Virus record (IMG/VR): IMGVR_UViG_3300032313_000840
Coordinates: 17,932 to 81,931 of that record
DNA length: 64,000 bases
Reading direction: 5' to 3' (one strand)
DNA from: a virus
Position numbers and translations under genes: made by a program. The notes under the pieces were generated by a model. It had not been told where the DNA came from. It saw only the letters and a list, made by a program, of their open reading frames with translations, and did no database searches. Positions 1 to 64,000 of the stretch are shown piece after piece (within the stretch, counting starts at the first letter, position 1; each line of letters begins with the position of its first letter).

Positions 1-109
1 AGCTTTACCAATAGTGATAATATTGAGTGGGCTATTATCTTGGTTTAACAGGAGTACCTGTTTCTTCATACCTTTTAAGTATTTATGTAAATCTAAATAT
101 TTCATAGCC

Positions 110-1510
110 ATGGATAACATCAAAGATAGACAATTTTATTGGGAAGTCAAGCAATTCTTCAACGGAAAGCCTGAAAACAATGTTCCTGCACAACCAAAGC
201 CTTCTTTGAAGGATGCAGTATCTGGAGTGTTAAAAGAAAACAATCCATATAAGCAAACAAACTTTAGCAACAACCAAACTTCTGTGAATGCTGCTCAGAA
301 TGCCATGAAGAATCTTGGTGCTATGGATGCAGCAAACAAGCCATCATGTGTTGCATATACAAAGAATGCAATCAAGAATCCATTCAATTTAAATGAAGGA
401 TTTTGGGATGCTCCATCTATGGCTGCTCCAGGGGCATTAGAAGTTGAAGATAGAAGAAGACAAGCAAGAGCAAACAGCACACAACAAAATTTTGGTTCTC
501 CCACTGCTCCTAAAACCGCCGGACAACAACAATTAGAAAGAGACGCAGCATCTGGTAAACCAGGAACACAAAGGCAAGCATATTATTCCAGTGCTCCTCT
601 TGTACAAGATTCAATTGACAAATACAAAGAACAAAATACAGCACAACAGCCAGTAAATACTGATAATAGATCATTCTTTAAAAAAGCAGCAGATCAGGCT
701 AACAATCCAGAAAAATATGATTTAGGTGTTGTCGGTAAATTATCAGCAAATGTAGCAAATTTTGTAGGTGGTTTAGCTGGCCAAAATATTAAAGCAAGAG
801 AATCTACAGGCACGGCAAGTACAGATAAATCAGGTAATACTGTATTTAATCCAACACCAGTTCAAACACAAACATCTAAGACTGCTTCTACAACAACACC
901 AGTTCAAGGCCAGTCTCAGGCACCAGATGCTCAAACTAAAGTACCAGTTCAGGGTCAACTACAATCTGTTCCTGCGAAGAATCAACCTACTGCAACCAGC
1001 ACAACCCCATATACGCGCCAATATGTATCAAGTGAACCTGAGGGACAGCCAAAGCGTGGTCCCGGTGGTGGAATAATTGCACCTCCAGTTTCTCTGGACG
1101 ATAGAAAAGCAAGTGATATGCCCGGTGCTTATCAAGATAAACGTCTGCAGGTAATGCTCGATCTTCCTCCAATTAAAAATGATATTCGTCTTCCCAATAT
1201 GAAAGGTGGACCATCTTTAGCACAAAGAACACAGCCAATGGTGAGTGCGGGCCAATATAGAGGAAGCTCAAATATGGGTATGGCTACCAGACCAAATCGC
1301 CCAGAAGCAATGACTCTTCAATCTGCCATGGCTCAACAAAATCAACAAGCCACCAGAAATACATTGGGACAAATGGGCGCGGTTCAAGGAACTGCTAATT
1401 CTTCAACTGGCTTCCAAGGTTCTGTATTACCTCCTGCTGGTCAACTTACTAGCATGGGAACCCAAAAGGAAAATGAGTTTAAATACTCCAGAGGATCGCG
1501 TTTAGCCTGA
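110..1510 (+). CDS. hypothetical low-complexity late protein (probable virion/internal protein)
   Basis: Long Q/T/P-rich ORF; start moved to ATG 110 downstream of CTAAATA late-promoter motif. Confidence 0.7.
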   Translation: MDNIKDRQFYWEVKQFFNGKPENNVPAQPKPSLKDAVSGVLKENNPYKQTNFSNNQTSVNAAQNAMKNLGAMDAANKPSCVAYTKNAIKNPFNLNEGFWDAPSMAAPGALEVEDRRRQARANSTQQNFGSPTAPKTAGQQQLERDAASGKPGTQRQAYYSSAPLVQDSIDKYKEQNTAQQPVNTDNRSFFKKAADQANNPEKYDLGVVGKLSANVANFVGGLAGQNIKARESTGTASTDKSGNTVFNPTPVQTQTSKTASTTTPVQGQSQAPDAQTKVPVQGQLQSVPAKNQPTATSTTPYTRQYVSSEPEGQPKRGPGGGIIAPPVSLDDRKASDMPGAYQDKRLQVMLDLPPIKNDIRLPNMKGGPSLAQRTQPMVSAGQYRGSSNMGMATRPNRPEAMTLQSAMAQQNQQATRNTLGQMGAVQGTANSSTGFQGSVLPPAGQLTSMGTQKENEFKYSRGSRLA

Positions 1511-1520
1511 GGAAATTATT

Positions 1521-1883
1521 ATGCTAAGAAACATACTAATAGAAAAAATTCTCTGCGAACGTTATCAAACTAAAACAGAAAAAGATTGTGGTTGTAAAAA
1601 ATTAATTGAAGAAGCAGAAGCTACTACATCTGATGATGTTACTAATCAAATTATTTCATGGGTTGCGAAAGGATTAATTGGTGCACAAGCAGCTGGTCAG
1701 CTAATATCAGATGTAAGCAAACTTTTGAAACCATATAATCCACCAGAATCCAGCGATAGATATTCACCGACAGACACCCCGAGTGTACGTTTGATTCAAT
1801 CAGATCCCGGTCTAAAAACTCCAAGAAAGTCAAAAATCAAGGAATTTGGTCAAGCATCTGGACAAGTTATTTCCCCTTCATAA
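1521..1883 (+). CDS. hypothetical protein
   Basis: 120 aa ORF, GAGG upstream, follows previous gene. Confidence 0.6.
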   Translation: MLRNILIEKILCERYQTKTEKDCGCKKLIEEAEATTSDDVTNQIISWVAKGLIGAQAAGQLISDVSKLLKPYNPPESSDRYSPTDTPSVRLIQSDPGLKTPRKSKIKEFGQASGQVISPS

Positions 1884-1903
1884 TATCTGTGATATAATAT
1901 AAT

Positions 1904-2572
1904 ATGACTGTGAATTTATCTAAACAATTTAAACATAATTTAATAGAATCTAATGTTACCTTATCTGAAGTACAGAAAGAAGGTAAGAGATTTTATAGCA
2001 CTCCAGATGGTGAGTTTCCAAGCGTAACGACTGTTGTTGGCTACGGCAAGCAACAGTTTTTTGCTGAGTGGAGACGAAAGAATCCTGAAGAAAGCCGTAG
2101 AGTAACATCACGTGGAACAAAGTTTCATAGTATTATAGAAACTTATATTCGTAATGAGCCTTTAGACATGGAAAATATGTTTCCAAACTTCAAGGCTCTT
2201 TTTAATTTAATAAAACCTGCTCTTGACAATATAGACAACATAGCAGCAATAGAAACTCCACTATGGTCAAAAATTCTTGGTCTGGCAGGAAGAACAGATT
2301 GCATTGCTGAATACAACGGCAAACTTTCTATTATTGACTTTAAGGCGAGCACTAAAGAAAAACGTAAGCAAGATATTGAAAATTATTTTCTACAGGCAAC
2401 AGCCTATGCTTTAATGTATCAAGAGAGAACTGGTGTTATAATACAAAATTTTGTGATACTGATTGCATGTGAAGATGGGCTATTCCAAGTATTTGAAGAC
2501 AATCCCATCAAGTATGTAAAGAAGTTAAAAAAGGCAATCAACCATTATAGGAAAGAAAATGGAATACATTAA
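1904..2572 (+). CDS. PD-(D/E)XK exonuclease (Cas4/RecB-like, T4-like phage exonuclease)
   Basis: Motifs PSVTTV, RGTKFH, AGRTDCIA, IIDFKAS, YFLQATAYA. Confidence 0.88.
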   Translation: MTVNLSKQFKHNLIESNVTLSEVQKEGKRFYSTPDGEFPSVTTVVGYGKQQFFAEWRRKNPEESRRVTSRGTKFHSIIETYIRNEPLDMENMFPNFKALFNLIKPALDNIDNIAAIETPLWSKILGLAGRTDCIAEYNGKLSIIDFKASTKEKRKQDIENYFLQATAYALMYQERTGVIIQNFVILIACEDGLFQVFEDNPIKYVKKLKKAINHYRKENGIH

Positions 2573-3134
2573 TATAAGAACACCACAAGAAGAAGTGAAC
2601 CGCAAAGGATCCAGATGGTGGATCAAAATGAATGACAATTCCAAAGCAAAAGCCTGCAGAGAAGATTTTGTCAAAACATATGGTGGATTCTTTAAGCAAG
2701 AAGCAAAAATCTGGATTTGGGTTTCTCCAGTTGTTGAACAAAACGGCTACTGGTTGAAAAATATCATTACAAATGAAAAGGTATTTTTTACCAGTATGGC
2801 TGAGTTTGGAAGACAGCATGGACTCACTTCAGTAAAAATTTGTGAACTATTAAATGGTAAAAGGAAGACCTACAAGGGGTGGACGGCTTCTGAGGTCCGC
2901 GCAATCAAAGAAACTACCGGACAGCATATAAAGGCAAAGGAACCTAAAAAGAAGAAGATAATGGTTCCCAAGATAGTCACTCTTCAGAATATTGATACTG
3001 GTGAAGTTATCGTTGTCATCAATCTTAAACAATTTGCTAAGCAACACGGCATTTTTCCTGCAAATTTGTATAAATTGGTGAACGGAAAAGCCAAAACTGT
3101 CAAAAACTTCAAATTATTTACTCCCCTATCTTGA
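2559..3134 (+). CDS. NUMOD-like DNA-binding repeat protein (homing-endonuclease related)
   Basis: Two repeats of F..MAEF.RQHGL....ELLNGKRKTYKGW / NLKQFAKQHGI...LVNGKAKTVKNF. Confidence 0.6.
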   Translation: MEYINIRTPQEEVNRKGSRWWIKMNDNSKAKACREDFVKTYGGFFKQEAKIWIWVSPVVEQNGYWLKNIITNEKVFFTSMAEFGRQHGLTSVKICELLNGKRKTYKGWTASEVRAIKETTGQHIKAKEPKKKKIMVPKIVTLQNIDTGEVIVVINLKQFAKQHGIFPANLYKLVNGKAKTVKNFKLFTPLS

Positions 3135-3168
3135 ATAGCATGCTTCTTTTGGTTCATAAATATTTTAA

Positions 3169-5493
3169 ATGAACTTCAAGACCTTATTGCAAATTATTAA
3201 CGAAGAGTCCCGAGAACGCGCCGATTCATTTAGAACTACTGGCGAGGCTGTTTCCAAGGAAAAGGCCACAGATAAAGCCGGGGACTATAAAGCCAAGGAT
3301 GCTGCTCGTAAGCGTGAAGAACGCTCCAGACAAATTCCTAGAGATAGAAAATCTAAGGCAGAACTTCTTAAGGATATTGTCATTGTAAAAACAAAGTCCG
3401 GTAGAGTTCAGATTATCTTCAAAGATTCATTTAACAAAGAACAACACGAAGATTTGACAAAATCCGGTTCTATCACTTTTGAAGAAGCTAAAAAGATTGC
3501 TGGCGATCCTAACTTTGAACAAACTCGTGCATCTAAACTTCTCTTGGGCAATATGAAAGAAAAGCCAAAAGAAGAAAAGAAAGAAAAAGCACCCGAAGCC
3601 GAACAAGAAGATAAGCCACGCAGACTTTCAAAGAAAGAAATGTTTACTGCGATGACTCAAATGTCCGCAGAGCAATTGGCTGCATTGCCCCCAGAGGCAA
3701 GAGAAGAATACTTCAAGTCTCAAAGAAATCCACCAACAAATAAAGAATACGACAACAATAGCTTCGAAGGATTGAGTATTCAATTTGGTATTAGCCCTAT
3801 TTCTTCCTTGCCTTTCAACCAACAAGTACTAAATGCTATCTTGTTCTTGAGCAAACTGAAGGTTGGTGCAGGTCAGCAAGAGATGCAAACTTTTGCTACA
3901 CTAAATCCTGCTTCGACGGACTTTACCAAGAGAGCATATCTTCAAGCCAATAAAATTCTTTCACAGATTGGTGATGAATGTCTCACTAATCTTATTTCTG
4001 CAACTGAAAGCGGAAGCAAACAAATGTATTCCGAAGGCTCAGTTGACATGAAGTGTGGTGAATATAGATTTAAGATTGAAGCTGGTGGTGAATTCAGCGT
4101 ATCAACAGATAAACTAAATCAAAGCAATAAGCTATTCAAAGGTATTCTAGCAAATTCAATCAATGCAGCGCTATCAGACCCAAGAATAATGGAATCTGAT
4201 CCCGGTGTTAAGAAGATGCTTGCCAATATCAATCAAAGCAAATCAAAAGTCTCAAACATTTTGATTTCAAATGAAGCATTGCCAATAATTTTGCAAAATG
4301 AAAAGTACGTTCAACAGTTGCAAAATACTCCAGTTGTGCTCGGTGATGGAACTGAATCTGGAACCATTCTTGATGCAGAAGGAAATCTAAATCCTGCAGC
4401 ATCATTGGAAAACTTGAATAATATTGTTCAAAAAGCCAGTAAGGGAATCTTCAAGAAGGATATGGATACTGGAAAGTCGGCAGTCGGTAATTACATTGCC
4501 TCTTCCATACTTCGATCATATTTGAGAGGTGATGGGCTCAAGGATCCAAAAGAACAACCAAATCATTTGGTAACAGCCAATGGTGTTTTTGCACTTTCTG
4601 ATGACTATATTCAAGAGATTTCCAACAATGCAGTTCTGAATGCAAAACCTTCTGAGACTCCATTAGATGGCGACAATATTTCAAACTTTAAAGGAAAGTC
4701 TGTCGAACAATTGAAAAAATGGCGTTCTATCATTGAAACAAAAGAAGAAAAAGGTAAAGAAAAGACTCCTTCATTGAAGGAGTTGATGATAGACATCAAT
4801 ACACTCAATCCAATGGAGATTGCTTCAAATTATCTACAAGCAAACATGGATTTTGATTTTGATGCCAGTTTGATCCCTGGATTTAAACCCGATGATCTAA
4901 ATGCCGTAGAATACAACTATGTTCGTATTGGCAACAAGGTTACCAAAATACCAGTAACCCGTGCAGATAAACTTTCAAATCAATTGTTGGGCGAAACATA
5001 TTTGTTCTTGAACAGCATGTTGGTAGAATCCTTATCCAATAACTTTGTTCTTTCATCTTTGGTAAAGGTAAACTTATTGACTTCCAATGAAGCCAATATC
5101 CTTGAACAATCCACCATGCTTACAGAAAGCGATAGCAATCCACTCAAAGAGATGCTGGATAAGGTTATCGAAAGAGCTACTGCCGTTCCTTTCAAAATAT
5201 CTCTTCTTGAACAAATTCTTGAAGAATACAAGAGGGATTACAAAATGGAATACCGTAACTACCACGGAAAACCAAAACAAAAGAAAGAACGTGCAGCTAG
5301 AACCCGTGCCAGAGAACTTATGATCAAAAAAGGTCGTGCCAAAAGAGGCGATGGAAAAGACATTGACCATAAAAAGCCCCTGAGATCCGGTGGTTCGAAT
5401 GGCATAAATAACTTGCGCAAGCGTGAAAAGTCTGACAATAGATCAGACAATGGTCATCATAAAGGTGAGAAACAAAGCAAGGATTGGAAATGA
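3169..5493 (+). CDS. large late protein with C-terminal HNH-like module
   Basis: 774 aa; C-term RDYKMEY...GDGKDIDHKKPLRSGGSN...NRSDN; CATAAATA just upstream. Confidence 0.75.
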   Translation: MNFKTLLQIINEESRERADSFRTTGEAVSKEKATDKAGDYKAKDAARKREERSRQIPRDRKSKAELLKDIVIVKTKSGRVQIIFKDSFNKEQHEDLTKSGSITFEEAKKIAGDPNFEQTRASKLLLGNMKEKPKEEKKEKAPEAEQEDKPRRLSKKEMFTAMTQMSAEQLAALPPEAREEYFKSQRNPPTNKEYDNNSFEGLSIQFGISPISSLPFNQQVLNAILFLSKLKVGAGQQEMQTFATLNPASTDFTKRAYLQANKILSQIGDECLTNLISATESGSKQMYSEGSVDMKCGEYRFKIEAGGEFSVSTDKLNQSNKLFKGILANSINAALSDPRIMESDPGVKKMLANINQSKSKVSNILISNEALPIILQNEKYVQQLQNTPVVLGDGTESGTILDAEGNLNPAASLENLNNIVQKASKGIFKKDMDTGKSAVGNYIASSILRSYLRGDGLKDPKEQPNHLVTANGVFALSDDYIQEISNNAVLNAKPSETPLDGDNISNFKGKSVEQLKKWRSIIETKEEKGKEKTPSLKELMIDINTLNPMEIASNYLQANMDFDFDASLIPGFKPDDLNAVEYNYVRIGNKVTKIPVTRADKLSNQLLGETYLFLNSMLVESLSNNFVLSSLVKVNLLTSNEANILEQSTMLTESDSNPLKEMLDKVIERATAVPFKISLLEQILEEYKRDYKMEYRNYHGKPKQKKERAARTRARELMIKKGRAKRGDGKDIDHKKPLRSGGSNGINNLRKREKSDNRSDNGHHKGEKQSKDWK

Positions 5494-5735
5494 GTAAGGC
5501 TAAGAAGTTGGTAGAAAAAATCTTTGAGAAGTCTCAGTATTCTCATTTGTATAAAAAAGAGTCCACTGTTGCCAATACCATAACAGAAAGTTTTCATTCT
5601 AGCAGCAAAAAGCTTGGAAAATGGGATGAGGTATCGAAATGCTTTGTAAGCAAAATAATGAAATCTTTGAATGAACACACTTATAATCCCAATCTATATG
5701 GGTTGATGGATATAAACAAGGATAAAAATAGATAA
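5484..5735 (+). CDS. hypothetical protein
   Basis: ORF overlapping the previous stop, fills the gap. Confidence 0.5.
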   Translation: MEMSKAKKLVEKIFEKSQYSHLYKKESTVANTITESFHSSSKKLGKWDEVSKCFVSKIMKSLNEHTYNPNLYGLMDINKDKNR

Positions 5736-5748
5736 ATAAGAGGAAGCC

Positions 5749-6309
5749 ATGAAATTTAAACAATTACTCACAAAAATTCAATCCCTACAAGAAAACGCTC
5801 CTGAAGAAACAGAAGGTGGTGGTCTTTTCATTGGTGATCCCCAAGGAAAGAAGGGCCCAAGTGCCCTAACCAACAAGGGAACATTCAATCTCAAACTTCC
5901 TCGTTCTTTGGATGCAATCAATGCAATGCTCCAAGGCTTCTCTTCCAAGGATTATATCGATCCTGATGAAGTAGTAGCAATCATCAAGCAGAAGTTGAAC
6001 CACTTTGGCTTTGACTTTGAGATGAGAAACAGCCTTCAAGACGGTGAAAATGTCTTCCAACTTGTTCAATATGGAAGCCCCCAACTCGGAGTCTATGGTC
6101 AAAACCCATATGATGATGTTAATGAGAAGGGCTTCAAGCAAGGTGATGGCATCAAGGAAAAACTAGGTTACTCTCTGGACATGGTTGTAAATGTACAAAA
6201 GGGTTCTAACATGCTTCGTAAGATAAACGTGATGATCGTCCCCGCTATGGACGACAGTATAAGAGATGTTGATAATGGTACAGACCCCGGTTGCGGTTGC
6301 CAACACTAA
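5749..6309 (+). CDS. hypothetical late protein
   Basis: GATAAATA plus GAGG upstream; N-term MKFKQLL...LQE. Confidence 0.7.
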   Translation: MKFKQLLTKIQSLQENAPEETEGGGLFIGDPQGKKGPSALTNKGTFNLKLPRSLDAINAMLQGFSSKDYIDPDEVVAIIKQKLNHFGFDFEMRNSLQDGENVFQLVQYGSPQLGVYGQNPYDDVNEKGFKQGDGIKEKLGYSLDMVVNVQKGSNMLRKINVMIVPAMDDSIRDVDNGTDPGCGCQH

Positions 6310-6316
6310 TAATGTA

Positions 6317-6718
6317 ATGAATTCAAAACAATCCTTGACAGAAGATAATTTTTTGGACTTCTGCAAGGATTGTTATTTCAATCCTGAGTGTTCAGGTAAG
6401 AATGAATTTATTGATGATTTGAAGCGAATTAAGTACATAAAAAGACTTATACAGAAGATTCATAAACAGAAAACCCTGAAGTCTATTCGGGAAAGACTGA
6501 TTCTGAACCATCTTATAATTTTAAGAAATGTGTTCGGGGAAGAAAAATCAGCTAGAATTTTGTTTTTCAGACTTGAGCCAAGACTTCATTCTTATTTGAA
6601 GTCTTTCTTGGTTTATTTGGAATTCAATCTTCAAGGTATACCAGAAACAGACTATAAACTTCTGAATACTGATGTCAGAGTGGATAGAAAATTGTTTCTG
6701 ATGGATTCCGAGAAGTAA
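6317..6718 (+). CDS. conserved T4-like phage protein
   Basis: EF.DDLKRIKYIKRL...ERLILNHLIILRNVFG motif typical of T4-like environmental phages. Confidence 0.75.
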   Translation: MNSKQSLTEDNFLDFCKDCYFNPECSGKNEFIDDLKRIKYIKRLIQKIHKQKTLKSIRERLILNHLIILRNVFGEEKSARILFFRLEPRLHSYLKSFLVYLEFNLQGIPETDYKLLNTDVRVDRKLFLMDSEK

Positions 6719-6733
6719 ATCTAAATATTTTAT

Positions 6734-8260
6734 ATGAACTATGGTTCTCTAGTCCCCTCATTCTATTTTTACAAGTTTGCTGAGTCAATCAGCCAACCAT
6801 ATACATCTTTTGCAGCCTATAGAGCTGGAGCCATTGATGCCAATGGTAATCTAGTGAAGCCCGAGAGCAGCATAGATCCATATGAATACTTCATCATCAA
6901 ATTAAAGAAGATCTTTGAGCAGCTTCCTCCGGGTCTCACAAAGTATCAGTTGGCAAACTATACATCCGCCTTGAATTATTTTGCTGAAGAAGCAGAAAAG
7001 TTCAACATCGAGAAAGAACATTATATTGCATTGGTCGAAGGTATTCTTGCAGCCCAATGTGGCCCCGAAGCAAGTTACATCGAACTATTAGAAGACATGA
7101 GTGCAGGTGGAATGGCTGTTGCTGGTGATTCGGCTGGTTACAATACTGGTGGTGTTTCAGGCTTTGATCCCGTAATGGCTCCAATGCAAAGACGTAAACC
7201 AGTCACGGATGAAATGTTCCATATGTTTGATGTTTCTGACAATGATTTTTCAAAAATATCAAATAATCAAATGAATGATATTGAGTATCTTCGTAGATTT
7301 GGAATTCGTAATCCTGATTCTACCCTGATCGTAAGAAATAGCAAAGATGGAAATCTTTATACTGTGCCCAAAAAAAAGAAATTAAAAGAAGAATATAATT
7401 TAGATTTTTTGTTTGAAGAAAGTGCAGTTGCAGACTATACAGATAAAACAACTGATAAAGATAAAAATGTTGCAGTATTGACAAATGCACAAGAATCAAA
7501 TTATGACATACCAGAACATCTTCATCCAAAAGTAGCTGATTTCATTAGTACATCTTTAAATATGAAATATAGAACTAAAGATAATCAAGATGCTGGTCGT
7601 ATAGTTGATAGGAAAGATTCTCATAGTACAGAACTTCATGCCAGAATGCTTTTATTTGCCGGCGGTTTGGAAGATATTTCAAAAATACCTGATACGGCAA
7701 AAAGACATGAGACATTTTCAAATTTTATTAATGCAGTTCATGTCGGAAGACACAAGAATCCTTCTGTTTCAGATCAACGTTCCAAAGAAAAACACCCAGA
7801 TGCATGGGCGTATCACCCTGAACATGGTGTAATAGGAGCAGAAATTAAAACTGATAGATACGAAGGAAGTTTTCCAACTAAACTTTCAAATACCGCATCC
7901 TCGGAACAAATAGAACAAGAAAAACAACGGAATATAAGTAACATCCAAAGTCAATGGAAAAATGGAGTTGTTGTTCAAAGAAAAGCTTCTGGCAAATTCT
8001 TTAAAGTTTCACCCGAAAATATTACAGGACTTTGGGCTGAACATCCTGCACGTATTAAATCAAGAAAACGTGGAAGCTCTGTTAGACAAGAAAATAAAGA
8101 AACTGCAGGAAATGTTTTAAAAATAAAATCTCTCAGAAGTCTGACATCAAAAAGAGAAGATCCATTAAAAATAAGTAATCAAACTATAGAATTACTTAAA
8201 CAGCATACAAATGCAGAGCACCATGATTTGTTAAGCGGAATACTTGGGGTTCATGTATAA
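6734..8260 (+). CDS. T4-like conserved N-terminal domain protein with variable C-terminal extension
   Basis: YKF...PYT.FAAY.AG.IDANGN N-terminus; CTAAATA upstream. Confidence 0.65.
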   Translation: MNYGSLVPSFYFYKFAESISQPYTSFAAYRAGAIDANGNLVKPESSIDPYEYFIIKLKKIFEQLPPGLTKYQLANYTSALNYFAEEAEKFNIEKEHYIALVEGILAAQCGPEASYIELLEDMSAGGMAVAGDSAGYNTGGVSGFDPVMAPMQRRKPVTDEMFHMFDVSDNDFSKISNNQMNDIEYLRRFGIRNPDSTLIVRNSKDGNLYTVPKKKKLKEEYNLDFLFEESAVADYTDKTTDKDKNVAVLTNAQESNYDIPEHLHPKVADFISTSLNMKYRTKDNQDAGRIVDRKDSHSTELHARMLLFAGGLEDISKIPDTAKRHETFSNFINAVHVGRHKNPSVSDQRSKEKHPDAWAYHPEHGVIGAEIKTDRYEGSFPTKLSNTASSEQIEQEKQRNISNIQSQWKNGVVVQRKASGKFFKVSPENITGLWAEHPARIKSRKRGSSVRQENKETAGNVLKIKSLRSLTSKREDPLKISNQTIELLKQHTNAEHHDLLSGILGVHV

Positions 8261-8281
8261 AACCCCCTTTCGGGGGCTTTA
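8259..8281. terminator. bidirectional intrinsic terminator
   Basis: CCCCC-TTTC-GGGGG hairpin between convergent genes. Confidence 0.6.
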
Positions 8282-8497
8282 TCAATCCTGAATAAAGTTC
8301 TTACAGCACTTTGGCTTTGTGCATCCAGAGTTTGCTCTGGCTTCATTGATGATCTTATTGTGGGCATCTTCCCAACCAGCAAGCCATTCTTGCCAGTATA
8401 CGGAATTAGATTCAAAAATGTTGGAAGTCTTGTCGCCGCCATTCATTCTAGTATCATAACCCTTTTTATATGCTGAACCTGGAACGTAATCTGTCAT
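8282..8497 (-). CDS. hypothetical protein (AY..GY...W..GW.D motif)
   Basis: 71 aa, coupled to upstream gene; Rmf-like W..GW pattern. Confidence 0.6.
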   Translation of the reverse strand: MTDYVPGSAYKKGYDTRMNGGDKTSNIFESNSVYWQEWLAGWEDAHNKIINEARANSGCTKPKCCKNFIQD

Positions 8498-8928
8498 GGC
8501 TTCTCCTTTGGATCAATTGGAACCATTACGATTTGACTAAGAAGCTTGTCAAGAGCCTTAACGTGAGCACGTTGCTCAGTAATGTTTAGATATCCACGAA
8601 TCTCAATAAGCTTCTCATAATCTTCACGAGAGAAGGTAGTCGTGGTCTTTGCGGGCTGTGACTTCTTCATTGGACGACGATTGTTCATGGGATTCTTGGG
8701 TTTAGAATTATTCTTGCTCCATTCCTTCATGATGTCATCAATGTTCAGGTACTCTTTCATGCTCTCAGTGAAGTCTTGCCCACTGTTGATGTCATTCCAC
8801 ATCTTGCGGAACTCGGGGCTCATGTTGCCATAGAAGAAGAACCCATTGGGATTATTGTTTGGGTTGTTGGCGTCATCATCATCGCCATTCTGCCAGTTCT
8901 TGAAATCATTAAAATCTGAATTATTCAT
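8494..8928 (-). CDS. hypothetical protein
   Basis: 144 aa, GAGG RBS. Confidence 0.65.
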   Translation of the reverse strand: MNNSDFNDFKNWQNGDDDDANNPNNNPNGFFFYGNMSPEFRKMWNDINSGQDFTESMKEYLNIDDIMKEWSKNNSKPKNPMNNRRPMKKSQPAKTTTTFSREDYEKLIEIRGYLNITEQRAHVKALDKLLSQIVMVPIDPKEKP

Positions 8929-8936
8929 ATCTTTCC

Positions 8937-9236
8937 TCAGTTAGTGTCAAAAATTTGTTCGTAAACCAACTTGCCCCGATTGTCTGTAACAGAGACATAT
9001 CGAACGTGACGGCTCATTGCATCACTGATATTTAGTGGATCCTTTGGACCAAATGCCATGTGCTTGATCCAAGCAGGGCATCCACCAAGGGAAATACGAA
9101 CTTCGGCACCAGTTGCATCAGTACCATAAAAATCAAATGCAGCCTTCTCACCATCATAATAGGTGAAGAAGCAATCGATAGAATCATACTTCTTGCGAAC
9201 ATCCGCAAGAGTCATTTCTGTAGCGGTCTTAGCCAT
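8937..9236 (-). CDS. hypothetical protein
   Basis: 99 aa in operon. Confidence 0.65.
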   Translation of the reverse strand: MAKTATEMTLADVRKKYDSIDCFFTYYDGEKAAFDFYGTDATGAEVRISLGGCPAWIKHMAFGPKDPLNISDAMSRHVRYVSVTDNRGKLVYEQIFDTN

Positions 9237-9402
9237 TAGGCAATCTCACTTGCTTGACTGAAATAGGTAGTTGGCCATTCGCGTCAAGCGCACGAAGAGT
9301 ACCAACTTTAGCCTCCATGAGGCTCTTGTGACGGTTATTACGAAGACGGGTCTTACGCTTTCTATGCGTCCGAGAAGTTACACGTTGTTTTGAATTAGGC
9401 AT
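9229..9402 (-). CDS. small basic protein (57 aa, MPNSKQRVTSRTHRKRK...)
   Basis: Not in ORF track; TTGACA..TATACT promoter directly upstream. Confidence 0.6.
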   Translation of the reverse strand: MPNSKQRVTSRTHRKRKTRLRNNRHKSLMEAKVGTLRALDANGQLPISVKQVRLPNG

Positions 9403-9442
9403 ATGAATAGTATACTCCTTATTTATGGCCTGTCAAATAACA

Positions 9443-9780
9443 AAACCCCTTTTGAGGGGGGTTCAGGGTCGATTCAGATGCGGGAGACCAAACCCCACTG
9501 CTTCAAGCAGCCATTGCTAATTGGTTAGCAATTATTTTTTGCAACTGTTTATTTGCGACACTTGTTACCCGTGTCGGGTATCTCCTTCTTCATTACTTTG
9601 CGCCAATCTATTCCTTTCGACCCCGGTGACCCGAAGCCTAGGACTTCGGGAAATGCCCCGCTGCTACGAGGACTTGATTCGCCGTTTTCAGAGGATTGCA
9701 GATTCTCTGACTTAGGCTAATGGAGTCGGGGGGATTCGAACCCCCGTCTTGTACGCATTTCAATCCAATATCAACAATAC
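9443..9780 (-). ncRNA. ssrA: circularly permuted (two-piece) tmRNA, tag ANQLAMAA
   Basis: Minus strand: T-arm GGGGG-TTCGAAT-CCCCC plus CGACTCC-A (ends 9721) precedes GGGGTCG (starts 9624); G3:U70 wobble; resume context AAAAATAATT-GCT AAC CAA TTA GCA ATG GCT GCT TGA (9529-9503). Confidence 0.88.
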
Positions 9781-9792
9781 CATTTTATTTAG

Positions 9793-9874
9793 TGCGAGCT
9801 GAGGGATTCGAACCCCCGTAGGCGATGCCATCTGATTTACAGTCAGACCTCGTTGGCCACTTGAGTAAACTCGC
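9793..9874 (-). tRNA. tRNA-Tyr(GTA)
   Basis: Cloverleaf, TCTGA-CTGTAAA-TCAGA, long V-arm, GTTCGAATC. Confidence 0.92.
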
Positions 9875-10031
9875 TAAAGTCGGGCATTGAATCCTTTTTC
9901 CAGCCCTGATCAAGGTCTGGGAAGTATAGTACTAGCCCTGCGCGTTCTTCTAAGGTATTCCGCGCCCCACCTCTGATTACTGCTAGGGTATCAGTTATCC
10001 CTATACAGTTTTATAGTCTTTAATTGTCAAA

Positions 10032-10103
10032 AGCGGGAGAAGGGATTCGAACCCTCGACACTTGGTTTGGAAAACCAACACTCTACCACTGAGTTACACC
10101 CGC
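10032..10103 (-). tRNA. tRNA-Gly(TCC)
   Basis: GCGGGTG acceptor, TTGGT-TTTCCAA-ACCAA. Confidence 0.92.
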
Positions 10104-10109
10104 AAAAAT

Positions 10110-10235
10110 TTACTTCTTAACCTTTTTTGCCTTCTTCTTTTTCTTGAAGATTGCTTCAAAATTCTTACCATATTGCTCCAAATTTACAGGTCTTGGAGAA
10201 CTTCCTTTTCCAGCACCATGTGATCCGTAATCCAT
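10110..10235 (-). CDS. small basic phage protein (GKGSSPRP motif, 41 aa)
   Basis: Leaderless ATG after TTGACT..TATACT; heads the tRNA/tmRNA operon. Confidence 0.6.
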   Translation of the reverse strand: MDYGSHGAGKGSSPRPVNLEQYGKNFEAIFKKKKKAKKVKK

Positions 10236-10283
10236 GCCACTAGTATATATCATGGATACATTAAGTCAAATATAAATATTTGT

Positions 10284-11342
10284 ATGGCTCATAATTTATC
10301 TTCAGATCAGCAATATTTGTTATCGATGGTTCAACAGAACAATCCAGAAATTTTGTCTAAATTTTTGAATGAAGTGACACAACAAGAAAGAGAAGAATGG
10401 CAAGCAGCTAAAGAAAACCCACTAGGCGCAGTTCAATTGGCAAAAGCTCGTAAAGATATTTTGCACGCTACTCCAGACCAAAGAGCTGCATTAGCTGCTT
10501 CTGATGCCAAAGAAGCAAAAAGACAAGCTTCTGCCGCAGAACATTATCAGGATGTATTTGCCAGCATACCAGAGAATCCTAGTGAAATGACACCGCAACA
10601 GGCTGCTGAAGTAGCAATGTATAAAACTATGACTAATAAAAAACTAGGTGGGAACACAGCTAGAAAATTAAAAATAGCTGTTGAAACTAATCCTGATATT
10701 GATGTAGATAATGTACTTTCAAAAACAAATGATCACTTTCTTAGAACACAATCGGTACAGACTGGCAATCCTCCAGTTCCCAGTACACAAAATAAAGTAG
10801 CTTTGCGTTACCAAAAGAAAGCTGAAGAAAATGCACTTCCACTAGGAGATAGACCAATTTCTCCTTTCTATAAAACAACTCGTAATGAATTTCAAGCACA
10901 ATTTGGAAGAGACTTTGATGCATCAGGTGGTGCAACTCCAGCAAATATGAGAGGGTTGGTAAATATTAAAACAAATTTGGCGGGAAGATTAAAAGATATT
11001 GAAACTGGTTGGCAAGATAAAATGTCATGGGAAAAACAACTTGCTGCTGCTGGTAAATATAAAAACCAATTTGCAAAAATGGCAGCATCATTGGTAGCCA
11101 AAGGAGAAGCCGAAAAAGAAAATCCAGTTTACGATTACATACCAAGCGATTTTGATGTTCCCGAAGTTGGAAATCCAGGAGAACCCGAGGGAATGGAACG
11201 CACCCTTCCAACTAAGCCTGTAGATACTGGCCGCAAAACAGAATGGCTTTTTAGTGGTATTGGTGAACCTTTGGCTGGAGATAAACAAGCCTCAAATCTA
11301 TCTGGTAAATCAGTAAACCAAAAAATCAGTAGAATAGCGTAA
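10284..11342 (+). CDS. hypothetical late protein
   Basis: TATAAATA 5 nt before ATG. Confidence 0.7.
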   Translation: MAHNLSSDQQYLLSMVQQNNPEILSKFLNEVTQQEREEWQAAKENPLGAVQLAKARKDILHATPDQRAALAASDAKEAKRQASAAEHYQDVFASIPENPSEMTPQQAAEVAMYKTMTNKKLGGNTARKLKIAVETNPDIDVDNVLSKTNDHFLRTQSVQTGNPPVPSTQNKVALRYQKKAEENALPLGDRPISPFYKTTRNEFQAQFGRDFDASGGATPANMRGLVNIKTNLAGRLKDIETGWQDKMSWEKQLAAAGKYKNQFAKMAASLVAKGEAEKENPVYDYIPSDFDVPEVGNPGEPEGMERTLPTKPVDTGRKTEWLFSGIGEPLAGDKQASNLSGKSVNQKISRIA

Positions 11343-11365
11343 TTTAAGAAAAGATAAATATTATT

Positions 11366-12019
11366 ATGAAAAACAAAGGTTATTATAGCTGGATTCATGC
11401 CATCAATCAAGCTGGCTTACAAGCCCAACAAAATGGGCGTGATATGCTCAATGAAGCCAAGGCTGGAAAGATTACAGATTCTGCCAAGAAAGCTATTATC
11501 CAAGCTCAGTTGAGTCCAACACCTGCAAAAAAATTAGGTAGTCATATTGACGATGTATACATGGGTAGTAAGGGTGCACCATTAATTACGGATCCTGTAC
11601 ATGCGAGAGAAGTTGCTGGAGCCGATGAAAAAGTATATGATGAACTTAGAGCTAAACAAATACGAAATGAAATTACAAATCCAACTCCAGCATCTATAAG
11701 TTCTGGAAAACATAGATCTGTTAGATCCGAATTTGGTGTGGAAGGTCCACATTCTGGTACAGAAGAAGTTCCATATGGAAAATTACCTTACTTTGCATGG
11801 GCTCATGATTCTAAACCAACTGATGTTGATGGAGATGGTGATGCCGATGCTAAGGATGTAATACTAGATGTATCTGATAATGTAATCGGTGATGAAGAAA
11901 CCCCAGAAGATAAGTACGAAAGAGACGAAGAAGCTCGTCGCTTGAGTGATTATAGCGGACGTACTGGAGAGATGTACGAATCACTATCTCAGAAAATCAA
12001 TAGAATTTTGAAGGGTTAA
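11366..12019 (+). CDS. hypothetical late protein (DxDxDG motif)
   Basis: GATAAATA upstream; DVDGDGDAD. Confidence 0.7.
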   Translation: MKNKGYYSWIHAINQAGLQAQQNGRDMLNEAKAGKITDSAKKAIIQAQLSPTPAKKLGSHIDDVYMGSKGAPLITDPVHAREVAGADEKVYDELRAKQIRNEITNPTPASISSGKHRSVRSEFGVEGPHSGTEEVPYGKLPYFAWAHDSKPTDVDGDGDADAKDVILDVSDNVIGDEETPEDKYERDEEARRLSDYSGRTGEMYESLSQKINRILKG

Positions 12020-12279
12020 AGATCAGGATACCCGATCTCTCGGGACCATTCCCATTCTTGCCATAATAATTTAGCAAATTCGTCGTCAGGATCATGACGA
12101 CGAATTTCTATTTCTGCGATACCTTGTGCTGAGATGGCAGCATCCATTTCCCAAGATAACCAAAACCATTCCTTGGGCCGTAGTATCTGATTAGTTATCA
12201 GACAACGGATTTCTTTTGGCATATTATAACAATATAAATGCGCAAACACCATTAATTGTAGTAACGGCATATGCTTCAA
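12016..12279 (-). CDS. hypothetical protein (true start probably near 12222, MPKEIRC)
   Basis: W-rich ORF. Confidence 0.5.
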   Translation of the reverse strand: MKHMPLLQLMVFAHLYCYNMPKEIRCLITNQILRPKEWFWLSWEMDAAISAQGIAEIEIRRHDPDDEFAKLLWQEWEWSREIGYPDL

Positions 12280-12496
12280 TTGGAATGATGTCTTGGCGAA
12301 CAGTTGCAGAGTTATAAGTTATAGGAATATTAAATGTTGCTCCTGCTGATGGTCTGGCAGGATCTCCTGAAAATGCCCAAAAAGTTAAACCTGATGCTCC
12401 TGAACTAGCAATATTGGTAATTAATAAACCTTTATTTTTTGGAAGTCTGGCTGCGTTTGCGGTTGCACCGATTATTTGAGTATATTTGTCGTACAT
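12224..12496 (-). CDS. small late protein, possibly structural
   Basis: TATAAATA upstream of ATG 12496. Confidence 0.6.
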   Translation of the reverse strand: MYDKYTQIIGATANAARLPKNKGLLITNIASSGASGLTFWAFSGDPARPSAGATFNIPITYNSATVRQDIIPIEAYAVTTINGVCAFILL

Positions 12497-12541
12497 GTTA
12501 TTAATATTTATAATAACATATAACAACCTTTATAAAGGCAC

Positions 12542-12820
12542 TTATTCAAATTTCATATCCCAAAATTTGTCTAATTCTTCTTTGGTTTTGGCATAAGAGG
12601 CTATCCATATGCAATGCCAAACTTCACCATTCTGTTTGAGCACTCCCACCTGATATCCAGAATCGATGCTGTACTGAACAGCCCTGACAATATAAGGTGT
12701 CTTTTCCTTTACTTCATTTATGAAGTTTTGAACATAATCGGGATAGATTACTTCAGGAAGTTTGGGAGCCTTTTTAATTTTGCGTTTTGGTTGAGTGGAA
12801 GTTTTTCTGATTCTTGGCAT
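12542..12820 (-). CDS. hypothetical protein
   Basis: 92 aa; TAAAAATA-like late motif upstream. Confidence 0.55.
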   Translation of the reverse strand: MPRIRKTSTQPKRKIKKAPKLPEVIYPDYVQNFINEVKEKTPYIVRAVQYSIDSGYQVGVLKQNGEVWHCIWIASYAKTKEELDKFWDMKFE

Positions 12821-13013
12821 GATAAATATTTTTATGAAACAAGTAAGTGAAGGTAATGTTTACAATATGGAAACTTCTTACATGGGTCCAAATAGATCAA
12901 AAGTTGGTCTGCAAGATTGGTCCACTGAAGTTCGTAAACAATTGATGCAGCATCTGTCTGATAAGTCGCCCGAAGAAGTTGAGAAAATCATTAAAGCAAC
13001 ATTTGGAGATGTG

Positions 13014-13205
13014 TTAGACAAGCCCAAGGGTCTTTGACAATTTTTTATTGTTTCCTTTGAAGTGGCTATCAAAATAATCCTTTAATTCTTCTTTTCTTTT
13101 CAAGAATTTGTTGTATTCTTTTGTAGTCTCTTTTCCATCGGTTTCAAGTCTACCAAGTTTGTACATGGTATGGCCATATTCGTAGATGAGTTCTTCTAGA
13201 TCCAT
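13014..13205 (-). CDS. hypothetical protein
   Basis: TTGACT promoter, near-leaderless start. Confidence 0.55.
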   Translation of the reverse strand: MDLEELIYEYGHTMYKLGRLETDGKETTKEYNKFLKRKEELKDYFDSHFKGNNKKLSKTLGLV

Positions 13206-13258
13206 GAATACATTATACCCTACCGGGGAAACGAGTCAAGAAAGGTATAAATATTTTT

Positions 13259-15409
13259 ATGACGCATCCGAATAATGATTTTATCAAGAGATTTTTGGGG
13301 GAAGACAAAGTATCTCCAGAACAGCAGAAGGCTTTGTTGAAAAAACAAAGAATGGAAAATTACTATAAGTCTCTTGAACAAAAAAATATATTAGTTGAAG
13401 AAGATAAAAAAGCAATTGATTATACTACTCGTAAGATTTTTTCAAATACCAAACCAAAAACATTGGTAGATCTTCAAGAGGCAAAAAAGGCTGCTGCACA
13501 GTGGATTGAAAAATTAACACCATATGGTGTGTTCTTTTACAATAAGGAACAAGATGTATGGATGAACAATTTTGGAGTAATTAAAAAGACTCTTGATGAA
13601 CTTATTCAAATGGTACGTTCTGGATATGAAATTGTTTCCGGAGATTCTTCCACATCCTCTGAAGTAACAACCTTACAATCATTCTTTTCAGATAGTGGGT
13701 CAAAATTAGCTCTATTTAATTCTTTGGAAGAAACAGTATCGGTGTATGGCATATCATATTCACCAGCCGTTTCTACCACACTTTTAAATATAGTTAACAT
13801 AGGTGGTATTCCTTTTAGTGGATCTTCAAATGAAAAATGTTTTGTTTCCGATGATGGGGATTATTTAGTTCTTTCATCTCCAAATAATAATTCTGTATAT
13901 TTCTTTGATGTAAATGACGATGCACTGTTGCAGACAATAACCGAAGACCAACCTTTGTTTGGATCTTTAATTGCTGTGGATAAAGATTTTTATGGTATTG
14001 CAATAAGTAGCACATATTTAAATCGCAATCCTAACGTGTATGATACAAGATTAAGTGCTCTGGGGGCATCATCAAAAGTTTCATATTATGAAAGAAATTA
14101 CGATTCTTTGGCTCCAGCATCTTTTAAAAGAGTACATAGTCATAATGCATATGGCATAATGAGGAAAACTGGTATGGAGAGAGCAAATGAGTTTTTGTTT
14201 GCTCAAAACTCCGTATCAGATCAATTTGTAGACACTGGTGTTTTTAGATCAAGTGATTTAACGTGCAAAGGATATAATTTTGCAATTGCTGCCGTAGGAC
14301 TTACAGCAGATCAGATAAATTATAAATCATTTTCTTATAACTATGACTCTCAAAGATATCTACCTTTAAGCACCTATACTGATTTGTCTGGTTTAAGTCA
14401 AGGAAGTGCTCAAATGAGACTGCAATATATCAATGGTCCATCCGCAAGTCCTGCGGTACCAACTGATGTACAATCAGCAGCTTTATTGCAAATTTTAAAT
14501 TTACCTTCAGTAAAACAATTTAGCATTGTTAGAAACATAGATGGAAATTATTATAAAGATAAGTCTTATTATATGCCGGGATGCCAAGCTCCAATTTTGA
14601 CTTACAAAAACTATGCATATAATAATTTTAAAAATCAATACGGTATAACTTACTTTAATCAAAATATTGTAGGAACATTTGCAGAAAAATCATTTATACG
14701 TGGAAATGGTCAAACAATATCAAGCTATGCCCCAGTAATTGAAGAAGAAGTAATAAATACAAAAGTTGGAATAAATGATACACATACATACCATGTTTCT
14801 CAACTTGTAACGCAAAGATCTACAAACAATATTAAAAATATTAGAATATACAGATTTTCAAATACAAACGCAGCTGGAACTAATACTTTTCATTATCAGG
14901 ATTATTCAAGGCCATCATTAGTTTCTGGTGTTACTGCAGATCCATCTTTAATAGTAAATGGTCTTATAAAAATACTTTATAAAACTTCTGATGCTTCTAC
15001 TTTAGAAAATTCATTTTTTACACAGTCATCATTAACAAATGACCAAAAAACCCAACTTGGTTTAGTTGCAACCAAATCTTATTTATCCGATCCTACTGGA
15101 TACTCTACTTCTTCTGAATTTGCATATCCAATAGATCAATCTGGTATAATAGATGGAAATATACAAAATATATATGTTAGCAATGATAATATTTTTATAA
15201 ATTTTGAAAATAAAACTTTAGTATTTAAAATATTTTCAACTGGAGCAAATATTCAAAAACCTTTAATTTATCAAACTACACTAACTGAATCACTTTATAC
15301 GTATAATTTTACATATTCTGGTACAGTTAGTTATTTTTCTAAAGAAAATAAAATTTACAAATATAATGATTTTACTTTGAGTATTGATTTAATAGGGACA
15401 ATAGGATAA
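13259..15409 (+). CDS. large AT-rich late protein (putative virion appendage, beta-rich)
   Basis: 716 aa, TATAAATA upstream, S/T/N/Y-rich. Confidence 0.7.
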   Translation: MTHPNNDFIKRFLGEDKVSPEQQKALLKKQRMENYYKSLEQKNILVEEDKKAIDYTTRKIFSNTKPKTLVDLQEAKKAAAQWIEKLTPYGVFFYNKEQDVWMNNFGVIKKTLDELIQMVRSGYEIVSGDSSTSSEVTTLQSFFSDSGSKLALFNSLEETVSVYGISYSPAVSTTLLNIVNIGGIPFSGSSNEKCFVSDDGDYLVLSSPNNNSVYFFDVNDDALLQTITEDQPLFGSLIAVDKDFYGIAISSTYLNRNPNVYDTRLSALGASSKVSYYERNYDSLAPASFKRVHSHNAYGIMRKTGMERANEFLFAQNSVSDQFVDTGVFRSSDLTCKGYNFAIAAVGLTADQINYKSFSYNYDSQRYLPLSTYTDLSGLSQGSAQMRLQYINGPSASPAVPTDVQSAALLQILNLPSVKQFSIVRNIDGNYYKDKSYYMPGCQAPILTYKNYAYNNFKNQYGITYFNQNIVGTFAEKSFIRGNGQTISSYAPVIEEEVINTKVGINDTHTYHVSQLVTQRSTNNIKNIRIYRFSNTNAAGTNTFHYQDYSRPSLVSGVTADPSLIVNGLIKILYKTSDASTLENSFFTQSSLTNDQKTQLGLVATKSYLSDPTGYSTSSEFAYPIDQSGIIDGNIQNIYVSNDNIFINFENKTLVFKIFSTGANIQKPLIYQTTLTESLYTYNFTYSGTVSYFSKENKIYKYNDFTLSIDLIGTIG

Positions 15410-15412
15410 TAC

Positions 15413-17635
15413 ATGGCATTTATATCTAATTTAATATCAACGGCAGTTCCACATAATGTCGCATATGCTACATCCGAATGGCCTTATACAACCAATGATA
15501 CATTGCTTTGTACAGATCCAATTTATTTTGCAACAAATTTAACTTTATTAAATTCCTATAGAACTACTGCAGGAGTATCTACGATATCTTCTTCCAGTAT
15601 TAATGCAGGGAATGTTTATGTGTTAAAAGTATTTTTATGTGCTAGCATTGATGGAAGTTTAAATTTTGTGAATGTTGCGGCAACACAATCCTCTAATTTA
15701 ACTTCCAGCAATTTATCATCCAACATTTTTTCTCAATCACTTTCTTCATTATTTCAAAATTTAAAGCATAGTGATTTATGTGCTTCTATGACTCAAGAAG
15801 AAATTTTGCAATTATGTCGTGAATACAAAATTATTTTTAGAATTACATCACAAAGTTCTCCAGTACTCACACAGTCTGTTCAAGATGGTGATATTGTACA
15901 GGATTTTAAATTAGTTTTAGACATATCTTCTGCCGGCCCTTATGAGGTTGAATTTGAATGGCTTGATATGCTTAGTCCTTTTGATTTTACTGAAGCTGAA
16001 AGATATGCCATATATAAAAGTAATTTTAGACTTCCTGGGGCAGAAGTCCAAAGATGTTTTTACCCTAAAAATATTTCTTCTTTGACTGGCGTTCCCATTG
16101 CTATATTAATGCACGGTGGAGGCCATCAAAGTCAAATGTATGATTCATACGGTAGCCTATTAGCATCATATGGATATTTTGTAATTCAACCTACTTTTGG
16201 TGCTCCCGGAGATTATAGTGGAAGATTTTTTGGTATCTTAAAACAATTAAAAGAACAAATATCAAAAATTAAATCTGGAATTTTTTCAGGAAAGTTAAAT
16301 TACAATAAAATTGTTTTATTTGGACATAGTGCAGGTGGTGCAGCTGCTTGTAACGCAATATACTATTTGCAAGAAAATATAATAGTACCACCAGTTAGCG
16401 GTTTATCTTTTTCTGATATTTTATGTGGTATATTTTTAGAACATGCAAACCCAACCGTTCCTATTTTTTATAATAGCCCAGGATTTACATATGCCAATAT
16501 TCCTTCTATTACAATCACAGCATCTCCTTCTACAACAAACAATGCAACACCACAGTATTTTTTAAATGTAAAAGAATTAAGATCTCCTGCTTCTGCAACA
16601 GATTCTTTTAAAGCACATATTAATGTAAGACATACAGCCCATGATGATCTTGGACATCCAATATGCAGTACTCAATTATCAGTATTTTCTCCCCAAATAG
16701 AAGCAGCACCAAATGGTTCTGGTGGAATAACTTCTATAGGATATTATGTGACAGGAACAGGATATGTATTTAACTCATGTACACCAACATTAGATTGGGT
16801 ATCCCAAAATGTATTAAAGTATATAAGTATTATTTTTAAAAATAAAATTACTAATTTATTAAATAATAGTTCGAATGACTATTTGCCTTCAACAGTACAA
16901 AATTTACAAGCTAGTGCAACTATTCACCCTAAAATGACTTTAGGGTCAAATTTGTTTAATATAGATGCATTGGCAAATACTGGTGGATTTTGTGCAGGTA
17001 CCACGTATGATTTTATTAAAGAATCGTATAAATCAGACTCAACATCCACCACAAATGATTTTGTTGGATTAATAAATTCAGAATATGCAGGTGCAGTAAA
17101 TTTTAGTGATTATGTAAATCTTTATTATGATAAAGGTAATGTAGTTTTTGGTTATGACGGAACTGGAGAAAAAGGATTTACATATGCATATTCGGCTGGT
17201 TCGCCATTAGATCTTACTATAAGTAATACTGCAAAATATTTAAATGTTGTTGTAGGGCTAGCAGCATTAACATATCCAACTTCTACTTTAACAGATGTAT
17301 TATCTCAAACCTTTTATAATCATTTTTGTATACATGCTACAGATATAAACGGTCAGTCTTCTATAGTAAACAGCAAACAAAGAAACATGGGTATTCCAAA
17401 TTCAAATAAAGATGGATATGCTTATTCAGATGGAGCATATATTAATAATTTAAATATTTCATCTTCTTATATGCCTGGAACAAATTTAGCATTTAATCTT
17501 CAAGATTTTAAAATAATAAATCCAAATATTGATCTTACACAAATAACAAATCTTCGATTGCGATTTAGTCCAACACATGGAACTTCTGCATTAAGTTACA
17601 ATAGATTTGTATATAATGGGATATTTTTAAGTTAA
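15413..17635 (+). CDS. large protein containing alpha/beta-hydrolase domain
   Basis: ILMHGGG..Y...LASYGY and nucleophile elbow GHSAGG; downstream HTAHDD. Confidence 0.72.
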   Translation: MAFISNLISTAVPHNVAYATSEWPYTTNDTLLCTDPIYFATNLTLLNSYRTTAGVSTISSSSINAGNVYVLKVFLCASIDGSLNFVNVAATQSSNLTSSNLSSNIFSQSLSSLFQNLKHSDLCASMTQEEILQLCREYKIIFRITSQSSPVLTQSVQDGDIVQDFKLVLDISSAGPYEVEFEWLDMLSPFDFTEAERYAIYKSNFRLPGAEVQRCFYPKNISSLTGVPIAILMHGGGHQSQMYDSYGSLLASYGYFVIQPTFGAPGDYSGRFFGILKQLKEQISKIKSGIFSGKLNYNKIVLFGHSAGGAAACNAIYYLQENIIVPPVSGLSFSDILCGIFLEHANPTVPIFYNSPGFTYANIPSITITASPSTTNNATPQYFLNVKELRSPASATDSFKAHINVRHTAHDDLGHPICSTQLSVFSPQIEAAPNGSGGITSIGYYVTGTGYVFNSCTPTLDWVSQNVLKYISIIFKNKITNLLNNSSNDYLPSTVQNLQASATIHPKMTLGSNLFNIDALANTGGFCAGTTYDFIKESYKSDSTSTTNDFVGLINSEYAGAVNFSDYVNLYYDKGNVVFGYDGTGEKGFTYAYSAGSPLDLTISNTAKYLNVVVGLAALTYPTSTLTDVLSQTFYNHFCIHATDINGQSSIVNSKQRNMGIPNSNKDGYAYSDGAYINNLNISSSYMPGTNLAFNLQDFKIINPNIDLTQITNLRLRFSPTHGTSALSYNRFVYNGIFLS

Positions 17636-17668
17636 TATCTTTAAATTTATTCAAATATAAATAATATT

Positions 17669-18430
17669 ATGAAACACCTTGAACAATATTACCGTAATCT
17701 TTCCGAGCAACTTGAGCGCCAAATTGCCATTCTTGAAGCCAAACTCAAGGATAAGAAGAAGGGCAAGAAAGAAAAGTTAGCCGGTAAGGACTATGACAAG
17801 GACGGAGAACTTGAAACTTCTAAGGAAGAGCACAGGGGTGCTGTTGACAATGCAATTAAGAAGGCTGTTGCCAAGAAGAAGGGTGTTCTCAAAGAAGGCC
17901 GCGAAGTCTCAACCGGAAACATCGTATATGGTGGCTTCCCAAGAGTCATGAATGAATCCCAAGAATCCTATCTGGTTCCTGTTCAGTCAACCCCAAATTC
18001 AGGTGCGCTTCCACCCCAAAAGCCAACCAATTTGATGCCAATGGATAATAATAGTAATGGTATACATGATAAATTAGATGCAATAACATGGAATGCGAAA
18101 GCATATGGCACACCATATCCATCAGAATCATTTGCTGCTGCTGCTTCAGCTGCCATAGCTGCTGGTGATGCAGTAGGAAAGCTTCATGCTACTGCCAGAA
18201 CTGCAATGGGTCCAAATTACCAAGAAAGAGGATTTTTAAAAGATCCAGCATTTTTAGCTGCACGTGAAAAACAATTAGCAGCAGAAGCAGCAATGAAAGC
18301 ACATCCACATTATGGTGAAGCCCAAAAAGGTCATCCATCAACTCGTAGAGGTCCTTTAACAGATGAAGAAAGAACTGAAATGCGTGGTTACGGAATGCCC
18401 GGGTCTGGTTCTAGATGGACTGGCGACTAA
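17669..18430 (+). CDS. late protein, YYxNLxEQL N-terminal family
   Basis: TATAAATA upstream; MKHLEQYYRNLSEQLE; DYDKDG. Confidence 0.7.
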   Translation: MKHLEQYYRNLSEQLERQIAILEAKLKDKKKGKKEKLAGKDYDKDGELETSKEEHRGAVDNAIKKAVAKKKGVLKEGREVSTGNIVYGGFPRVMNESQESYLVPVQSTPNSGALPPQKPTNLMPMDNNSNGIHDKLDAITWNAKAYGTPYPSESFAAAASAAIAAGDAVGKLHATARTAMGPNYQERGFLKDPAFLAAREKQLAAEAAMKAHPHYGEAQKGHPSTRRGPLTDEERTEMRGYGMPGSGSRWTGD

Positions 18431-18509
18431 TCCCCTGTAAAGATCGCAAGGTCTTTCGACCCCTTCTAATCTCTGCGCAGAAGGGGTTTTTCTTTCCATA
18501 AATAATTCT

Positions 18510-19364
18510 ATGATCAAGGCTGTAGGCGACAAATTTTATGTTATGGACTCCACAGGTAAAAAAATACTGGGAAAACATGCCTCTAAGAAGAAAGCAATTG
18601 CCCAACTACAGGCCATTGAAATCTCAAAGCACAGAAATGAATCAAGAATTTTAAGATTTTCTGAATATCTTTCAGAAAGCCTACAGACTCTTCAATATCA
18701 TGATGTATTGAATCCAGATCTTTGGGATGGTTTTGAACTCAAGGATGATGTAAGACAAAAGTTGCTTGAGATAGGTGATGAATGGAGCCATTGGGCCAAA
18801 TTGCCATTACATGCAATCAAGGATTATATTTTTGTTGGAGGCAATGCAAACTTCAATTACACACCTCAGTCAGATGTCGATCTGCACATTCTAATTGATT
18901 CAAAGGTTATTGCTGACTGCCCAGAGTTTATTGAAGATTACTTCAATGACAAAAAGGATTTGTGGAAACTCAAACATGACATATCAATCTACGGCCATCC
19001 CGTAGAGATTTATGCACAAGATATAAACAACAAGATTCCAGAGAATCAAGGAGTCTACAGCCTGACAAAGAATGAATGGCTGTCCAAACCAGTTCATTTA
19101 GATATTGATATAAACAACATTGCCAATGATACTGATGTCGAAGAATTAAAAACCAAAATAGATTCTTTGATTGCACAAAATGCAGACACCACAGAAGTTC
19201 AAGAACTAAAAGATCAGATCAAGGCAATGCGTGGCCAAAGCATCTCTGCAAAGGGAGAGTTTGGTGAAGGCAATCTGATCTTCAAAGAACTTCGTAATCT
19301 TGGATATCTTGACAAGATGAACGATTATATCGAATTGAATAGAGATAAAAAATTATCTCTTTGA
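18510..19364 (+). CDS. polymerase-beta-like nucleotidyltransferase
   Basis: GGNANFNY..SDVDLH, VEIYAQD; N-terminal LGKH.SKKKA..QL.AIE module. Confidence 0.78.
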   Translation: MIKAVGDKFYVMDSTGKKILGKHASKKKAIAQLQAIEISKHRNESRILRFSEYLSESLQTLQYHDVLNPDLWDGFELKDDVRQKLLEIGDEWSHWAKLPLHAIKDYIFVGGNANFNYTPQSDVDLHILIDSKVIADCPEFIEDYFNDKKDLWKLKHDISIYGHPVEIYAQDINNKIPENQGVYSLTKNEWLSKPVHLDIDINNIANDTDVEELKTKIDSLIAQNADTTEVQELKDQIKAMRGQSISAKGEFGEGNLIFKELRNLGYLDKMNDYIELNRDKKLSL

Positions 19365-19625
19365 TCAACGTTCGACTGCTTCAACCCAATCTTGGTGCAC
19401 TAGATGATTTCCTTGAAATCCATCTTTGATCTTTGATAGATCCCAAAGAATCACATCACCTACTTGAATGTCTTCAGTGAGTTTGTTGCCGACTGCCAAT
19501 ACCTTTGCACGAATGATCTTGTATTTAGATCTCTCTTGAAAGATAATTCCGGCTTCAGTGGTTTTTTCTCCACCAACCAAAGACTTTGCGACGATCCACT
19601 TGCCGATAGGTTTCATATTACTCAT
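19365..19625 (-). CDS. groES: GroES/gp31-like co-chaperonin
   Basis: MKPIG.WIV...KTTEAGII...VLAVG...IQVGDVI. Confidence 0.8.
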   Translation of the reverse strand: MSNMKPIGKWIVAKSLVGGEKTTEAGIIFQERSKYKIIRAKVLAVGNKLTEDIQVGDVILWDLSKIKDGFQGNHLVHQDWVEAVER

Positions 19626-19739
19626 ATTATTTCTTTCTTGAATCACTAATCATGCACCAGATGCCATAACCGATTAACCAAAAACCAGGAATGGATGCAA
19701 CAGTACATATTAATAATACTATAATTTTCTCAGTCATAA

Positions 19740-19810
19740 TTCCTCAGATAGGATTCGAACCTATACAAAGAGATCCAAAGTCTCTGGTGCTACCATTACA
19801 CTACCGAGGA
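19740..19810 (-). tRNA. tRNA-Gln(TTG)
   Basis: AGAGA-CTTTGGA-TCTCT, GTTCGAATC. Confidence 0.9.
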
Positions 19811-20344
19811 GTGAATTTTAGCGCAATAATTATTCATAATAATTGAACTTGCGCAACCAACATTGATGCTTCTTACAGATCCGTACTGAGGGATATACAA
19901 GACATCATCACACATACTTAGCACATCCGTAGGAACGCCAATTTGTTCCTGCCCAAAGATCATAATATAATGCACATTTGGATCAAAGTCAAATGCATTT
20001 ACATCCTTGGCTTCAGGAATGTTGTCTATTCCAATTAGTCTGACTGGTCCTGATTCTTGCTTGGATTCAAAATAAGATCCAAGATTATCAATACTTCGTA
20101 CATGATAAAAATTGGTATAATGGTGAGTACCAACAGTACCACGACGATCATATTTTTTATGCCCATAGATTACTACTTCTTTCGCAAGAAACGCATTAGC
20201 ATTTCGAATGACCGTGGCGATATTAAAGTCATTGCCAATATTGCAACACACAACACTGAAGTTATGTCTTTTAGTATCAAGGTCAGCCCTGATTGCATCG
20301 TCGTTCCAATAATGGTAATGATCAATAATATTACGAGTTTCCAT
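19796..20344 (-). CDS. SpoU/TrmH-family RNA 2'-O-methyltransferase
   Basis: N.ATVIRNANAF, FGQEQIGV, IPQYGSVRSINVGCA. Confidence 0.88.
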   Translation of the reverse strand: METRNIIDHYHYWNDDAIRADLDTKRHNFSVVCCNIGNDFNIATVIRNANAFLAKEVVIYGHKKYDRRGTVGTHHYTNFYHVRSIDNLGSYFESKQESGPVRLIGIDNIPEAKDVNAFDFDPNVHYIMIFGQEQIGVPTDVLSMCDDVLYIPQYGSVRSINVGCASSIIMNNYCAKIHSSVV

Positions 20345-20783
20345 CGGTCTTCTGCCAATTATTCAAAATCCAACTTGAAGAATTTTTCTTATCTTCTCCA
20401 CCAACTCCAAACATGAAAGAAAGATTATTGTCTTGATAATCCATCTCAGGAATGTTTTTTCCATTTCTATCTCCACCATTGGCAAAGATAATATGGGCAT
20501 CGGGATATTTCATTCTCACTCTGTGAATTGCATCTTTTGCACTATTGTCAGAATCATCAAAGTCAATAACTTCATCAACTCCCTTAATGTTCTGCATGAT
20601 GGTTGCTCTTTCCTCAAATGGTAAGAAACTTTTACCTTTTTTTCTTACAAGCCATTCGTCGGAATTTACTCCAGCGATTAGATGTGTTCCATGTTTACGT
20701 GCAGCAGCAACATATGCAATGTGACCACTGTGAACTGGATCAAATCCACCTGTAATCAAAACGATTGTTAAACTTTTATTCAT
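20331..20783 (-). CDS. cytidylyltransferase-family protein (TagD/RfaE-like)
   Basis: GGFDPVHSGH (HxGH), GVNSD.WL.RKKG, FANGGDR, KKNSSS. Confidence 0.88.
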   Translation of the reverse strand: MNKSLTIVLITGGFDPVHSGHIAYVAAARKHGTHLIAGVNSDEWLVRKKGKSFLPFEERATIMQNIKGVDEVIDFDDSDNSAKDAIHRVRMKYPDAHIIFANGGDRNGKNIPEMDYQDNNLSFMFGVGGEDKKNSSSWILNNWQKTDGNS

Positions 20784-20800
20784 TGTGGTTAATTACTTTC

Positions 20801-21265
20801 TTATTCCACAACCTCATAGCCATTCTTGATTCTAACTTCTTCGCAAAATGTATGACAATCAATTGCAGATCTGCATAGTTTTCCGGGCTTTCCGGTAACC
20901 TCACAAATCTTGTAAGATTCATCTTCTGCAGTATCAATCAACTTTCGAACATCATGATATAGTTTGTCATTGTCTGTGTTCATCATGTAATAGAACCGAA
21001 GACCACCAAACTTTTCTTTGATCTGAAGAAGCATGAACATAGGCTGTTCAGGATTTTCCTTGATATTCTTTCTCTCTTCATCAAGAAGAACAGAAAGATC
21101 AGAGCAGAGTTTATCAACAAGTAGATACCAACCACTTGGAAGATTATATGGCGAACTATGAACCATACCCTTGAAAACAGAAGGATAGTCTTCAATCAGT
21201 TTATCAATTGGATCTGCGTACTCTTTTAGTTCAATAGGATTCATTCGTCTTTTCCTTTCCCCCAA
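20801..21265 (-). CDS. conserved phage hypothetical (QIKEKFGGLRFY family)
   Basis: GW..L...QIKEKFGGLRFY...S..ICEVTG.PG. Confidence 0.75.
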   Translation of the reverse strand: MGERKRRMNPIELKEYADPIDKLIEDYPSVFKGMVHSSPYNLPSGWYLLVDKLCSDLSVLLDEERKNIKENPEQPMFMLLQIKEKFGGLRFYYMMNTDNDKLYHDVRKLIDTAEDESYKICEVTGKPGKLCRSAIDCHTFCEEVRIKNGYEVVE

Positions 21266-21441
21266 CCAGTTCCATGGTTGTAGGCAGTGATTATAGATTC
21301 CTTAGTCTCCAGTGCACAGTTACGCTGCACACGGAGTACACGAATTTCTTCTGCGGCATCTCGGCAAACTTCAAATACTTCTCGGTTTGCATCGTGCCAC
21401 TTATCGGCCATATTTCTCAAACGTAGTTCAATGTCTTTCAT
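21241..21441 (-). CDS. hypothetical protein
   Basis: DIE.RLR...DAAEEI..LR phage motif. Confidence 0.6.
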   Translation of the reverse strand: MKDIELRLRNMADKWHDANREVFEVCRDAAEEIRVLRVQRNCALETKESIITAYNHGTGWGKGKDE

Positions 21442-21449
21442 AGGTTTAG

Positions 21450-21524
21450 TGATCCTGACGGGATTCGAACCCGTGTTGTGGCCTTGAAAGGGCCGCGTCC
21501 TTGACCAGACTAGACGACAGGACC
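21450..21524 (-). tRNA. tRNA-Glu(TTC)
   Basis: CGGCC-CTTTCAA-GGCCA, GTTCGAATC. Confidence 0.9.
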
Positions 21525-21530
21525 ATTGTA

Positions 21531-21713
21531 TTAGTCAAACTTTGCGCGAATTTCGTTAGCGAGGAAGGCGACCATCATACCAATAATGCTGCCAACCAAT
21601 GCACCTTCGTAGTTAAAGTGATATGCCATGCCAATCATGTTAATCATGGCAAGAAGAGTCAGAGGAACGGTAAGTTTGTTGATTACGGTTTTCATGCCTT
21701 CAGTATACACCAT
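21531..21713 (-). CDS. small two-TM membrane protein (start probably MKTV at 21695)
   Basis: Two hydrophobic segments; TTGACA..TATACT upstream. Confidence 0.55.
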   Translation of the reverse strand: MVYTEGMKTVINKLTVPLTLLAMINMIGMAYHFNYEGALVGSIIGMMVAFLANEIRAKFD

Positions 21714-21745
21714 ATAGAACCCCTGTCAAACATAAATATTGTAGT

Positions 21746-22051
21746 ATGAAGTCTTTTAAAGAATTTCTTATTGAATCTTCGGCTGCATGGCAACGCTCAG
21801 AGGGCAAAGATCCTGAAGGGGGCCTGAACCGTAAAGGTGTTGCATCTTACCGTAGAGAGAATCCTGGCTCAAAACTCTCCATGGCCGTGACAACCAAGCC
21901 ATCCAAGTTAAAGCCAGGATCAAAAGCCGCAAAAAGAAGAAAATCCTTCTGCAGCCGCATGAAGGGTATGAAAGCTAAACTTACTTCTGCAAAGACCGCA
22001 AGAGATCCCGATTCAAGAATCAATAAGTCCTTGCGTAAATGGAATTGTTAA
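21746..22051 (+). CDS. basic late protein (AWQRSEGKDPEGGLN family) with capsid-targeting-like N-terminus
   Basis: MKSFKEFLIE; widespread phage motif RRKSFCSRM...SRINKSLRKWNC. Confidence 0.8.
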   Translation: MKSFKEFLIESSAAWQRSEGKDPEGGLNRKGVASYRRENPGSKLSMAVTTKPSKLKPGSKAAKRRKSFCSRMKGMKAKLTSAKTARDPDSRINKSLRKWNC

Positions 22052-22299
22052 TTTTTACTTTCTTTGAAGTAAATTAAAACTTCTGCAATTCCCAAAGCAA
22101 TTACTGGTAGAAACGTAGCCCCAGCAAACCACCAAAATGGTACGGTATGTTCTACCATTAGACTTCACATCCAGTCTTCTTTTTCTTTGTAAGAAAATAT
22201 TTTATCATTCCTTCGATCATTCCAAAGATCATCAAAGGAAATATAATCATGAAACAAAGAGTGAGTACAGAAACTCTTTTAAATTCTTCAATGAAAAGA

Positions 22300-23058
22300 T
22301 CAATGGATCGCATATGTGTCCAGTTTTAAAGATCCATCTGAATCTTCATAAAGAAATGTGCAGTTGTCTTTTTCTGTCCAGCAGCCACAGTTGGCATATG
22401 TAATATTATTTACAGTATACAACTTAGGTTCGTGCAAATGACCACAGACAACTCCATCATATTTTTTTTCCTTGGCGTATTTGATAACAACGCTTTCAAA
22501 GCTTTCGATAAACTGGGCTGCTCTCTTTACTTTAATCTTCACATACTTTGAGATAGACCAGTATCTCATTCCCATCATTCTTCTGCACCAATTGAACCAA
22601 TCATTGATTTCCAATATTAGTTCATATGCATAATCACCAAGTTTGTAGATATAGGAACTGACAGGAAACTTTGTAAGAAAGTCAAACTGATGTCCATGAA
22701 GAATAAGAAACTTCTTTCCTGAAGAAGTAGTATATTCTTCTCGTTCACTCAAACTGATATTACCAAAGATATGATGGCCTGAAAACTTTGCCATGAACTC
22801 ATCATGATTTCCATAGATGTAATGAATCTTTGTTCCCTTGCGAGAAAGTTTGAGCAATCTTTCGATCACTTCCATATGGTGATTTTGTTTCTCGGCATTC
22901 ATTGAGAATGCCTGTTTGAATCTCCATATATCGATAATATCTCCCACAAGGAAGATATTATCAAATTCATTATTTTTTAGAAAAGCAATAAGAGGCTTTG
23001 TCTTTGCTTTCTTGGAAGCCAAATGAAAGTCTGAAAGAAAGACAGTCTTGTAATGCAT
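22300..23058 (-). CDS. LpxH-like metallophosphoesterase (UDP-2,3-diacylglucosamine hydrolase family)
   Basis: SDFHL, GDIID, GNHD, HGHQFD, CGHLH, N.GCW. Confidence 0.85.
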   Translation of the reverse strand: MHYKTVFLSDFHLASKKAKTKPLIAFLKNNEFDNIFLVGDIIDIWRFKQAFSMNAEKQNHHMEVIERLLKLSRKGTKIHYIYGNHDEFMAKFSGHHIFGNISLSEREEYTTSSGKKFLILHGHQFDFLTKFPVSSYIYKLGDYAYELILEINDWFNWCRRMMGMRYWSISKYVKIKVKRAAQFIESFESVVIKYAKEKKYDGVVCGHLHEPKLYTVNNITYANCGCWTEKDNCTFLYEDSDGSLKLDTYAIH

Positions 23059-23067
23059 TTCTAATAT

Positions 23068-23502
23068 TTATCGCCGTCTAGAGAATGCAACCACGGAAGC
23101 CATCGCTACAAGCAATCCAATTCCCGGAGCAGGGACATGAGGATGGGGATCGTCAGTGAGTTCTTCAGGCACAAGATTCATGCAGACGTTTTCAATGCGG
23201 TCATACTGAATCGGAATAGTAAAGTCTTGGTCAACCATCTGAATGGTCTTGACAAGATTGCCATTGTTGTAAATCTTGTAGATCCAATAGCCTTCAGCCC
23301 TACCCATGAATAGATTGTTTCCAATAATCAACACTGGAACCGTAGGTAGATTGATTGCTTCCGTAGTCGGCACAGGCATTGTATAAGACAAATCAAAAGT
23401 CAGAGGCTTATCAAAGTGTTCTCCAAGATAAGTCGAACCCTGATAAACGGAACGGTCAATAACCTGACCGGACATATAAAGAGTAGAAACAGAAGTAATC
23501 AT
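23068..23502 (-). CDS. PEP-CTERM-like (VPAPG) sorting-domain protein
   Basis: C-term VPAPG plus hydrophobic stretch plus RRR. Confidence 0.7.
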   Translation of the reverse strand: MITSVSTLYMSGQVIDRSVYQGSTYLGEHFDKPLTFDLSYTMPVPTTEAINLPTVPVLIIGNNLFMGRAEGYWIYKIYNNGNLVKTIQMVDQDFTIPIQYDRIENVCMNLVPEELTDDPHPHVPAPGIGLLVAMASVVAFSRRR

Positions 23503-23538
23503 ATTTTATTATACCTTAATAAAGAAGACAGTCAAGTA

Positions 23539-24141
23539 TCAATTAAAGAACTTTTCCAAAGAGTTATTCTCTACAGTTTGTACAGATTTAATTTCACTGA
23601 TAAACCTGTCAATCGTATAAGATTTGGACAATTCCATGTGATCGTCAATTCCAAAAGTAATTAAAGGACAGAAAAAATTATAGATATCATTTTTAACCAT
23701 TTGATCGAATTGATCTATGACTTTATCAATAATTTTTTTGGGCATCAATAAATTGTTTTCTCTTTTCAAAGTGAAAACCATCAGATATCCCAATTTATAT
23801 TCATTGTCATAATGTTTTACATCAATGGCAGAACCAATAGCCTCTTCTATTCTGTTTCCTATATTTCTTTTTAAATTTCCGTATGGGCTTGAGTTTTTAT
23901 GGGCCGTTAAAATAAACTGAGATTGCTGTTGTGTTGCAATAGTCTTATACTCTATTGCAACTTTTTTCAATGGGAAATGAATATCCCATTTTTTTGATCC
24001 TCTATACAATGTTTTTATTTTATCTTCAGTAATTGAATTGCAGTTTACTTCTCTGTGTAAATGTGAATTGAGAGAGTTAAAATGTTTATTGCTAGTAACA
24101 CGGACCTGAGTCCAATAATCATTTAAAAAACTCAGGTCCAT
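23539..24141 (-). CDS. restriction-endonuclease-like protein (PaeR7I/XhoI-like PD-(D/E)XK)
   Basis: KKWDI..AIEYK...N..NRIEEAIGSA.DV; AT-rich. Confidence 0.6.
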   Translation of the reverse strand: MDLSFLNDYWTQVRVTSNKHFNSLNSHLHREVNCNSITEDKIKTLYRGSKKWDIHFPLKKVAIEYKTIATQQQSQFILTAHKNSSPYGNLKRNIGNRIEEAIGSAIDVKHYDNEYKLGYLMVFTLKRENNLLMPKKIIDKVIDQFDQMVKNDIYNFFCPLITFGIDDHMELSKSYTIDRFISEIKSVQTVENNSLEKFFN

Positions 24142-24144
24142 AAT

Positions 24145-24528
24145 TTATTCCATATCCGTTTTGCGAAACTGATTATTATTGTCGTCAGCTTCCCAAACCA
24201 TCCCGTCCATTTCATTATTGTCATTGGGTCCAAAGAATCCCAATGCGTTGTCTATATCTGCCTTATCGTCCAAAGCCTGCTGCTGCTTCATCTTCTCCAT
24301 GCGCTCCGGTGTACGGAACTTCTTCATGAAGTCACACTTGCAATGGTCAAACTCACGATCATCAGCGTGAATGAGAAGCCCGTCCCATTCATTGCACCAA
24401 TGCCATCCATCGTCAAGTTCCTGTGCGGTCAGCATGACGCTCTCATCGCCATTAAAGGGCTGCATGAGGTAGTTCCAACGCTCTTGAGTCATTTTGTGTT
24501 TGTCAATCATTGGAAAATTACTTTCCAA
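24145..24528 (-). CDS. hypothetical protein
   Basis: 127 aa, GWHWCNEWDGL. Confidence 0.6.
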   Translation of the reverse strand: MESNFPMIDKHKMTQERWNYLMQPFNGDESVMLTAQELDDGWHWCNEWDGLLIHADDREFDHCKCDFMKKFRTPERMEKMKQQQALDDKADIDNALGFFGPNDNNEMDGMVWEADDNNNQFRKTDME

Positions 24529-24700
24529 AAGTAATGGTGATCTTCTCAGCCAATTGAACGCACAGCATCATCATCATGAATGCCGTCCCAAGAAACATGA
24601 CGGTGACGGCAACATCCACGAGGAAGCCCAACACACCCTGTTCGGGAAAGAGGCTGAGGGTTTTGGTGACGGTCTTGGTGTTCTTTTTCTTGGTAGCCAT
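24518..24700 (-). CDS. small membrane protein
   Basis: Basic N-term plus single long hydrophobic helix. Confidence 0.55.
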   Translation of the reverse strand: MATKKKNTKTVTKTLSLFPEQGVLGFLVDVAVTVMFLGTAFMMMMLCVQLAEKITITFGK

Positions 24701-24702
24701 GT

Positions 24703-24933
24703 TTATTTCTTTTCTGAATGATTGATAAAGTCGGTTTCGTGCTTGAGGAAATCATCTTCAACCACATAGATGTTATGCGAGATCTTGTCCAACATATCTT
24801 GAATCTCAACCTGCGAGATGGTTCCATCCATGACATCATTACGCAGAAGATCAATCTGTTCAATGACGATGGAAAGTTTTTCCATTGCTTTGAAGAAGCG
24901 CTTCGGGCTCTTGGTCTTGGTCTTGGTAGCCAT
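24703..24933 (-). CDS. hypothetical protein
   Basis: AAGGA RBS, operon packing. Confidence 0.6.
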   Translation of the reverse strand: MATKTKTKSPKRFFKAMEKLSIVIEQIDLLRNDVMDGTISQVEIQDMLDKISHNIYVVEDDFLKHETDFINHSEKK

Positions 24934-24934
24934 G

Positions 24935-25198
24935 TTAGTCCTTGTTGTATTCCTGATTGGTCATACGATTGATGCTACGAATATAGCCGTAACGACGACG
25001 AGCGCAAGCAACTATGCGCTTGTATTCCTTGGCGGTGCAGTAGAAGTGAAGGTCGAATGCCTTGCCTCCAATCATCATACCGGAGCCAACGAACATTCGA
25101 CTGTAACGCTTTTCCAACCCACGGGAAATTTCAAAATAGTTTCCACGGTTGTACTGGAAAAAGTAGTGGTACTTGGGTTCTTTCTTGGTCTTAAGCAT
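24935..25198 (-). CDS. hypothetical protein
   Basis: AGGAG RBS before MLKTKK at 25198. Confidence 0.6.
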   Translation of the reverse strand: MLKTKKEPKYHYFFQYNRGNYFEISRGLEKRYSRMFVGSGMMIGGKAFDLHFYCTAKEYKRIVACARRRYGYIRSINRMTNQEYNKD

Positions 25199-25379
25199 TG
25201 TTGTTCTCCTTGTAGCAGTCCCAGCCGCGCACTGCTGCAGTCTCGCGGGGCGTATTACCAGTATCCAAGCCCTGCCAAACGCACACCTCCCGGCGAGCCT
25301 CATCGCGTTCAGCACGGAGTTGTTCAATTTCGTCAGCGATCTGTTGACCAGTAGTAGGTGGTTTGATTCTCATGCCCAT
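25191..25379 (-). CDS. hypothetical protein (LRAERDEARREVC motif)
   Basis: TTGACT..TATACT promoter upstream. Confidence 0.6.
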   Translation of the reverse strand: MGMRIKPPTTGQQIADEIEQLRAERDEARREVCVWQGLDTGNTPRETAAVRGWDCYKENNNA

Positions 25380-25430
25380 AGTATAGCCCTTACCCAGCCG
25401 AAGTCAAGCAAGAGAGTGATAAATATCTAC

Positions 25431-25835
25431 ATGAAAAGTTTTAAACAATTTTTGCTTGAATCAACCAATCTCTACGAAGAGAAGGATGCCTGCTACCGCC
25501 AAGCCATGAAGTCATACGGCAAGTGGTCAGCAAGAGCAGCCCAAGCCACCGCCAAGTGCCGCAAGGCCAAGGGTGATGTACGCAAGAGCAAGGAAGGGGC
25601 CAACCTCAAGCGTTGGGAGAAGGAAGATTGGAAGGATACCAAGTCAGGCAAAGATTGTGGTGCAGGGGGCAAGAATGAGTATTGCAGACCCACCAAGCGG
25701 GTCAGCAAAGAAACCCCCAAGACACGATCAGAGATGTCATCAAAAGAGTTGAAGAGCAAGAAGGCCGAGAAGTCAAGAGTGGGAATGCATGGGGCATCAG
25801 GAAAGAAAGTCTCACCAACAAAGAGAAGCACATGA
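25431..25835 (+). CDS. basic late protein (KDACY...LKRW.KEDW...YCRP family)
   Basis: GATAAATA upstream; MKSFKQFLLE. Confidence 0.75.
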   Translation: MKSFKQFLLESTNLYEEKDACYRQAMKSYGKWSARAAQATAKCRKAKGDVRKSKEGANLKRWEKEDWKDTKSGKDCGAGGKNEYCRPTKRVSKETPKTRSEMSSKELKSKKAEKSRVGMHGASGKKVSPTKRST

Positions 25836-26377
25836 AGAAATTTAAAGAATTTTTAAGTGAGGATGCACAGGAGTTCTCATCAGCCGGAACCAGCATCAAC
25901 AAGAACAAACTTCCAACTGGCTACTCAACTGTGCATAAGAAGATTGGCTGGCAGAAGGGGACTACCCACATTGATATTGGTGGGGGTAAGTTTGACAATG
26001 GTGTAGAATTTTTACAAAATTTGGGAGTGAATGCTCATGTCTACGATCCCTACAACCGCCCAGCAGAACACAATCAGAAGGTCATGGAGACTGTAGGGAA
26101 AGAAGGGGCAGATACCGCATCTCTCTTCAATGTTCTGAATGTCATCAAGGAACCCGAATACCGCCATGAGGCTCTGAAAACTGCACATAGCACACTCAAG
26201 CCCGGTGGAAAAATATTCATTTCAATCTACGAAGGCGACAAGTCAGGCCAAGGAAAGAAAACCAAGAAAGATTCGTGGCAGAACAACGCCCCAACACAAG
26301 CATACCTAGAAGATGTAAGAAAGGTGTTTCCTAATGCAACAATGCAGCATGGAATCATACACGGAGTCAAACAATGA
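25832..26377 (+). CDS. class I SAM-dependent methyltransferase with capsid-targeting-like N-terminus
   Basis: IDIGGGKFD, YDPY, NVLNVI, LKPGG; starts MKKFKEFLSE. Confidence 0.8.
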   Translation: MKKFKEFLSEDAQEFSSAGTSINKNKLPTGYSTVHKKIGWQKGTTHIDIGGGKFDNGVEFLQNLGVNAHVYDPYNRPAEHNQKVMETVGKEGADTASLFNVLNVIKEPEYRHEALKTAHSTLKPGGKIFISIYEGDKSGQGKKTKKDSWQNNAPTQAYLEDVRKVFPNATMQHGIIHGVKQ

Positions 26378-26547
26378 AGAAATTTAAAGAATTCTTAGAA
26401 AATTTTGAAGCATACATGGATAAGCCAAAGGGAAAGGGTTGGAGAAGTGCAAAATCAAAGATTGCACCAACCACAGAGATTACATCTCAAGAGGACACCT
26501 CTCAAGAAGAGATAGCCAATGGATTGGACATGGAAGGTACGAAGTAA
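26374..26547 (+). CDS. small late protein (57 aa, MKKFKEFLE...)
   Basis: ATGA-coupled to methyltransferase; not in ORF track. Confidence 0.6.
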   Translation: MKKFKEFLENFEAYMDKPKGKGWRSAKSKIAPTTEITSQEDTSQEEIANGLDMEGTK

Positions 26548-26551
26548 GCGA

Positions 26552-27091
26552 TTATCTTTCCCAATAGACTGTCTCGCCTCTTTCGTAAAATTTTAAATTA
26601 TTCTTGGAATCTTCTTTCACGAAGTGCTTATCCTTCACCGTGAAGTGATTATTGGGAACAAGGGCAAAGTACCCACAGTCAAGCGTTATCAGACTCAAGG
26701 GCTTGTGTTCGGCTGGGTAGCGGGAATATCCGTCCTCCCAGTCGATTATTATTCCAGTATGTCTACCATTCAACCCCGTATGAAAGACACTCACAGGTAG
26801 CCCCTCCAAGTAGGTTGTCATAAAAGTTTCAATATTATTGCCCATTCCACCCCAAGGTTGAATATTAGCATTACTGTTATTATCAAAGACAGCAGTAGTG
26901 GACAAGGCACAAAGGGGAAGACCAGACCAATGTGCGCCAGATTCAAGAAGCACATGGCAGTATATTAACTGACCCGGACGAGAATATACACCATGCCATA
27001 TAGCAGGAGTATATCCATCAGGCATATTAGGTCCAAGAAAAGAATTTTTAACATTTACATATAAATGATATGGTAAAGTAGCATTTCTCAT
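26552..27091 (-). CDS. conserved phage hypothetical protein
   Basis: HVLLESGAHWSGLP...EHK....LDCG.FALVPNN. Confidence 0.7.
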   Translation of the reverse strand: MRNATLPYHLYVNVKNSFLGPNMPDGYTPAIWHGVYSRPGQLIYCHVLLESGAHWSGLPLCALSTTAVFDNNSNANIQPWGGMGNNIETFMTTYLEGLPVSVFHTGLNGRHTGIIIDWEDGYSRYPAEHKPLSLITLDCGYFALVPNNHFTVKDKHFVKEDSKNNLKFYERGETVYWER

Positions 27092-27149
27092 TATAAAGAA
27101 ATATACAATAAAATACAAGAAAGTCAATGAACAAAGAGAGGGATATACA

Positions 27150-27990
27150 GGGGGGTAAAGGTGGGGGAGAGTGGGAGTGTGTGGGGTAAAGAAATTTTAA
27201 GAATATTTTGAGAAGATTGAGTTAGACCCCATCCCTCAAAGCCCCTTCGTTTGCCCTTTAACGCCCTTTAGAGCCCTTTTAAGCCCTTCAAGGCCCCTAG
27301 AGAGCCTTTAAAGCCCGTTCGCCTATAAGGCATTCTAGCCTGTCAAGCAATTCTTAGAGATATTATACAATTTTTAAGAAATTTTAGACAATTATAGAAA
27401 CCGTCCATACAATCCTAGATACCGTCCAGGCAATCCAGGCTCTGTCCAGCTCAATCCCGTCCAAGGGGAGAGCAATTATTATAATTTCCAGAATACCGTC
27501 CTATATCCCGTCCAGACCATGTCCTGGTGTGTGCCATACGGTATACCCCCAGGAACCCCTGATAGTAGCCAGGATTTTCAGAAATTTTTGAATCCTGTCC
27601 TGAATCCCGTCCGCTAATATTTTCAATTTTATTTGAAACTTCCAAGGGACGGATAACCATGGCACCGGCCAGACCGATAACCACGAGTCCGATAAGTATA
27701 GCACCGATAACGGTCAACGTCCGATAACCCCCTGCCTCACATCTGACGATTATAGGACACAGAGGCTGGGGGGTTATCGGTCGCATGAACAGTCTGATAA
27801 CTATACACCAGATCTGGGGGTAGTCAAGTACTAGACCACAAGTCCGATAAGACGTCTGAGCTGGAGCTCCTGGATCCAGGAACCCGGTCCAGTGAATTAA
27901 TTAAATTATTATTCTGTCCCAGAGACGCTCGCCGGCCTCTCCCAGCTCCAGCTGCACGCCGTCCCGTCCAGACTGCTAATATCGCCCCGT
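27150..27990. repeat. non-coding low-complexity repeat region (left border of GC-rich island)
   Basis: G-runs 27150-27187; ~10-bp periodic GCCCTT repeats 27241-27325; CCGTCC repeats; about 6 CCGATAA(C) repeats 27650-27852. Confidence 0.75.
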
Positions 27991-27993
27991 CCA

Positions 27994-28054
27994 GACTACT
28001 ATCAGGGGACGCGGAAATAAATCAAATTTCCTCGGAGGAAATTTGATAGTAGTC
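27994..28054. repeat. nested inverted-repeat module copy 1
   Basis: GACTACTATCAG...ATCAAATTTCCT-CGG-AGGAAATTTGAT-AGTAGTC. Confidence 0.85.
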
Positions 28055-28126
28055 CAGGTACACAGCCACCCAGGACTGGCTCTCTCCTTCCAGTCCTGGG
28101 CGACCATGTATGAATTAAAAACGATC

Positions 28127-30304
28127 TTACCTGCCCTTGCGATCCCGGAACTTCATGCCCTCCGGGAAGCAGGGGAGTCCGTAGATCCCGGAGTCCATCT
28201 TGCGGATGGGCTGACCCGCCACGATGTCCACATACCGGGTGAGGAACACGCGGCTACCTGCCCGCTTGCCCATCGTCTTGATGAACTGGTTCTTCACCTT
28301 GGTGAAGTTACCTCCGGTGGCAATCGCCTCCTCGTCCTTGACGGGCTTCGGGGTCTGAATGAGGAAGTACGAATCGTAGCCGGGGAAGGTATCTTCGTGC
28401 AGGACGAGGCATCCCTCCTTGAACGCTTCAGCCGCAGCCTTGTACCGCTCCGAATCTCCAACGGTCACACCACCCTTGTAGTGATGGGAGATCGAATCGG
28501 CATTCTTCTGCTTCTCCTGTTCGCTCAAGCAGAACTGCTCAAAGCAGCGTTCCGTCAGGATACGAGTGGGCATCACATACATTCCAACGCATCGGGCGTT
28601 CAACTTGGTGCGGAGCGAATTGAGCATGGCGCAGATGACGCCATCGGGCAGATTCGTCCTGCCGTTCTTGTTGTCGATGACGGTGACCGTATCAAGGATC
28701 TCGTTCGTCACGGTGAGGGAAGTACCTTCGCCGTACCAGTAGACTCCATCCTCCTTGGAGGTGCTGATGTGGTTGGGGCAACCGTCCGTCACGACCATGA
28801 TCGTGGGGATCTGAATGTTGTTCTCCTGCACCCATCCCGCCATAAACTGGGAAGTGAGGGCAATGCACTCCACCGTGGGCGTACCGTTCAGGGTGAGGTA
28901 ACGGGAAGTGGGGCGGGTCTGCTGCACATAGGTTTCGTAGATGTACGCACACAGACGCTCACGCTTGGCCGCATCGTCCTTGGAGGAGGCAATGTTCAGC
29001 AGCCTAGCCGTCCCGATGTGCATACCCGTGGGGCAGTCACGATTCAAAGCCTGCGCGCACCATTCACGGTCGAACTCGTAGGAGAACTTGTCGGGGTTTT
29101 GCTTCCTCCATGCATCACACGCAGCCTGATACTCGGGATCAAGGTTGCCGTAGACATCGGTGTAGCCGAACACCTCAAACGGGATCTTCGCCTTCTCGCA
29201 GAACCACACCAACTGGAGAACCTGAAGGTAGGCGTGGCCGATGGTCTGACCCATGCTGCCGCTGAAGTCAAGCATGAACACGATGCCGTGGTTCTTGCCG
29301 TCCTGCTTGACGATCTTCGACAGGAAGATATCGTCATGGGTGCGGTACTGGTGGAGGCGGTCAAGGTTCAGCATCCCGGTCTGCTTCGGACGCTCACGGC
29401 GGATCTCGTCCGCAGCCTTCTTGCGCTCAAACTGCGCGGCCATCTGACGGACGAACGCATCGGACTCACGGACGAACTGGCGGTACTCCTCAAGGAGCAG
29501 CGGCCTGTTGCTGTTGCCCTCGTAGTCGTTGAGGATGGTTTCCGTGCTGATGATGTGCTTGGACAGATCCTTGACCCCGGTGATGGTGACCACCGCGTCC
29601 TGATACTGCGAACCGTCCTTGCGGCGGAAGTCACCGGGGACATCGTTCTTGTCGCCCATGATCTTGTCCTGCTCCTTCTCACCCTGCTTGCCACCCTTGG
29701 CAGCAGCAGCCTCCATCTCCTCGCGCATCTTCTTCATGGAGGGGTGGTCGTACAGGAACTTGGCGACCTCAAAGACCTGATCGAAATTGACCACACCGTC
29801 CACCATGTCCACGACCTCCTGCTCCGTCCCCTCAAAGGTCATGGGGATGAAGCCGGGGATGCCGAACTTGAAGTGAATGTTGAGACGATTGAGGAACCCG
29901 GCCTTCGCCAAGTCCATCTTCTTGAAGCCGAACAGGTCAAGGTCTGCGATCTCCTTGTAGCCAAGGAAGAAGTCACGGCGAGTGCCGGGGAACTTCTGCT
30001 TCATCAACTTCTCGATGCGGACATCTTCGATGATGTTGGCGATCCGCTGAAGGAGCATGGCGTTGTAGCCGTCCGCCTCCGCAGCCTTCAACAACTCCTC
30101 GCTGCGCTCGTAGGGAGTCCACATGGCGTGGCTGATCTCGTGGGCCACGAGCATGGTCTTGACGGTTTCGGTCACATCCCACATCGGCATGATGAGGTGA
30201 CGCGACTTGACATCGAACGATGCGGTTTCAGCGTCCTTGGAGAAGGAGAACGAAATGTTCTCGGATGCGAGAGCCTTGGCAAAGATGGAGAGAGAGGTGT
30301 TCAT
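28127..30304 (-). CDS. CobT-like VWA-domain protein with N-terminal HExxH module (MoxR partner)
   Basis: AHEISH..IIEDVRIE; MIDAS DFSGSM, NGTP, VVTDG; leaderless start after TTGACT-N17-TACAAT. Confidence 0.85.
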   Translation of the reverse strand: MNTSLSIFAKALASENISFSFSKDAETASFDVKSRHLIMPMWDVTETVKTMLVAHEISHAMWTPYERSEELLKAAEADGYNAMLLQRIANIIEDVRIEKLMKQKFPGTRRDFFLGYKEIADLDLFGFKKMDLAKAGFLNRLNIHFKFGIPGFIPMTFEGTEQEVVDMVDGVVNFDQVFEVAKFLYDHPSMKKMREEMEAAAAKGGKQGEKEQDKIMGDKNDVPGDFRRKDGSQYQDAVVTITGVKDLSKHIISTETILNDYEGNSNRPLLLEEYRQFVRESDAFVRQMAAQFERKKAADEIRRERPKQTGMLNLDRLHQYRTHDDIFLSKIVKQDGKNHGIVFMLDFSGSMGQTIGHAYLQVLQLVWFCEKAKIPFEVFGYTDVYGNLDPEYQAACDAWRKQNPDKFSYEFDREWCAQALNRDCPTGMHIGTARLLNIASSKDDAAKRERLCAYIYETYVQQTRPTSRYLTLNGTPTVECIALTSQFMAGWVQENNIQIPTIMVVTDGCPNHISTSKEDGVYWYGEGTSLTVTNEILDTVTVIDNKNGRTNLPDGVICAMLNSLRTKLNARCVGMYVMPTRILTERCFEQFCLSEQEKQKNADSISHHYKGGVTVGDSERYKAAAEAFKEGCLVLHEDTFPGYDSYFLIQTPKPVKDEEAIATGGNFTKVKNQFIKTMGKRAGSRVFLTRYVDIVAGQPIRKMDSGIYGLPCFPEGMKFRDRKGR

Positions 30305-30361
30305 GCGCACATTGTAACCGATGCGGGGGAAGAAGTCAACCCACAAACAAAGTTTATTTTG

Positions 30362-30440
30362 CGTCCCATAACGTCCTGTCTGGCTACTATCAGGGCGTCC
30401 AATAAAATCAGAAAGCCCAGACGGGCTTTCTGATAGTAGC
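30362..30440. repeat. nested inverted-repeat module copy 2
   Basis: CGTCCCATAACGTCC..GCTACTATCAG..ATCAGAAAGCCC-AGAC-GGGCTTTCTGAT-AGTAGC. Confidence 0.88.
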
Positions 30441-30490
30441 TCACAGATGCTGCCTCTCCCCCCGCAAGGGGGGGAGAGGCATGAACAGCA

Positions 30491-30712
30491 TCAGACGGTG
30501 ACGGGAGCAATCAGAGGCGTCAGATCGTAGACGCCCTTGCTGTCCGTCTTGCAGTCCTTCAGCACCCAAGTCGGGATGCCCTTCATGTTGATGGACTGTG
30601 CGACTGCGAGGAGGTCGGCCTTGCTGAAGTTGTTGGTGTTACCGCCGTGAACGGTATCCGCGAACTGCTTGGCTGCGGCGACGAAACGATTGCGCTTGTT
30701 GAGGTATGGCAT
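30491..30712 (-). CDS. small protein paralogous to the N-terminal domain of the adjacent MoxR ATPase
   Basis: RNRF..A...FSKADL...IPTWVL....KGVYDL vs RKRNF..A...YTREQC...LPAWLV....RGKYII. Confidence 0.65.
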   Translation of the reverse strand: MPYLNKRNRFVAAAKQFADTVHGGNTNNFSKADLLAVAQSINMKGIPTWVLKDCKTDSKGVYDLTPLIAPVTV

Positions 30713-30734
30713 TTTCTTTTTCTTTCTTTCTTGG

Positions 30735-32084
30735 TTAGGCGTTCATGGCGTACTGGGTGTCGGTGTCGGGGTTGGACAACTTATCCAACTGTGCTTTCAA
30801 TTCTGCGATCTTCTTCTGCTCTGCGGTCAGAGAGTTCACCGGGTTGCTCACCGGGGCATCCTTCATCCCCTCCGGGACAGGGAGGATCGTGGGGTCGATC
30901 TTCGTGTAGAGGTTGAAGAACGCCTCCTTCGTGGACGCATCGAACCGCGTCAGCGTCAACTTGATGGCCTTCTCCTTGTCGCCAAAGATGGCGAACGCCT
31001 TGCACACTTCCTCCAAGCGGCGGGTGGTGATGATGTCATCCAGTCCGCCCTCCTTGAAGCCCATGCGGATCGTTTCCGCCCACTTCGTGAGGTACTGGGC
31101 GAACTCCTTGTCCTCCTTGCCGTATGCCTTCATCTTGCGGATGATGATACGCGCTTCGATGGTGCGATCCGCGTAGTCCTGCTCAAACCAGTAGGAGAAG
31201 CGGTCAAGGAACGCCTCGTTCATGCAGCGCGTACCCACGAACCGATCAGACTCGCCCTTGCCCTTGGTGTTGGCAGTCGCCACCACATTGAAGCCGGAAG
31301 CGGGCTTGATGAACATACCGATCTTCTTGATGTAGATGCCCTTGCCCTCAAGCACGGGCTGAAGGCACATCATGCGCTCCGTCCCGAGGTCGATCTCGTC
31401 CAACAGGAGGATAGAGCCGCGCTGCATGGCCTGAACCACGCCACCGAACACGAACTTCGTTTCGCCGTTGACGAGGCGGAAGCCACCGATGAGGTCATCC
31501 TCGTCCGTTTCGGCGGTGATGTTGACGCGAATGCACTCGCGGCCCGTGGAGGCGCAAATCTGCTCCACCATCGTGGTCTTGCCGTTGCCGGACATACCCG
31601 TGATGTAGACGGGAGCGAACTGCTTGGAGGCGAGGATGGTGGAGATGTCATCGTGGTGACCCCACGGAACGAAAGTCTCGTTCTTGACGGGGACGAGCGA
31701 AACATCGGAGGACGGCATGACGAGGTTGTAGGTGTTGCTGTTCATGTTGCTGATTGTATCACAAGTTTCGGAGGAAGTCAAGGTTTCGGAAGAAGATTCG
31801 GAAATATTTTCTTCCACGGTATCGGACTCTGCGGGATTGTATTCAAGCACGACCATCTCCGGGATGATGTACTTGCCACGACCTGCACGGCGGTTCTTGG
31901 GCTGAACCAGCCAAGCCGGGAGGACTCTGTAGGAATGCTCGCTACTAAGGGCATAGGACTGGCCAAGTGCCTCAAGGCATTGCTCACGGGTGTAGACTGC
32001 TTCCCCGATGGTCTGCGGAGTGCCGAACAGGATCTGAAGGGCATTGAGGAAGTTACGCTTGCGAATGTCGATGTTGCTGTTCAT
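30735..32084 (-). CDS. MoxR/CobS-type AAA+ ATPase
   Basis: Walker A GMSGNGKT, DEDDLIGG, Walker B LLLDEID, TANTKG, NEAFLDRF, TRRL. Confidence 0.92.
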   Translation of the reverse strand: MNSNIDIRKRNFLNALQILFGTPQTIGEAVYTREQCLEALGQSYALSSEHSYRVLPAWLVQPKNRRAGRGKYIIPEMVVLEYNPAESDTVEENISESSSETLTSSETCDTISNMNSNTYNLVMPSSDVSLVPVKNETFVPWGHHDDISTILASKQFAPVYITGMSGNGKTTMVEQICASTGRECIRVNITAETDEDDLIGGFRLVNGETKFVFGGVVQAMQRGSILLLDEIDLGTERMMCLQPVLEGKGIYIKKIGMFIKPASGFNVVATANTKGKGESDRFVGTRCMNEAFLDRFSYWFEQDYADRTIEARIIIRKMKAYGKEDKEFAQYLTKWAETIRMGFKEGGLDDIITTRRLEEVCKAFAIFGDKEKAIKLTLTRFDASTKEAFFNLYTKIDPTILPVPEGMKDAPVSNPVNSLTAEQKKIAELKAQLDKLSNPDTDTQYAMNA

Positions 32085-32145
32085 GCCGCAATCTTACCAC
32101 ACAATCTTTCTAAAGTCAAGTTTGGTCTGAAGATTTTTTATCCAG

Positions 32146-32236
32146 GTCCGATAACCGGTCCGATAACGTCCACTACTATCATAATAATATAAACAGCCTC
32201 AGAAATTCGCTTAAAGGGCGAATTTCTGATAGTAGC
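32146..32236. repeat. nested inverted-repeat module copy 3
   Basis: GTCCGATAAC x2, CTACTATCA..TCAGAAATTCGC-N7-GCGAATTTCTGA-TAGTAGC. Confidence 0.82.
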
Positions 32237-32310
32237 TCAAAGAAACAACCCCCGCTTGCGCGGGGGTTGGTATGAAAGGGAGTTTATCTCCCCGGCATCT
32301 CACCGGGTAC

Positions 32311-32556
32311 TTACACTCCCGTATTGTAGTAGTTCTTCTCGGTCTTGGACTCGCTGACCCTGCAAATCTTTTCAAGGGCCACGATGCGCTGCCACAACTT
32401 CTCTTGCTCAAGGTAGAGATCCTTGACCATCTCGTCTTGATGACGAACGATGCTGTTCAACTTCTCGTTCAGTCGAACGCGGAAGTAGGCGATGGCGAAG
32501 TAGGCGGCACCTGCGAGGGTGATGATGGTGACGAGCGTGTTGAGATCAATGTTCAT
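32311..32556 (-). CDS. small membrane-anchored early protein
   Basis: N-terminal TM plus coiled coil; TTGACA..TATAAT-N6-ATG. Confidence 0.7.
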   Translation of the reverse strand: MNIDLNTLVTIITLAGAAYFAIAYFRVRLNEKLNSIVRHQDEMVKDLYLEQEKLWQRIVALEKICRVSESKTEKNYYNTGV

Positions 32557-32658
32557 GTCTCTATTATACCTCTTGGTTTGGGGTTGTCAAGTCTCGGACG
32601 GAAAAAAAGTTTCTTTTAGTTACAACATCTGACCTAAATATAAGGAGGTGTTATAACT

Positions 32659-33036
32659 ATGAGACCAAAGAAAAATTTTTGGAAATGTCAGGACTGTGGA
32701 GTGGAACTAAAACGGAAACAAGTTCGATGCCGTGGATGCCATGATATCAGGCATCCTGATATGACCATTGAAGAATCGGCTTATGGTGACAAAGGTTGGC
32801 CAAACACTTATGCACGTATCAGAGATAAGGCCAAGTATGTCGTTAAGCATCTTGAATGGACCTGCTGTCGCAATTGTGGGTATGACAAACATTTTGAAAT
32901 TTGTCATATCAAAGCCATAAAAGATTTTTCAAAAGACACTTTATTAAGTGTAGTGAACGATCCTTCTAACCTTGTTCCTCTATGCCCAAATTGCCATTGG
33001 GAGTTTGATAGAGGAATCTTAAAATTGGACGGGTGA
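32659..33036 (+). CDS. HNH homing endonuclease
   Basis: CCRNCGY..EICHIK..NLVPLCPNCHWEFD; late promoter plus AGGAGG. Confidence 0.85.
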   Translation: MRPKKNFWKCQDCGVELKRKQVRCRGCHDIRHPDMTIEESAYGDKGWPNTYARIRDKAKYVVKHLEWTCCRNCGYDKHFEICHIKAIKDFSKDTLLSVVNDPSNLVPLCPNCHWEFDRGILKLDG

Positions 33037-33107
33037 GATTCGAACTCACGATGCCGAAGCGGGCAATTATAAGTCGCCTGCTGCTCTCCACCGCAGCGCG
33101 CCGTCCA
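33025..33107 (-). tRNA. atypical tRNA with UAU anticodon (Ile?) and extended variable arm
   Basis: TGGACGG/CCGTCCA acceptor, GGCGA-CTTATAA-TTGCC, V-arm CGCTTCGGCATC, GTGAG-TTCGAAT-CTCAC. Confidence 0.75.
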
Positions 33108-33108
33108 G

Positions 33109-33186
33109 TGGTGGAGCCTTCATACGGATGCTCCGGTGTCCGTGCAACCGTAGGTTGCCTCTATACGGTTGTTGTAGTTACCGCCA
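33109..33186 (-). ncRNA. candidate pseudoknotted small RNA ending in ACCA
   Basis: ACGGA/TCCGT and GGAGC/GCTCC interleaved stems followed by ACCA. Confidence 0.45.
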
Positions 33187-33246
33187 AACTCATTAATAAT
33201 ATATCTGATTGAGGTACATTGTACCACCTCTTTCTTGTTTGTCAAG

Positions 33247-33320
33247 CGTTCCCGGCAGGATTCGAACCTGCAACCTACAGATTAGAAATCTGTGGCACTA
33301 TCCAGTTGTGCTACGGGAAC
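33247..33320 (-). tRNA. tRNA-Arg(TCT)
   Basis: ACAGA-TTTCTAA-TCTGT. Confidence 0.92.
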
Positions 33321-33447
33321 AAATCGGAAGGGACTACTTCAACGGTACTAGGGGAAGAATGCATTTTTCTTTTAATACATTCCGCAAACCCACCGACCGT
33401 CTTCATACCCTTCCGGGTTGGGTGCCTTGAAGAAGGACACCCGGTAA

Positions 33448-33532
33448 TAGCGCGGGCGGGATTCGAACCCGCAATGTTTCTTATGTATCAGATTTTGAGT
33501 CTGACGTGTTTCGCCAGTTTCACCACCGCGCC
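33448..33532 (-). tRNA. tRNA-Leu(CAA)
   Basis: TCAGA-CTCAAAA-TCTGA, long V-arm. Confidence 0.9.
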
Positions 33533-33546
33533 ATGTAGGTATTGTA

Positions 33547-34017
33547 TCATACCTTTGTTGTCTTGTCAAGTCTCTTTTTGTTTCTGAAGTTATCGGTTGT
33601 TGAGTGACAGTTTGGGCAGAGAAGTTGAAGATTGGTTAGTTCGTTGTTCACTCTGTTGCCATCTACATGGTGAACTTCCAAAGCAATCGGAGACTGTAAC
33701 CAAGTATCATTGTTGCAGGACTCACATCTATGTCCTCTCAATTTTACTAAATTGATTTTAAGTCTGTGATTGTTTGTATACTGAGACCAATCTTTTTGCT
33801 GTGCGTCTTTATTCCATGCTTGGCCCTTCCAATGGCTAGTATCGATGGAATATTTTTGCAAATACTTTTTAGCAGTTTGGTAATTGCTTCCAGCCCTGCT
33901 GTCGTTCAATCCCAACTCTCTCAAGAATCCTGCAAGAGATGTAACTTTTGCAGCAATCTCGGCCAGTTCTTCTTTGGTCTTGCTCCCGATGGTGTTGTAT
34001 TTCTTTCTCATAGGCAT
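33547..34017 (-). CDS. HNH homing endonuclease
   Basis: CESC...LEVHHVDGNRVNN..NLQLLCPNCHS. Confidence 0.88.
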   Translation of the reverse strand: MPMRKKYNTIGSKTKEELAEIAAKVTSLAGFLRELGLNDSRAGSNYQTAKKYLQKYSIDTSHWKGQAWNKDAQQKDWSQYTNNHRLKINLVKLRGHRCESCNNDTWLQSPIALEVHHVDGNRVNNELTNLQLLCPNCHSTTDNFRNKKRLDKTTKV

Positions 34018-34051
34018 AGGCTCCTATACCTATTTAGAAACCTATGCCATT

Positions 34052-34348
34052 CTAAAACAGATCGGGGGTGCTGTCAAGATTTTTCTTTTTGTTTTCCGTC
34101 AGCCCAAACTTCTCATGCAGTTCCTCGTAGAACTCTGCGTTGGGTCGAACCACCTGCTCGTGGAGTCGGTTGCCGTTGATGGCAATCTGCGCTCCCTCTA
34201 CTGCATCGTAGTAGGCGGTGATCAGATCCTGTGGAGGGTTGGCATTGCCTTCAAGCCAATGTTCCATGATCAGGTCTGCGACAATTGCAACCCTGTCGTA
34301 CATCTGCAGGGCGAAGATTTTTTCATCGAAGTCTAGTGGGGTGTTCAT
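34052..34348 (-). CDS. hypothetical early protein
   Basis: GGAG RBS after tRNA-Lys. Confidence 0.6.
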   Translation of the reverse strand: MNTPLDFDEKIFALQMYDRVAIVADLIMEHWLEGNANPPQDLITAYYDAVEGAQIAINGNRLHEQVVRPNAEFYEELHEKFGLTENKKKNLDSTPDLF

Positions 34349-34363
34349 GTTGTTTTCTCCGAA

Positions 34364-34436
34364 TGGGTCCGGTGGGACTTGAACCCACAACCAATAGATT
34401 AAAAGTCTACTGCGCTACCAATTGCGCTACGAACCC
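34364..34436 (-). tRNA. tRNA-Lys(TTT)
   Basis: GTAGA-CTTTTAA-TCTAT; own TTGACA..TACAAT promoter. Confidence 0.92.
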
Positions 34437-34474
34437 GAATGCCCATTGTAACCGATGGGCTGCGGTTTGTCAAG

Positions 34475-34831
34475 TCAGGATTCGAAGTCCTCGTCCGCAT
34501 CCGGGTCGAACGGGTAGTACTCCCGCTCCATCTGACCTGCGTACTCCTCGTAGGTCATCTCCATGACCTGTGCGATCATCATCATGAAGGCGGCGAAACC
34601 CAAGTGAATCTCGGGCACCCTTCCGTCTGCCTTCTCGGTCAACATCCAGTTGGTGACGTACTGGATCCCGTTGGCGACGATCATGCGCTGACCCTCGTCC
34701 TTGTAGAAGTTCGGGTGTTCACCTGCGAACTGCATCAGGGTCTTGACGACATCCAACGGGTCGGGCTTGAAAGCCCCCATGTCGATGTTCTTGCGGGTGA
34801 AGAAACCATCGTACTTGTTCTGCGGTGACAT
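34475..34831 (-). CDS. hypothetical early protein
   Basis: 118 aa, GC3-rich codons. Confidence 0.7.
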   Translation of the reverse strand: MSPQNKYDGFFTRKNIDMGAFKPDPLDVVKTLMQFAGEHPNFYKDEGQRMIVANGIQYVTNWMLTEKADGRVPEIHLGFAAFMMMIAQVMEMTYEEYAGQMEREYYPFDPDADEDFES

Positions 34832-35049
34832 TAGCGAATCTCCTTGAGGGTGGTGTGCAGGGACATGACGAACTCGTATTCTTCTTCGGTGACCATATCA
34901 GGGCCGCTGATCTGCGTCAGGATGAAGTAGCCTTGAGCGAGGCGGGCAATGTCCTCATCGTACTCGGCCCAATCGGGGTGTTCGGTGACGAAGTTTGCGA
35001 TCTCGTTGATGAGGTCGGAGATGTCGGTGGTGGTGGTGGGCTTTCTCAT
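34831..35049 (-). CDS. hypothetical acidic early protein
   Basis: TTGACA..TACAAT-N6-ATG. Confidence 0.7.
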   Translation of the reverse strand: MRKPTTTTDISDLINEIANFVTEHPDWAEYDEDIARLAQGYFILTQISGPDMVTEEEYEFVMSLHTTLKEIR

Positions 35050-35363
35050 GTCGGTATTGTAACAGATTCGGGGACTGGTGTCAAGGTCACGCTGTGAAAA
35101 TGTTTTACTTGTTTTGCGTACCGGATGAAACTGTGCATCTTGTCATCCGGCAGTTCGACCGACATGTTTATTGTGTAGGTGTCGATGCCGAAAACAAAAC
35201 TTTGATCTACGTGCGTGTTCATTCGAACATCGAACATCCCGGTCGGATCTGCGAGGGCCAGGCATTGGAACACACTCTTGACCATCTTCTGCAACCTGCG
35301 CTTATGCCATCCCATGGAATGGGTCAGCGGGGAATGCATCTCAATGGTGACGGTGGCGATCAT
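35046..35363 (-). CDS. hypothetical early protein
   Basis: ATGA-coupled to upstream gene. Confidence 0.6.
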   Translation of the reverse strand: MIATVTIEMHSPLTHSMGWHKRRLQKMVKSVFQCLALADPTGMFDVRMNTHVDQSFVFGIDTYTINMSVELPDDKMHSFIRYAKQVKHFHSVTLTPVPESVTIPT

Positions 35364-35596
35364 TCGAAGTCTCCGTCATCGATGAAGTCGGGAACATCCC
35401 GGTCAAGGTCATCGTCGCCGTAGCAGTAGTCATCGTCAGAGTCGTACAGCCCGACCATGCGCTTGGCTTCTTCTTCGGTGTAGCCATCTTCCACCAGTTC
35501 AGCAACGGCTTCTTCCTCGGTAACATCGTCAAGGCAGGAGTCGTAGGCGTGATCGTCGTTGTCGTAGTCGCTGTCAATGTCGTAGGAGTTGTTCAT
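35360..35596 (-). CDS. extremely acidic small early protein
   Basis: MNNSYDIDSDYDNDD...; TTGACT..TACCAT-N6-ATG. Confidence 0.7.
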   Translation of the reverse strand: MNNSYDIDSDYDNDDHAYDSCLDDVTEEEAVAELVEDGYTEEEAKRMVGLYDSDDDYCYGDDDLDRDVPDFIDDGDFE

Positions 35597-35653
35597 GCCG
35601 GCATGGTAACACAGGATCCAAGGGAAGTCAAGAGAAAGAGAAAATATATTTGG

Positions 35654-35734
35654 CGTCCCATAACGTCCTGTCCGGGCTACTATCAGGGGGCGCATAAAAA
35701 TCAGATTCCCTCAGAGGGAATCTGATAGTAGCCC
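35654..35734. repeat. nested inverted-repeat module copy 4
   Basis: CGTCCCATAACGTCC..GGGCTACTATCAG..ATCAGATTCCCT-CAG-AGGGAATCTGAT-AGTAGCCC. Confidence 0.88.
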
Positions 35735-35873
35735 AAAGAACATGACCCACCCTAAAGAGGATGGGTCAGAGGTTTTGGAGGCTCGGTTACCTCCATGCCT
35801 TCTCCCGTTGCAACCGGAAGAATTGGTTTCAGGGCCCAGACCTAGGCCAACGCTCAAGCCCATCCCGTATTTT

Positions 35874-36173
35874 TTAGTTCATGTTCAGCATCTTCTCCGT
35901 CTTGCGAGAGTATGCTCCGATCCCGTCGATCTTATCCTCACCGATCAGGATCCAGTCCTTCTTGATGATGTCGAAGGCGCAGATGTAGCCTTCGATGGTG
36001 TGACGAGCACCAGTCGGCAGGTTGCCTCCCAGTTGCTTGATGAACACGGGGTCAGTCGTGATCTCACGCGAGGTTGGGGTGCCGTCCTTCTTCCTGAACG
36101 ACACAAAGAGCGTATCGTTGTTGGAGAGAGCAACGCGAAGAATCGTGGACATCGGAAGTTCGGTGGTGTTCAT
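35874..36173 (-). CDS. WYL_2/Sm-like SH3-barrel protein
   Basis: VSFRKKDGT..RE.TTDP...FDI.KKDW; leaderless start. Confidence 0.65.
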   Translation of the reverse strand: MNTTELPMSTILRVALSNNDTLFVSFRKKDGTPTSREITTDPVFIKQLGGNLPTGARHTIEGYICAFDIIKKDWILIGEDKIDGIGAYSRKTEKMLNMN

Positions 36174-36279
36174 GTGGGTATTGTACCTTGTGTGAGTGCG
36201 AAAGTCAAGTGGCGTGTAGATTTCTTTTAAACTTCCTCCCGGCCCCTTGCGGGGCCGGGAGGCTACATGCACCACCATG

Positions 36280-36669
36280 TTAGATCGGGAGGTTGACATT
36301 GCCGAACTGGGCGAAGTGACGGTTGAAGCATTCCGTCACGATGTTCTCAAGCGGCATGATCCTGACGCCAGTCTCCTTGAAGGAGGCGTCCGCTGCCTGT
36401 GCGTAGTAGGACACCGATCCGTCACGGATGTTGTCCACGAACTCCTGCCAGTCCAAACCCAGTTCCGTCACGATCATGTAGACGAGGGTCTTTTCGGCAT
36501 CGGTGAACCAGTCGAACGGCAGGGACACGGTGATCTCGCACAGGGCGAGGGCGGCGTTGATCTCGGCGGGTTCGTTCTTGAACTCCGGCGTCTTGTTGGC
36601 GGTCAGGACGAGGGAAACAACGAGGTCATCGATCTTGGCGAGGCGGACGGGCTTGGTGGTGTTCTTCAT
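36280..36669 (-). CDS. hypothetical early protein
   Basis: AAGGA RBS. Confidence 0.7.
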   Translation of the reverse strand: MKNTTKPVRLAKIDDLVVSLVLTANKTPEFKNEPAEINAALALCEITVSLPFDWFTDAEKTLVYMIVTELGLDWQEFVDNIRDGSVSYYAQAADASFKETGVRIMPLENIVTECFNRHFAQFGNVNLPI

Positions 36670-36687
36670 GGTGGTGTTCCTTGTGGG

Positions 36688-36936
36688 TTAGGCGGCGAGA
36701 ATCTTCTTGATGCGTTCGTCAGCACGGCGGGACATATCGGCGTCCAGTTCACGGGCCTTCTTCGCCTCCTCCTTGATGCGGCACAGGAGATACTGCAGTC
36801 CTTGGAGGTCGTTTTCTTCCATGTAGTCTGCGATGCCCTCCAAGTAGAGGAGCGAGGAGGCGAGGTAACCGTAGGCGTAGGCGTGGTCGTGGGTGACGGA
36901 GGCGGGGATCTTGACGGTGGTGGTGCTGTTCTTCAT
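36688..36936 (-). CDS. hypothetical early protein
   Basis: TACAAT-N6-ATG. Confidence 0.7.
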   Translation of the reverse strand: MKNSTTTVKIPASVTHDHAYAYGYLASSLLYLEGIADYMEENDLQGLQYLLCRIKEEAKKARELDADMSRRADERIKKILAA

Positions 36937-37017
36937 GTCGGTATTGTAACAGGTCGGGGTGCGAAAGTAAAGGGGGACAGAAAGAATATTTCGCTTTCTG
37001 TCCCCCCATGCAGGGGT

Positions 37018-37281
37018 TCAGGTGAGCGGGATTCCGTACTTCGCCTCAAGGGCTTCCTTCATGCCGGCGAGAACCTTCTCGCGGTTGCCCTTCAGACCGT
37101 ACTCCTTCTTGGCGAGAGCGTAGCAGGAGACGCCACGGGTCAGGCGCATCGGGGTGCCACGGGCTGCGGTCTTGATTTCGAACTTCAGACCGTTGTAGAT
37201 CATCAGTTCCCGGTAGGCGCAGATCTGTTCGGGGGTGTCGAGCATGATGCCGCCGTCGTTGTTGTTGGTGGTGCTGTTCAT
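37018..37281 (-). CDS. hypothetical early protein
   Basis: TTGCAA..TACAAT-N6-ATG; GLKFEIK..M.LTRG...K..YGLKG.R. Confidence 0.7.
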   Translation of the reverse strand: MNSTTNNNDGGIMLDTPEQICAYRELMIYNGLKFEIKTAARGTPMRLTRGVSCYALAKKEYGLKGNREKVLAGMKEALEAKYGIPLT

Positions 37282-37338
37282 GCGTACATTGTAACACACC
37301 TCGGTTGAAATTGCAAACGCAAAGAAAGAAATATTTGG

Positions 37339-37427
37339 CGTCCTATAACGTCCACTGGGCGGCGGGCTACTATCACGCGCCGTCCAATAAAAAATCAGGA
37401 AGTCCCTAGGGACTTCCTGATAGTAGC
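37339..37427. repeat. nested inverted-repeat module copy 5
   Basis: CGTCCTATAACGTCC..GCTACTATCA..ATCAGGAAGTCCCTAGGGACTTCCTGAT-AGTAGC. Confidence 0.88.
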
Positions 37428-37568
37428 TCAGCCCTCGCTGGCCACTTCCCTTTTCCCCTCCCTCCGCGCCTTCCGGGGGTCCCGGCTCTTCTTGCCCCAG
37501 GTTTTGGAGCGAAGCCGGATTCCCTCCCGGAAGGCGTCATGGACGAATTTGGCTGGGCGGTGGTTCAT
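37428..37568 (-). CDS. small basic protein (46 aa, MNHRPAKF...)
   Basis: ATGA-coupled to upstream gene; stop abuts module copy 5. Confidence 0.5.
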   Translation of the reverse strand: MNHRPAKFVHDAFREGIRLRSKTWGKKSRDPRKARREGKREVASEG

Positions 37569-38131
37569 TCGGCCTTCCCCCGAACGATGATCCACAGCAG
37601 GGCCTGCAGCGTGGCGGGGGCCATGCACACGGCACCCGTTCCGGCGATGGTGCGGATCGCGTCCGCGATGGCCCGGTACTCGGTCGCGTTGGGCGCATCC
37701 TTGCCCAGTCCCGCAGCGCGGCACATCCACACATCCACGACCACCGCGTCACGGTCTCCGGCGATGGCACGTGCGAACGCGTTGGTCTTCGGGCCGCGCA
37801 GGCCGTTGAAGCCCTGCCGGACGCATCGGTCGGCAGCGTCCACGTGGGAGCGGAGACCCTTCGGCGTGATGCCCTGCGCGTACTGGTATGCCTTAGCCTT
37901 GTTGTGCGCCCACGTCACGCGGGGCGAGAATGCGGACACAACGGACGCGGACACTTCCATGCTCCACTCGGGGCGCAGTACGCGCAGCGACTCCGCGAAG
38001 TCTCCGGCCTCAACGTACCACTTCTGCGCGGCAGCGTAGTCGAAGAGGGTAGCCGATGCGAGGTGGCTGATGAAGGATTCGATGGCGCGGGTGCGGACGG
38101 TTTCGTAACGGTTGGTGTGGGTGGTGCTCAT
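37565..38131 (-). CDS. phage protein with glycosylase-like (HhH-related) signature
   Basis: WY..A...SAFSP...W..N...GPKT.AF..AI.GD...VVVDVW..RAA...QA.LW. Confidence 0.65.
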   Translation of the reverse strand: MSTTHTNRYETVRTRAIESFISHLASATLFDYAAAQKWYVEAGDFAESLRVLRPEWSMEVSASVVSAFSPRVTWAHNKAKAYQYAQGITPKGLRSHVDAADRCVRQGFNGLRGPKTNAFARAIAGDRDAVVVDVWMCRAAGLGKDAPNATEYRAIADAIRTIAGTGAVCMAPATLQALLWIIVRGKAE

Positions 38132-38198
38132 GCGTACATTGTACCATGCCATGCCGGCTATGTCAATGGGTGGGGGCGGAATATTATAAATTCTTTCG

Positions 38199-38292
38199 CG
38201 TCCCATAACGCATCCAGGTGGGCCGGCTACTATCAGGCTCACCGCGTCCAGTCCCATAACATCAGCGGCCTCTGAGGCCGCTGATAGTAGCC
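38199..38292. repeat. nested inverted-repeat module copy 6
   Basis: CGTCCCATAACG..GGCTACTATCAG..ATCAGCGGCCTC-T-GAGGCCGCTGAT-AGTAGCC. Confidence 0.88.
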
Positions 38293-38382
38293 CCGCCCCA
38301 TAAACAACCTAGCCCCGAACGAATCGGGGCAGGGACGAATCCTTTTCGGTTGGTACGAGCACCACCTCGTTAGTTTATTGAA

Positions 38383-38467
38383 AGCGTAGTGGAGGACTTG
38401 CACCTCTGTTGCTCTGTATCAGATTGCTTTGATCAAAGCAACCCTAGCAGCCTGACGCTGGCTACGC
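38383..38467 (-). ncRNA. tRNA-like RNA without a canonical anticodon loop
   Basis: GCGTAG/CTACGC acceptor, CAGC/GCTG D-like arm, GAGG-TGCAAGT-CCTC T-like arm, 9-bp central stem with GATC loop. Confidence 0.55.
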
Positions 38468-38476
38468 GAAGTTTGG

Positions 38477-38707
38477 TTATTTGCGAGTGTTGCCCCGGTG
38501 GCCGTAGGCCACAAACAGAATCCCATCCGGGCTTCCTGCGAACAGCATCGTGAAGAAGCAGAGGAAGCAGGTGGAGGGCAGGAGCGCCCACCACAGCCAT
38601 GCGTGGGGAGCGGGTTGGGTCAGCGCCCAGACCATCACGCCCGAAACGAATGAGCCGAGGAGGATGACGAGGGCAGAGAAGAGACGATTGCGAATGGTGG
38701 TGTTCAT
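38477..38707 (-). CDS. small two-TM membrane protein
   Basis: Two hydrophobic segments; TTGACA..TACAAT-N6-ATG. Confidence 0.65.
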   Translation of the reverse strand: MNTTIRNRLFSALVILLGSFVSGVMVWALTQPAPHAWLWWALLPSTCFLCFFTMLFAGSPDGILFVAYGHRGNTRK

Positions 38708-38758
38708 GTCGGTATTGTATCAGTTCGTGGTGCGTATGTCAAGTGCGCCGAAAGAAAT

Positions 38759-39106
38759 TTAGTGATTGTTCTCCGGGCAGTCCGCCGGGATCGCCACTTC
38801 GATAACGTCCTCAATAACGAAGGAGCGGATGCCGCCACGAGTGTAGTCGTAGTAGACGGTGACCGTGGCGTCCCAGTCGTTATCGCTCTTGGCGATGGCG
38901 ATCTGCTCCATGCTATCACCGAACGCGGCGACAAGCGTGGGGTTCCGCGTGGCGAGCCGGCATTCGATCTGCCCGTTAGCCTTCTTGTAGGTGACCTGCA
39001 CCCACCCGGAGGCGAGGAGGGACATCATGCGATCATGACGCTCGGAGAGAGTGCCCGTGAAGAAGGGGAGGACGATGCGCGAACGATTGGTGCGAGTGGT
39101 GCTCAT
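38759..39106 (-). CDS. WYL_2/Sm-like SH3-barrel protein (DUF2693-like)
   Basis: VTYKKANG..R.ATRNP...YYDY.RGG.RSF. Confidence 0.72.
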   Translation of the reverse strand: MSTTRTNRSRIVLPFFTGTLSERHDRMMSLLASGWVQVTYKKANGQIECRLATRNPTLVAAFGDSMEQIAIAKSDNDWDATVTVYYDYTRGGIRSFVIEDVIEVAIPADCPENNH

Positions 39107-39112
39107 GGCACC

Positions 39113-39244
39113 ATTGTACCATAGACTGCTGCTGATGTCAACCCTTCGGAAAGAAATTTCTCAAAGTTTGTTCTAGGACTCAGGAGCACCGCTACAGAAA
39201 TTTCTTTCCGAAGGGTTGACATCAGCAGAGAAGTATGCTACCAT
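39113..39244. promoter_or_regulatory. divergent sigma70 promoter pair built on a perfect 33-bp inverted repeat
   Basis: 39129-39161 is the exact reverse complement of 39196-39228; each arm holds TTGACA; -10 TACAAT (left) and TACCAT (right), each 6 nt before ATG. Confidence 0.85.
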
Positions 39245-39250
39245 ACTCAC

Positions 39251-39523
39251 ATGAGCACCACCACCACCGACCCGAACGAATTCGAACACTTCCCCTGTGA
39301 CTGCCACCGCCCCGAGCACGCCTACACGGATTCGTTGTGCCCGATGTGCGAGGAGAACGCGGAGCGGGAGCGCGAGGCCAAGCGCGAGGCCCGCAAGGCG
39401 CAGGATGACGCGGAGCGCGATGCCGACAACGCGGCATTCGGTGCGGCCTGCGCGAGCATGAGCCCCGAAGACTGGGACGCGGACAACGACTGGCTAGCCA
39501 GCGCAGGATGGGGGGAAATGTAA
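39251..39523 (+). CDS. small acidic Cys-containing early protein
   Basis: CxC..CxxC; C-term DWLASAGWGEM. Confidence 0.7.
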   Translation: MSTTTTDPNEFEHFPCDCHRPEHAYTDSLCPMCEENAEREREAKREARKAQDDAERDADNAAFGAACASMSPEDWDADNDWLASAGWGEM

Positions 39524-39655
39524 CCCCTATGGGAAGCCCGTGACCTGCAATGCCTAGCCAACCTGCCGGCCCCCTCAGAGGGGGCCGGCAGTGTTATTAT
39601 AGAAATCTCTACCATGCAGGTTGCAATGCGCGGCCTGGTGTGGTATCATACCTGC

Positions 39656-39898
39656 ATGAGCACCACTCAGAACAACACGGCTGAAACCTCTCGCCCCTGC
39701 TGCTGCGTTTGCGGCGCTGATCACGTGGACGATAACGTTCGCGCTACCGAGTATGGCGCCATGTGCGTCATGTGCGTTGAGGATGTTCGCGCAGACATGT
39801 GCGCGGACGCGCATGAGCGCGACATGGGCGACTGCTACTGGGACCGCGTTCGTGAGTGTGACTCGGATGCCTACGCGGACTCAATAGACCGGGACTAA
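39656..39898 (+). CDS. small Zn-finger-like acidic early protein
   Basis: CCVC..CVMC; TATCAT-N6-ATG. Confidence 0.65.
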   Translation: MSTTQNNTAETSRPCCCVCGADHVDDNVRATEYGAMCVMCVEDVRADMCADAHERDMGDCYWDRVRECDSDAYADSIDRD

Positions 39899-39973
39899 CC
39901 CTCCCGCAAACAAATCAAATAAATTTCCACCGACCCCCTTGCAACCGAGGGGGCGGTGTGTTACAATACGCGC

Positions 39974-40141
39974 ATGGAAAGCACCACCCACATCGAAGAA
40001 ACCACCCGCCCCGTTGAGGTTCGCCTCGCCCAGCGCCCGAAGAATCTCGGGCCGGATGCTGCCTGGATCACCGAGGAAGGCGTTGAGTACGCGGAGGCGC
40101 CAGACGAGGACACCTACTGGGACTGGTACTGGGGCCAGTAA
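39974..40141 (+). CDS. small acidic early protein
   Basis: TTGCAA..TACAAT-N6-ATG; followed by GC hairpin terminator. Confidence 0.6.
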   Translation: MESTTHIEETTRPVEVRLAQRPKNLGPDAAWITEEGVEYAEAPDEDTYWDWYWGQ

Positions 40142-40194
40142 CCCCCCAGCCCACCAGATGCCCCCCGCGAAGCGGGGGGCATCTTTATTATTAG

Positions 40195-40520
40195 AGGTAG
40201 GGGGGAGGGGGGTATAGGGTAGGGGGGATGTGTCCGAGTAGTAATTTGGGTCCCATACACGGGGGGGTTATCGGACGGGCTAGCCCCACCGACCCCTTCT
40301 AATTTTCTCTAATATTCTCAAAAAAACTTTTTGGCCACCAAATATCTCAAAAACCTTTTTGACCCCCTATTGTCAAATACCTCACATATAATAAAAACTT
40401 TTTGGCCCCCCTAAGCCTCTCAAAGTCCATTTATAAAACGACTCCCTTTTTCAAAATACATGGAATGCCATAAAAAAAATTTGGGCCCCCGAAGGAGCCC
40501 AAAAGTTTATTCAAAAATTT
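40195..40520. repeat. non-coding low-complexity region (right border of GC-rich island)
   Basis: G-runs 40195-40228; GGGGGTTATCGGAC; 4x AAAA(C)TTTTTGG/ACCC. Confidence 0.7.
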
Positions 40521-40530
40521 TTAAGTTATT

Positions 40531-40992
40531 TTATTGTCCTGGAGTTCTATAGACAGGAATGTTATCAGTTGGATTGCTGTCATGCTTAGCAGCAGAACCA
40601 CCAAGTCTTTCTTGTGCACCCATCATTCCTCTTGCAATCTCTGCCTGTCCTGCGGGAGTTTGTGAGTAGGCTTCAATTCTTGCTCTGGTTGCTGCTTCAC
40701 GCTCAGTACGTCTGGCTGCATTCTCGGCTCTTGAATGTTTTGCATACTCATCCATGTTGGCAAATGGCTTTTGGCCTGCCTTGGTTCTGCGGGCGTTTAC
40801 TTCACCAAGTTGTCTGGCTAGTTCGGCTGCTTTCTGTTCGGGAGTCATGGCTTTTCTTTCAGCAGCCATTTCTTTGTGAATGCTGCTGTCTCCAGCATAG
40901 CCGGATGTTTCATTGAGAATATTCTCAAGATGGTTTACTTTGGCTTGTAGTTGTTCGCAGAGATTCTTGTAGTAATTTGTTAGGTAATTCAT
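40531..40992 (-). CDS. late protein, YYxNLCEQ N-terminal family
   Basis: MNYLTNYYKNLCEQLQ...ILNE. Confidence 0.75.
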   Translation of the reverse strand: MNYLTNYYKNLCEQLQAKVNHLENILNETSGYAGDSSIHKEMAAERKAMTPEQKAAELARQLGEVNARRTKAGQKPFANMDEYAKHSRAENAARRTEREAATRARIEAYSQTPAGQAEIARGMMGAQERLGGSAAKHDSNPTDNIPVYRTPGQ

Positions 40993-41011
40993 AAATTTAT
41001 TCTTTCTTGTT

Positions 41012-41500
41012 TTAGCGTAGGCGAATGTTAGATGGCTTTCTTCCTTGAGCGAAGAAATTTGCAGTCATTTCTGATGGTGTTGGAAATGGTCTTTGTAAGT
41101 TTCCAGAAAATTGATTTTGCTGTTGGGCTGATTGGACTTCTTCTGAAGAACCTTGATCATCCATGTCAGGACCATCAAAGTTGTCTGGATCCATGTTGTC
41201 ACCCCATGGTTTTTCTGTGGGAAGCTGACTGAGCTTTACACCAGTCTTGATGCCTTGTGCTTCAAGTGGCATGGTAAGATCTTCGATTCCGGGCTTGAGT
41301 GCACCTGCTTGTGCAAATTTTGTATGAGCGGCTAGTGCGCCTTTGTGTCCGGGAAGTTGATTCAGTCTTGCTGCGTCTGTTTCCAATCTTCCGAGTCTTT
41401 CTGTTCTCTTTGCAAGTTCTTTCTGCATCATTGCAGTGTCACCTGTATCAAGTGCCTTCTTCAACCCGGATTCCTGTAGATATTGAATGAATGATTTCAT
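41012..41500 (-). CDS. late protein with capsid-targeting-like N-terminus
   Basis: GATAAATA then MKSFIQYLQE. Confidence 0.72.
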   Translation of the reverse strand: MKSFIQYLQESGLKKALDTGDTAMMQKELAKRTERLGRLETDAARLNQLPGHKGALAAHTKFAQAGALKPGIEDLTMPLEAQGIKTGVKLSQLPTEKPWGDNMDPDNFDGPDMDDQGSSEEVQSAQQQNQFSGNLQRPFPTPSEMTANFFAQGRKPSNIRLR

Positions 41501-41570
41501 GAAATTATTTATCAAAACCGAAAAATTGGAGGGGTGGCGGGTGGCCTAAATAGTCTTTTAAGGAGATACT

Positions 41571-41729
41571 ATGTTAGATAAGATTAAGAATTTTGTAAAG
41601 TCTGTTTCGTCCACCACTTGGATCGTCGTTGCCGTAGGTGTATTGGCTGTGGTTATTTTGACCCTAGCAAGCCGTACCAAGGCTCCCGAGGCTGCTCCTG
41701 CAGCCGTAGAGGCTCCTGCTGCCAAGTGA
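41571..41729 (+). CDS. small single-TM late protein (52 aa)
   Basis: CTAAATA plus AGGAG; TWIVVAVGVLAVVILTLA; terminator 41754-41782; not in ORF track. Confidence 0.65.
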   Translation: MLDKIKNFVKSVSSTTWIVVAVGVLAVVILTLASRTKAPEAAPAAVEAPAAK

Positions 41730-41801
41730 GCCTATAAGTCACTATAGAACAAAAAGGGATCCAAGAAATTGGATCCCTTCTTATTTTGAATTTTGTTTAA
41801 T

Positions 41802-43448
41802 TTATCTAGTTTTAAATTTGGTGGACAACAATGTTTCCATATATGTGTTGTCTACGGCTGATTTGGAATTTGGAAGTCTTCCGAATCTTCTTACAAACTC
41901 TTCTTGTGCAGCTTTTTGTGATGCATTTGTTTTTACGCTTTGGGCATATCTGGCTCTTGCCATGGAATCGTTTTCCAATGCCTGACCTTCCATATTTGAT
42001 CCTTTGGGAGATTGCTCACCTGTCATTGTGAGAGGCATGGATGATGTTCTTGCATTACGATCTTGCCATGCTTTAAAGGCAGAATCAAAGGATGAAACTT
42101 CTTCCTTGGGTGCTACTGCGGCTTGTGGGGCTGCAGGTGCCTTAGAAACTCTTTTGCCCATTCTGTTTGCATACATCTGAGCAAGTTGTCTTGAACTTTC
42201 TAATGCTCCTGCTGATGTTGCCGATGGAGATGCGGTTGGGATTTCTCCTTGGCTTGCTTTTGCAGCAGCATCATTTGCATTTAACAATTGATTTAACATT
42301 TTTGCTTGACGGTTGAGTCTTGCAGTTTCTTCTGGAGTTTGACCAGAATTATCTTCGCTAAATCTATAAGTTCTTTCGCCACCAATGCCTAAGAAGCCGC
42401 CCTTCTTTGCTTCACGGCCTCCAAAGAATTTATGTCCTTCTCCTCTTTGCAAAGCAGTCTGTGCCATTGCAACTTGTTCTTCTGGAGATAGTTTACCCCA
42501 ATCTTCAGATTCGGGAACAACATAAGTTGGTGCAGTGTGTTTTGGTCCACCAATACCAATTTCAGTAATTTTATCTTCTTCGGCTTTTGGTTGTTCTGCT
42601 TGTGCTGGTTGCTTTGAATATTTTCTACCAAATACATCTCCACCAGTCATTCTAGCAGTATAGAGGTTTGCAAGTTGTTTTGCACTCTCTGTTGCTCCAG
42701 TTTGAACGGGAGCCTGTGCAGCAGGTTCACTATAGGCTGAATCTTCTTGACCTTCTGGATAGATTGGGAACTGACCGCGTTCTACATCAATTCCCAAACC
42801 TCTTTCTTCTTTTGGAGCAGGTGTGGTTTTTGGTGCGGCAGCTGGTGCAGCAGATGGAGTAGAAACTCTTGCAGGAGCAGATGAAGGCGCAGTTGCTGGT
42901 TTAGCTGCCTTTGCTTGATTTTGTAAATTTACAACATAATCTTTTGCTTTATTATAAGCATCGACTCCTCTTTGAGCAACTTGAGTAGATGTCATGGAAG
43001 TGTCCATGGGTCTTCCGGCATCACCACCCAATGTGTCAATGACTCCACGGCGCATTGCTTCAATTTTACGAGGATCTTCTCCAAGTTTCTGGGCGTATCT
43101 CTCAACCCAGTCACCAGCAACGCGATCAGTTTTATAATCTGATGATTGTTTGATAGATGGATCTAACTCTACCTTAGCACTTGCACCTTGTCTTCTGGCT
43201 AGTTCTGCTTGAGCATCTCTATATGCTTGGTTTTGCTTATCATCAGAAATTGCTGGACCAAATGCATTTGATCTCTTATTTTGTTTCATCTGATCACGAA
43301 GTTGTTCATCACTGAAAGTTTGTTGGCCTTGACCAGTACCACTAAAGGTTGATGCAGGAGCATCTTCATTCAATAAATTTTTAAGAATGTTAATTTTGCT
43401 TTGATATTGTTCGCACAAATTTCTATAGTGGTTAGTTAAGTAATTCAT
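41802..43448 (-). CDS. late protein, YxNLCEQ N-terminal family
   Basis: TATAAATA then MNYLTNHYRNLCEQYQ...LLNE. Confidence 0.75.
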   Translation of the reverse strand: MNYLTNHYRNLCEQYQSKINILKNLLNEDAPASTFSGTGQGQQTFSDEQLRDQMKQNKRSNAFGPAISDDKQNQAYRDAQAELARRQGASAKVELDPSIKQSSDYKTDRVAGDWVERYAQKLGEDPRKIEAMRRGVIDTLGGDAGRPMDTSMTSTQVAQRGVDAYNKAKDYVVNLQNQAKAAKPATAPSSAPARVSTPSAAPAAAPKTTPAPKEERGLGIDVERGQFPIYPEGQEDSAYSEPAAQAPVQTGATESAKQLANLYTARMTGGDVFGRKYSKQPAQAEQPKAEEDKITEIGIGGPKHTAPTYVVPESEDWGKLSPEEQVAMAQTALQRGEGHKFFGGREAKKGGFLGIGGERTYRFSEDNSGQTPEETARLNRQAKMLNQLLNANDAAAKASQGEIPTASPSATSAGALESSRQLAQMYANRMGKRVSKAPAAPQAAVAPKEEVSSFDSAFKAWQDRNARTSSMPLTMTGEQSPKGSNMEGQALENDSMARARYAQSVKTNASQKAAQEEFVRRFGRLPNSKSAVDNTYMETLLSTKFKTR

Positions 43449-43476
43449 AAAATTATTTATAAGCATAAATATCTTT

Positions 43477-44829
43477 ATGGATCATATCACTCAACTGTAC
43501 CAAAATCGTGCCAAAGTTCTACAAGAAGAAGTCAATCGTCTTGAAGCATTATTAGAGGCAGTGAAAGATATTGAAGTTGGAGATACTGAAGACGTTGAAG
43601 GTACTCCATCAAGAGAAATTTCTACACCAGCAGCTGGTGGTTCCAAAAAGAAAAAAGATGAAGATACAGCAGGACTTACAGATCAACAAATAGCACAATT
43701 ACAATATGATCGTAATTTAGAAGCAGTTGGTAGCATAATTCCAAATACAATTAAAGGTGGTGTCGATCTAGCTAAATTAGCATACGACAATCCTAAGGGA
43801 ACTCTTGCAGTTGGTGCGGGAGCTCTTGCTGGTCTTGTGGGACTAGATTATCTTACAAATAAAATAGCCAAAGCTGGAGCAAGGGCAGGCACAAATTTAC
43901 CAGGGACTAGTAAAGTTCTTCAAGCAGGTTGGGAAATGCTACCACCTGCACGTATAGCTAGAGAAAAAGCCGAAAAAGCAATTGAAGCAGAAAGACTTGC
44001 AAAAGAAGCCGCAAGACAAGTTAAATTAGCAGGAGAAATGGGAGAATTGGATAGATTTGGTCAAACATTACTTCCTGGTATCGATAGAGAAGCATATGAT
44101 CCAAATACTTGGATAGAAGGTAGACCCCAAGGAATGGGTGCACCTAAAGAAACCCGTGGTATACCAGATAAAGCTTTCGCAGCTGCTCGGCGTGTGGGTG
44201 GTGGAAATGTTCCTCTAGAACCAGAAACTTTAGCTAGATTAAGAAATAGAGCATATAGTGGGCTACCAATAGGCGATCCTGAAGTGTGGAAAGAAGCTGG
44301 AGAAGGATTAAATGATTTGGTAATGACAGGTAAAGAAGTTGGAAAAAGAAGTGCTCAAATTGCCAAAGGTGCATTGGGTGCTGCAAGCAAAGGTTTAAAC
44401 GCGATAGATCCATTATCATTGGGTGCAGAAGTCATTACACCACTTCTTGCAGGTAGTGAATTTGCTGCCGGTGTTGCAATGGCTCCACTTGCAATTGGTG
44501 CATTTACTTCAGAAGCCGGTAAAGGTTCCGATATAGTGGCACCGACTGAATATGAAATAAAAGCCAAAGAAGACTTGGCAAAAGAACAAGAAGAACAAAG
44601 AAAACAACAAGGGTTGGCTCCAGTAGATTCCATTACTTCTCCAACATCTTCTGTTGACGCTGCATCATTGGGTGCAGTTACAGTATCTCAACAAGATAGA
44701 GCGAAATTGGAAAGACAAGCAATGGGTGCAAAAACATCAACACCAAATTTAGATAGAATTCAAAAACAAAGAGAAATGTTACAAAGGCTTCAATCTGGGC
44801 CTAGAATGTTTGGTGGGGGTGTAAAATGA
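43477..44829 (+). CDS. late protein with Gly/Ala-rich hydrophobic segments (possible ejection protein)
   Basis: CATAAATA back-to-back with minus-strand late promoter; LAVGAGALAGLVGL. Confidence 0.7.
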   Translation: MDHITQLYQNRAKVLQEEVNRLEALLEAVKDIEVGDTEDVEGTPSREISTPAAGGSKKKKDEDTAGLTDQQIAQLQYDRNLEAVGSIIPNTIKGGVDLAKLAYDNPKGTLAVGAGALAGLVGLDYLTNKIAKAGARAGTNLPGTSKVLQAGWEMLPPARIAREKAEKAIEAERLAKEAARQVKLAGEMGELDRFGQTLLPGIDREAYDPNTWIEGRPQGMGAPKETRGIPDKAFAAARRVGGGNVPLEPETLARLRNRAYSGLPIGDPEVWKEAGEGLNDLVMTGKEVGKRSAQIAKGALGAASKGLNAIDPLSLGAEVITPLLAGSEFAAGVAMAPLAIGAFTSEAGKGSDIVAPTEYEIKAKEDLAKEQEEQRKQQGLAPVDSITSPTSSVDAASLGAVTVSQQDRAKLERQAMGAKTSTPNLDRIQKQREMLQRLQSGPRMFGGGVK

Positions 44830-45011
44830 AAAGACTAGAAGATACAGTAAAAAAAGTATTGAACGAGAATGCCAATAAACCTTCTCCTCTTGCAGAGATC
44901 TATAAGAGATCTGCAGAAAGAGTAAAGTTTTTAAATCCTGCTGCACAGACTGCTGATACCATCGCAGCCAAGTATGGCAATATGTTCAAAAAGAAATCTA
45001 ATGGTACTTAA
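44826..45011 (+). CDS. small late protein
   Basis: ATGA-coupled. Confidence 0.55.
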   Translation: MKRLEDTVKKVLNENANKPSPLAEIYKRSAERVKFLNPAAQTADTIAAKYGNMFKKKSNGT

Positions 45012-45134
45012 GGTTACTCTATAGTATCTTTAGATATACTTCTGTAGTATTTCTTTATAATTTATCTATAGTAACTTTAAAGTTTCTGTAAGTATATCAT
45101 GTACTTAGAGGCTGTCAAGTAACAATAAATACTT

Positions 45135-45386
45135 TTGGCAATGATTAACAAAACCGAGAACAAAATTGGAATTTTCTTGACCCTGACTTACAACAGTAAG
45201 AATGAAGACAAGATGATTTCAGATTACATTGCTGAAATTCAAAAATTGAAGAAGTATCCCTTCAGCAATGTGTTTATCAAAATTCCAATATATATTCTTG
45301 AGAAGTTTTTGAATAAAACCAAAGAGCGTGATTTAATGTATAAAGAGCTTCAATTAAAAGATAAAATTGCAGTAATACATTACTAA
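45135..45386 (+). CDS. hypothetical protein
   Basis: ATAAATA upstream. Confidence 0.55.
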   Translation: MAMINKTENKIGIFLTLTYNSKNEDKMISDYIAEIQKLKKYPFSNVFIKIPIYILEKFLNKTKERDLMYKELQLKDKIAVIHY

Positions 45387-46057
45387 TGCCAATACAAAAA
45401 CGAACAACTGGTGCAGACAATCAAGTATATTCAAACTATAACATTGAACCTACTCAATTAAGCCCTGTTGACTATAACCAAGAAGATCAACAAAAATATT
45501 TACTTGCTTCAATAAATGAAGCAATGAAAAAAGATCTGTTTGTAAGCAAATTCAATCTTGGTGAAAAACAAAAATACAATGGTTCGGATGAACAGATCCA
45601 GACATATGAAAATCTTGAAAATTCGGATCCAACATATGCAAGATACATTGTATCTCAATATGGATCTTATCAGAATTTTTTGTTTGTGAATCAAATTCAA
45701 AAAAACTTCGACAGTGTATTTGATCCAAGATACGATATCAAAACAGATGTTACTGTTTATACAAAAGAAAAAGCATATAAGAGCGACCATATATCACCAA
45801 ATGAAATAATCATGGAAGGTCTGAGTGGAATTTGTACAATTGATTATTTGAAGAAAAATGGAAACAGTGATAGGTTTATTGGTACTTTAAACAAAAATAT
45901 TATTGATTCCAACAAATCTTCTGAAAGAGTTCAATTTTTCAGTCCTCTAAAAGGCAATAGAATTGTAATGTGGAATTTGATCAAAAAAGATTGGTCTTCA
46001 TTTTATGTTGGCGGTCTGATTCGATTTGTCCGTGATGACACAATCGGAATTGAATAA
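45386..46057 (+). CDS. protein with C-terminal WYL_2-like domain
   Basis: IDYLKKNG..R..GTLN...WNL.KKDWSSF. Confidence 0.6.
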   Translation: MPIQKRTTGADNQVYSNYNIEPTQLSPVDYNQEDQQKYLLASINEAMKKDLFVSKFNLGEKQKYNGSDEQIQTYENLENSDPTYARYIVSQYGSYQNFLFVNQIQKNFDSVFDPRYDIKTDVTVYTKEKAYKSDHISPNEIIMEGLSGICTIDYLKKNGNSDRFIGTLNKNIIDSNKSSERVQFFSPLKGNRIVMWNLIKKDWSSFYVGGLIRFVRDDTIGIE

Positions 46058-46066
46058 ATAATATTG

Positions 46067-46240
46067 ATGTCGAATGATTCCAAAAGTTCTGATCATTTAC
46101 ATGCAATACTCTTCCGAGAAGCGAAGATTATTCTTTCAAAATATGAAGATTATCTTCGGGATAAGATTACATCAAAAGAATTAGCAAACAAAATGTTAAG
46201 TCTTCGTGATGCAGTAAAAAGAATAGAAGAGTCAAAGTAA
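46067..46240 (+). CDS. small hypothetical protein (57 aa)
   Basis: ATAAATA upstream; fills gap. Confidence 0.5.
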   Translation: MSNDSKSSDHLHAILFREAKIILSKYEDYLRDKITSKELANKMLSLRDAVKRIEESK

Positions 46241-46279
46241 TTATTGACCAACAGTAACCATGTGTTATTATTGTTGGCC

Positions 46280-47317
46280 ATGATTGTAAACTACGAACCA
46301 AAACTAGATTATTCAGACGCACTCATTGTACCAAGACTTTCGGATGTTAAGTCTCGCAAAGATGTAAATCTTGAAGTTGGTACTACTTTTAATTGTGGAT
46401 CTTCTTGGAGTGGTGTGCCAATCATGGCAGCAAACATGTCCACGGTAGGAACACATCAGATGGCGCTTGTATTGTCAGAATACAAGATGATTACTTGTCT
46501 GAAGAAAGGTGGCGAGTATTATGTTAACTTTGTCACCAGTTATCCAGATAAAGAAAAATATGTGTCATTGACTCTTGGATTGGATTCTGAGAGCAAGTTG
46601 TTTGTTGATACTGCAACGATCAATGATCCTACATTTATTTGCATTGATGTTGCAAATGGTTACATGACAGAGTTTCATAATTTTACAAAGAAAGTGAGAG
46701 AGAAATGGCCGAAGTCAATATTGATGGCAGGGAATATCGTAACCCCAGAGGGGGTCGTGGCATTGTCAGATGCTGGAGCCGATCTAGTAAAAGTGGGAAT
46801 AGGATCGGGGTCGATGTGCCTGACACGCAGAGTAGCCGGAGTGGGATATCCCCAACTCTCAGCGGTCATAGAGTGTGTGGAAACCGCAACAGCGTTAGGT
46901 ATTGGGATCGTATCTGATGGAGGGATTGTACATCCCGGCGATTTTGCTAAGTCTTTTGTGGCTGGAGCTGCATTTGTTATGGCTGGAGGTGCATTTGCAG
47001 GCCATGACGAGTGTGGTGGAGAAATTCGTCACTCCAATAATAACGCATCACTCACGATGCTTCATTATGGTATGTCCAGCAAAACCGCAAATGAAAAATA
47101 CAACGGAGGACTTAAGGATTACCGTGCTTCCGAGGGCCGCACTGTGGAAGTACCTTATCGTGGATCTGTACATCATACCGTTCAAGAAATTCTTGGTGGA
47201 TTGCGCTCTGCTTGTTCGTATGTGGGTGCTTTTAATTTGCCTGAACTGTATTCGCGTGGTACAATGGTTAAGGTCAATCGTACTATAAACAACATTTTTG
47301 AGAATCACGAAATATAA
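46280..47317 (+). CDS. guaC: GMP reductase
   Basis: PIMAANM, CIDVANGY, KVGIGSGSMCLTR..GVGYPQLSA, SDGG, YGMSS, YRASEG, GGLRSACSYVGA. Confidence 0.93.
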   Translation: MIVNYEPKLDYSDALIVPRLSDVKSRKDVNLEVGTTFNCGSSWSGVPIMAANMSTVGTHQMALVLSEYKMITCLKKGGEYYVNFVTSYPDKEKYVSLTLGLDSESKLFVDTATINDPTFICIDVANGYMTEFHNFTKKVREKWPKSILMAGNIVTPEGVVALSDAGADLVKVGIGSGSMCLTRRVAGVGYPQLSAVIECVETATALGIGIVSDGGIVHPGDFAKSFVAGAAFVMAGGAFAGHDECGGEIRHSNNNASLTMLHYGMSSKTANEKYNGGLKDYRASEGRTVEVPYRGSVHHTVQEILGGLRSACSYVGAFNLPELYSRGTMVKVNRTINNIFENHEI

Positions 47318-47445
47318 ATAATTTTAACCCCACTTGAGATAGCATCTCTTGTCCGACAACCTCCATAAAAACTGGAGGTTGTTTCTTTTTTCTTTAATAC
47401 TTTGTGATAAACATAAATAAAATTTGTGTTTGTCTAAATATTTAT

Positions 47446-47943
47446 ATGAAAAAATGTAGAAATTGTAAAATAAACAAACCAATAGAATCTTATCAAAAAT
47501 GGATACACCCAAAAAATAATAAAGAATATATTAGGCATACTTGTAGAAGTTGTATTAATTTGAGAACTCAAAAAAGAAAAACTCCAGCAGATTTGAGAGC
47601 ACAATCAATTAGAGAAAAAAAGAGAAGAGAGGATCCAGCATATCGGATGTATCATGGAGCAAAACAAAGAGCAAAAAAACAAAATCTTCCTTTTGATCTT
47701 GATCAAAAATATATAAAAGATTTAATTCCGACACACTGTCCTGTGTTTGGTATTCCACTTATAAATGGAACAGAAGTTTTTCATGATAATTCTTTGAGTC
47801 TTGATAAATTAATACCTTCTAAAGGTTATGTCAAAGGAAATGTTTGTGTAATATGTGATAGAGCAAATAGAATAAAAAGAGATGCAACACTTGACGAATT
47901 AAAAAAACTGGTGTATTATATTGAAACTAAAGGAGCCTTATGA
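47446..47943 (+). CDS. putative homing endonuclease (HNH-related)
   Basis: CxxC..CxxC; AKQRAK, CPVFG, SLDKLIPSKGYVKGNV.VIC.RAN..K. Confidence 0.75.
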   Translation: MKKCRNCKINKPIESYQKWIHPKNNKEYIRHTCRSCINLRTQKRKTPADLRAQSIREKKRREDPAYRMYHGAKQRAKKQNLPFDLDQKYIKDLIPTHCPVFGIPLINGTEVFHDNSLSLDKLIPSKGYVKGNVCVICDRANRIKRDATLDELKKLVYYIETKGAL

Positions 47944-48503
47944 ATATCTTTGTAGTTGATTATGATGCCGCCACAGCCGCCCAAATGCTTTGTGATTCTC
48001 ATGTAGTTAAAATGATACTAGAATCTTGTCAGTTGCTCTCAACTGCACATCATGTGTTGGATGGTGATCCTCTAGAAGTCAATACTGGTAAGCGTAGATA
48101 TACTACTCATATCTGCACAAAGAAAAATATCTGCAAGGCTGCAATGATTAATCATCCATGCAATATTTGGACTCGTGCCACTAGTGAGAATTATCTTTGG
48201 GTGTGGAAGCATGCATATGCACTGTGCAAAGAATATACTCGCCGTTATGGCAAAGTTCATTCTATGGAATCCATGCTAATGAATGAATTGTATGATTGCC
48301 CTATCAATCTACCAAAAGGTAAGTTGACTGAATTTGTTCAGGCAATGCCTGATCAGTATAAAAATGATAATACTGTTGTAGCATATCGCCAGTATTACTT
48401 GGCTGAAAAAGTTAGATTTGCAAAATGGAAAACTGGAGATATGCCGAACTGGTTTGAAATGCAAGATGCATTTATTGATGTTGACGAATTGATTCCCTTT
48501 TAA
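47940..48503 (+). CDS. pyrimidine-dimer DNA glycosylase/DenV-related protein
   Basis: MNIF.D...CD.HVVKMILES.QLLSTAH, NHPC..W, QAMPD.YK, AYR.YY. Confidence 0.8.
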   Translation: MNIFVVDYDAATAAQMLCDSHVVKMILESCQLLSTAHHVLDGDPLEVNTGKRRYTTHICTKKNICKAAMINHPCNIWTRATSENYLWVWKHAYALCKEYTRRYGKVHSMESMLMNELYDCPINLPKGKLTEFVQAMPDQYKNDNTVVAYRQYYLAEKVRFAKWKTGDMPNWFEMQDAFIDVDELIPF

Positions 48504-49333
48504 CGAGGAATTTTAATTTTTTGTCCAACACTTAATTTGTTTGGATCTAAACCAGGATTTGCTGTTTGAATTTGTTTAATTTTAGCTGGATCACCTTTGG
48601 TTAATTTCCATAAGGTTTCTCCGCTTTGAATTGTATATTCATTATCCGATACTGGTGGTGTTTGTGGTACTGTTTCTTGTTTTGGAGTTTCTTTAACTAC
48701 TGATGTAGTAGTTGGCACTTGAGTTGGATTAGTTGCAGGAGTAGATACTTTTTTTCTTCTTTCTGCTTCTCCTCTGATAAAACCACTTTCTTCTTCCATT
48801 CTTTTTGCAACACCGGGAAGCAGTCTACCTTTGATTGGTATACCTGCTTTTGATTTTCTATACTCATCATTATTTAAAAGTTCATCGGCTGCTTCATCAT
48901 ATTTTCCTGCATTTAATAATGAAACTGCTTTGGGTGATCCACCAAGTACTCCTCTAAAAGAAGAAGAGTATAAACCTTTTTGTGCTTCTGGGCTATAATC
49001 ATCCAAATTTGGAATAATTTTTCTTAATTTTTTAACTTGATCATTTGTATCATCATCAAATAAAGTTTGGGCTTGTTCTCGTGTTATTTTGGATTTTCCA
49101 GAAAAAACATCTTCTGCGTTAAACCCCGGAAAAAGTCTATTAAATTTTGCTTTAGATTGTTTTACATCTTGTAGACTGTGGCCAAATCCAATTGTTGGAT
49201 CATTGGGTCCACCATGTAGACCCAATACGACATCTTCATTTCCTCCAGCCTCTTTTCCATAAACATAATCTTGTAGTTCTTTAATGTTTGGTGGGGCTGG
49301 CGTTTCCAGCAAAAATTCTTTAAATCGCAGCAT
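48500..49333 (-). CDS. phage lysozyme (GH24-like) with C-terminal LysM
   Basis: E....TIGFGH, AGKYDEAADELL; LysM YTIQSGETLW...NPGLDPNKLSVGQKIKIP. Confidence 0.85.
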   Translation of the reverse strand: MLRFKEFLLETPAPPNIKELQDYVYGKEAGGNEDVVLGLHGGPNDPTIGFGHSLQDVKQSKAKFNRLFPGFNAEDVFSGKSKITREQAQTLFDDDTNDQVKKLRKIIPNLDDYSPEAQKGLYSSSFRGVLGGSPKAVSLLNAGKYDEAADELLNNDEYRKSKAGIPIKGRLLPGVAKRMEEESGFIRGEAERRKKVSTPATNPTQVPTTTSVVKETPKQETVPQTPPVSDNEYTIQSGETLWKLTKGDPAKIKQIQTANPGLDPNKLSVGQKIKIPR

Positions 49334-49385
49334 GTTTTATTTTGACTTTCTCTGTCTGGGTGCTATAATATGACAAAGGAAATTT

Positions 49386-49694
49386 ATGAACGTAAAACTA
49401 TTTAGACTAAACTCGGGTGAAGAAATTCTCGCAAGATTTGAAGAGCAAACAGATTCTTGGCTTCTCAAGGATCCCGCAATTCTCATCCCAGTAGGTGAAG
49501 GTAACATTGGTCTAATGCCTTGGCTCATGTACAGCAAGGCTGCTAAGGGTGTAACTATTCCCAAGACCTTCATTGCTTTTACTGTTGAGCCTCTTGATGA
49601 ACTCAAGACTCAGTATGATTCCAGTCTCAATAGAGGACTCGTTACTCCGTCCAAGGCCGTCGATAAGACGGGTGGACTGAAGCTGACGTTGTAA
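49386..49694 (+). CDS. conserved T4-like small beta-barrel protein
   Basis: VKLFRLNSGEEILA...P....L.PWL. Confidence 0.75.
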   Translation: MNVKLFRLNSGEEILARFEEQTDSWLLKDPAILIPVGEGNIGLMPWLMYSKAAKGVTIPKTFIAFTVEPLDELKTQYDSSLNRGLVTPSKAVDKTGGLKLTL

Positions 49695-49697
49695 AAT

Positions 49698-50075
49698 ATG
49701 AATATAGATCATGTGATTGAAAATTATCTTCCGATTGCCAAGCCACTATCGATGGCAATGGAAAGACAAAAGAAGCACATATCTCTGATCATCTATAAGC
49801 GCAAGATTATCGCGGTGGGTCAAAATGTTTTTAAGACCCACCCCGATACTGTGCGTTTGGGATATCGTTGCGCAGATATGCATTCTGAACTGGATGCATA
49901 TAGAAAAGTTCCAAAAAGTCTGCGTGGAGAAAAGTTGGTTTTGTTGAATTTTAGATTCAATAGATTTGGAGATTTTAGAAATTCTAAGCCCTGCCCTGTA
50001 TGTGCTAAGTGGTGTGGAGAAATATTTCATCAAATCTATTATACTAATGATGATGGTATAGTTTGTAACAAATGA
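49698..50075 (+). CDS. cytidine/dCMP deaminase-fold protein
   Basis: HSE plus PCPVC zinc motif. Confidence 0.78.
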   Translation: MNIDHVIENYLPIAKPLSMAMERQKKHISLIIYKRKIIAVGQNVFKTHPDTVRLGYRCADMHSELDAYRKVPKSLRGEKLVLLNFRFNRFGDFRNSKPCPVCAKWCGEIFHQIYYTNDDGIVCNK

Positions 50076-50081
50076 GGTAAT

Positions 50082-50441
50082 ATGGGCGCAAAAGAAACAA
50101 TGAATTCATTTTTTAATTCTATAAATTCTGAAACAAATCCAGTGTTTATTAATGAATCATTTACTAAAAAACAAGTAAATGATTCATTTTATTTGCATGT
50201 TCAAAGATTAACAGATGAGTTTATTAACACAAAAAATGTAATTAATGATGTAATATATCAGTTAAATGAAGTTAAAGAAACTGATAAAATTAATAATAAA
50301 CAAATTCAAGAATTAATAATAGAAGTTAATAAAATTAATGAAAATATTAAAACATTGGAAAATAGTTTAACTATAGTTAATAATAAGTTAAATCAATCTT
50401 TTTTTGATAAACTTAAAAAGTTATTTAAATTATCTAAATAA
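50082..50441 (+). CDS. coiled-coil hypothetical protein
   Basis: GAGG RBS; N-term similar to next gene. Confidence 0.6.
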   Translation: MGAKETMNSFFNSINSETNPVFINESFTKKQVNDSFYLHVQRLTDEFINTKNVINDVIYQLNEVKETDKINNKQIQELIIEVNKINENIKTLENSLTIVNNKLNQSFFDKLKKLFKLSK

Positions 50442-50455
50442 TTATAAGGAACACT

Positions 50456-51103
50456 ATGGGCGTAAAAAATACAATGAATAACTTTTTTACTTCGATGACC
50501 GGTCAAATATCATCGGGGTCTAGTCAAAAAAATATTACCACACCAATGGGACCATTTACTTGGGATGATAACCTACAAATGTGGGTTAACACAAACAACG
50601 GAATGGTAATGTCGAATATAGCATTTCAAGACCAATTTGCTATGATGGATTATGATGTTACCACTGAAACCGGTGTAGCAAATCTTTATGCTGCTCTTAC
50701 TCTTTCTCCTGCAACTTGGGGAGATTTGAGTTCGCCTCAAATTATTACTACAGGTAATAGATTTGCTTCATCAAGTGGACCCCAGCTATTACCTTCTGCC
50801 AATACTAGTAGAGTTCAATTTATTTTTGCAGAAGGTAATCCTACTATTACAATATCAATTACTTCTACTATTACTGGTTCTGGAACTGCTCCGACTATTG
50901 TATATGCTAAAAATAATATTGTATCTACAACATCGGGATTTGCTCCATATAATAATACACCATTTACAATTTCAAATAATGAAACTTTATCTGTTGGTAT
51001 TTCATGTTCTGCATCATCATCTGGCACTGGATCATTGATTGTTACTAATGATACAACAGGAAAAGTTTTAGGCACAATTACAGTCGATTATGCGGTTCCC
51101 TAA
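50456..51103 (+). CDS. S/T-rich putative virion protein
   Basis: CTAAATA plus AAGGA; beta-rich C-term. Confidence 0.65.
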   Translation: MGVKNTMNNFFTSMTGQISSGSSQKNITTPMGPFTWDDNLQMWVNTNNGMVMSNIAFQDQFAMMDYDVTTETGVANLYAALTLSPATWGDLSSPQIITTGNRFASSSGPQLLPSANTSRVQFIFAEGNPTITISITSTITGSGTAPTIVYAKNNIVSTTSGFAPYNNTPFTISNNETLSVGISCSASSSGTGSLIVTNDTTGKVLGTITVDYAVP

Positions 51104-51105
51104 TA

Positions 51106-51387
51106 ATGTATCGTGGTGAATATAAAAAATTCTCTGCTGATGGAACTCTGAACGTATATTCAGCAGGGGATTATGTTTTATATCAAGGAAAACTTTGGAA
51201 AGCACAGTCTAATACAAACAGTGCTCCATGGGAAACAAACAATCCTTGGGAATTTACAGGTACTACTGAAACTTATATTTCAGACAGTATACCAATAAAT
51301 CCTGTCAAAGGTCAGTTTTGGGTTACAAATGGCCGAATGTATGTTTACTATTATGATGGAAACGGTTATTCTTGGGTAGAAATGTAA
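51106..51387 (+). CDS. carbohydrate-binding (CBM5/12-like) small virion protein
   Basis: YSAGDYVLYQGKLWKA....PW....W; P.NP..GQFW. Confidence 0.6.
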   Translation: MYRGEYKKFSADGTLNVYSAGDYVLYQGKLWKAQSNTNSAPWETNNPWEFTGTTETYISDSIPINPVKGQFWVTNGRMYVYYYDGNGYSWVEM

Positions 51388-51593
51388 TGGCCAGAAAAAA
51401 AATTAAAAATCTCAATCGTAAACCTAATGAAAATGCTAGTTATTATTTTGTAGCACATGTTGATTCACAGGGAGAAGTCACCCCTCTTCTCCTTACAGAT
51501 GTGGAATACAAAAAAGCAAAACAAAGAGCAAATAAAAATAAGGAAGATGTGCCAGAAGACTTTATAGTATTCAAACAAGCACATCGTTTATAA
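51387..51593 (+). CDS. hypothetical protein
   Basis: TAATG-coupled; LLLTD.E...A..RA.KN.ED. Confidence 0.6.
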   Translation: MARKKIKNLNRKPNENASYYFVAHVDSQGEVTPLLLTDVEYKKAKQRANKNKEDVPEDFIVFKQAHRL

Positions 51594-51603
51594 ATATTAT
51601 ACT

Positions 51604-51966
51604 ATGTCCATCATTAAAACCATTTTAAATTTTCAAAATGAACTTAGACTCCATCACTGGGGTACTAAATCCTATGCCGCACACAAAGCCCTAGGAAAGG
51701 CTTATGAGTCTATTGATGCTCTTTTGGACACCTTTGCTGAGACCTATATGGGTGCTCTTGGTAAGGAAGAGCTGAAACAAATTAGTGAACTTCAACTAAA
51801 TGGTCCTTATCGCACAACTGCAAATCAAGTATTGAATTCTTTTGAAGATTATTTAATGAATGAACTTCCAAAAGAAATAGATGACTCTCAAACAGAACTG
51901 TTAAATATACGTGACGAGATGCTTGGAGTCGTACAACAAACCAAGTATCTCCTAACGTTAAGTTAA
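51604..51966 (+). CDS. ferritin/Dps-like four-helix protein
   Basis: HW.TKSYA.HKALG..Y..D.F.E.YMG...L.NIRDEM...KYLLTL. Confidence 0.8.
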   Translation: MSIIKTILNFQNELRLHHWGTKSYAAHKALGKAYESIDALLDTFAETYMGALGKEELKQISELQLNGPYRTTANQVLNSFEDYLMNELPKEIDDSQTELLNIRDEMLGVVQQTKYLLTLS

Positions 51967-51976
51967 GGAGTTACAG

Positions 51977-52342
51977 ATGAAAATCCCAGAGCTAGTTTAC
52001 GAAATTCGCAACTTGGCTCGCAAAGAAGAAGATCCCGTCAAAAAGGATCTTTTTTATCAATGCGCCAAATCAATGGAAATTCTTGGCAATCTTGCAAAGA
52101 TATCCGATCTAGCGGTTGCAGAACATGCAGCAGCAGAAGCCCCGGCAATAAACGAAGACGACAACATCAAATGGAATGTCGATGATGTTACTTTAAAAAT
52201 GCTGGATGAGCATATAGATGCTTTGGTGCACTATGGATTCATGGACAAAGATGATAGATGGCCCTATGGCGATCAACCATTTACAAAATTTGTATCAAAA
52301 TATCTAAAATCTCAAATTGTAAACGATTCTAACACCGAATAA
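51977..52342 (+). CDS. hypothetical protein
   Basis: AGGAG RBS. Confidence 0.65.
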   Translation: MKIPELVYEIRNLARKEEDPVKKDLFYQCAKSMEILGNLAKISDLAVAEHAAAEAPAINEDDNIKWNVDDVTLKMLDEHIDALVHYGFMDKDDRWPYGDQPFTKFVSKYLKSQIVNDSNTE

Positions 52343-52911
52343 ACCTTTGGTGGGATAGTTTTATGGCTGAGTACAGCCATATTTGATGGCATAATCTTTA
52401 AAACATACTTGCTATAGTATGGATTTCGCTTGTATGAGTGAAATTTACGAGTTTTTTCCATCAAAAAGTGGCTGTAGATGTACACATGGGCTCGTTTTGC
52501 GTACATTTTGCTGTTAATGGCTAGGTTGAAGTCCTTGATGATCTTCATGGCTCGTCTTTCGCAGTCTCTCTCCATGGCTCGTACAATGAAAAAAGCCCGT
52601 TTTACCTTTTTGAGAGGATAATTTTTGCCTTTTAACCACGCATCAACAATGGTTGATGCCTCATAAGATTTGTTATAAATTTTAGAGCTGTTTATATATT
52701 GCAAAAAATGGCAATATTCGTGTACCAGAACCTGCATAAATTCATTTGCTTTGCCCGCCACGGCAATAGCCTTTCCAGATTCATCAAAATAGCCAGAACA
52801 ACGGAAACCATCTACATTTACATGCTTTCCACGGCCAATAATAAGTTTCATACCGTATTCTGCGAGATGTTGCCTCACAAATTTTACGAACTGACGATTG
52901 CTCTGAGCCAT
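52312..52911 (-). CDS. HExxH zinc-metallopeptidase-like protein
   Basis: LVHEYCHFLQ...ERDCE. Confidence 0.7.
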   Translation of the reverse strand: MAQSNRQFVKFVRQHLAEYGMKLIIGRGKHVNVDGFRCSGYFDESGKAIAVAGKANEFMQVLVHEYCHFLQYINSSKIYNKSYEASTIVDAWLKGKNYPLKKVKRAFFIVRAMERDCERRAMKIIKDFNLAINSKMYAKRAHVYIYSHFLMEKTRKFHSYKRNPYYSKYVLKIMPSNMAVLSHKTIPPKVYSVLESFTI

Positions 52912-53005
52912 AGGGCCTCCTTCAGTCAGAATTATTTAGGGAATTGCTTGACAGTTAGGATATGGGGTGTATATTATTGCAACTTCTTATAAGAAAGGAA
53001 AGTTT

Positions 53006-53242
53006 ATGGAAATTACTACTGTTGATCGTCCGACCAAGATTCAGAGAGTGTTTGATTTTATGCGCAGCGGTGCATCTTTGACTGCTGGCGAGGCTCGCAA
53101 GCGTTTCCGCGTTACTAATATGCGCGCAACGATGCATGATCTCCGTGAGGCTTTTGATCGCTTTGACATGAACTACACCGTAGTTCGTGAGACAAAGAAT
53201 GGTCGTTCGTACTACCGTGTAGTCCGTAATCGGTCTCGTTAA
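53006..53242 (+). CDS. winged helix-turn-helix protein
   Basis: RVFDFMRSG.SLT..EA..RF.V.N.RA.M.DLR; TTGACA promoter. Confidence 0.7.
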   Translation: MEITTVDRPTKIQRVFDFMRSGASLTAGEARKRFRVTNMRATMHDLREAFDRFDMNYTVVRETKNGRSYYRVVRNRSR

Positions 53243-53261
53243 ATTTTAGTAAAGTTTGTAG

Positions 53262-53292
53262 CAACAAAAGCTCCTTTTAGGAGCTTTTGTTG
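53262..53292 (+). terminator. intrinsic terminator
   Basis: CAACAAAAGCTCC..GGAGCTTTTGTTG. Confidence 0.7.
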
Positions 53293-53325
53293 TATTTGCG
53301 TATAAATATAATGTGAGATCTTCAT

Positions 53326-53559
53326 ATGCCTAAAAAAGCCTGTTGTCAATGTGTTGCCAAACGTTCCTGTTGCAATCCAACATTGTATGAAAATTTCATT
53401 ACATTATATGGAAATACAATGTTAACTGCATCTCCCGTACATCCTACTGACATTCTAGTTTTAAGAATGAACAGACCGGGAGTACAACGAAATCCTAGAA
53501 TCTTGTTTAATCCACCAGTCAGTGGAACAGACCCATGTGCATGTGACTGTGAAGGTTAA
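53326..53559 (+). CDS. small Cys-rich late protein
   Basis: TATAAATA upstream; CCQC..CC. Confidence 0.6.
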   Translation: MPKKACCQCVAKRSCCNPTLYENFITLYGNTMLTASPVHPTDILVLRMNRPGVQRNPRILFNPPVSGTDPCACDCEG

Positions 53560-53584
53560 TTAATAAATTTATTTTGGTATAAAA

Positions 53585-56500
53585 ATGGCATCTATTTTTT
53601 CAAATAATAATCAATCAGACTTTAAAGATACTCCACCTGCAATAAGATATGAGTCTAATCTTTATCAAGATAATTTACAAAAGTGTTCAGACATATATCC
53701 GCAAGAATGTTGCGATTGTATGTTTAAAAACGATACAACTAATGATTGTTATCAAAGATTTGGAATTGGTTGTGAGCAACTAGCAAAATCAAAATGTGTT
53801 GAGTGTGGTGGTGCTTGCTCAAATATTTGTGATCCAGATTACGGATCTGATTTGGTTCCTCCACCAAATCGTTCTTTGGCTACTTGCAATGAAATAATTG
53901 GTAATGATTGTGTTAATTATTTAAGAGATATAAATGTTATTCCTTCTGTAGGTTTAGGTTCAAGTAGTGAAATTATTGGTTCTCAATGTTCTCGTCTACT
54001 TTCATTATTATGTGGAAATAGTCCTTTTCAAACTTGTCGAGGAACACAGGGATTGTGTTCAAGACCTGATCTACTAGACAATACTCCTTGCAAAGATTTT
54101 TGTGATAGATGCCATCCCTGTCCTTCAGGTGGTTCAAATCCAGTAGGAGACCCAACCGAACAAATAGATAATCCTGGAGGTTCTTCAGGAGAAGATAATG
54201 GCAATAATAATGGATGTGCTGGACAACCATGTAACCCCCCAGATCCAAATGACTGTAGGCAATGTCTAGCTGGATTAGGAGTACCTAGATCAGAACCTCT
54301 TGATATAATGTATAGACATACTGCATGCCATTTTATATGGTATCCCCCAGAATATGCTTTTGGTGGAGATCCAAATGTCACGCAATGTCAGGGATTTCAA
54401 TCAAGCGGGCAAGGTGGCGGAAATTCACGTGTTTTATCATGCAATCCAGATGCTACTCCATTTGGTAACGGTTATGTTGGAGCTTCTCCAAGTTTAGAAT
54501 TATTTGATGTAAACTGTGATGCTGGTCCAAGTCATTATTACTGGCCTCTTAGACCTTGTAATTGTCGTAAATTTGCACATTTAAAAGGAGGATTGACAGA
54601 CACTATATTTAAGAGAGAAAATATTTCAACAAAACCATTTAGTTATGGTTATTTGCCTTTTATGAATCCTTTTGCAACACCAATGAATATAAGTGAAATT
54701 GGATGTTGTTGGTGTGCATCCCCGGATAAATTGCCTAGAGGAACTTCTGTAAATGACAGAATTCAGGCATCATCGTGGCCAAATGCTGCTCAAAAATATG
54801 GTGCAGGAAATTTCGGTGCTGCTGGTGCAGGATGTACGCCATACACACCGGGGGCAAATAATGATCCGGTATCATATAATTCAAAATATCAAAAATCTTG
54901 TTTTGCTTATGGCATATCACCCTATTTACAGCGCCTTGCACTATTGGGTGATCCAAATTATGGGTCATATAAATCGGGATTTGATATTTGGACTTTTGGT
55001 GGCATTGATCAAGCAAGAGATTTGGGGCCTTTATATTCTGTATATCAGTTTTTAAATAATAAACAACTAGGTGGAGTAAATGATTATACTATAAAATATA
55101 GAGAGATTACTGGTCAAAAATCAAGATTAAAAGATTCTTTAGTAGGATTTGTAACATTAGAACATCATTTTGAAGCTTGGGCGCATAGATCTGATGTAGG
55201 TGCTCTGCATCCAGATCTAGTACCCAATTTAAACCATGCAAATGTTTTAACAACTCCATTTGAACGTCCTTATTCTGGTTACATAACACCAGTTGGTGCT
55301 GCATCACAAGGAATTTCAGCTAAATTTAAATATCATCCAGAAGAAGCTTTAAGATGGTCTTTAATGAGAACTACACCAAGAAGATTTATGTATGTTGGTT
55401 CTCAAATACCATTATTTCATTTTGATTTATATACTTTTCAAGATTATTCTATAAATAATAATTATGTTGTTGGTGGTGAATATTTTGATTCGGCTAGATT
55501 TTTAAAAGCATATTACAATTATTTCTATAGTTTATCTGAAAATCCGTCGCAGAGTTCATCCAATGCGGTTACACCAATAAAAATTGGAGATACGGTTTTA
55601 ATTGATGATTATAACTATGTAATAGAATCATTAGAGGGAATGGTTGTTGCTGGAATACTTAGAATAAAAGATCATGCTATTGATATAGCGACTGAAACAA
55701 CTCAGATAATACAGTCAGCAAGTTATGATAATGATGGTGAACTTGTTTTAAATCCTTATGTATCAGCAGTTGTTGGTGGTGCATCTGGTTATATGGCTTT
55801 AGTAGAGTTTTTAGGAGTTGAACCCATCACTGGTTCAGTAACTCCAAAAATTATTAAACAAAAATTACTTCCAAATTTTAGTGGAACTGGCAGTGATCCT
55901 ACTAAAGATATGTTTATGTTTCCACGTAGAGCAACTTTGCCAGTATATCTTGAAGGAAACGAAGTAGCAGCATGGGGATGCAAAAATAATAGTTGCTCTG
56001 ATTTTAATTATAATCAAAGTGTTGTACCTGGGCGTCTGATACCGGGTGGATCTAATATTCCACCCAACGAACAGTGGTTAACAAAATCAATAGTAAGCGT
56101 ATATAGTGGGTTAAATACCAACTATTTTATAACATATAATGGAAAAATAGCAGCATCCGGGTATTCTTTAAATGGTTTAGAAGAAATACCATTTGATATT
56201 AGGGTACAAATTAATAATGAATCAGCAAATAGTAACACTGAACTTGGATTTGTTAAAAAATTAGGTGGCAAAGGTATAGATTTTGAAATTGCTCTAATCG
56301 AATATCCTGAATTTTATGATTATAATGAAGCTATTTCTCTTCCTCTTTGTGATAATTCCAATAGTGGTGATGGCGGAGTTGTCCCAATACCAGAGCGTGA
56401 TCCAAATGCTCCATTACCTCAATATAAATTAAAATCATGGGGTGATAATCACTGCGAATATGGTACATTTATTATTGGTAATAATGAACTTTTAAACAAA

Positions 56501-59092
56501 ACTCATGGATGGGCTGATGTTGCAAATGGCGGATTACATACTTCAGCGATAACATCATTTGGTAAATTATATACTGTAGGTGATAATGCATATAACCAAT
56601 TAAAATATGGCAATCAATCTGAAACTGTTTTTCTTGGAGCTCTATCAACACATGTTGCAAAGCCAGGATTTGTTTCTGATAATGAATTTGATGTTGCAAT
56701 TATTCCTAATAATGCTGATTCATTTACAGTAGAAATAAATGGTATAACCTATGTTAATTTAAACAGATGGTGTCAATATCCATCTACTCAAGAAGTTCCA
56801 CCAGCAGATAAAAGATGTCAATTACTTGATCCAGAAAATTTTGATGTTAATCTTCCTATTTTTACAAATATTGGTTCTGGTAATTATCACAATGTTGCTA
56901 TTCAAAGTGATAATCAAGTTAGAGTGTGGGGAAAATACTTATATTTAAATCCACTTGGAACACCATATGGTACTCCATATGATACTTTTGTTCCAGCTGA
57001 AGTTAAAGCATTGGCTGACAAATGGGATGTTTCATATTATGGGGCATCGGAATTGCCTTTTGGAGATTATAGTTACATCTCTAAAGGCGCTACATTAGCA
57101 TCTATACACAGTGAAAATGATAAATTCCTTTTTGCTGATGGTGGTCCAGATTATAGTATGGTTGCAAATAACAATACAGTATATGTCTGGGGTAGAACTG
57201 AAATGCTTCCATCTTGGAAGTCTACGGATACCGAATCAACTTTTGGTAGTTGGAGTAAATCATTTGACGGAGAAATTATAAAAATTACTGCTGGTGCAAA
57301 TGGATTTGCTGTTTTATATAAATTAAATAATGAAACTTCAAATGCTGGTTTTGGAAATAATAATTTTAGAGTAAATAAAACTTATATATGGACTCGTAAA
57401 GGACAAGAAACTCCACCCGATGGTGATCAATATGGTTTAATACCAACAGATGATGAAGATATAAGTGAATTTGGTTATAGTGATATAGCATTTGGCTATG
57501 GGCATGCAATAGCATTAAAATATTCTGATATTGTAGCCCCCACATGGGATTATAATGACTTTAAAGATCCAGAGGCAAAAAAGAATCAATTTTTAGCTGG
57601 ATCTTCAAATATTCCAAAATATTTTAAACGACAAGCATTTTTTAGAGCAGTTCCCGGAGCTTGGGATTTTTCAAAATGGTTATGGGGTGGATATTGTAGT
57701 TTTGCAGCAGAAGGATTCGAAGCAAATAACCCAGTATTGGCCAGAGATCTTTGTAGTGTATTGGGTGAACCAGATCCAACAGATGCAACAGGTTTAAGAA
57801 ATGACAACTATTCATATAGTGGTCATCCTGAATATTATTGGATGAGTCCATTATTAAGAAGATATCAAAACTTTGTTCCCAATCACAGTGTTCAACCAGA
57901 TCCATTGAACAATCTATGTTTAACTTATGCAGCATTTGGCAATCCTCTTACAAATCCAGATGTAGCAGGAATGAATTCAGGAGTAAACGGAGCAGCATCT
58001 TCATGTCCTGAAAAAGCAGACGTGTGTTGGCAGGCAACCGGATTACCTCAACAGAAAACAAGCACATATTGGGCACCGGAAAACCCGGACTGTGCCGGTC
58101 AATGTGATAATTCGTGCGATAGAAGTGCTTGTATTAGAAATTGTTGTCCTGTTGGAGTTCCTGTTATATCTGATACATGTACAGAGTGTATTGGTAGAAT
58201 AGGATTTAATTCTAGTAAAGATTACTTTATACAATCGTATAAAAATTTTAGTAGACAAAGGAACTGTTGTAGAGTAATTTATACAAATATAAGTTATGTT
58301 AATTATGCATCACGATTAACATATTTTGGGTGGGATAGTGCCTCTGCTACTTTTAAAATATTTTTTACAAAAGATCCATATAGATTTACTGATCTTATTC
58401 CAAGTAATGCCAATACTTCATATAAACTTGCTAATGGTTTAATATATCCTTATGTATATCTTGGTGGTGAAATATTAAGAAGATTATGGTCATCTTTTAG
58501 TAGTGCTATATATGGAGATGATGGAACTGGAAGAACATGTGAAAATAGTGGAGATATATGTTTATCAAGAACTCCAAAAGAAACAATTTTGGGTCCAGGT
58601 GGTTGGTTGTGGGCGACTACTAATAGTCCAGATGGAAGACCTTCGACAAACGAAGAAGGTAATTTTGTCAATAGCATATGGTCTTACCCTGTAGCCGCTC
58701 CATTAGTATCACCTTATGCTCTTTTAGGTGCATATACATATGGTGGTACATCAACAGGTGAAATAGTACCAAATGGATCTTCAATACCAACTGACATAAA
58801 AATATTTAATCCAGATAATCCAGACGCTTATGCGCCTATATACGGATCTCCAACCTCAACAAAATGGCATAAAATAAATGTAACTAGGCCAAATATTTAC
58901 TCTGGCGGTGATAATGAATTAACAACTTTTGATCCAATAGCATTTATAGGTGGTGTGGAAGAAGGAGATATAACAGGAACCGCAAATATTGTTTATTATG
59001 AACGTTATGAAACAGATTCATCTGGTAATAGAATAAGATTAATAGATATAAAATCAGGTAATATAAATTGTCAAGACATTACCGACGGATAA
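53585..59092 (+). CDS. very large Cys-rich protein with RCC1-like repeats (putative fibre/receptor-binding protein)
   Basis: 1835 aa; GGLHTSAI..GKLY..GDN.Y.QL, SGNYHNVAI..D..V.VWG, GPDYSM...VYVWG. Confidence 0.75.
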   Translation: MASIFSNNNQSDFKDTPPAIRYESNLYQDNLQKCSDIYPQECCDCMFKNDTTNDCYQRFGIGCEQLAKSKCVECGGACSNICDPDYGSDLVPPPNRSLATCNEIIGNDCVNYLRDINVIPSVGLGSSSEIIGSQCSRLLSLLCGNSPFQTCRGTQGLCSRPDLLDNTPCKDFCDRCHPCPSGGSNPVGDPTEQIDNPGGSSGEDNGNNNGCAGQPCNPPDPNDCRQCLAGLGVPRSEPLDIMYRHTACHFIWYPPEYAFGGDPNVTQCQGFQSSGQGGGNSRVLSCNPDATPFGNGYVGASPSLELFDVNCDAGPSHYYWPLRPCNCRKFAHLKGGLTDTIFKRENISTKPFSYGYLPFMNPFATPMNISEIGCCWCASPDKLPRGTSVNDRIQASSWPNAAQKYGAGNFGAAGAGCTPYTPGANNDPVSYNSKYQKSCFAYGISPYLQRLALLGDPNYGSYKSGFDIWTFGGIDQARDLGPLYSVYQFLNNKQLGGVNDYTIKYREITGQKSRLKDSLVGFVTLEHHFEAWAHRSDVGALHPDLVPNLNHANVLTTPFERPYSGYITPVGAASQGISAKFKYHPEEALRWSLMRTTPRRFMYVGSQIPLFHFDLYTFQDYSINNNYVVGGEYFDSARFLKAYYNYFYSLSENPSQSSSNAVTPIKIGDTVLIDDYNYVIESLEGMVVAGILRIKDHAIDIATETTQIIQSASYDNDGELVLNPYVSAVVGGASGYMALVEFLGVEPITGSVTPKIIKQKLLPNFSGTGSDPTKDMFMFPRRATLPVYLEGNEVAAWGCKNNSCSDFNYNQSVVPGRLIPGGSNIPPNEQWLTKSIVSVYSGLNTNYFITYNGKIAASGYSLNGLEEIPFDIRVQINNESANSNTELGFVKKLGGKGIDFEIALIEYPEFYDYNEAISLPLCDNSNSGDGGVVPIPERDPNAPLPQYKLKSWGDNHCEYGTFIIGNNELLNKTHGWADVANGGLHTSAITSFGKLYTVGDNAYNQLKYGNQSETVFLGALSTHVAKPGFVSDNEFDVAIIPNNADSFTVEINGITYVNLNRWCQYPSTQEVPPADKRCQLLDPENFDVNLPIFTNIGSGNYHNVAIQSDNQVRVWGKYLYLNPLGTPYGTPYDTFVPAEVKALADKWDVSYYGASELPFGDYSYISKGATLASIHSENDKFLFADGGPDYSMVANNNTVYVWGRTEMLPSWKSTDTESTFGSWSKSFDGEIIKITAGANGFAVLYKLNNETSNAGFGNNNFRVNKTYIWTRKGQETPPDGDQYGLIPTDDEDISEFGYSDIAFGYGHAIALKYSDIVAPTWDYNDFKDPEAKKNQFLAGSSNIPKYFKRQAFFRAVPGAWDFSKWLWGGYCSFAAEGFEANNPVLARDLCSVLGEPDPTDATGLRNDNYSYSGHPEYYWMSPLLRRYQNFVPNHSVQPDPLNNLCLTYAAFGNPLTNPDVAGMNSGVNGAASSCPEKADVCWQATGLPQQKTSTYWAPENPDCAGQCDNSCDRSACIRNCCPVGVPVISDTCTECIGRIGFNSSKDYFIQSYKNFSRQRNCCRVIYTNISYVNYASRLTYFGWDSASATFKIFFTKDPYRFTDLIPSNANTSYKLANGLIYPYVYLGGEILRRLWSSFSSAIYGDDGTGRTCENSGDICLSRTPKETILGPGGWLWATTNSPDGRPSTNEEGNFVNSIWSYPVAAPLVSPYALLGAYTYGGTSTGEIVPNGSSIPTDIKIFNPDNPDAYAPIYGSPTSTKWHKINVTRPNIYSGGDNELTTFDPIAFIGGVEEGDITGTANIVYYERYETDSSGNRIRLIDIKSGNINCQDITDG

Positions 59093-59119
59093 AGATATAA
59101 ATAAAAATGGAGTGTATAT

Positions 59120-59608
59120 ATGTTTATTGATAGATTTACTTTTAATAATAATGTAACTGAAGATGGAAGAGGCTCCACGGTAGCAATACCAAATTATGAA
59201 AATCCAAAAGATAAAATGTATCCAAATTTTATCTTTAAAAAACGGTTATCATATGAATTTAAAATTGAAAAAATGTTTGGTATTGTAAAGAAGTATGTTG
59301 GATTTGGTGATATAATTGAATATATAACCAAACATACTGGAATAAAATACCTTATTGTTAAAATAACAAAAGGCAATTGTGGTTGTGAAAAAAGAAGAAA
59401 ACGTTTTAATGTCTTGCTACAAATACCTTATTTTTCTTTTTATTATAAAGATACGACTATTTTAGATGTTGACAATTCAATAAAACATGTTAAGATGTTT
59501 ACATCAAACACCCCGCCAATGGATGAAGATATGCAAAAAGAAATTCTTTCCAAAAGAAAACCATGTGGGTGTGGTGCTAAAATGACACGACCTGTGGAGA
59601 CAAAGTGA
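59120..59608 (+). CDS. G(L/F)GD..CGCxKR family protein
   Basis: GFGDIIEYITKHTGIK...CGCEKRRKRFN. Confidence 0.7.
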   Translation: MFIDRFTFNNNVTEDGRGSTVAIPNYENPKDKMYPNFIFKKRLSYEFKIEKMFGIVKKYVGFGDIIEYITKHTGIKYLIVKITKGNCGCEKRRKRFNVLLQIPYFSFYYKDTTILDVDNSIKHVKMFTSNTPPMDEDMQKEILSKRKPCGCGAKMTRPVETK

Positions 59609-59877
59609 AAATTAAATTTATAAAAATATCGCAAAGTGAAGAGATAATTGCCGAGTGCACAGATAAAAACAACGGTGTCTTTATCAAAGACGCTGCTGTC
59701 ATTGTATCTTTAGAATTGGGAAAAATTAATCTTGTAACTTGGTTACCGTATACAAAAGTACAAGATGGTTTTTTCCTTCCAGAAAAAGCCTACCTGTTCA
59801 TAGCAGATGTACAAGATGACATGGCTGAGTATTACAATAAATGGCGTAATGAACATTTTGCACTAAATAAAAATTAA
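59605..59877 (+). CDS. paralog of 49386-49694
   Basis: IKFIKISQSEEIIA...L..WLPY. Confidence 0.65.
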   Translation: MKIKFIKISQSEEIIAECTDKNNGVFIKDAAVIVSLELGKINLVTWLPYTKVQDGFFLPEKAYLFIADVQDDMAEYYNKWRNEHFALNKN

Positions 59878-61184
59878 GCAATATTTATTCTAAGAACATT
59901 TGTTGTGTTCTTTTTAATTTGCATGAATATGGTCTTTGAAGAATATGCTCTATCTACCATATAGATAAAGGATGCTCCTTCATATCCAGGTTCACCTAAA
60001 AGGTAATAATTTTCAATTAAAGGTTGAGTGCAGTTACTGTCTAAAAATACATTTATTACAGCACTTTTATTTTCCGCATCTGAAAGATCAATTTTAATTG
60101 GAGCAACTGCAGTATTACTGTTGATTGATAGTGTCTCTGTTTCAATATTATCAATATAAATCAAATCATTATATTGGTTGGTTCCAAGAAACTCTGAAAT
60201 ATTAAAACCATCAGTATTAAAAGAAATAAAATACGAAGTTTTAATTTTTAATATAAAGACATTTGAATAAGAAATAGAAATATTTTTATAATCTACAATA
60301 CTTTCTGTATTGGCATTGATTGTCTTTAATGTGCTATTGGGATAATAGTAATATACATTTGCAGTATCTAGTTGTTGTCTCAATGCATGTTGTAAAATAT
60401 TTTGGTTTTCCAATAACATTGAAACAATACCAGAAGTTGCTCCAGCAATTTTAATTACACCATTTTGCAATGGATTTGTAGCCAACACAGCTAGCGAAGG
60501 AAGACCTCGGTGCAATATATCAACTTGAGATTTATTAAAAAATCTATTTTCATTGGTTACTGGATTTGTAAGATAAATTACTTCTGTATTATCATTTAAC
60601 TTTACATAATTTTTTATTTTAAGTCTTCCAGAGTTTAATGTACTACCAATAACTTCTACATATTCTTCAAATCCATAATCGGATCCATATACACCAAAGA
60701 AATCAAAATTTAATGGACTGCTTCTAGGTGTATTTGATATTAAAATATTAGCAGTATTACCTGTTGTTGCAGTAAACTGTATAGGATTCGTAAAATTTTT
60801 ACTTACGTAATACCCACCAGTAAGAGCTGCAGTGCCCGTAACACCAGAGCATGAGATATATTGTTTAAAAGTTCCAGATATACCTTGTAATTGTAACGTA
60901 CCATTCCAATTTATACTAGAAGAGGTAGCATCGTTATAATATACTCCACTAGAAAAATTAAAAGTGCTTCCAGTTGTAAGCCCATTGAAAAATTTATTTA
61001 AAAACTTTAAATCATTTCCAGTTTTTACTTCAGAATAATCAAAGAACAACGAGTTACCAGTAACAAAAATATTAGCAGAACCATTTAGATTTCCTTTTGT
61101 AAAACAAGGATCTGCCGTATTACCAACAAATTGTGTTGTGTATGAATACGATGTTTTTGCTATATTTAACGAAAATAAAGACAT
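59874..61184 (-). CDS. putative structural protein
   Basis: 436 aa S/T/N/G-rich. Confidence 0.65.
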   Translation of the reverse strand: MSLFSLNIAKTSYSYTTQFVGNTADPCFTKGNLNGSANIFVTGNSLFFDYSEVKTGNDLKFLNKFFNGLTTGSTFNFSSGVYYNDATSSSINWNGTLQLQGISGTFKQYISCSGVTGTAALTGGYYVSKNFTNPIQFTATTGNTANILISNTPRSSPLNFDFFGVYGSDYGFEEYVEVIGSTLNSGRLKIKNYVKLNDNTEVIYLTNPVTNENRFFNKSQVDILHRGLPSLAVLATNPLQNGVIKIAGATSGIVSMLLENQNILQHALRQQLDTANVYYYYPNSTLKTINANTESIVDYKNISISYSNVFILKIKTSYFISFNTDGFNISEFLGTNQYNDLIYIDNIETETLSINSNTAVAPIKIDLSDAENKSAVINVFLDSNCTQPLIENYYLLGEPGYEGASFIYMVDRAYSSKTIFMQIKKNTTNVLRINIA

Positions 61185-61185
61185 G

Positions 61186-62133
61186 TTAGGTCGCTAGGTA
61201 ACTAATAATTTGAGCACCTGATTTTGCTCTGTGGGCCAAAAGACTAGAATTTATTATATTGATGAATAAAGATTCTCCGGGATCTAGTTCGTATCCAAGA
61301 GAAGTAACAGATGCAGATGTGTCTGTAGTGATGTAAATTACATCTGTATTTGTGGATGCAGCTTTTACATTTATTCCGCTCATGCAAGTAAATCCTATAA
61401 ATGGTACTGCAGTTGTTGTGCTTGTCAATCTATAAGCAGTTCCACCAGTTGGACGAATTACAGCAAATCCACCAAGGTCAGTTCTTAGACCAACAATTTG
61501 ACCATAGATGGCAGTCATACCACTTAGAATATTTGTATCATTAATTCCAACAGTGTTGCCTACGTTAACTCCTACAGCAGTAGCACCGGAAAGACCCACT
61601 ACAGTAACGGTAGAAGGAATGGTAGCATTGATTGTTGCACCAGCAACGTTAACGTTTAGTGCACCATTGGTGTAACTTAAAGTTTTTCCGGCTTGATCTA
61701 CTAGATTTACATAGATGTATGTGAGACCATTTGGGCCCCATACAGAAACCGAATCTGTAGATTTTCCTAGATAACGACCGCCAGTGACTTCTACTTGTGA
61801 TCCTGTAAAAGTTCTGACAAATAATGGAGATGAAGTTAGGCCAGTTGTGACTACTGAGCCAGATACCACCACTGCAGCACCACCTACACCACGTACATCA
61901 ATGGTTCCGGTGAATCCAGAAATAGTGGCAGTCATTCCAGTAGCAATTGTTACTGGAAGTGGATTTGCAGAATTTACAACAGTAGCAGATCCATCGACAC
62001 CATACCCAAGTTTAATGAGTTGGTAGTGACCTGTAATACCGCCTGTACCGACATAATCGGTCGCAATATATGCGGTTATACCTGCTGTTTGAATTGGAAT
62101 CGCATCTGATGTTACGCCTGTTCCTGATGGCAT
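61186..62133 (-). CDS. putative virion fibre/decoration protein
   Basis: G/T/V-rich; HYQ.IKL..G.DG....NPLPV, GYEL.PGES.FI; CTAAATA upstream. Confidence 0.7.
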   Translation of the reverse strand: MPSGTGVTSDAIPIQTAGITAYIATDYVGTGGITGHYQLIKLGYGVDGSATVVNSANPLPVTIATGMTATISGFTGTIDVRGVGGAAVVVSGSVVTTGLTSSPLFVRTFTGSQVEVTGGRYLGKSTDSVSVWGPNGLTYIYVNLVDQAGKTLSYTNGALNVNVAGATINATIPSTVTVVGLSGATAVGVNVGNTVGINDTNILSGMTAIYGQIVGLRTDLGGFAVIRPTGGTAYRLTSTTTAVPFIGFTCMSGINVKAASTNTDVIYITTDTSASVTSLGYELDPGESLFINIINSSLLAHRAKSGAQIISYLAT

Positions 62134-62216
62134 GGATTAGACCTCGTTAATTAGTTCATGAATATTTAGATGTATTTAATTATTGATTATTGAGATATAA
62201 CGTATATAATAAAACC

Positions 62217-62450
62217 ATGTATATAGATGAAGCAGCAAAAGAAAAATTTTCAAATAAAGTTTTAGATAGAGTAAAATCTACAAAACTTAGTTTTATGGAT
62301 TGTATACTTGAATTATCTGAAGAAATGAATATTGACCCAAGTACGGCTGGTAAACTTATTACCAGACCAATAATTGAAAAAATTCAAATTGAAGCCAGAG
62401 ACCGCCATTTACTAAAGAATGGCAAAACCAAGAAACTCCCAATTGACTAA
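62217..62450 (+). CDS. gp33: gp33 late-transcription coactivator
   Basis: FS..V..V....SFMDCI...EE.NIDP....KLI...EKI..EA...LK..KLPI; adjacent to gp32. Confidence 0.8.
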   Translation: MYIDEAAKEKFSNKVLDRVKSTKLSFMDCILELSEEMNIDPSTAGKLITRPIIEKIQIEARDRHLLKNGKTKKLPID

Positions 62451-62509
62451 CCATCTAGTTGGGCTATAATTAGAATAGAAAGGCCGAGGTAGGTCCTCGG
62501 GAAAATACT

Positions 62510-63367
62510 ATGTCAAACTTTGCAGATTTTAAGAAGAAGAGTAAGAACTCAGTCGCATCTCTAACCGAGCGTATGGATAAGCTCACCTCCAAGGAGAGTT
62601 ACAAGGACGAACGTCTTTGGAAGCCCGGTATCGATAAGTCCGGTAACGGATACGCTGTAATCCGTTTCCTGCCTGAAATTCAGGGCGAAGATACCCCCTT
62701 CGTATCAATGTACAGCCATGCCTTCAAGGGTAAGGGTGGTTGGCTTTTTGAAAATTGCCCAACTACAATTGGTGAGAAGTGCCCCATTTGTCAGTCTAAT
62801 ACTGAACTCTGGAACAGTGGTATTGAAGATGACAAGAACATTGCACGGAATCGTAAGCGTAAGTTGGCTTACATCTCTAATATTCTTGTCATTGAAGATC
62901 CTGCCAATCCAGAGAACAAGGGAAAGGTTTTCCTTTACCAGTATGGCACAAAGATCTTTCAGAAGATTCAGAGCCTCGCTCACCCCGAGTATCAGGATGA
63001 GGTTGCAGTTGACCCATTCAACTTCTGGACTGGTGCAGACTTCAAGATCAAGATTCGTAATGTCGGAGGTTACGTTAACTATGATCGGTCAGAATTTGCA
63101 TCTCCTGCCCCGCTTCTTGGTGGAGATGACAAGAAGCTAGAGGAACTTTGGAAGAAGCAGTATCCTCTGAAGCCATTTGTTGATAAGAGCCAGTTCAAGA
63201 GTTACACAGAACTCACTGAACGATACAAGAAGGCTGTTGGCGATGATGTTCGTGCTCAGTTTACTGAAAACAAGAGCATTGAGGATGATGTGACAGACAC
63301 AGTGGTGTCTGAAGACATTGAGGAAAAGGATCCTCTAAAGTACTTCTCTGAGATGGAGAACGATTGA
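62510..63367 (+). CDS. gp32: gp32 single-stranded DNA-binding protein
   Basis: DERLWKP..DKSGNGYAVIRFLP, ENCPTT.G.KCP.C, LWNSG, RKRKL.Y, G.DFK.KIR, NYD.SEF. Confidence 0.96.
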   Translation: MSNFADFKKKSKNSVASLTERMDKLTSKESYKDERLWKPGIDKSGNGYAVIRFLPEIQGEDTPFVSMYSHAFKGKGGWLFENCPTTIGEKCPICQSNTELWNSGIEDDKNIARNRKRKLAYISNILVIEDPANPENKGKVFLYQYGTKIFQKIQSLAHPEYQDEVAVDPFNFWTGADFKIKIRNVGGYVNYDRSEFASPAPLLGGDDKKLEELWKKQYPLKPFVDKSQFKSYTELTERYKKAVGDDVRAQFTENKSIEDDVTDTVVSEDIEEKDPLKYFSEMEND

Positions 63368-63368
63368 G

Positions 63369-63396
63369 AAAAGCCCCCCGCAAGGGGGCTTTTTTT
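63369..63396. terminator. intrinsic terminator after gp32
   Basis: AAAAGCCCCC-CGCAA-GGGGGCTTTTTT. Confidence 0.8.
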
Positions 63397-63841
63397 ATGC
63401 CCAATTCGGGGCGGATGACGTTTTAGTTGCTCTATCTAAAAATATTAAATTTGTTGGAGCGATTGTAGGTCTTTCTACCAAATCAGTATTTTGATTCTTA
63501 GTAGATACATTCATGTCATTTACTTGTTGTGCAATCTTCTGAAGAGATGGCATAATATTATCTTTAATTTGTTTTTCAATATTTGAAGTTTTAGAATTAT
63601 CCATGAAACCAGTATTAGCCTGCATTGGAATTATTCTGGATTGATTTGGTGCAGCAATAACTGGAGAAACATTTATACTGGTATCCATAGACATCATGGA
63701 CAAATTTTGAGTACTAAAAGGAGAAGGAGTAACTGAATATGATGGTTCTGTTATTTCTAGTTTTTGCTCAGATCTTCCTATGGCATCACTAAATACAGTT
63801 TTTTCTGCTTCAATGTTTATTTTTGCTTCATTATTATCCAA
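63395..63841 (-). CDS. hypothetical protein downstream of gp51
   Basis: 148 aa ORF overlapping the gp51 stop. Confidence 0.55.
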   Translation of the reverse strand: MDNNEAKINIEAEKTVFSDAIGRSEQKLEITEPSYSVTPSPFSTQNLSMMSMDTSINVSPVIAAPNQSRIIPMQANTGFMDNSKTSNIEKQIKDNIMPSLQKIAQQVNDMNVSTKNQNTDLVERPTIAPTNLIFLDRATKTSSAPNWA

Positions 63842-64000
63842 AGTGTTGTCCTGCTGTTTGGTTATGTAATTGTTTCTGTTCTTGTTCTAAATTGTAATTT
63901 ACCAAAATGTTAATATACACTTCTCTCTCCCAAAAATACATATTTTCGATATCTTGAACACTCCATTTTAGTTCTTTCATCAAAGAGAAGTTAGTTTGAT
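63834..64000 (-). CDS. gp51: gp51-like baseplate hub assembly protein (5' truncated)
   Basis: QTNFSLMKELKWSVQDIENMYFWEREVYINIL. Confidence 0.8.
   Translation of the reverse strand, partial: QTNFSLMKELKWSVQDIENMYFWEREVYINILVNYNLEQEQKQLHNQTAGQHFG

Follow-up and report, generated by a model that had tools for sequence, protein, structure and literature searches.

Candidate PeSL-like terminator-promoter junctions carrying an invariant word in the early island of an uncultured lake phage

Between its early genes, phage T7 carries RNase III processing sites that form bulged two-part helices. REP/BIME elements are inverted repeats located between genes and close to terminators, and some of these repeats are bound by host proteins. 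The closest described relatives of the locus analyzed here are the promoter-early stem-loop (PeSL) cassettes of T4-type phages (PMC2839356, Arbiol et al. 2010; PMC4122927, Comeau et al. 2014). As defined in the former paper, a PeSL is a repeated motif combining a host sigma-70-type early promoter consensus with an adjacent stable stem-loop, which serves as terminator or attenuator (PMC2839356). Recombination involving PeSL copies is described there as giving indels, replacements and mini-circles (PMC2839356). The contig considered here is metagenomic and derives from an uncultured lake phage, with repeated modules and a solitary arm confined to a GC-rich early island.

Modules and arms in the early island

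The 64-kb stretch of DNA that was analyzed (the window) carries six co-oriented modules and one solitary arm, the whole set lying inside the early island. The window has 13 exact occurrences of the word CTACTATCA, six inverted pairs and one lone copy, all of them within 27560-38290. Allowing up to one mismatch, it has 21 matches against 12.0 expected, 21 being reached in 0/100 shuffles, and the 11-mer CTGATAGTAGC has 12 matches against 0.54 expected. Across the whole 81.9-kb record, the nine exact 11-mers and the 13 copies of the 8-mer core all fall inside the island. The share of 8-mer copies inside the island is 13/13 in G000 and 13/14 in G005, and a reversed-word control gave zero to six copies per record. 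A covariance model was built from 36 modules and run against the window. Exactly six strong matches were found, all on the minus strand (41.5-74.6 bits, E 1.8e-17 to 1.8e-08), with plus-strand shadows of the six modules at 15.7-25.4 bits and no seventh copy. The modules had no Rfam match at the gathering score or at E<=1, and the full module pattern has only two matches among bacterial genomes of 185,579 species. The arm core spans 8-9 nt and is invariant (CTACTATC, the next letter being A or C); the 9-nt cores of the first 47 modules are invariant through the design of the search, and only the protein-anchored sample and the one-mismatch scan are free of this ascertainment bias.

On the minus (transcribed) strand, the upstream gene's own hairpin (t1) comes first, followed by CTACTATC fused to a variable hairpin (t2), usually a U-tract, GGACG boxes and the inverted word GATAGTAG. 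Further GGAC/GTTATGGGAC boxes and an A/T tract lead to a consensus sigma-A promoter, whose -10 lies six nt ahead of a predicted leaderless ATG. In M2-M6, an A/T tract separates the proximal box from the -35 on direct reading. The proximal arm is fused to the t2 foot in every module, and both arms point into t2, making the layout symmetrical.

All module features lie on the minus strand. In the direction of transcription, M6 (38199-38292; 60.4 bits with the covariance model) is preceded by a terminator-like t1 hairpin from the terminator scan (38312-38330). It comprises a proximal arm (38281-38291), a t2 without U-tract (38261-38285), a distal arm (38226-38236) and boxes (38199-38210), and the promoter scans place the leaderless promoter of a DUF7178 gene downstream (38129-38166). 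M5 (37339-37428; 74.6 bits) has its proximal arm at 37417-37427, t2 at 37394-37421 with the tail TTTTTATTGG, distal arm at 37366-37376 and boxes at 37339-37353; a leaderless promoter from the same scans follows at 37279-37316. Upstream of M4 (35654-35733; 72.6 bits), the terminator scan predicts an intrinsic terminator as t1 (35743-35768). The proximal arm of M4 (35722-35732), t2 (35700-35726, tail TTTTATGCGC), distal arm (35676-35686) and boxes (35654-35668) precede a leaderless promoter at 35594-35631 (promoter scans). M3 (32146-32237; 41.5 bits) likewise follows a predicted t1 terminator (32246-32269, terminator scan) and consists of a proximal arm (32226-32236), t2 (32199-32229), distal arm (32173-32181) and two GTCCGATAAC boxes (32146-32171), ahead of the leaderless promoter of a CobS-like AAA_5 ATPase gene (32082-32119, promoter scans). 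The t1 upstream of M2 (30362-30441; 71.8 bits) is, on direct reading, a GC-rich hairpin without U-tract (30452-30480). M2 itself contains a proximal arm (30430-30440), t2 (30407-30434, tail TTTATTGGAC), distal arm (30383-30393) and GGACG/GTTATGGGAC boxes (30362-30376), and the leaderless sigma-A promoter of a 725-aa CobT-like gene follows (30302-30339; TTGACT, 17 nt, TACAAT, 6 nt, ATG). The t1 hairpin of that gene (28059-28110) has a covarying stem and an invariant loop, AAGGAGAGAG, kept in 16/16 orthologous loci with data. The last module, M1 (27994-28056; 64.3 bits), follows the 725-aa gene with a proximal arm at 28043-28052, t2 at 28021-28047 with a U-rich tail and a distal arm at 27996-28004; no promoter comes after it. 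The solitary arm, GCTACTATCAG in minus-strand letters, lies at 27559-27569, 437 bp past M1, and is followed by a GGAC(G/A)G box array.

Much of the first-pass annotation agrees with this anatomy. Its six co-oriented copies are borne out by the exact-word pairs and by the six minus-strand matches of the covariance model. The CGTCC-ATAACG boxes it described in copies 2-6 are seen on direct reading, the U-rich tract it gave to four copies is found on the transcribed strand in M1, M2, M4 and M5, and the copies do sit after a gene block and, for copies 2-6, before the next early promoter. Its outer inverted repeat of 9-13 bp exists as inverted pairs but is better described as the invariant 8-9 nt core, which has a seventh, solitary occurrence.

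A covarying hairpin between sequence words

Hairpin t2 covaries strongly among the 36 modules. Its cells are paired in 99.0% of cases against 71.5% in shuffles, and double-sided changes affect 122 cells against 29.2 in shuffles, none of 500 reaching 122. Sliding the partner by one column reduces pairing to about 50%. At the t2 foot, a G/A is paired with the inner partner in 36/36 modules (GC 25, AU 11). The earlier observation that the inner stem differs in each copy and stays paired is thus well founded. An independent scan finds t2 terminator-like on the minus strand in 5/6 window modules, M6 being the exception; t1 is terminator-like in 3/6 by scan, and a t1 hairpin is visible in 5/6 on direct reading. 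A role of t2 as a putative terminator is supported, because the stem covaries and five of the six copies are terminator-like on the transcribed strand. Family-wide, at least five T within 8 nt past t2 are found in only 42 of 77 modules; M6 and some relatives have no U-tract, and it is entirely absent from a few collapsed modules.

Promoter-like sites accompany the hairpins. On the minus strand, 13 promoter-like sites of the form TTGAC-N17-20-TAnnnT-N4-9-ATG lie between 30302 and 39141, and three more diverge on the plus strand; a consensus scan gave 31 promoter-like sites against 8.7 expected. A promoter is located downstream of five of the six modules (M2-M6), and every cassette has one or more of its own. 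The -10 hexamers of the island vary (TACAAT, TAAGAT, TATAAT, TACCAT).

The arms show a different pattern of conservation, and they are best read as kept for their sequence, as a word, rather than as mutual base-pairing partners. The t2-foot position is unpaired with the distal arm in 16/36 modules, of 77 unique modules, 34 have complementary letters at the two positions next to the core and 43 do not, and the arm variants CAAC/GTTG and CCG/CGG are mostly uncompensated. Arm-to-arm spacing ranges from 36 to 94 bp with no helical periodicity. The word also occurs without a partner. All 14 genomes holding that end of the island have a solitary or tandemly doubled arm 358-442 bp past the last module (doubled in G001 and G013), and in G011 the t1 hairpin is followed at the junctions by two or three GATAGTAG copies in direct orientation, with no t2 hairpin. 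A pure duplex-DNA site, though, leaves the fusion of the proximal arm to the t2 foot unexplained. A classical activator site appears unlikely, because the distance from arm to -35 varies in the window (44-60 bp) and shows no phasing. Among 26 island and flanking ORFs scanned, none has a recognizable DNA-binding domain, and 10 large ORFs gave no structural Pfam match.

The invariable fusion of the proximal arm to the hairpin foot would fit an RNA clamp, in which the two arms pair with each other in transcripts reading through t2 and form a long bulged helix around it. Such a helix might serve in RNA processing or stability, for example as a site for a double-strand-specific RNase that frees the next leaderless gene of read-through RNA. 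Minimum free energy folds pair the arms around t2 in all six modules (-20.8 to -34.6 kcal/mol, z -3.6 to -5.5), making a structural role in the full-length RNA or single-strand fold thermodynamically possible, and in the collapsed modules of G001 and L113 the arms form the base of an almost perfect hairpin some 20 bp long. The clamp nevertheless seems unlikely, given the lack of arm-arm covariation, the strictly inner pairing of the foot, flanking positions that are complementary in only 34 of 77 modules, the solitary and tandem direct arms, and a distal TGAT that is conserved even though redundant for a clamp. The same data bear on the two alternative folds proposed earlier for CTGAT, of which the inner one covaries and the outer one does not. 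Equally, the putative terminators of the first-pass annotation are supported but not their switchable nature, since the U-tract precedes the distal arm and the shared position covaries only with its inner partner.

The word could also be read by the host polymerase itself. It contains a -10-like hexamer (TACTAT after GC) whose second and sixth letters are A and T, GCTAnnAT is frequent in the early promoters of relatives, and the symmetrical arms are both directed into t2. They might then be pause or trap sites for host sigma-A that strengthen termination from either direction, or weak convergent antisense promoters. We find this improbable. True -10 hexamers of the island vary freely, whereas the 8-mer does not vary even in its flanking C's; direct reading shows neither a -35 at fixed distance nor a TG extension, and promoters aimed into a hairpin make little sense. 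A duplex-DNA word remains the best reading of the arms, and in this form the earlier suggestion of regulator sites is favored; no evidence was found for its cruciforms or stepwise DNA entry.

Conservation at gene junctions and probable exchange between relatives

When loci were sampled by way of their 725-aa protein (51-96% identity), both cores were present upstream in 15/17 cases and downstream in 14/16. Relatives with as little as 51-57% identity in the flanking protein have the same modules at the corresponding gene junctions, and junction positions relative to gene clusters follow one order in the window and G001-G005 (six genomes). Sequence around the modules is mosaic. L080, L043 and the window have a module in common but combine upstream flanks, hairpins and downstream flanks differently, with changes at the arms, and homology blocks between the window and G001 or G003 end or resume there. 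In G001, one collapsed module is present at two junctions. PeSL-type homologous exchange at the conserved motifs is supported by the mosaic joints at the arms and appears probable, and we infer the causal direction, from word to recombination. The earlier comparison with PeSLs is supported for such milder exchange and for the mosaic breakpoints, but not for structure-specific recombination or a reshuffled cassette order.

The stronger proposal had been attC-like sites, at which a dedicated recombinase acts on the folded strand and excises or inserts promoter-gene-terminator cassettes. A center that varies but stays paired, enclosed by conserved inverted repeats, would agree with it, as would hairpin-only replacement between otherwise identical modules and the identical modules at two G001 junctions. 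Searches for Phage_integrase (PF00589) and Y1_Tnp (PF01797) nevertheless gave no match in G000, G001, G005, G008 and G009, with the PF00589 control matching in 14/14 genomes and the PF01797 control positive; neither a tyrosine recombinase nor a Y1 HUH transposase was found in them. These five contigs are 44-75% complete, cover both sides of the island and together probably span the genome. With promoters in the cassettes, a fixed junction order, no covariation of the arms and a G011 lineage in which the word persists in direct repeats that have no hairpin, we consider attC-like recombination very improbable. A miniature transposable element (MITE, REP-like) that spread through the island is the remotest of the explanations weighed. 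Short terminal inverted repeats in several copies recall one. Against it, the interior is completely different from copy to copy, the flanks show no duplicated target site, and the divergent relatives have their copies at orthologous junctions; the pattern is absent from bacterial genomes except for two matches, and the five contigs gave no transposase.

Proposed role and comparison with known systems

We suggest, as a rather probable account, that the modules are PeSL-like terminator/insulator-promoter junctions between early units, with arms and boxes as docking words for a candidate factor. Host sigma-A RNA polymerase would transcribe the GC-rich early island leftward. Transcription of the upstream unit would be halted by two tandem hairpins, the gene's t1 and then module t2, and would restart at a consensus promoter about 45-60 bp further on, exactly at the ATG. 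A leaderless message needs a 5'-terminal AUG; read-through would occlude the promoter and yield a message that cannot be translated, which would account for such heavy insulation. On both sides of t2, CTACTATC (with A or C as the next letter) would be a sequence-specific docking site rather than a pairing partner, as would the GGACG/GTTAT(C/G)GGAC boxes between t2 and promoter. The reader of the word would most likely be a protein that binds duplex DNA and regulates the early units or fences them off. We infer termination, insulation and factor binding from this arrangement. Because every junction and every relative has the words in identical form, they could serve as short homologies at which related phages exchange segments, as with PeSL cassettes in T4-type phages. 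More tentatively, CTACTATC may be the address of a dedicated phage- or host-encoded factor, flanking every early-unit terminator and the island end. If so, the factor could be a polar fence for RNA polymerase or an off-switch of the early island, a regulatory layer not described for PeSLs or other phage early regions, and the word would also be the crossover point for early-unit swaps among lake phages.

Several known systems share parts of this anatomy. Integron attC sites are similar in their outer inverted repeats, variable palindromic center, co-orientation and presence of one site per cassette. Here, no integrase such as IntI was found (PF00589 in 0/5 contigs), cassettes are not promoterless, the order is fixed, and word-like arms without covariation, in direct-repeat and solitary forms, make recognition of a folded strand unlikely. 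Ends of the IS200/IS605 type or REPs with a Y1 transposase are not supported either, with PF01797 in 0/5 contigs. REP/BIME elements are alike as intergenic inverted repeats near terminators, but the modules occupy one phage island, have variable interiors and, two matches excepted, are absent from the bacterial genomes scanned. T7 RNase III sites share the bulged two-part helices between early genes; here, each unit has its own promoter and the outer helix does not covary. Tandem intrinsic (rho-independent) terminators correspond in their GC-containing covarying hairpin with U-tract, two standing at the unit end. A GC hairpin with U-tract on the transcribed strand is found in 5/6 window modules (not M6) and, on the strict count, in 42/77 family-wide; unlike in such terminators, the hairpin foot carries the fused word, a second copy of which follows the U-tract, and some copies have no U-tract.

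The likeness to PeSLs, as the cited papers define them, is closest. Both consist of a repeated intergenic terminator-like stem-loop, an A/T-rich tract (here in M2-M6) and a consensus host-sigma early promoter (here in 5/6 modules), and both lie between early genes that are small and mostly unknown. PeSLs are also exchange points between related phages, as the modules probably are. Relative to the PeSLs described there, the stem-loop here is flanked by an invariant 8-9 nt inverted word and GGACG/GTTATSGGAC boxes, the hairpin sequence is free where PeSLs are often polyG/polyC, a second, gene-specific hairpin comes first, and the promoters are leaderless. The junctions are also positionally conserved across deep divergence, not mainly beside variable ORFans. 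The modules would add a variant to the cassettes already known from T4-type phages, with the invariant 8-letter word as the added feature.

Module anatomy within the early island

Direct reading of the sequence confirmed the first-pass annotation on the module coordinates, the boxes, the differing inner stems and the U-rich tails in four copies. The six modules (M1-M6) are co-oriented on the minus strand between 27994 and 38292, M1 being the last and without a promoter after it. A covariance model built on 36 modules recovered these six and no seventh in the window, all with scores of 41.5-74.6 bits on the minus strand. The opposite strand of the six sites scored 15.7-25.4 bits. Each module carries an invariant core of 8-9 nt, here called the word, as two inverted arms. 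The exact string CTACTATCA occurs 13 times in the 64-kb window, always within 27560-38290; twelve copies form six inverted pairs and the remaining one is solitary. Allowing one mismatch at most, the 11-mer was observed 12 times against 0.54 expected. Across the whole record, all nine exact 11-mers and all 13 8-mer cores fall inside the island, the GC-rich region of early genes. An Rfam search placed no family on the modules, and a full-text literature search with the arm strings returned unrelated primers only.

The modules are built from tandem hairpins placed before a leaderless promoter. Along the minus strand, the order starts with t1, a GC-rich hairpin belonging to the upstream gene, which is visible in five of six modules and terminator-like in three. 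G-CTACTATCAG follows, and its last five letters form the foot of the variable module hairpin t2, where the proximal arm is located. The t2 stem has 7-9 bp, differs in every copy and closes a loop of 3-7 nt. A consensus scan of the minus strand classified t2 as terminator-like in five of six modules, with M6 having no U-tract. On the 3' side of the stem comes CTGAT, usually followed by TTTTATTGGACG, then CTGATAGTAGC and one to three GGAC boxes with GGACGTTATGGGACGC at their end. The arrangement closes with an A/T tract and then the promoter (-35 and -10) and the ATG. The start of the proximal box precedes the -35 by 22 nt in M2, M4 and M5, by 26 nt in M3 and by 32 nt in M6, and 44-60 nt separate the distal arm from the -35. 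No helical phasing was found in the arm-arm (36-94 bp) or arm-promoter distances. A test for upstream hairpins (60 nt, <= -12 kcal/mol) was dropped because 74 of 76 modules passed, but so did 176 of 300 random 60-mers from the island; the t1 assignments are therefore based on the consensus scan and on reading the sequence.

The record under study (G000) is an 81.9-kb IMG/VR virus contig, estimated to be 44% complete, and the window spans its positions 17932-81931. GC content is 52-60% at about 28-40 kb and 30-40% over most of the window. Island genes are encoded on the minus strand, and a pattern search for TTGAC-N17-20-TAnnnT-N4-9-ATG found 13 minus-strand sites at 30302-39141 and three plus-strand sites at 39216, 39621 and 39939. 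The typical early promoter reads TTGACA, 17 nt, an extended TGnTACAAT, 6 nt and ATG. An independent consensus scan counted 31 promoter-like sites against 8.7 expected. Together, the pattern search and the consensus scan define the island as leaderless early units of the host-sigma type, arranged divergently. A CobS-like AAA_5 ATPase (phrog_249; 30735-32084, minus strand) and a 725-aa CobT-like protein (phrog_459; 28127-30304, minus strand) are separate early units fenced by modules. Further larger island products are a DUF7178 protein, a WYL_2 protein and an HNH endonuclease.

Several additional features accompany the early units. Many early proteins encoded at 30302-39141 start with M-(N/S)-(S/T)-T-T, and the repeat families D1, D2 and D5 run from the promoter into the CA-rich first codons of early genes. 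These codons are possibly a downstream signal for leaderless translation. A long inverted repeat at 39089-39268 (73-nt arms, 81% complementary, 34 nt apart) marks the point where early transcription diverges, with one divergent promoter per arm. Four copies of AAAAACTTTTTGGCCCCC-like 18-mers (family D14) lie at 40322-40490, where the GC-rich island ends on the right. Directly 3' of the CobT-like gene, a hairpin at 28059-28110 (minus strand) has a covarying stem and an invariant purine loop, AAGGAGAGAG, which is kept in all 16 orthologues that have data (from loci L095-L113, 3' of the 725-aa gene). The loop is Shine-Dalgarno-like, though the phage genes are leaderless, and the hairpin could be a conserved RNA motif. 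Outside the island, a phage-encoded permuted (two-piece) tmRNA at 9503-9781 on the minus strand (Rfam RF04321, 75.2 bits) adjoins tRNA genes, and the window holds nine tRNA/tmRNA calls.

Members of the phage family were seen in more than 25 IMG/VR contigs and in metagenome and metatranscriptome runs from lakes. Freshwater and lake metagenomes contain DNA nearly identical to that of the window, and portions of it appear among metatranscriptome contigs. Island DNA had zero megablast matches among 50,697 phage records, and a tblastn search with a 774-aa protein gave a sole, irrelevant match (10%). Parts of the island are present in four metatranscriptome runs (Logan contigs), at low depth in the bins with M3-M6. 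No piece bridging a module was found among the matches listed (299 further pieces exist, and contigs cannot show RNA ends). Two contig joints, 30305->35643 and 32349->36167, were left out of the analysis; their short sides measure 24 and 34 letters, and they could stem from relatives or repeats.

Pairing of the hairpin and autonomy of the word

The t2 hairpin covaries. In the alignment of 36 modules, 99.0% of t2 cells are paired compared to 71.5% in shuffles, and pairing falls to about 50% if the partner is slid by one column. Cells changed on both sides number 122 versus 29.2 in shuffles, a value reached by none of 500 shuffles. The first-pass annotation had also proposed two mutually exclusive folds, in which CTGAT pairs with either the inner or the outer arm. 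The inner half of this proposal holds, as the shared foot position pairs with its inner partner throughout (G-C in 25 of 36 modules, A-U in 11), and the outer half fails in 16 of 36 modules, where the position is unpaired with the distal arm.

The arms do not covary with each other. The two letters beside the core are complementary between arms in 34 of 77 unique modules and not in 43, and variants of the word are mostly uncompensated in the partner arm. Such variants include T->A at position 2 (G001 and L113, a related contig and locus) and A->C at position 9 (G007, G008 and others). The nine core pairs show no variation at all and are hence uninformative on pairing. The search that yielded the first sample in fact required them, and part of the module sample was ascertained via the word. 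A solitary copy of the word lies 358-442 bp past the last module in all 14 genomes holding that end, and is tandemly doubled in G001 and G013. In the relative G011 (L114, G011:84000-99000), junctions at 86435, 89256 and 93350 carry GATAGTAG after t1 as two or three direct repeats, spaced 16-28 bp apart, with neither t2 nor an inverted partner. The solitary copies, the tandem doubling and the direct repeats in G011 argue that the word CTACTATC works on its own. A structural role of the arms is conceivable, since the predicted fold of the single strand clamps them around t2 (z -3.6 to -5.5) and a small number of collapsed modules form a single long hairpin that has the arms at its base. Within the mechanism proposed below, the chances that the word is a protein site on duplex DNA are about evenly balanced.

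Two further contexts of the word were noted. In two relatives (G011:97871, in L114, and L091:7249), a same-strand tRNA-like gene starts 2 nt downstream of GATAGTAG, which is not so in the window. The solitary arm is included in a putative 111-aa ORF (27451-27830, minus strand) with repeated GTTATCGG units and a membrane-like VIG-rich segment. A conserved promoter-like site is located at 27827-27800, and the stretch after it is nucleotide-conserved in relatives. The 11-nt tandem arm duplication in G001 would shift the frame of this ORF.

Conserved junctions and mosaic joints in relatives

All genomes compared are metagenomic fragments. An exact-pattern scan of IMG/VR retrieved 73 loci, some tens of which are expected by chance for an 18-letter palindromic pattern with 31 spacings (a rough estimate). 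Requiring a hairpin abutting one arm gave 47 unique matches, with many contigs having 2-6 copies. A pattern of 22 fixed letters had only two matches, probably by chance, in contigs of 185,579 bacterial and archaeal species; the element thus belongs to this phage family rather than to a host genome. The islands of ten relatives contain 5-7 modules each, all co-directional with transcription. ORF clustering recovered identical junctions in the window and G001-G005. These are located before the DUF7178 gene, the next small-gene group, a third group and the CobS-like gene, as well as before and after the CobT-like gene. Loci anchored on the CobT-like gene, found independently of the arms and at 51-96% protein identity, have both 8-mer cores in 15 of 17 upstream and 14 of 16 downstream junctions. 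Of the others, one locus has a one-letter variant and one, L103/G011, a different form. An extra arm pair lies within the first 170 nt of the 126-kb contig G008 (G008:C1:101-170), and the opposite end of this contig falls within the island. Together, these positions suggest that G008 is circularly permuted or nearly complete.

The modules had been proposed as attC-like sites, akin to integron cassette recombination sites, at which promoter-gene-terminator cassettes are shuffled. Neither Phage_integrase nor Y1_Tnp domains, sought as signs of a tyrosine recombinase or HUH protein, were found in six-frame searches of G000, G001, G005, G008 and G009, with positive controls. Each of these five contigs is incomplete; judging by where the island lies in them, they reach about 130 kb to one side of it and about 65 kb to the other, and together probably cover the genome. 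Junction order was fixed in six genomes, which speaks against frequent cassette shuffling.

Sequence comparisons identify the modules as mosaic joints. In L080, one junction combines the upstream gene found in L043 and L025, the downstream promoter region found in the window, and a t2 stem that matches neither. The switches, checked by hand, coincide with the proximal arm and the position immediately following the distal arm. The window and G003 lose homology about 40 nt past the M5 distal arm, where two genes are replaced by another, and regain it exactly at the M4 proximal arm. G001 has an identical collapsed module at two neighboring junctions. Clustering flanks and hairpins for incongruent combinations was too threshold-dependent, and the L080 example is used instead.

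A proposed role and the closest described system

We consider it highly probable that the modules act as terminator/promoter junctions. The hairpins t1 and t2 would terminate upstream transcription, leaving the next promoter unoccluded and letting its RNA begin with the AUG. Both the word and the boxes might be docking sites for a factor, probably on duplex DNA, and the docked factor could regulate or fence early units. Common words might additionally supply short homologies for exchange. We favor this full combination of junctions, docking sites and exchange homologies with moderate confidence. Scans with Pfam and PHROGs detected no HTH, RHH or other DNA-binding domain in island proteins.

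Other roles for the word were considered and dropped. Chi-like sites would have no reason to flank hairpins. A three-frame stop signal is contradicted by the three stops of the arm sharing one frame. T7-like or N4-like phage-polymerase promoters do not fit arms that point into the hairpin next to consensus host promoters. Apparent resemblances to DnaA, NtcA, Fur and IHF boxes fit the word poorly.

The modules reveal the immediate-early organization in large, uncultured freshwater phages of a widespread family, whose early genes are strictly insulated, leaderless and self-promoted units. The word stays fixed while neighboring proteins drift to about 50% identity, which makes it a ready bait for its reader. 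A factor reading the word might prove to be a new regulator of early genes, or a polar barrier to transcription. Should the arms merely belong to the terminator design, the finding would be an ordinary one.

The closest described system is the promoter-early stem-loop cassette (PeSL) of T4-type phages. Two reports describe homologous exchange at conserved terminator-promoter motifs, with no dedicated recombinase (PMC2839356, PMC4122927). The likeness to PeSLs raised in the first-pass annotation applies to exchange at conserved motifs, as the mosaic joints indicate, and not to a dedicated recombinase. The modules differ from PeSLs by the invariant inverted word clamping a hairpin of free sequence, the GGAC/GTTAT boxes, the second, gene-specific hairpin, the leaderless promoters and the deep positional conservation. 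The modules carry the PeSL idea, with conserved regulatory junctions being recombination joints, beyond T4-type coliphages and vibriophages.
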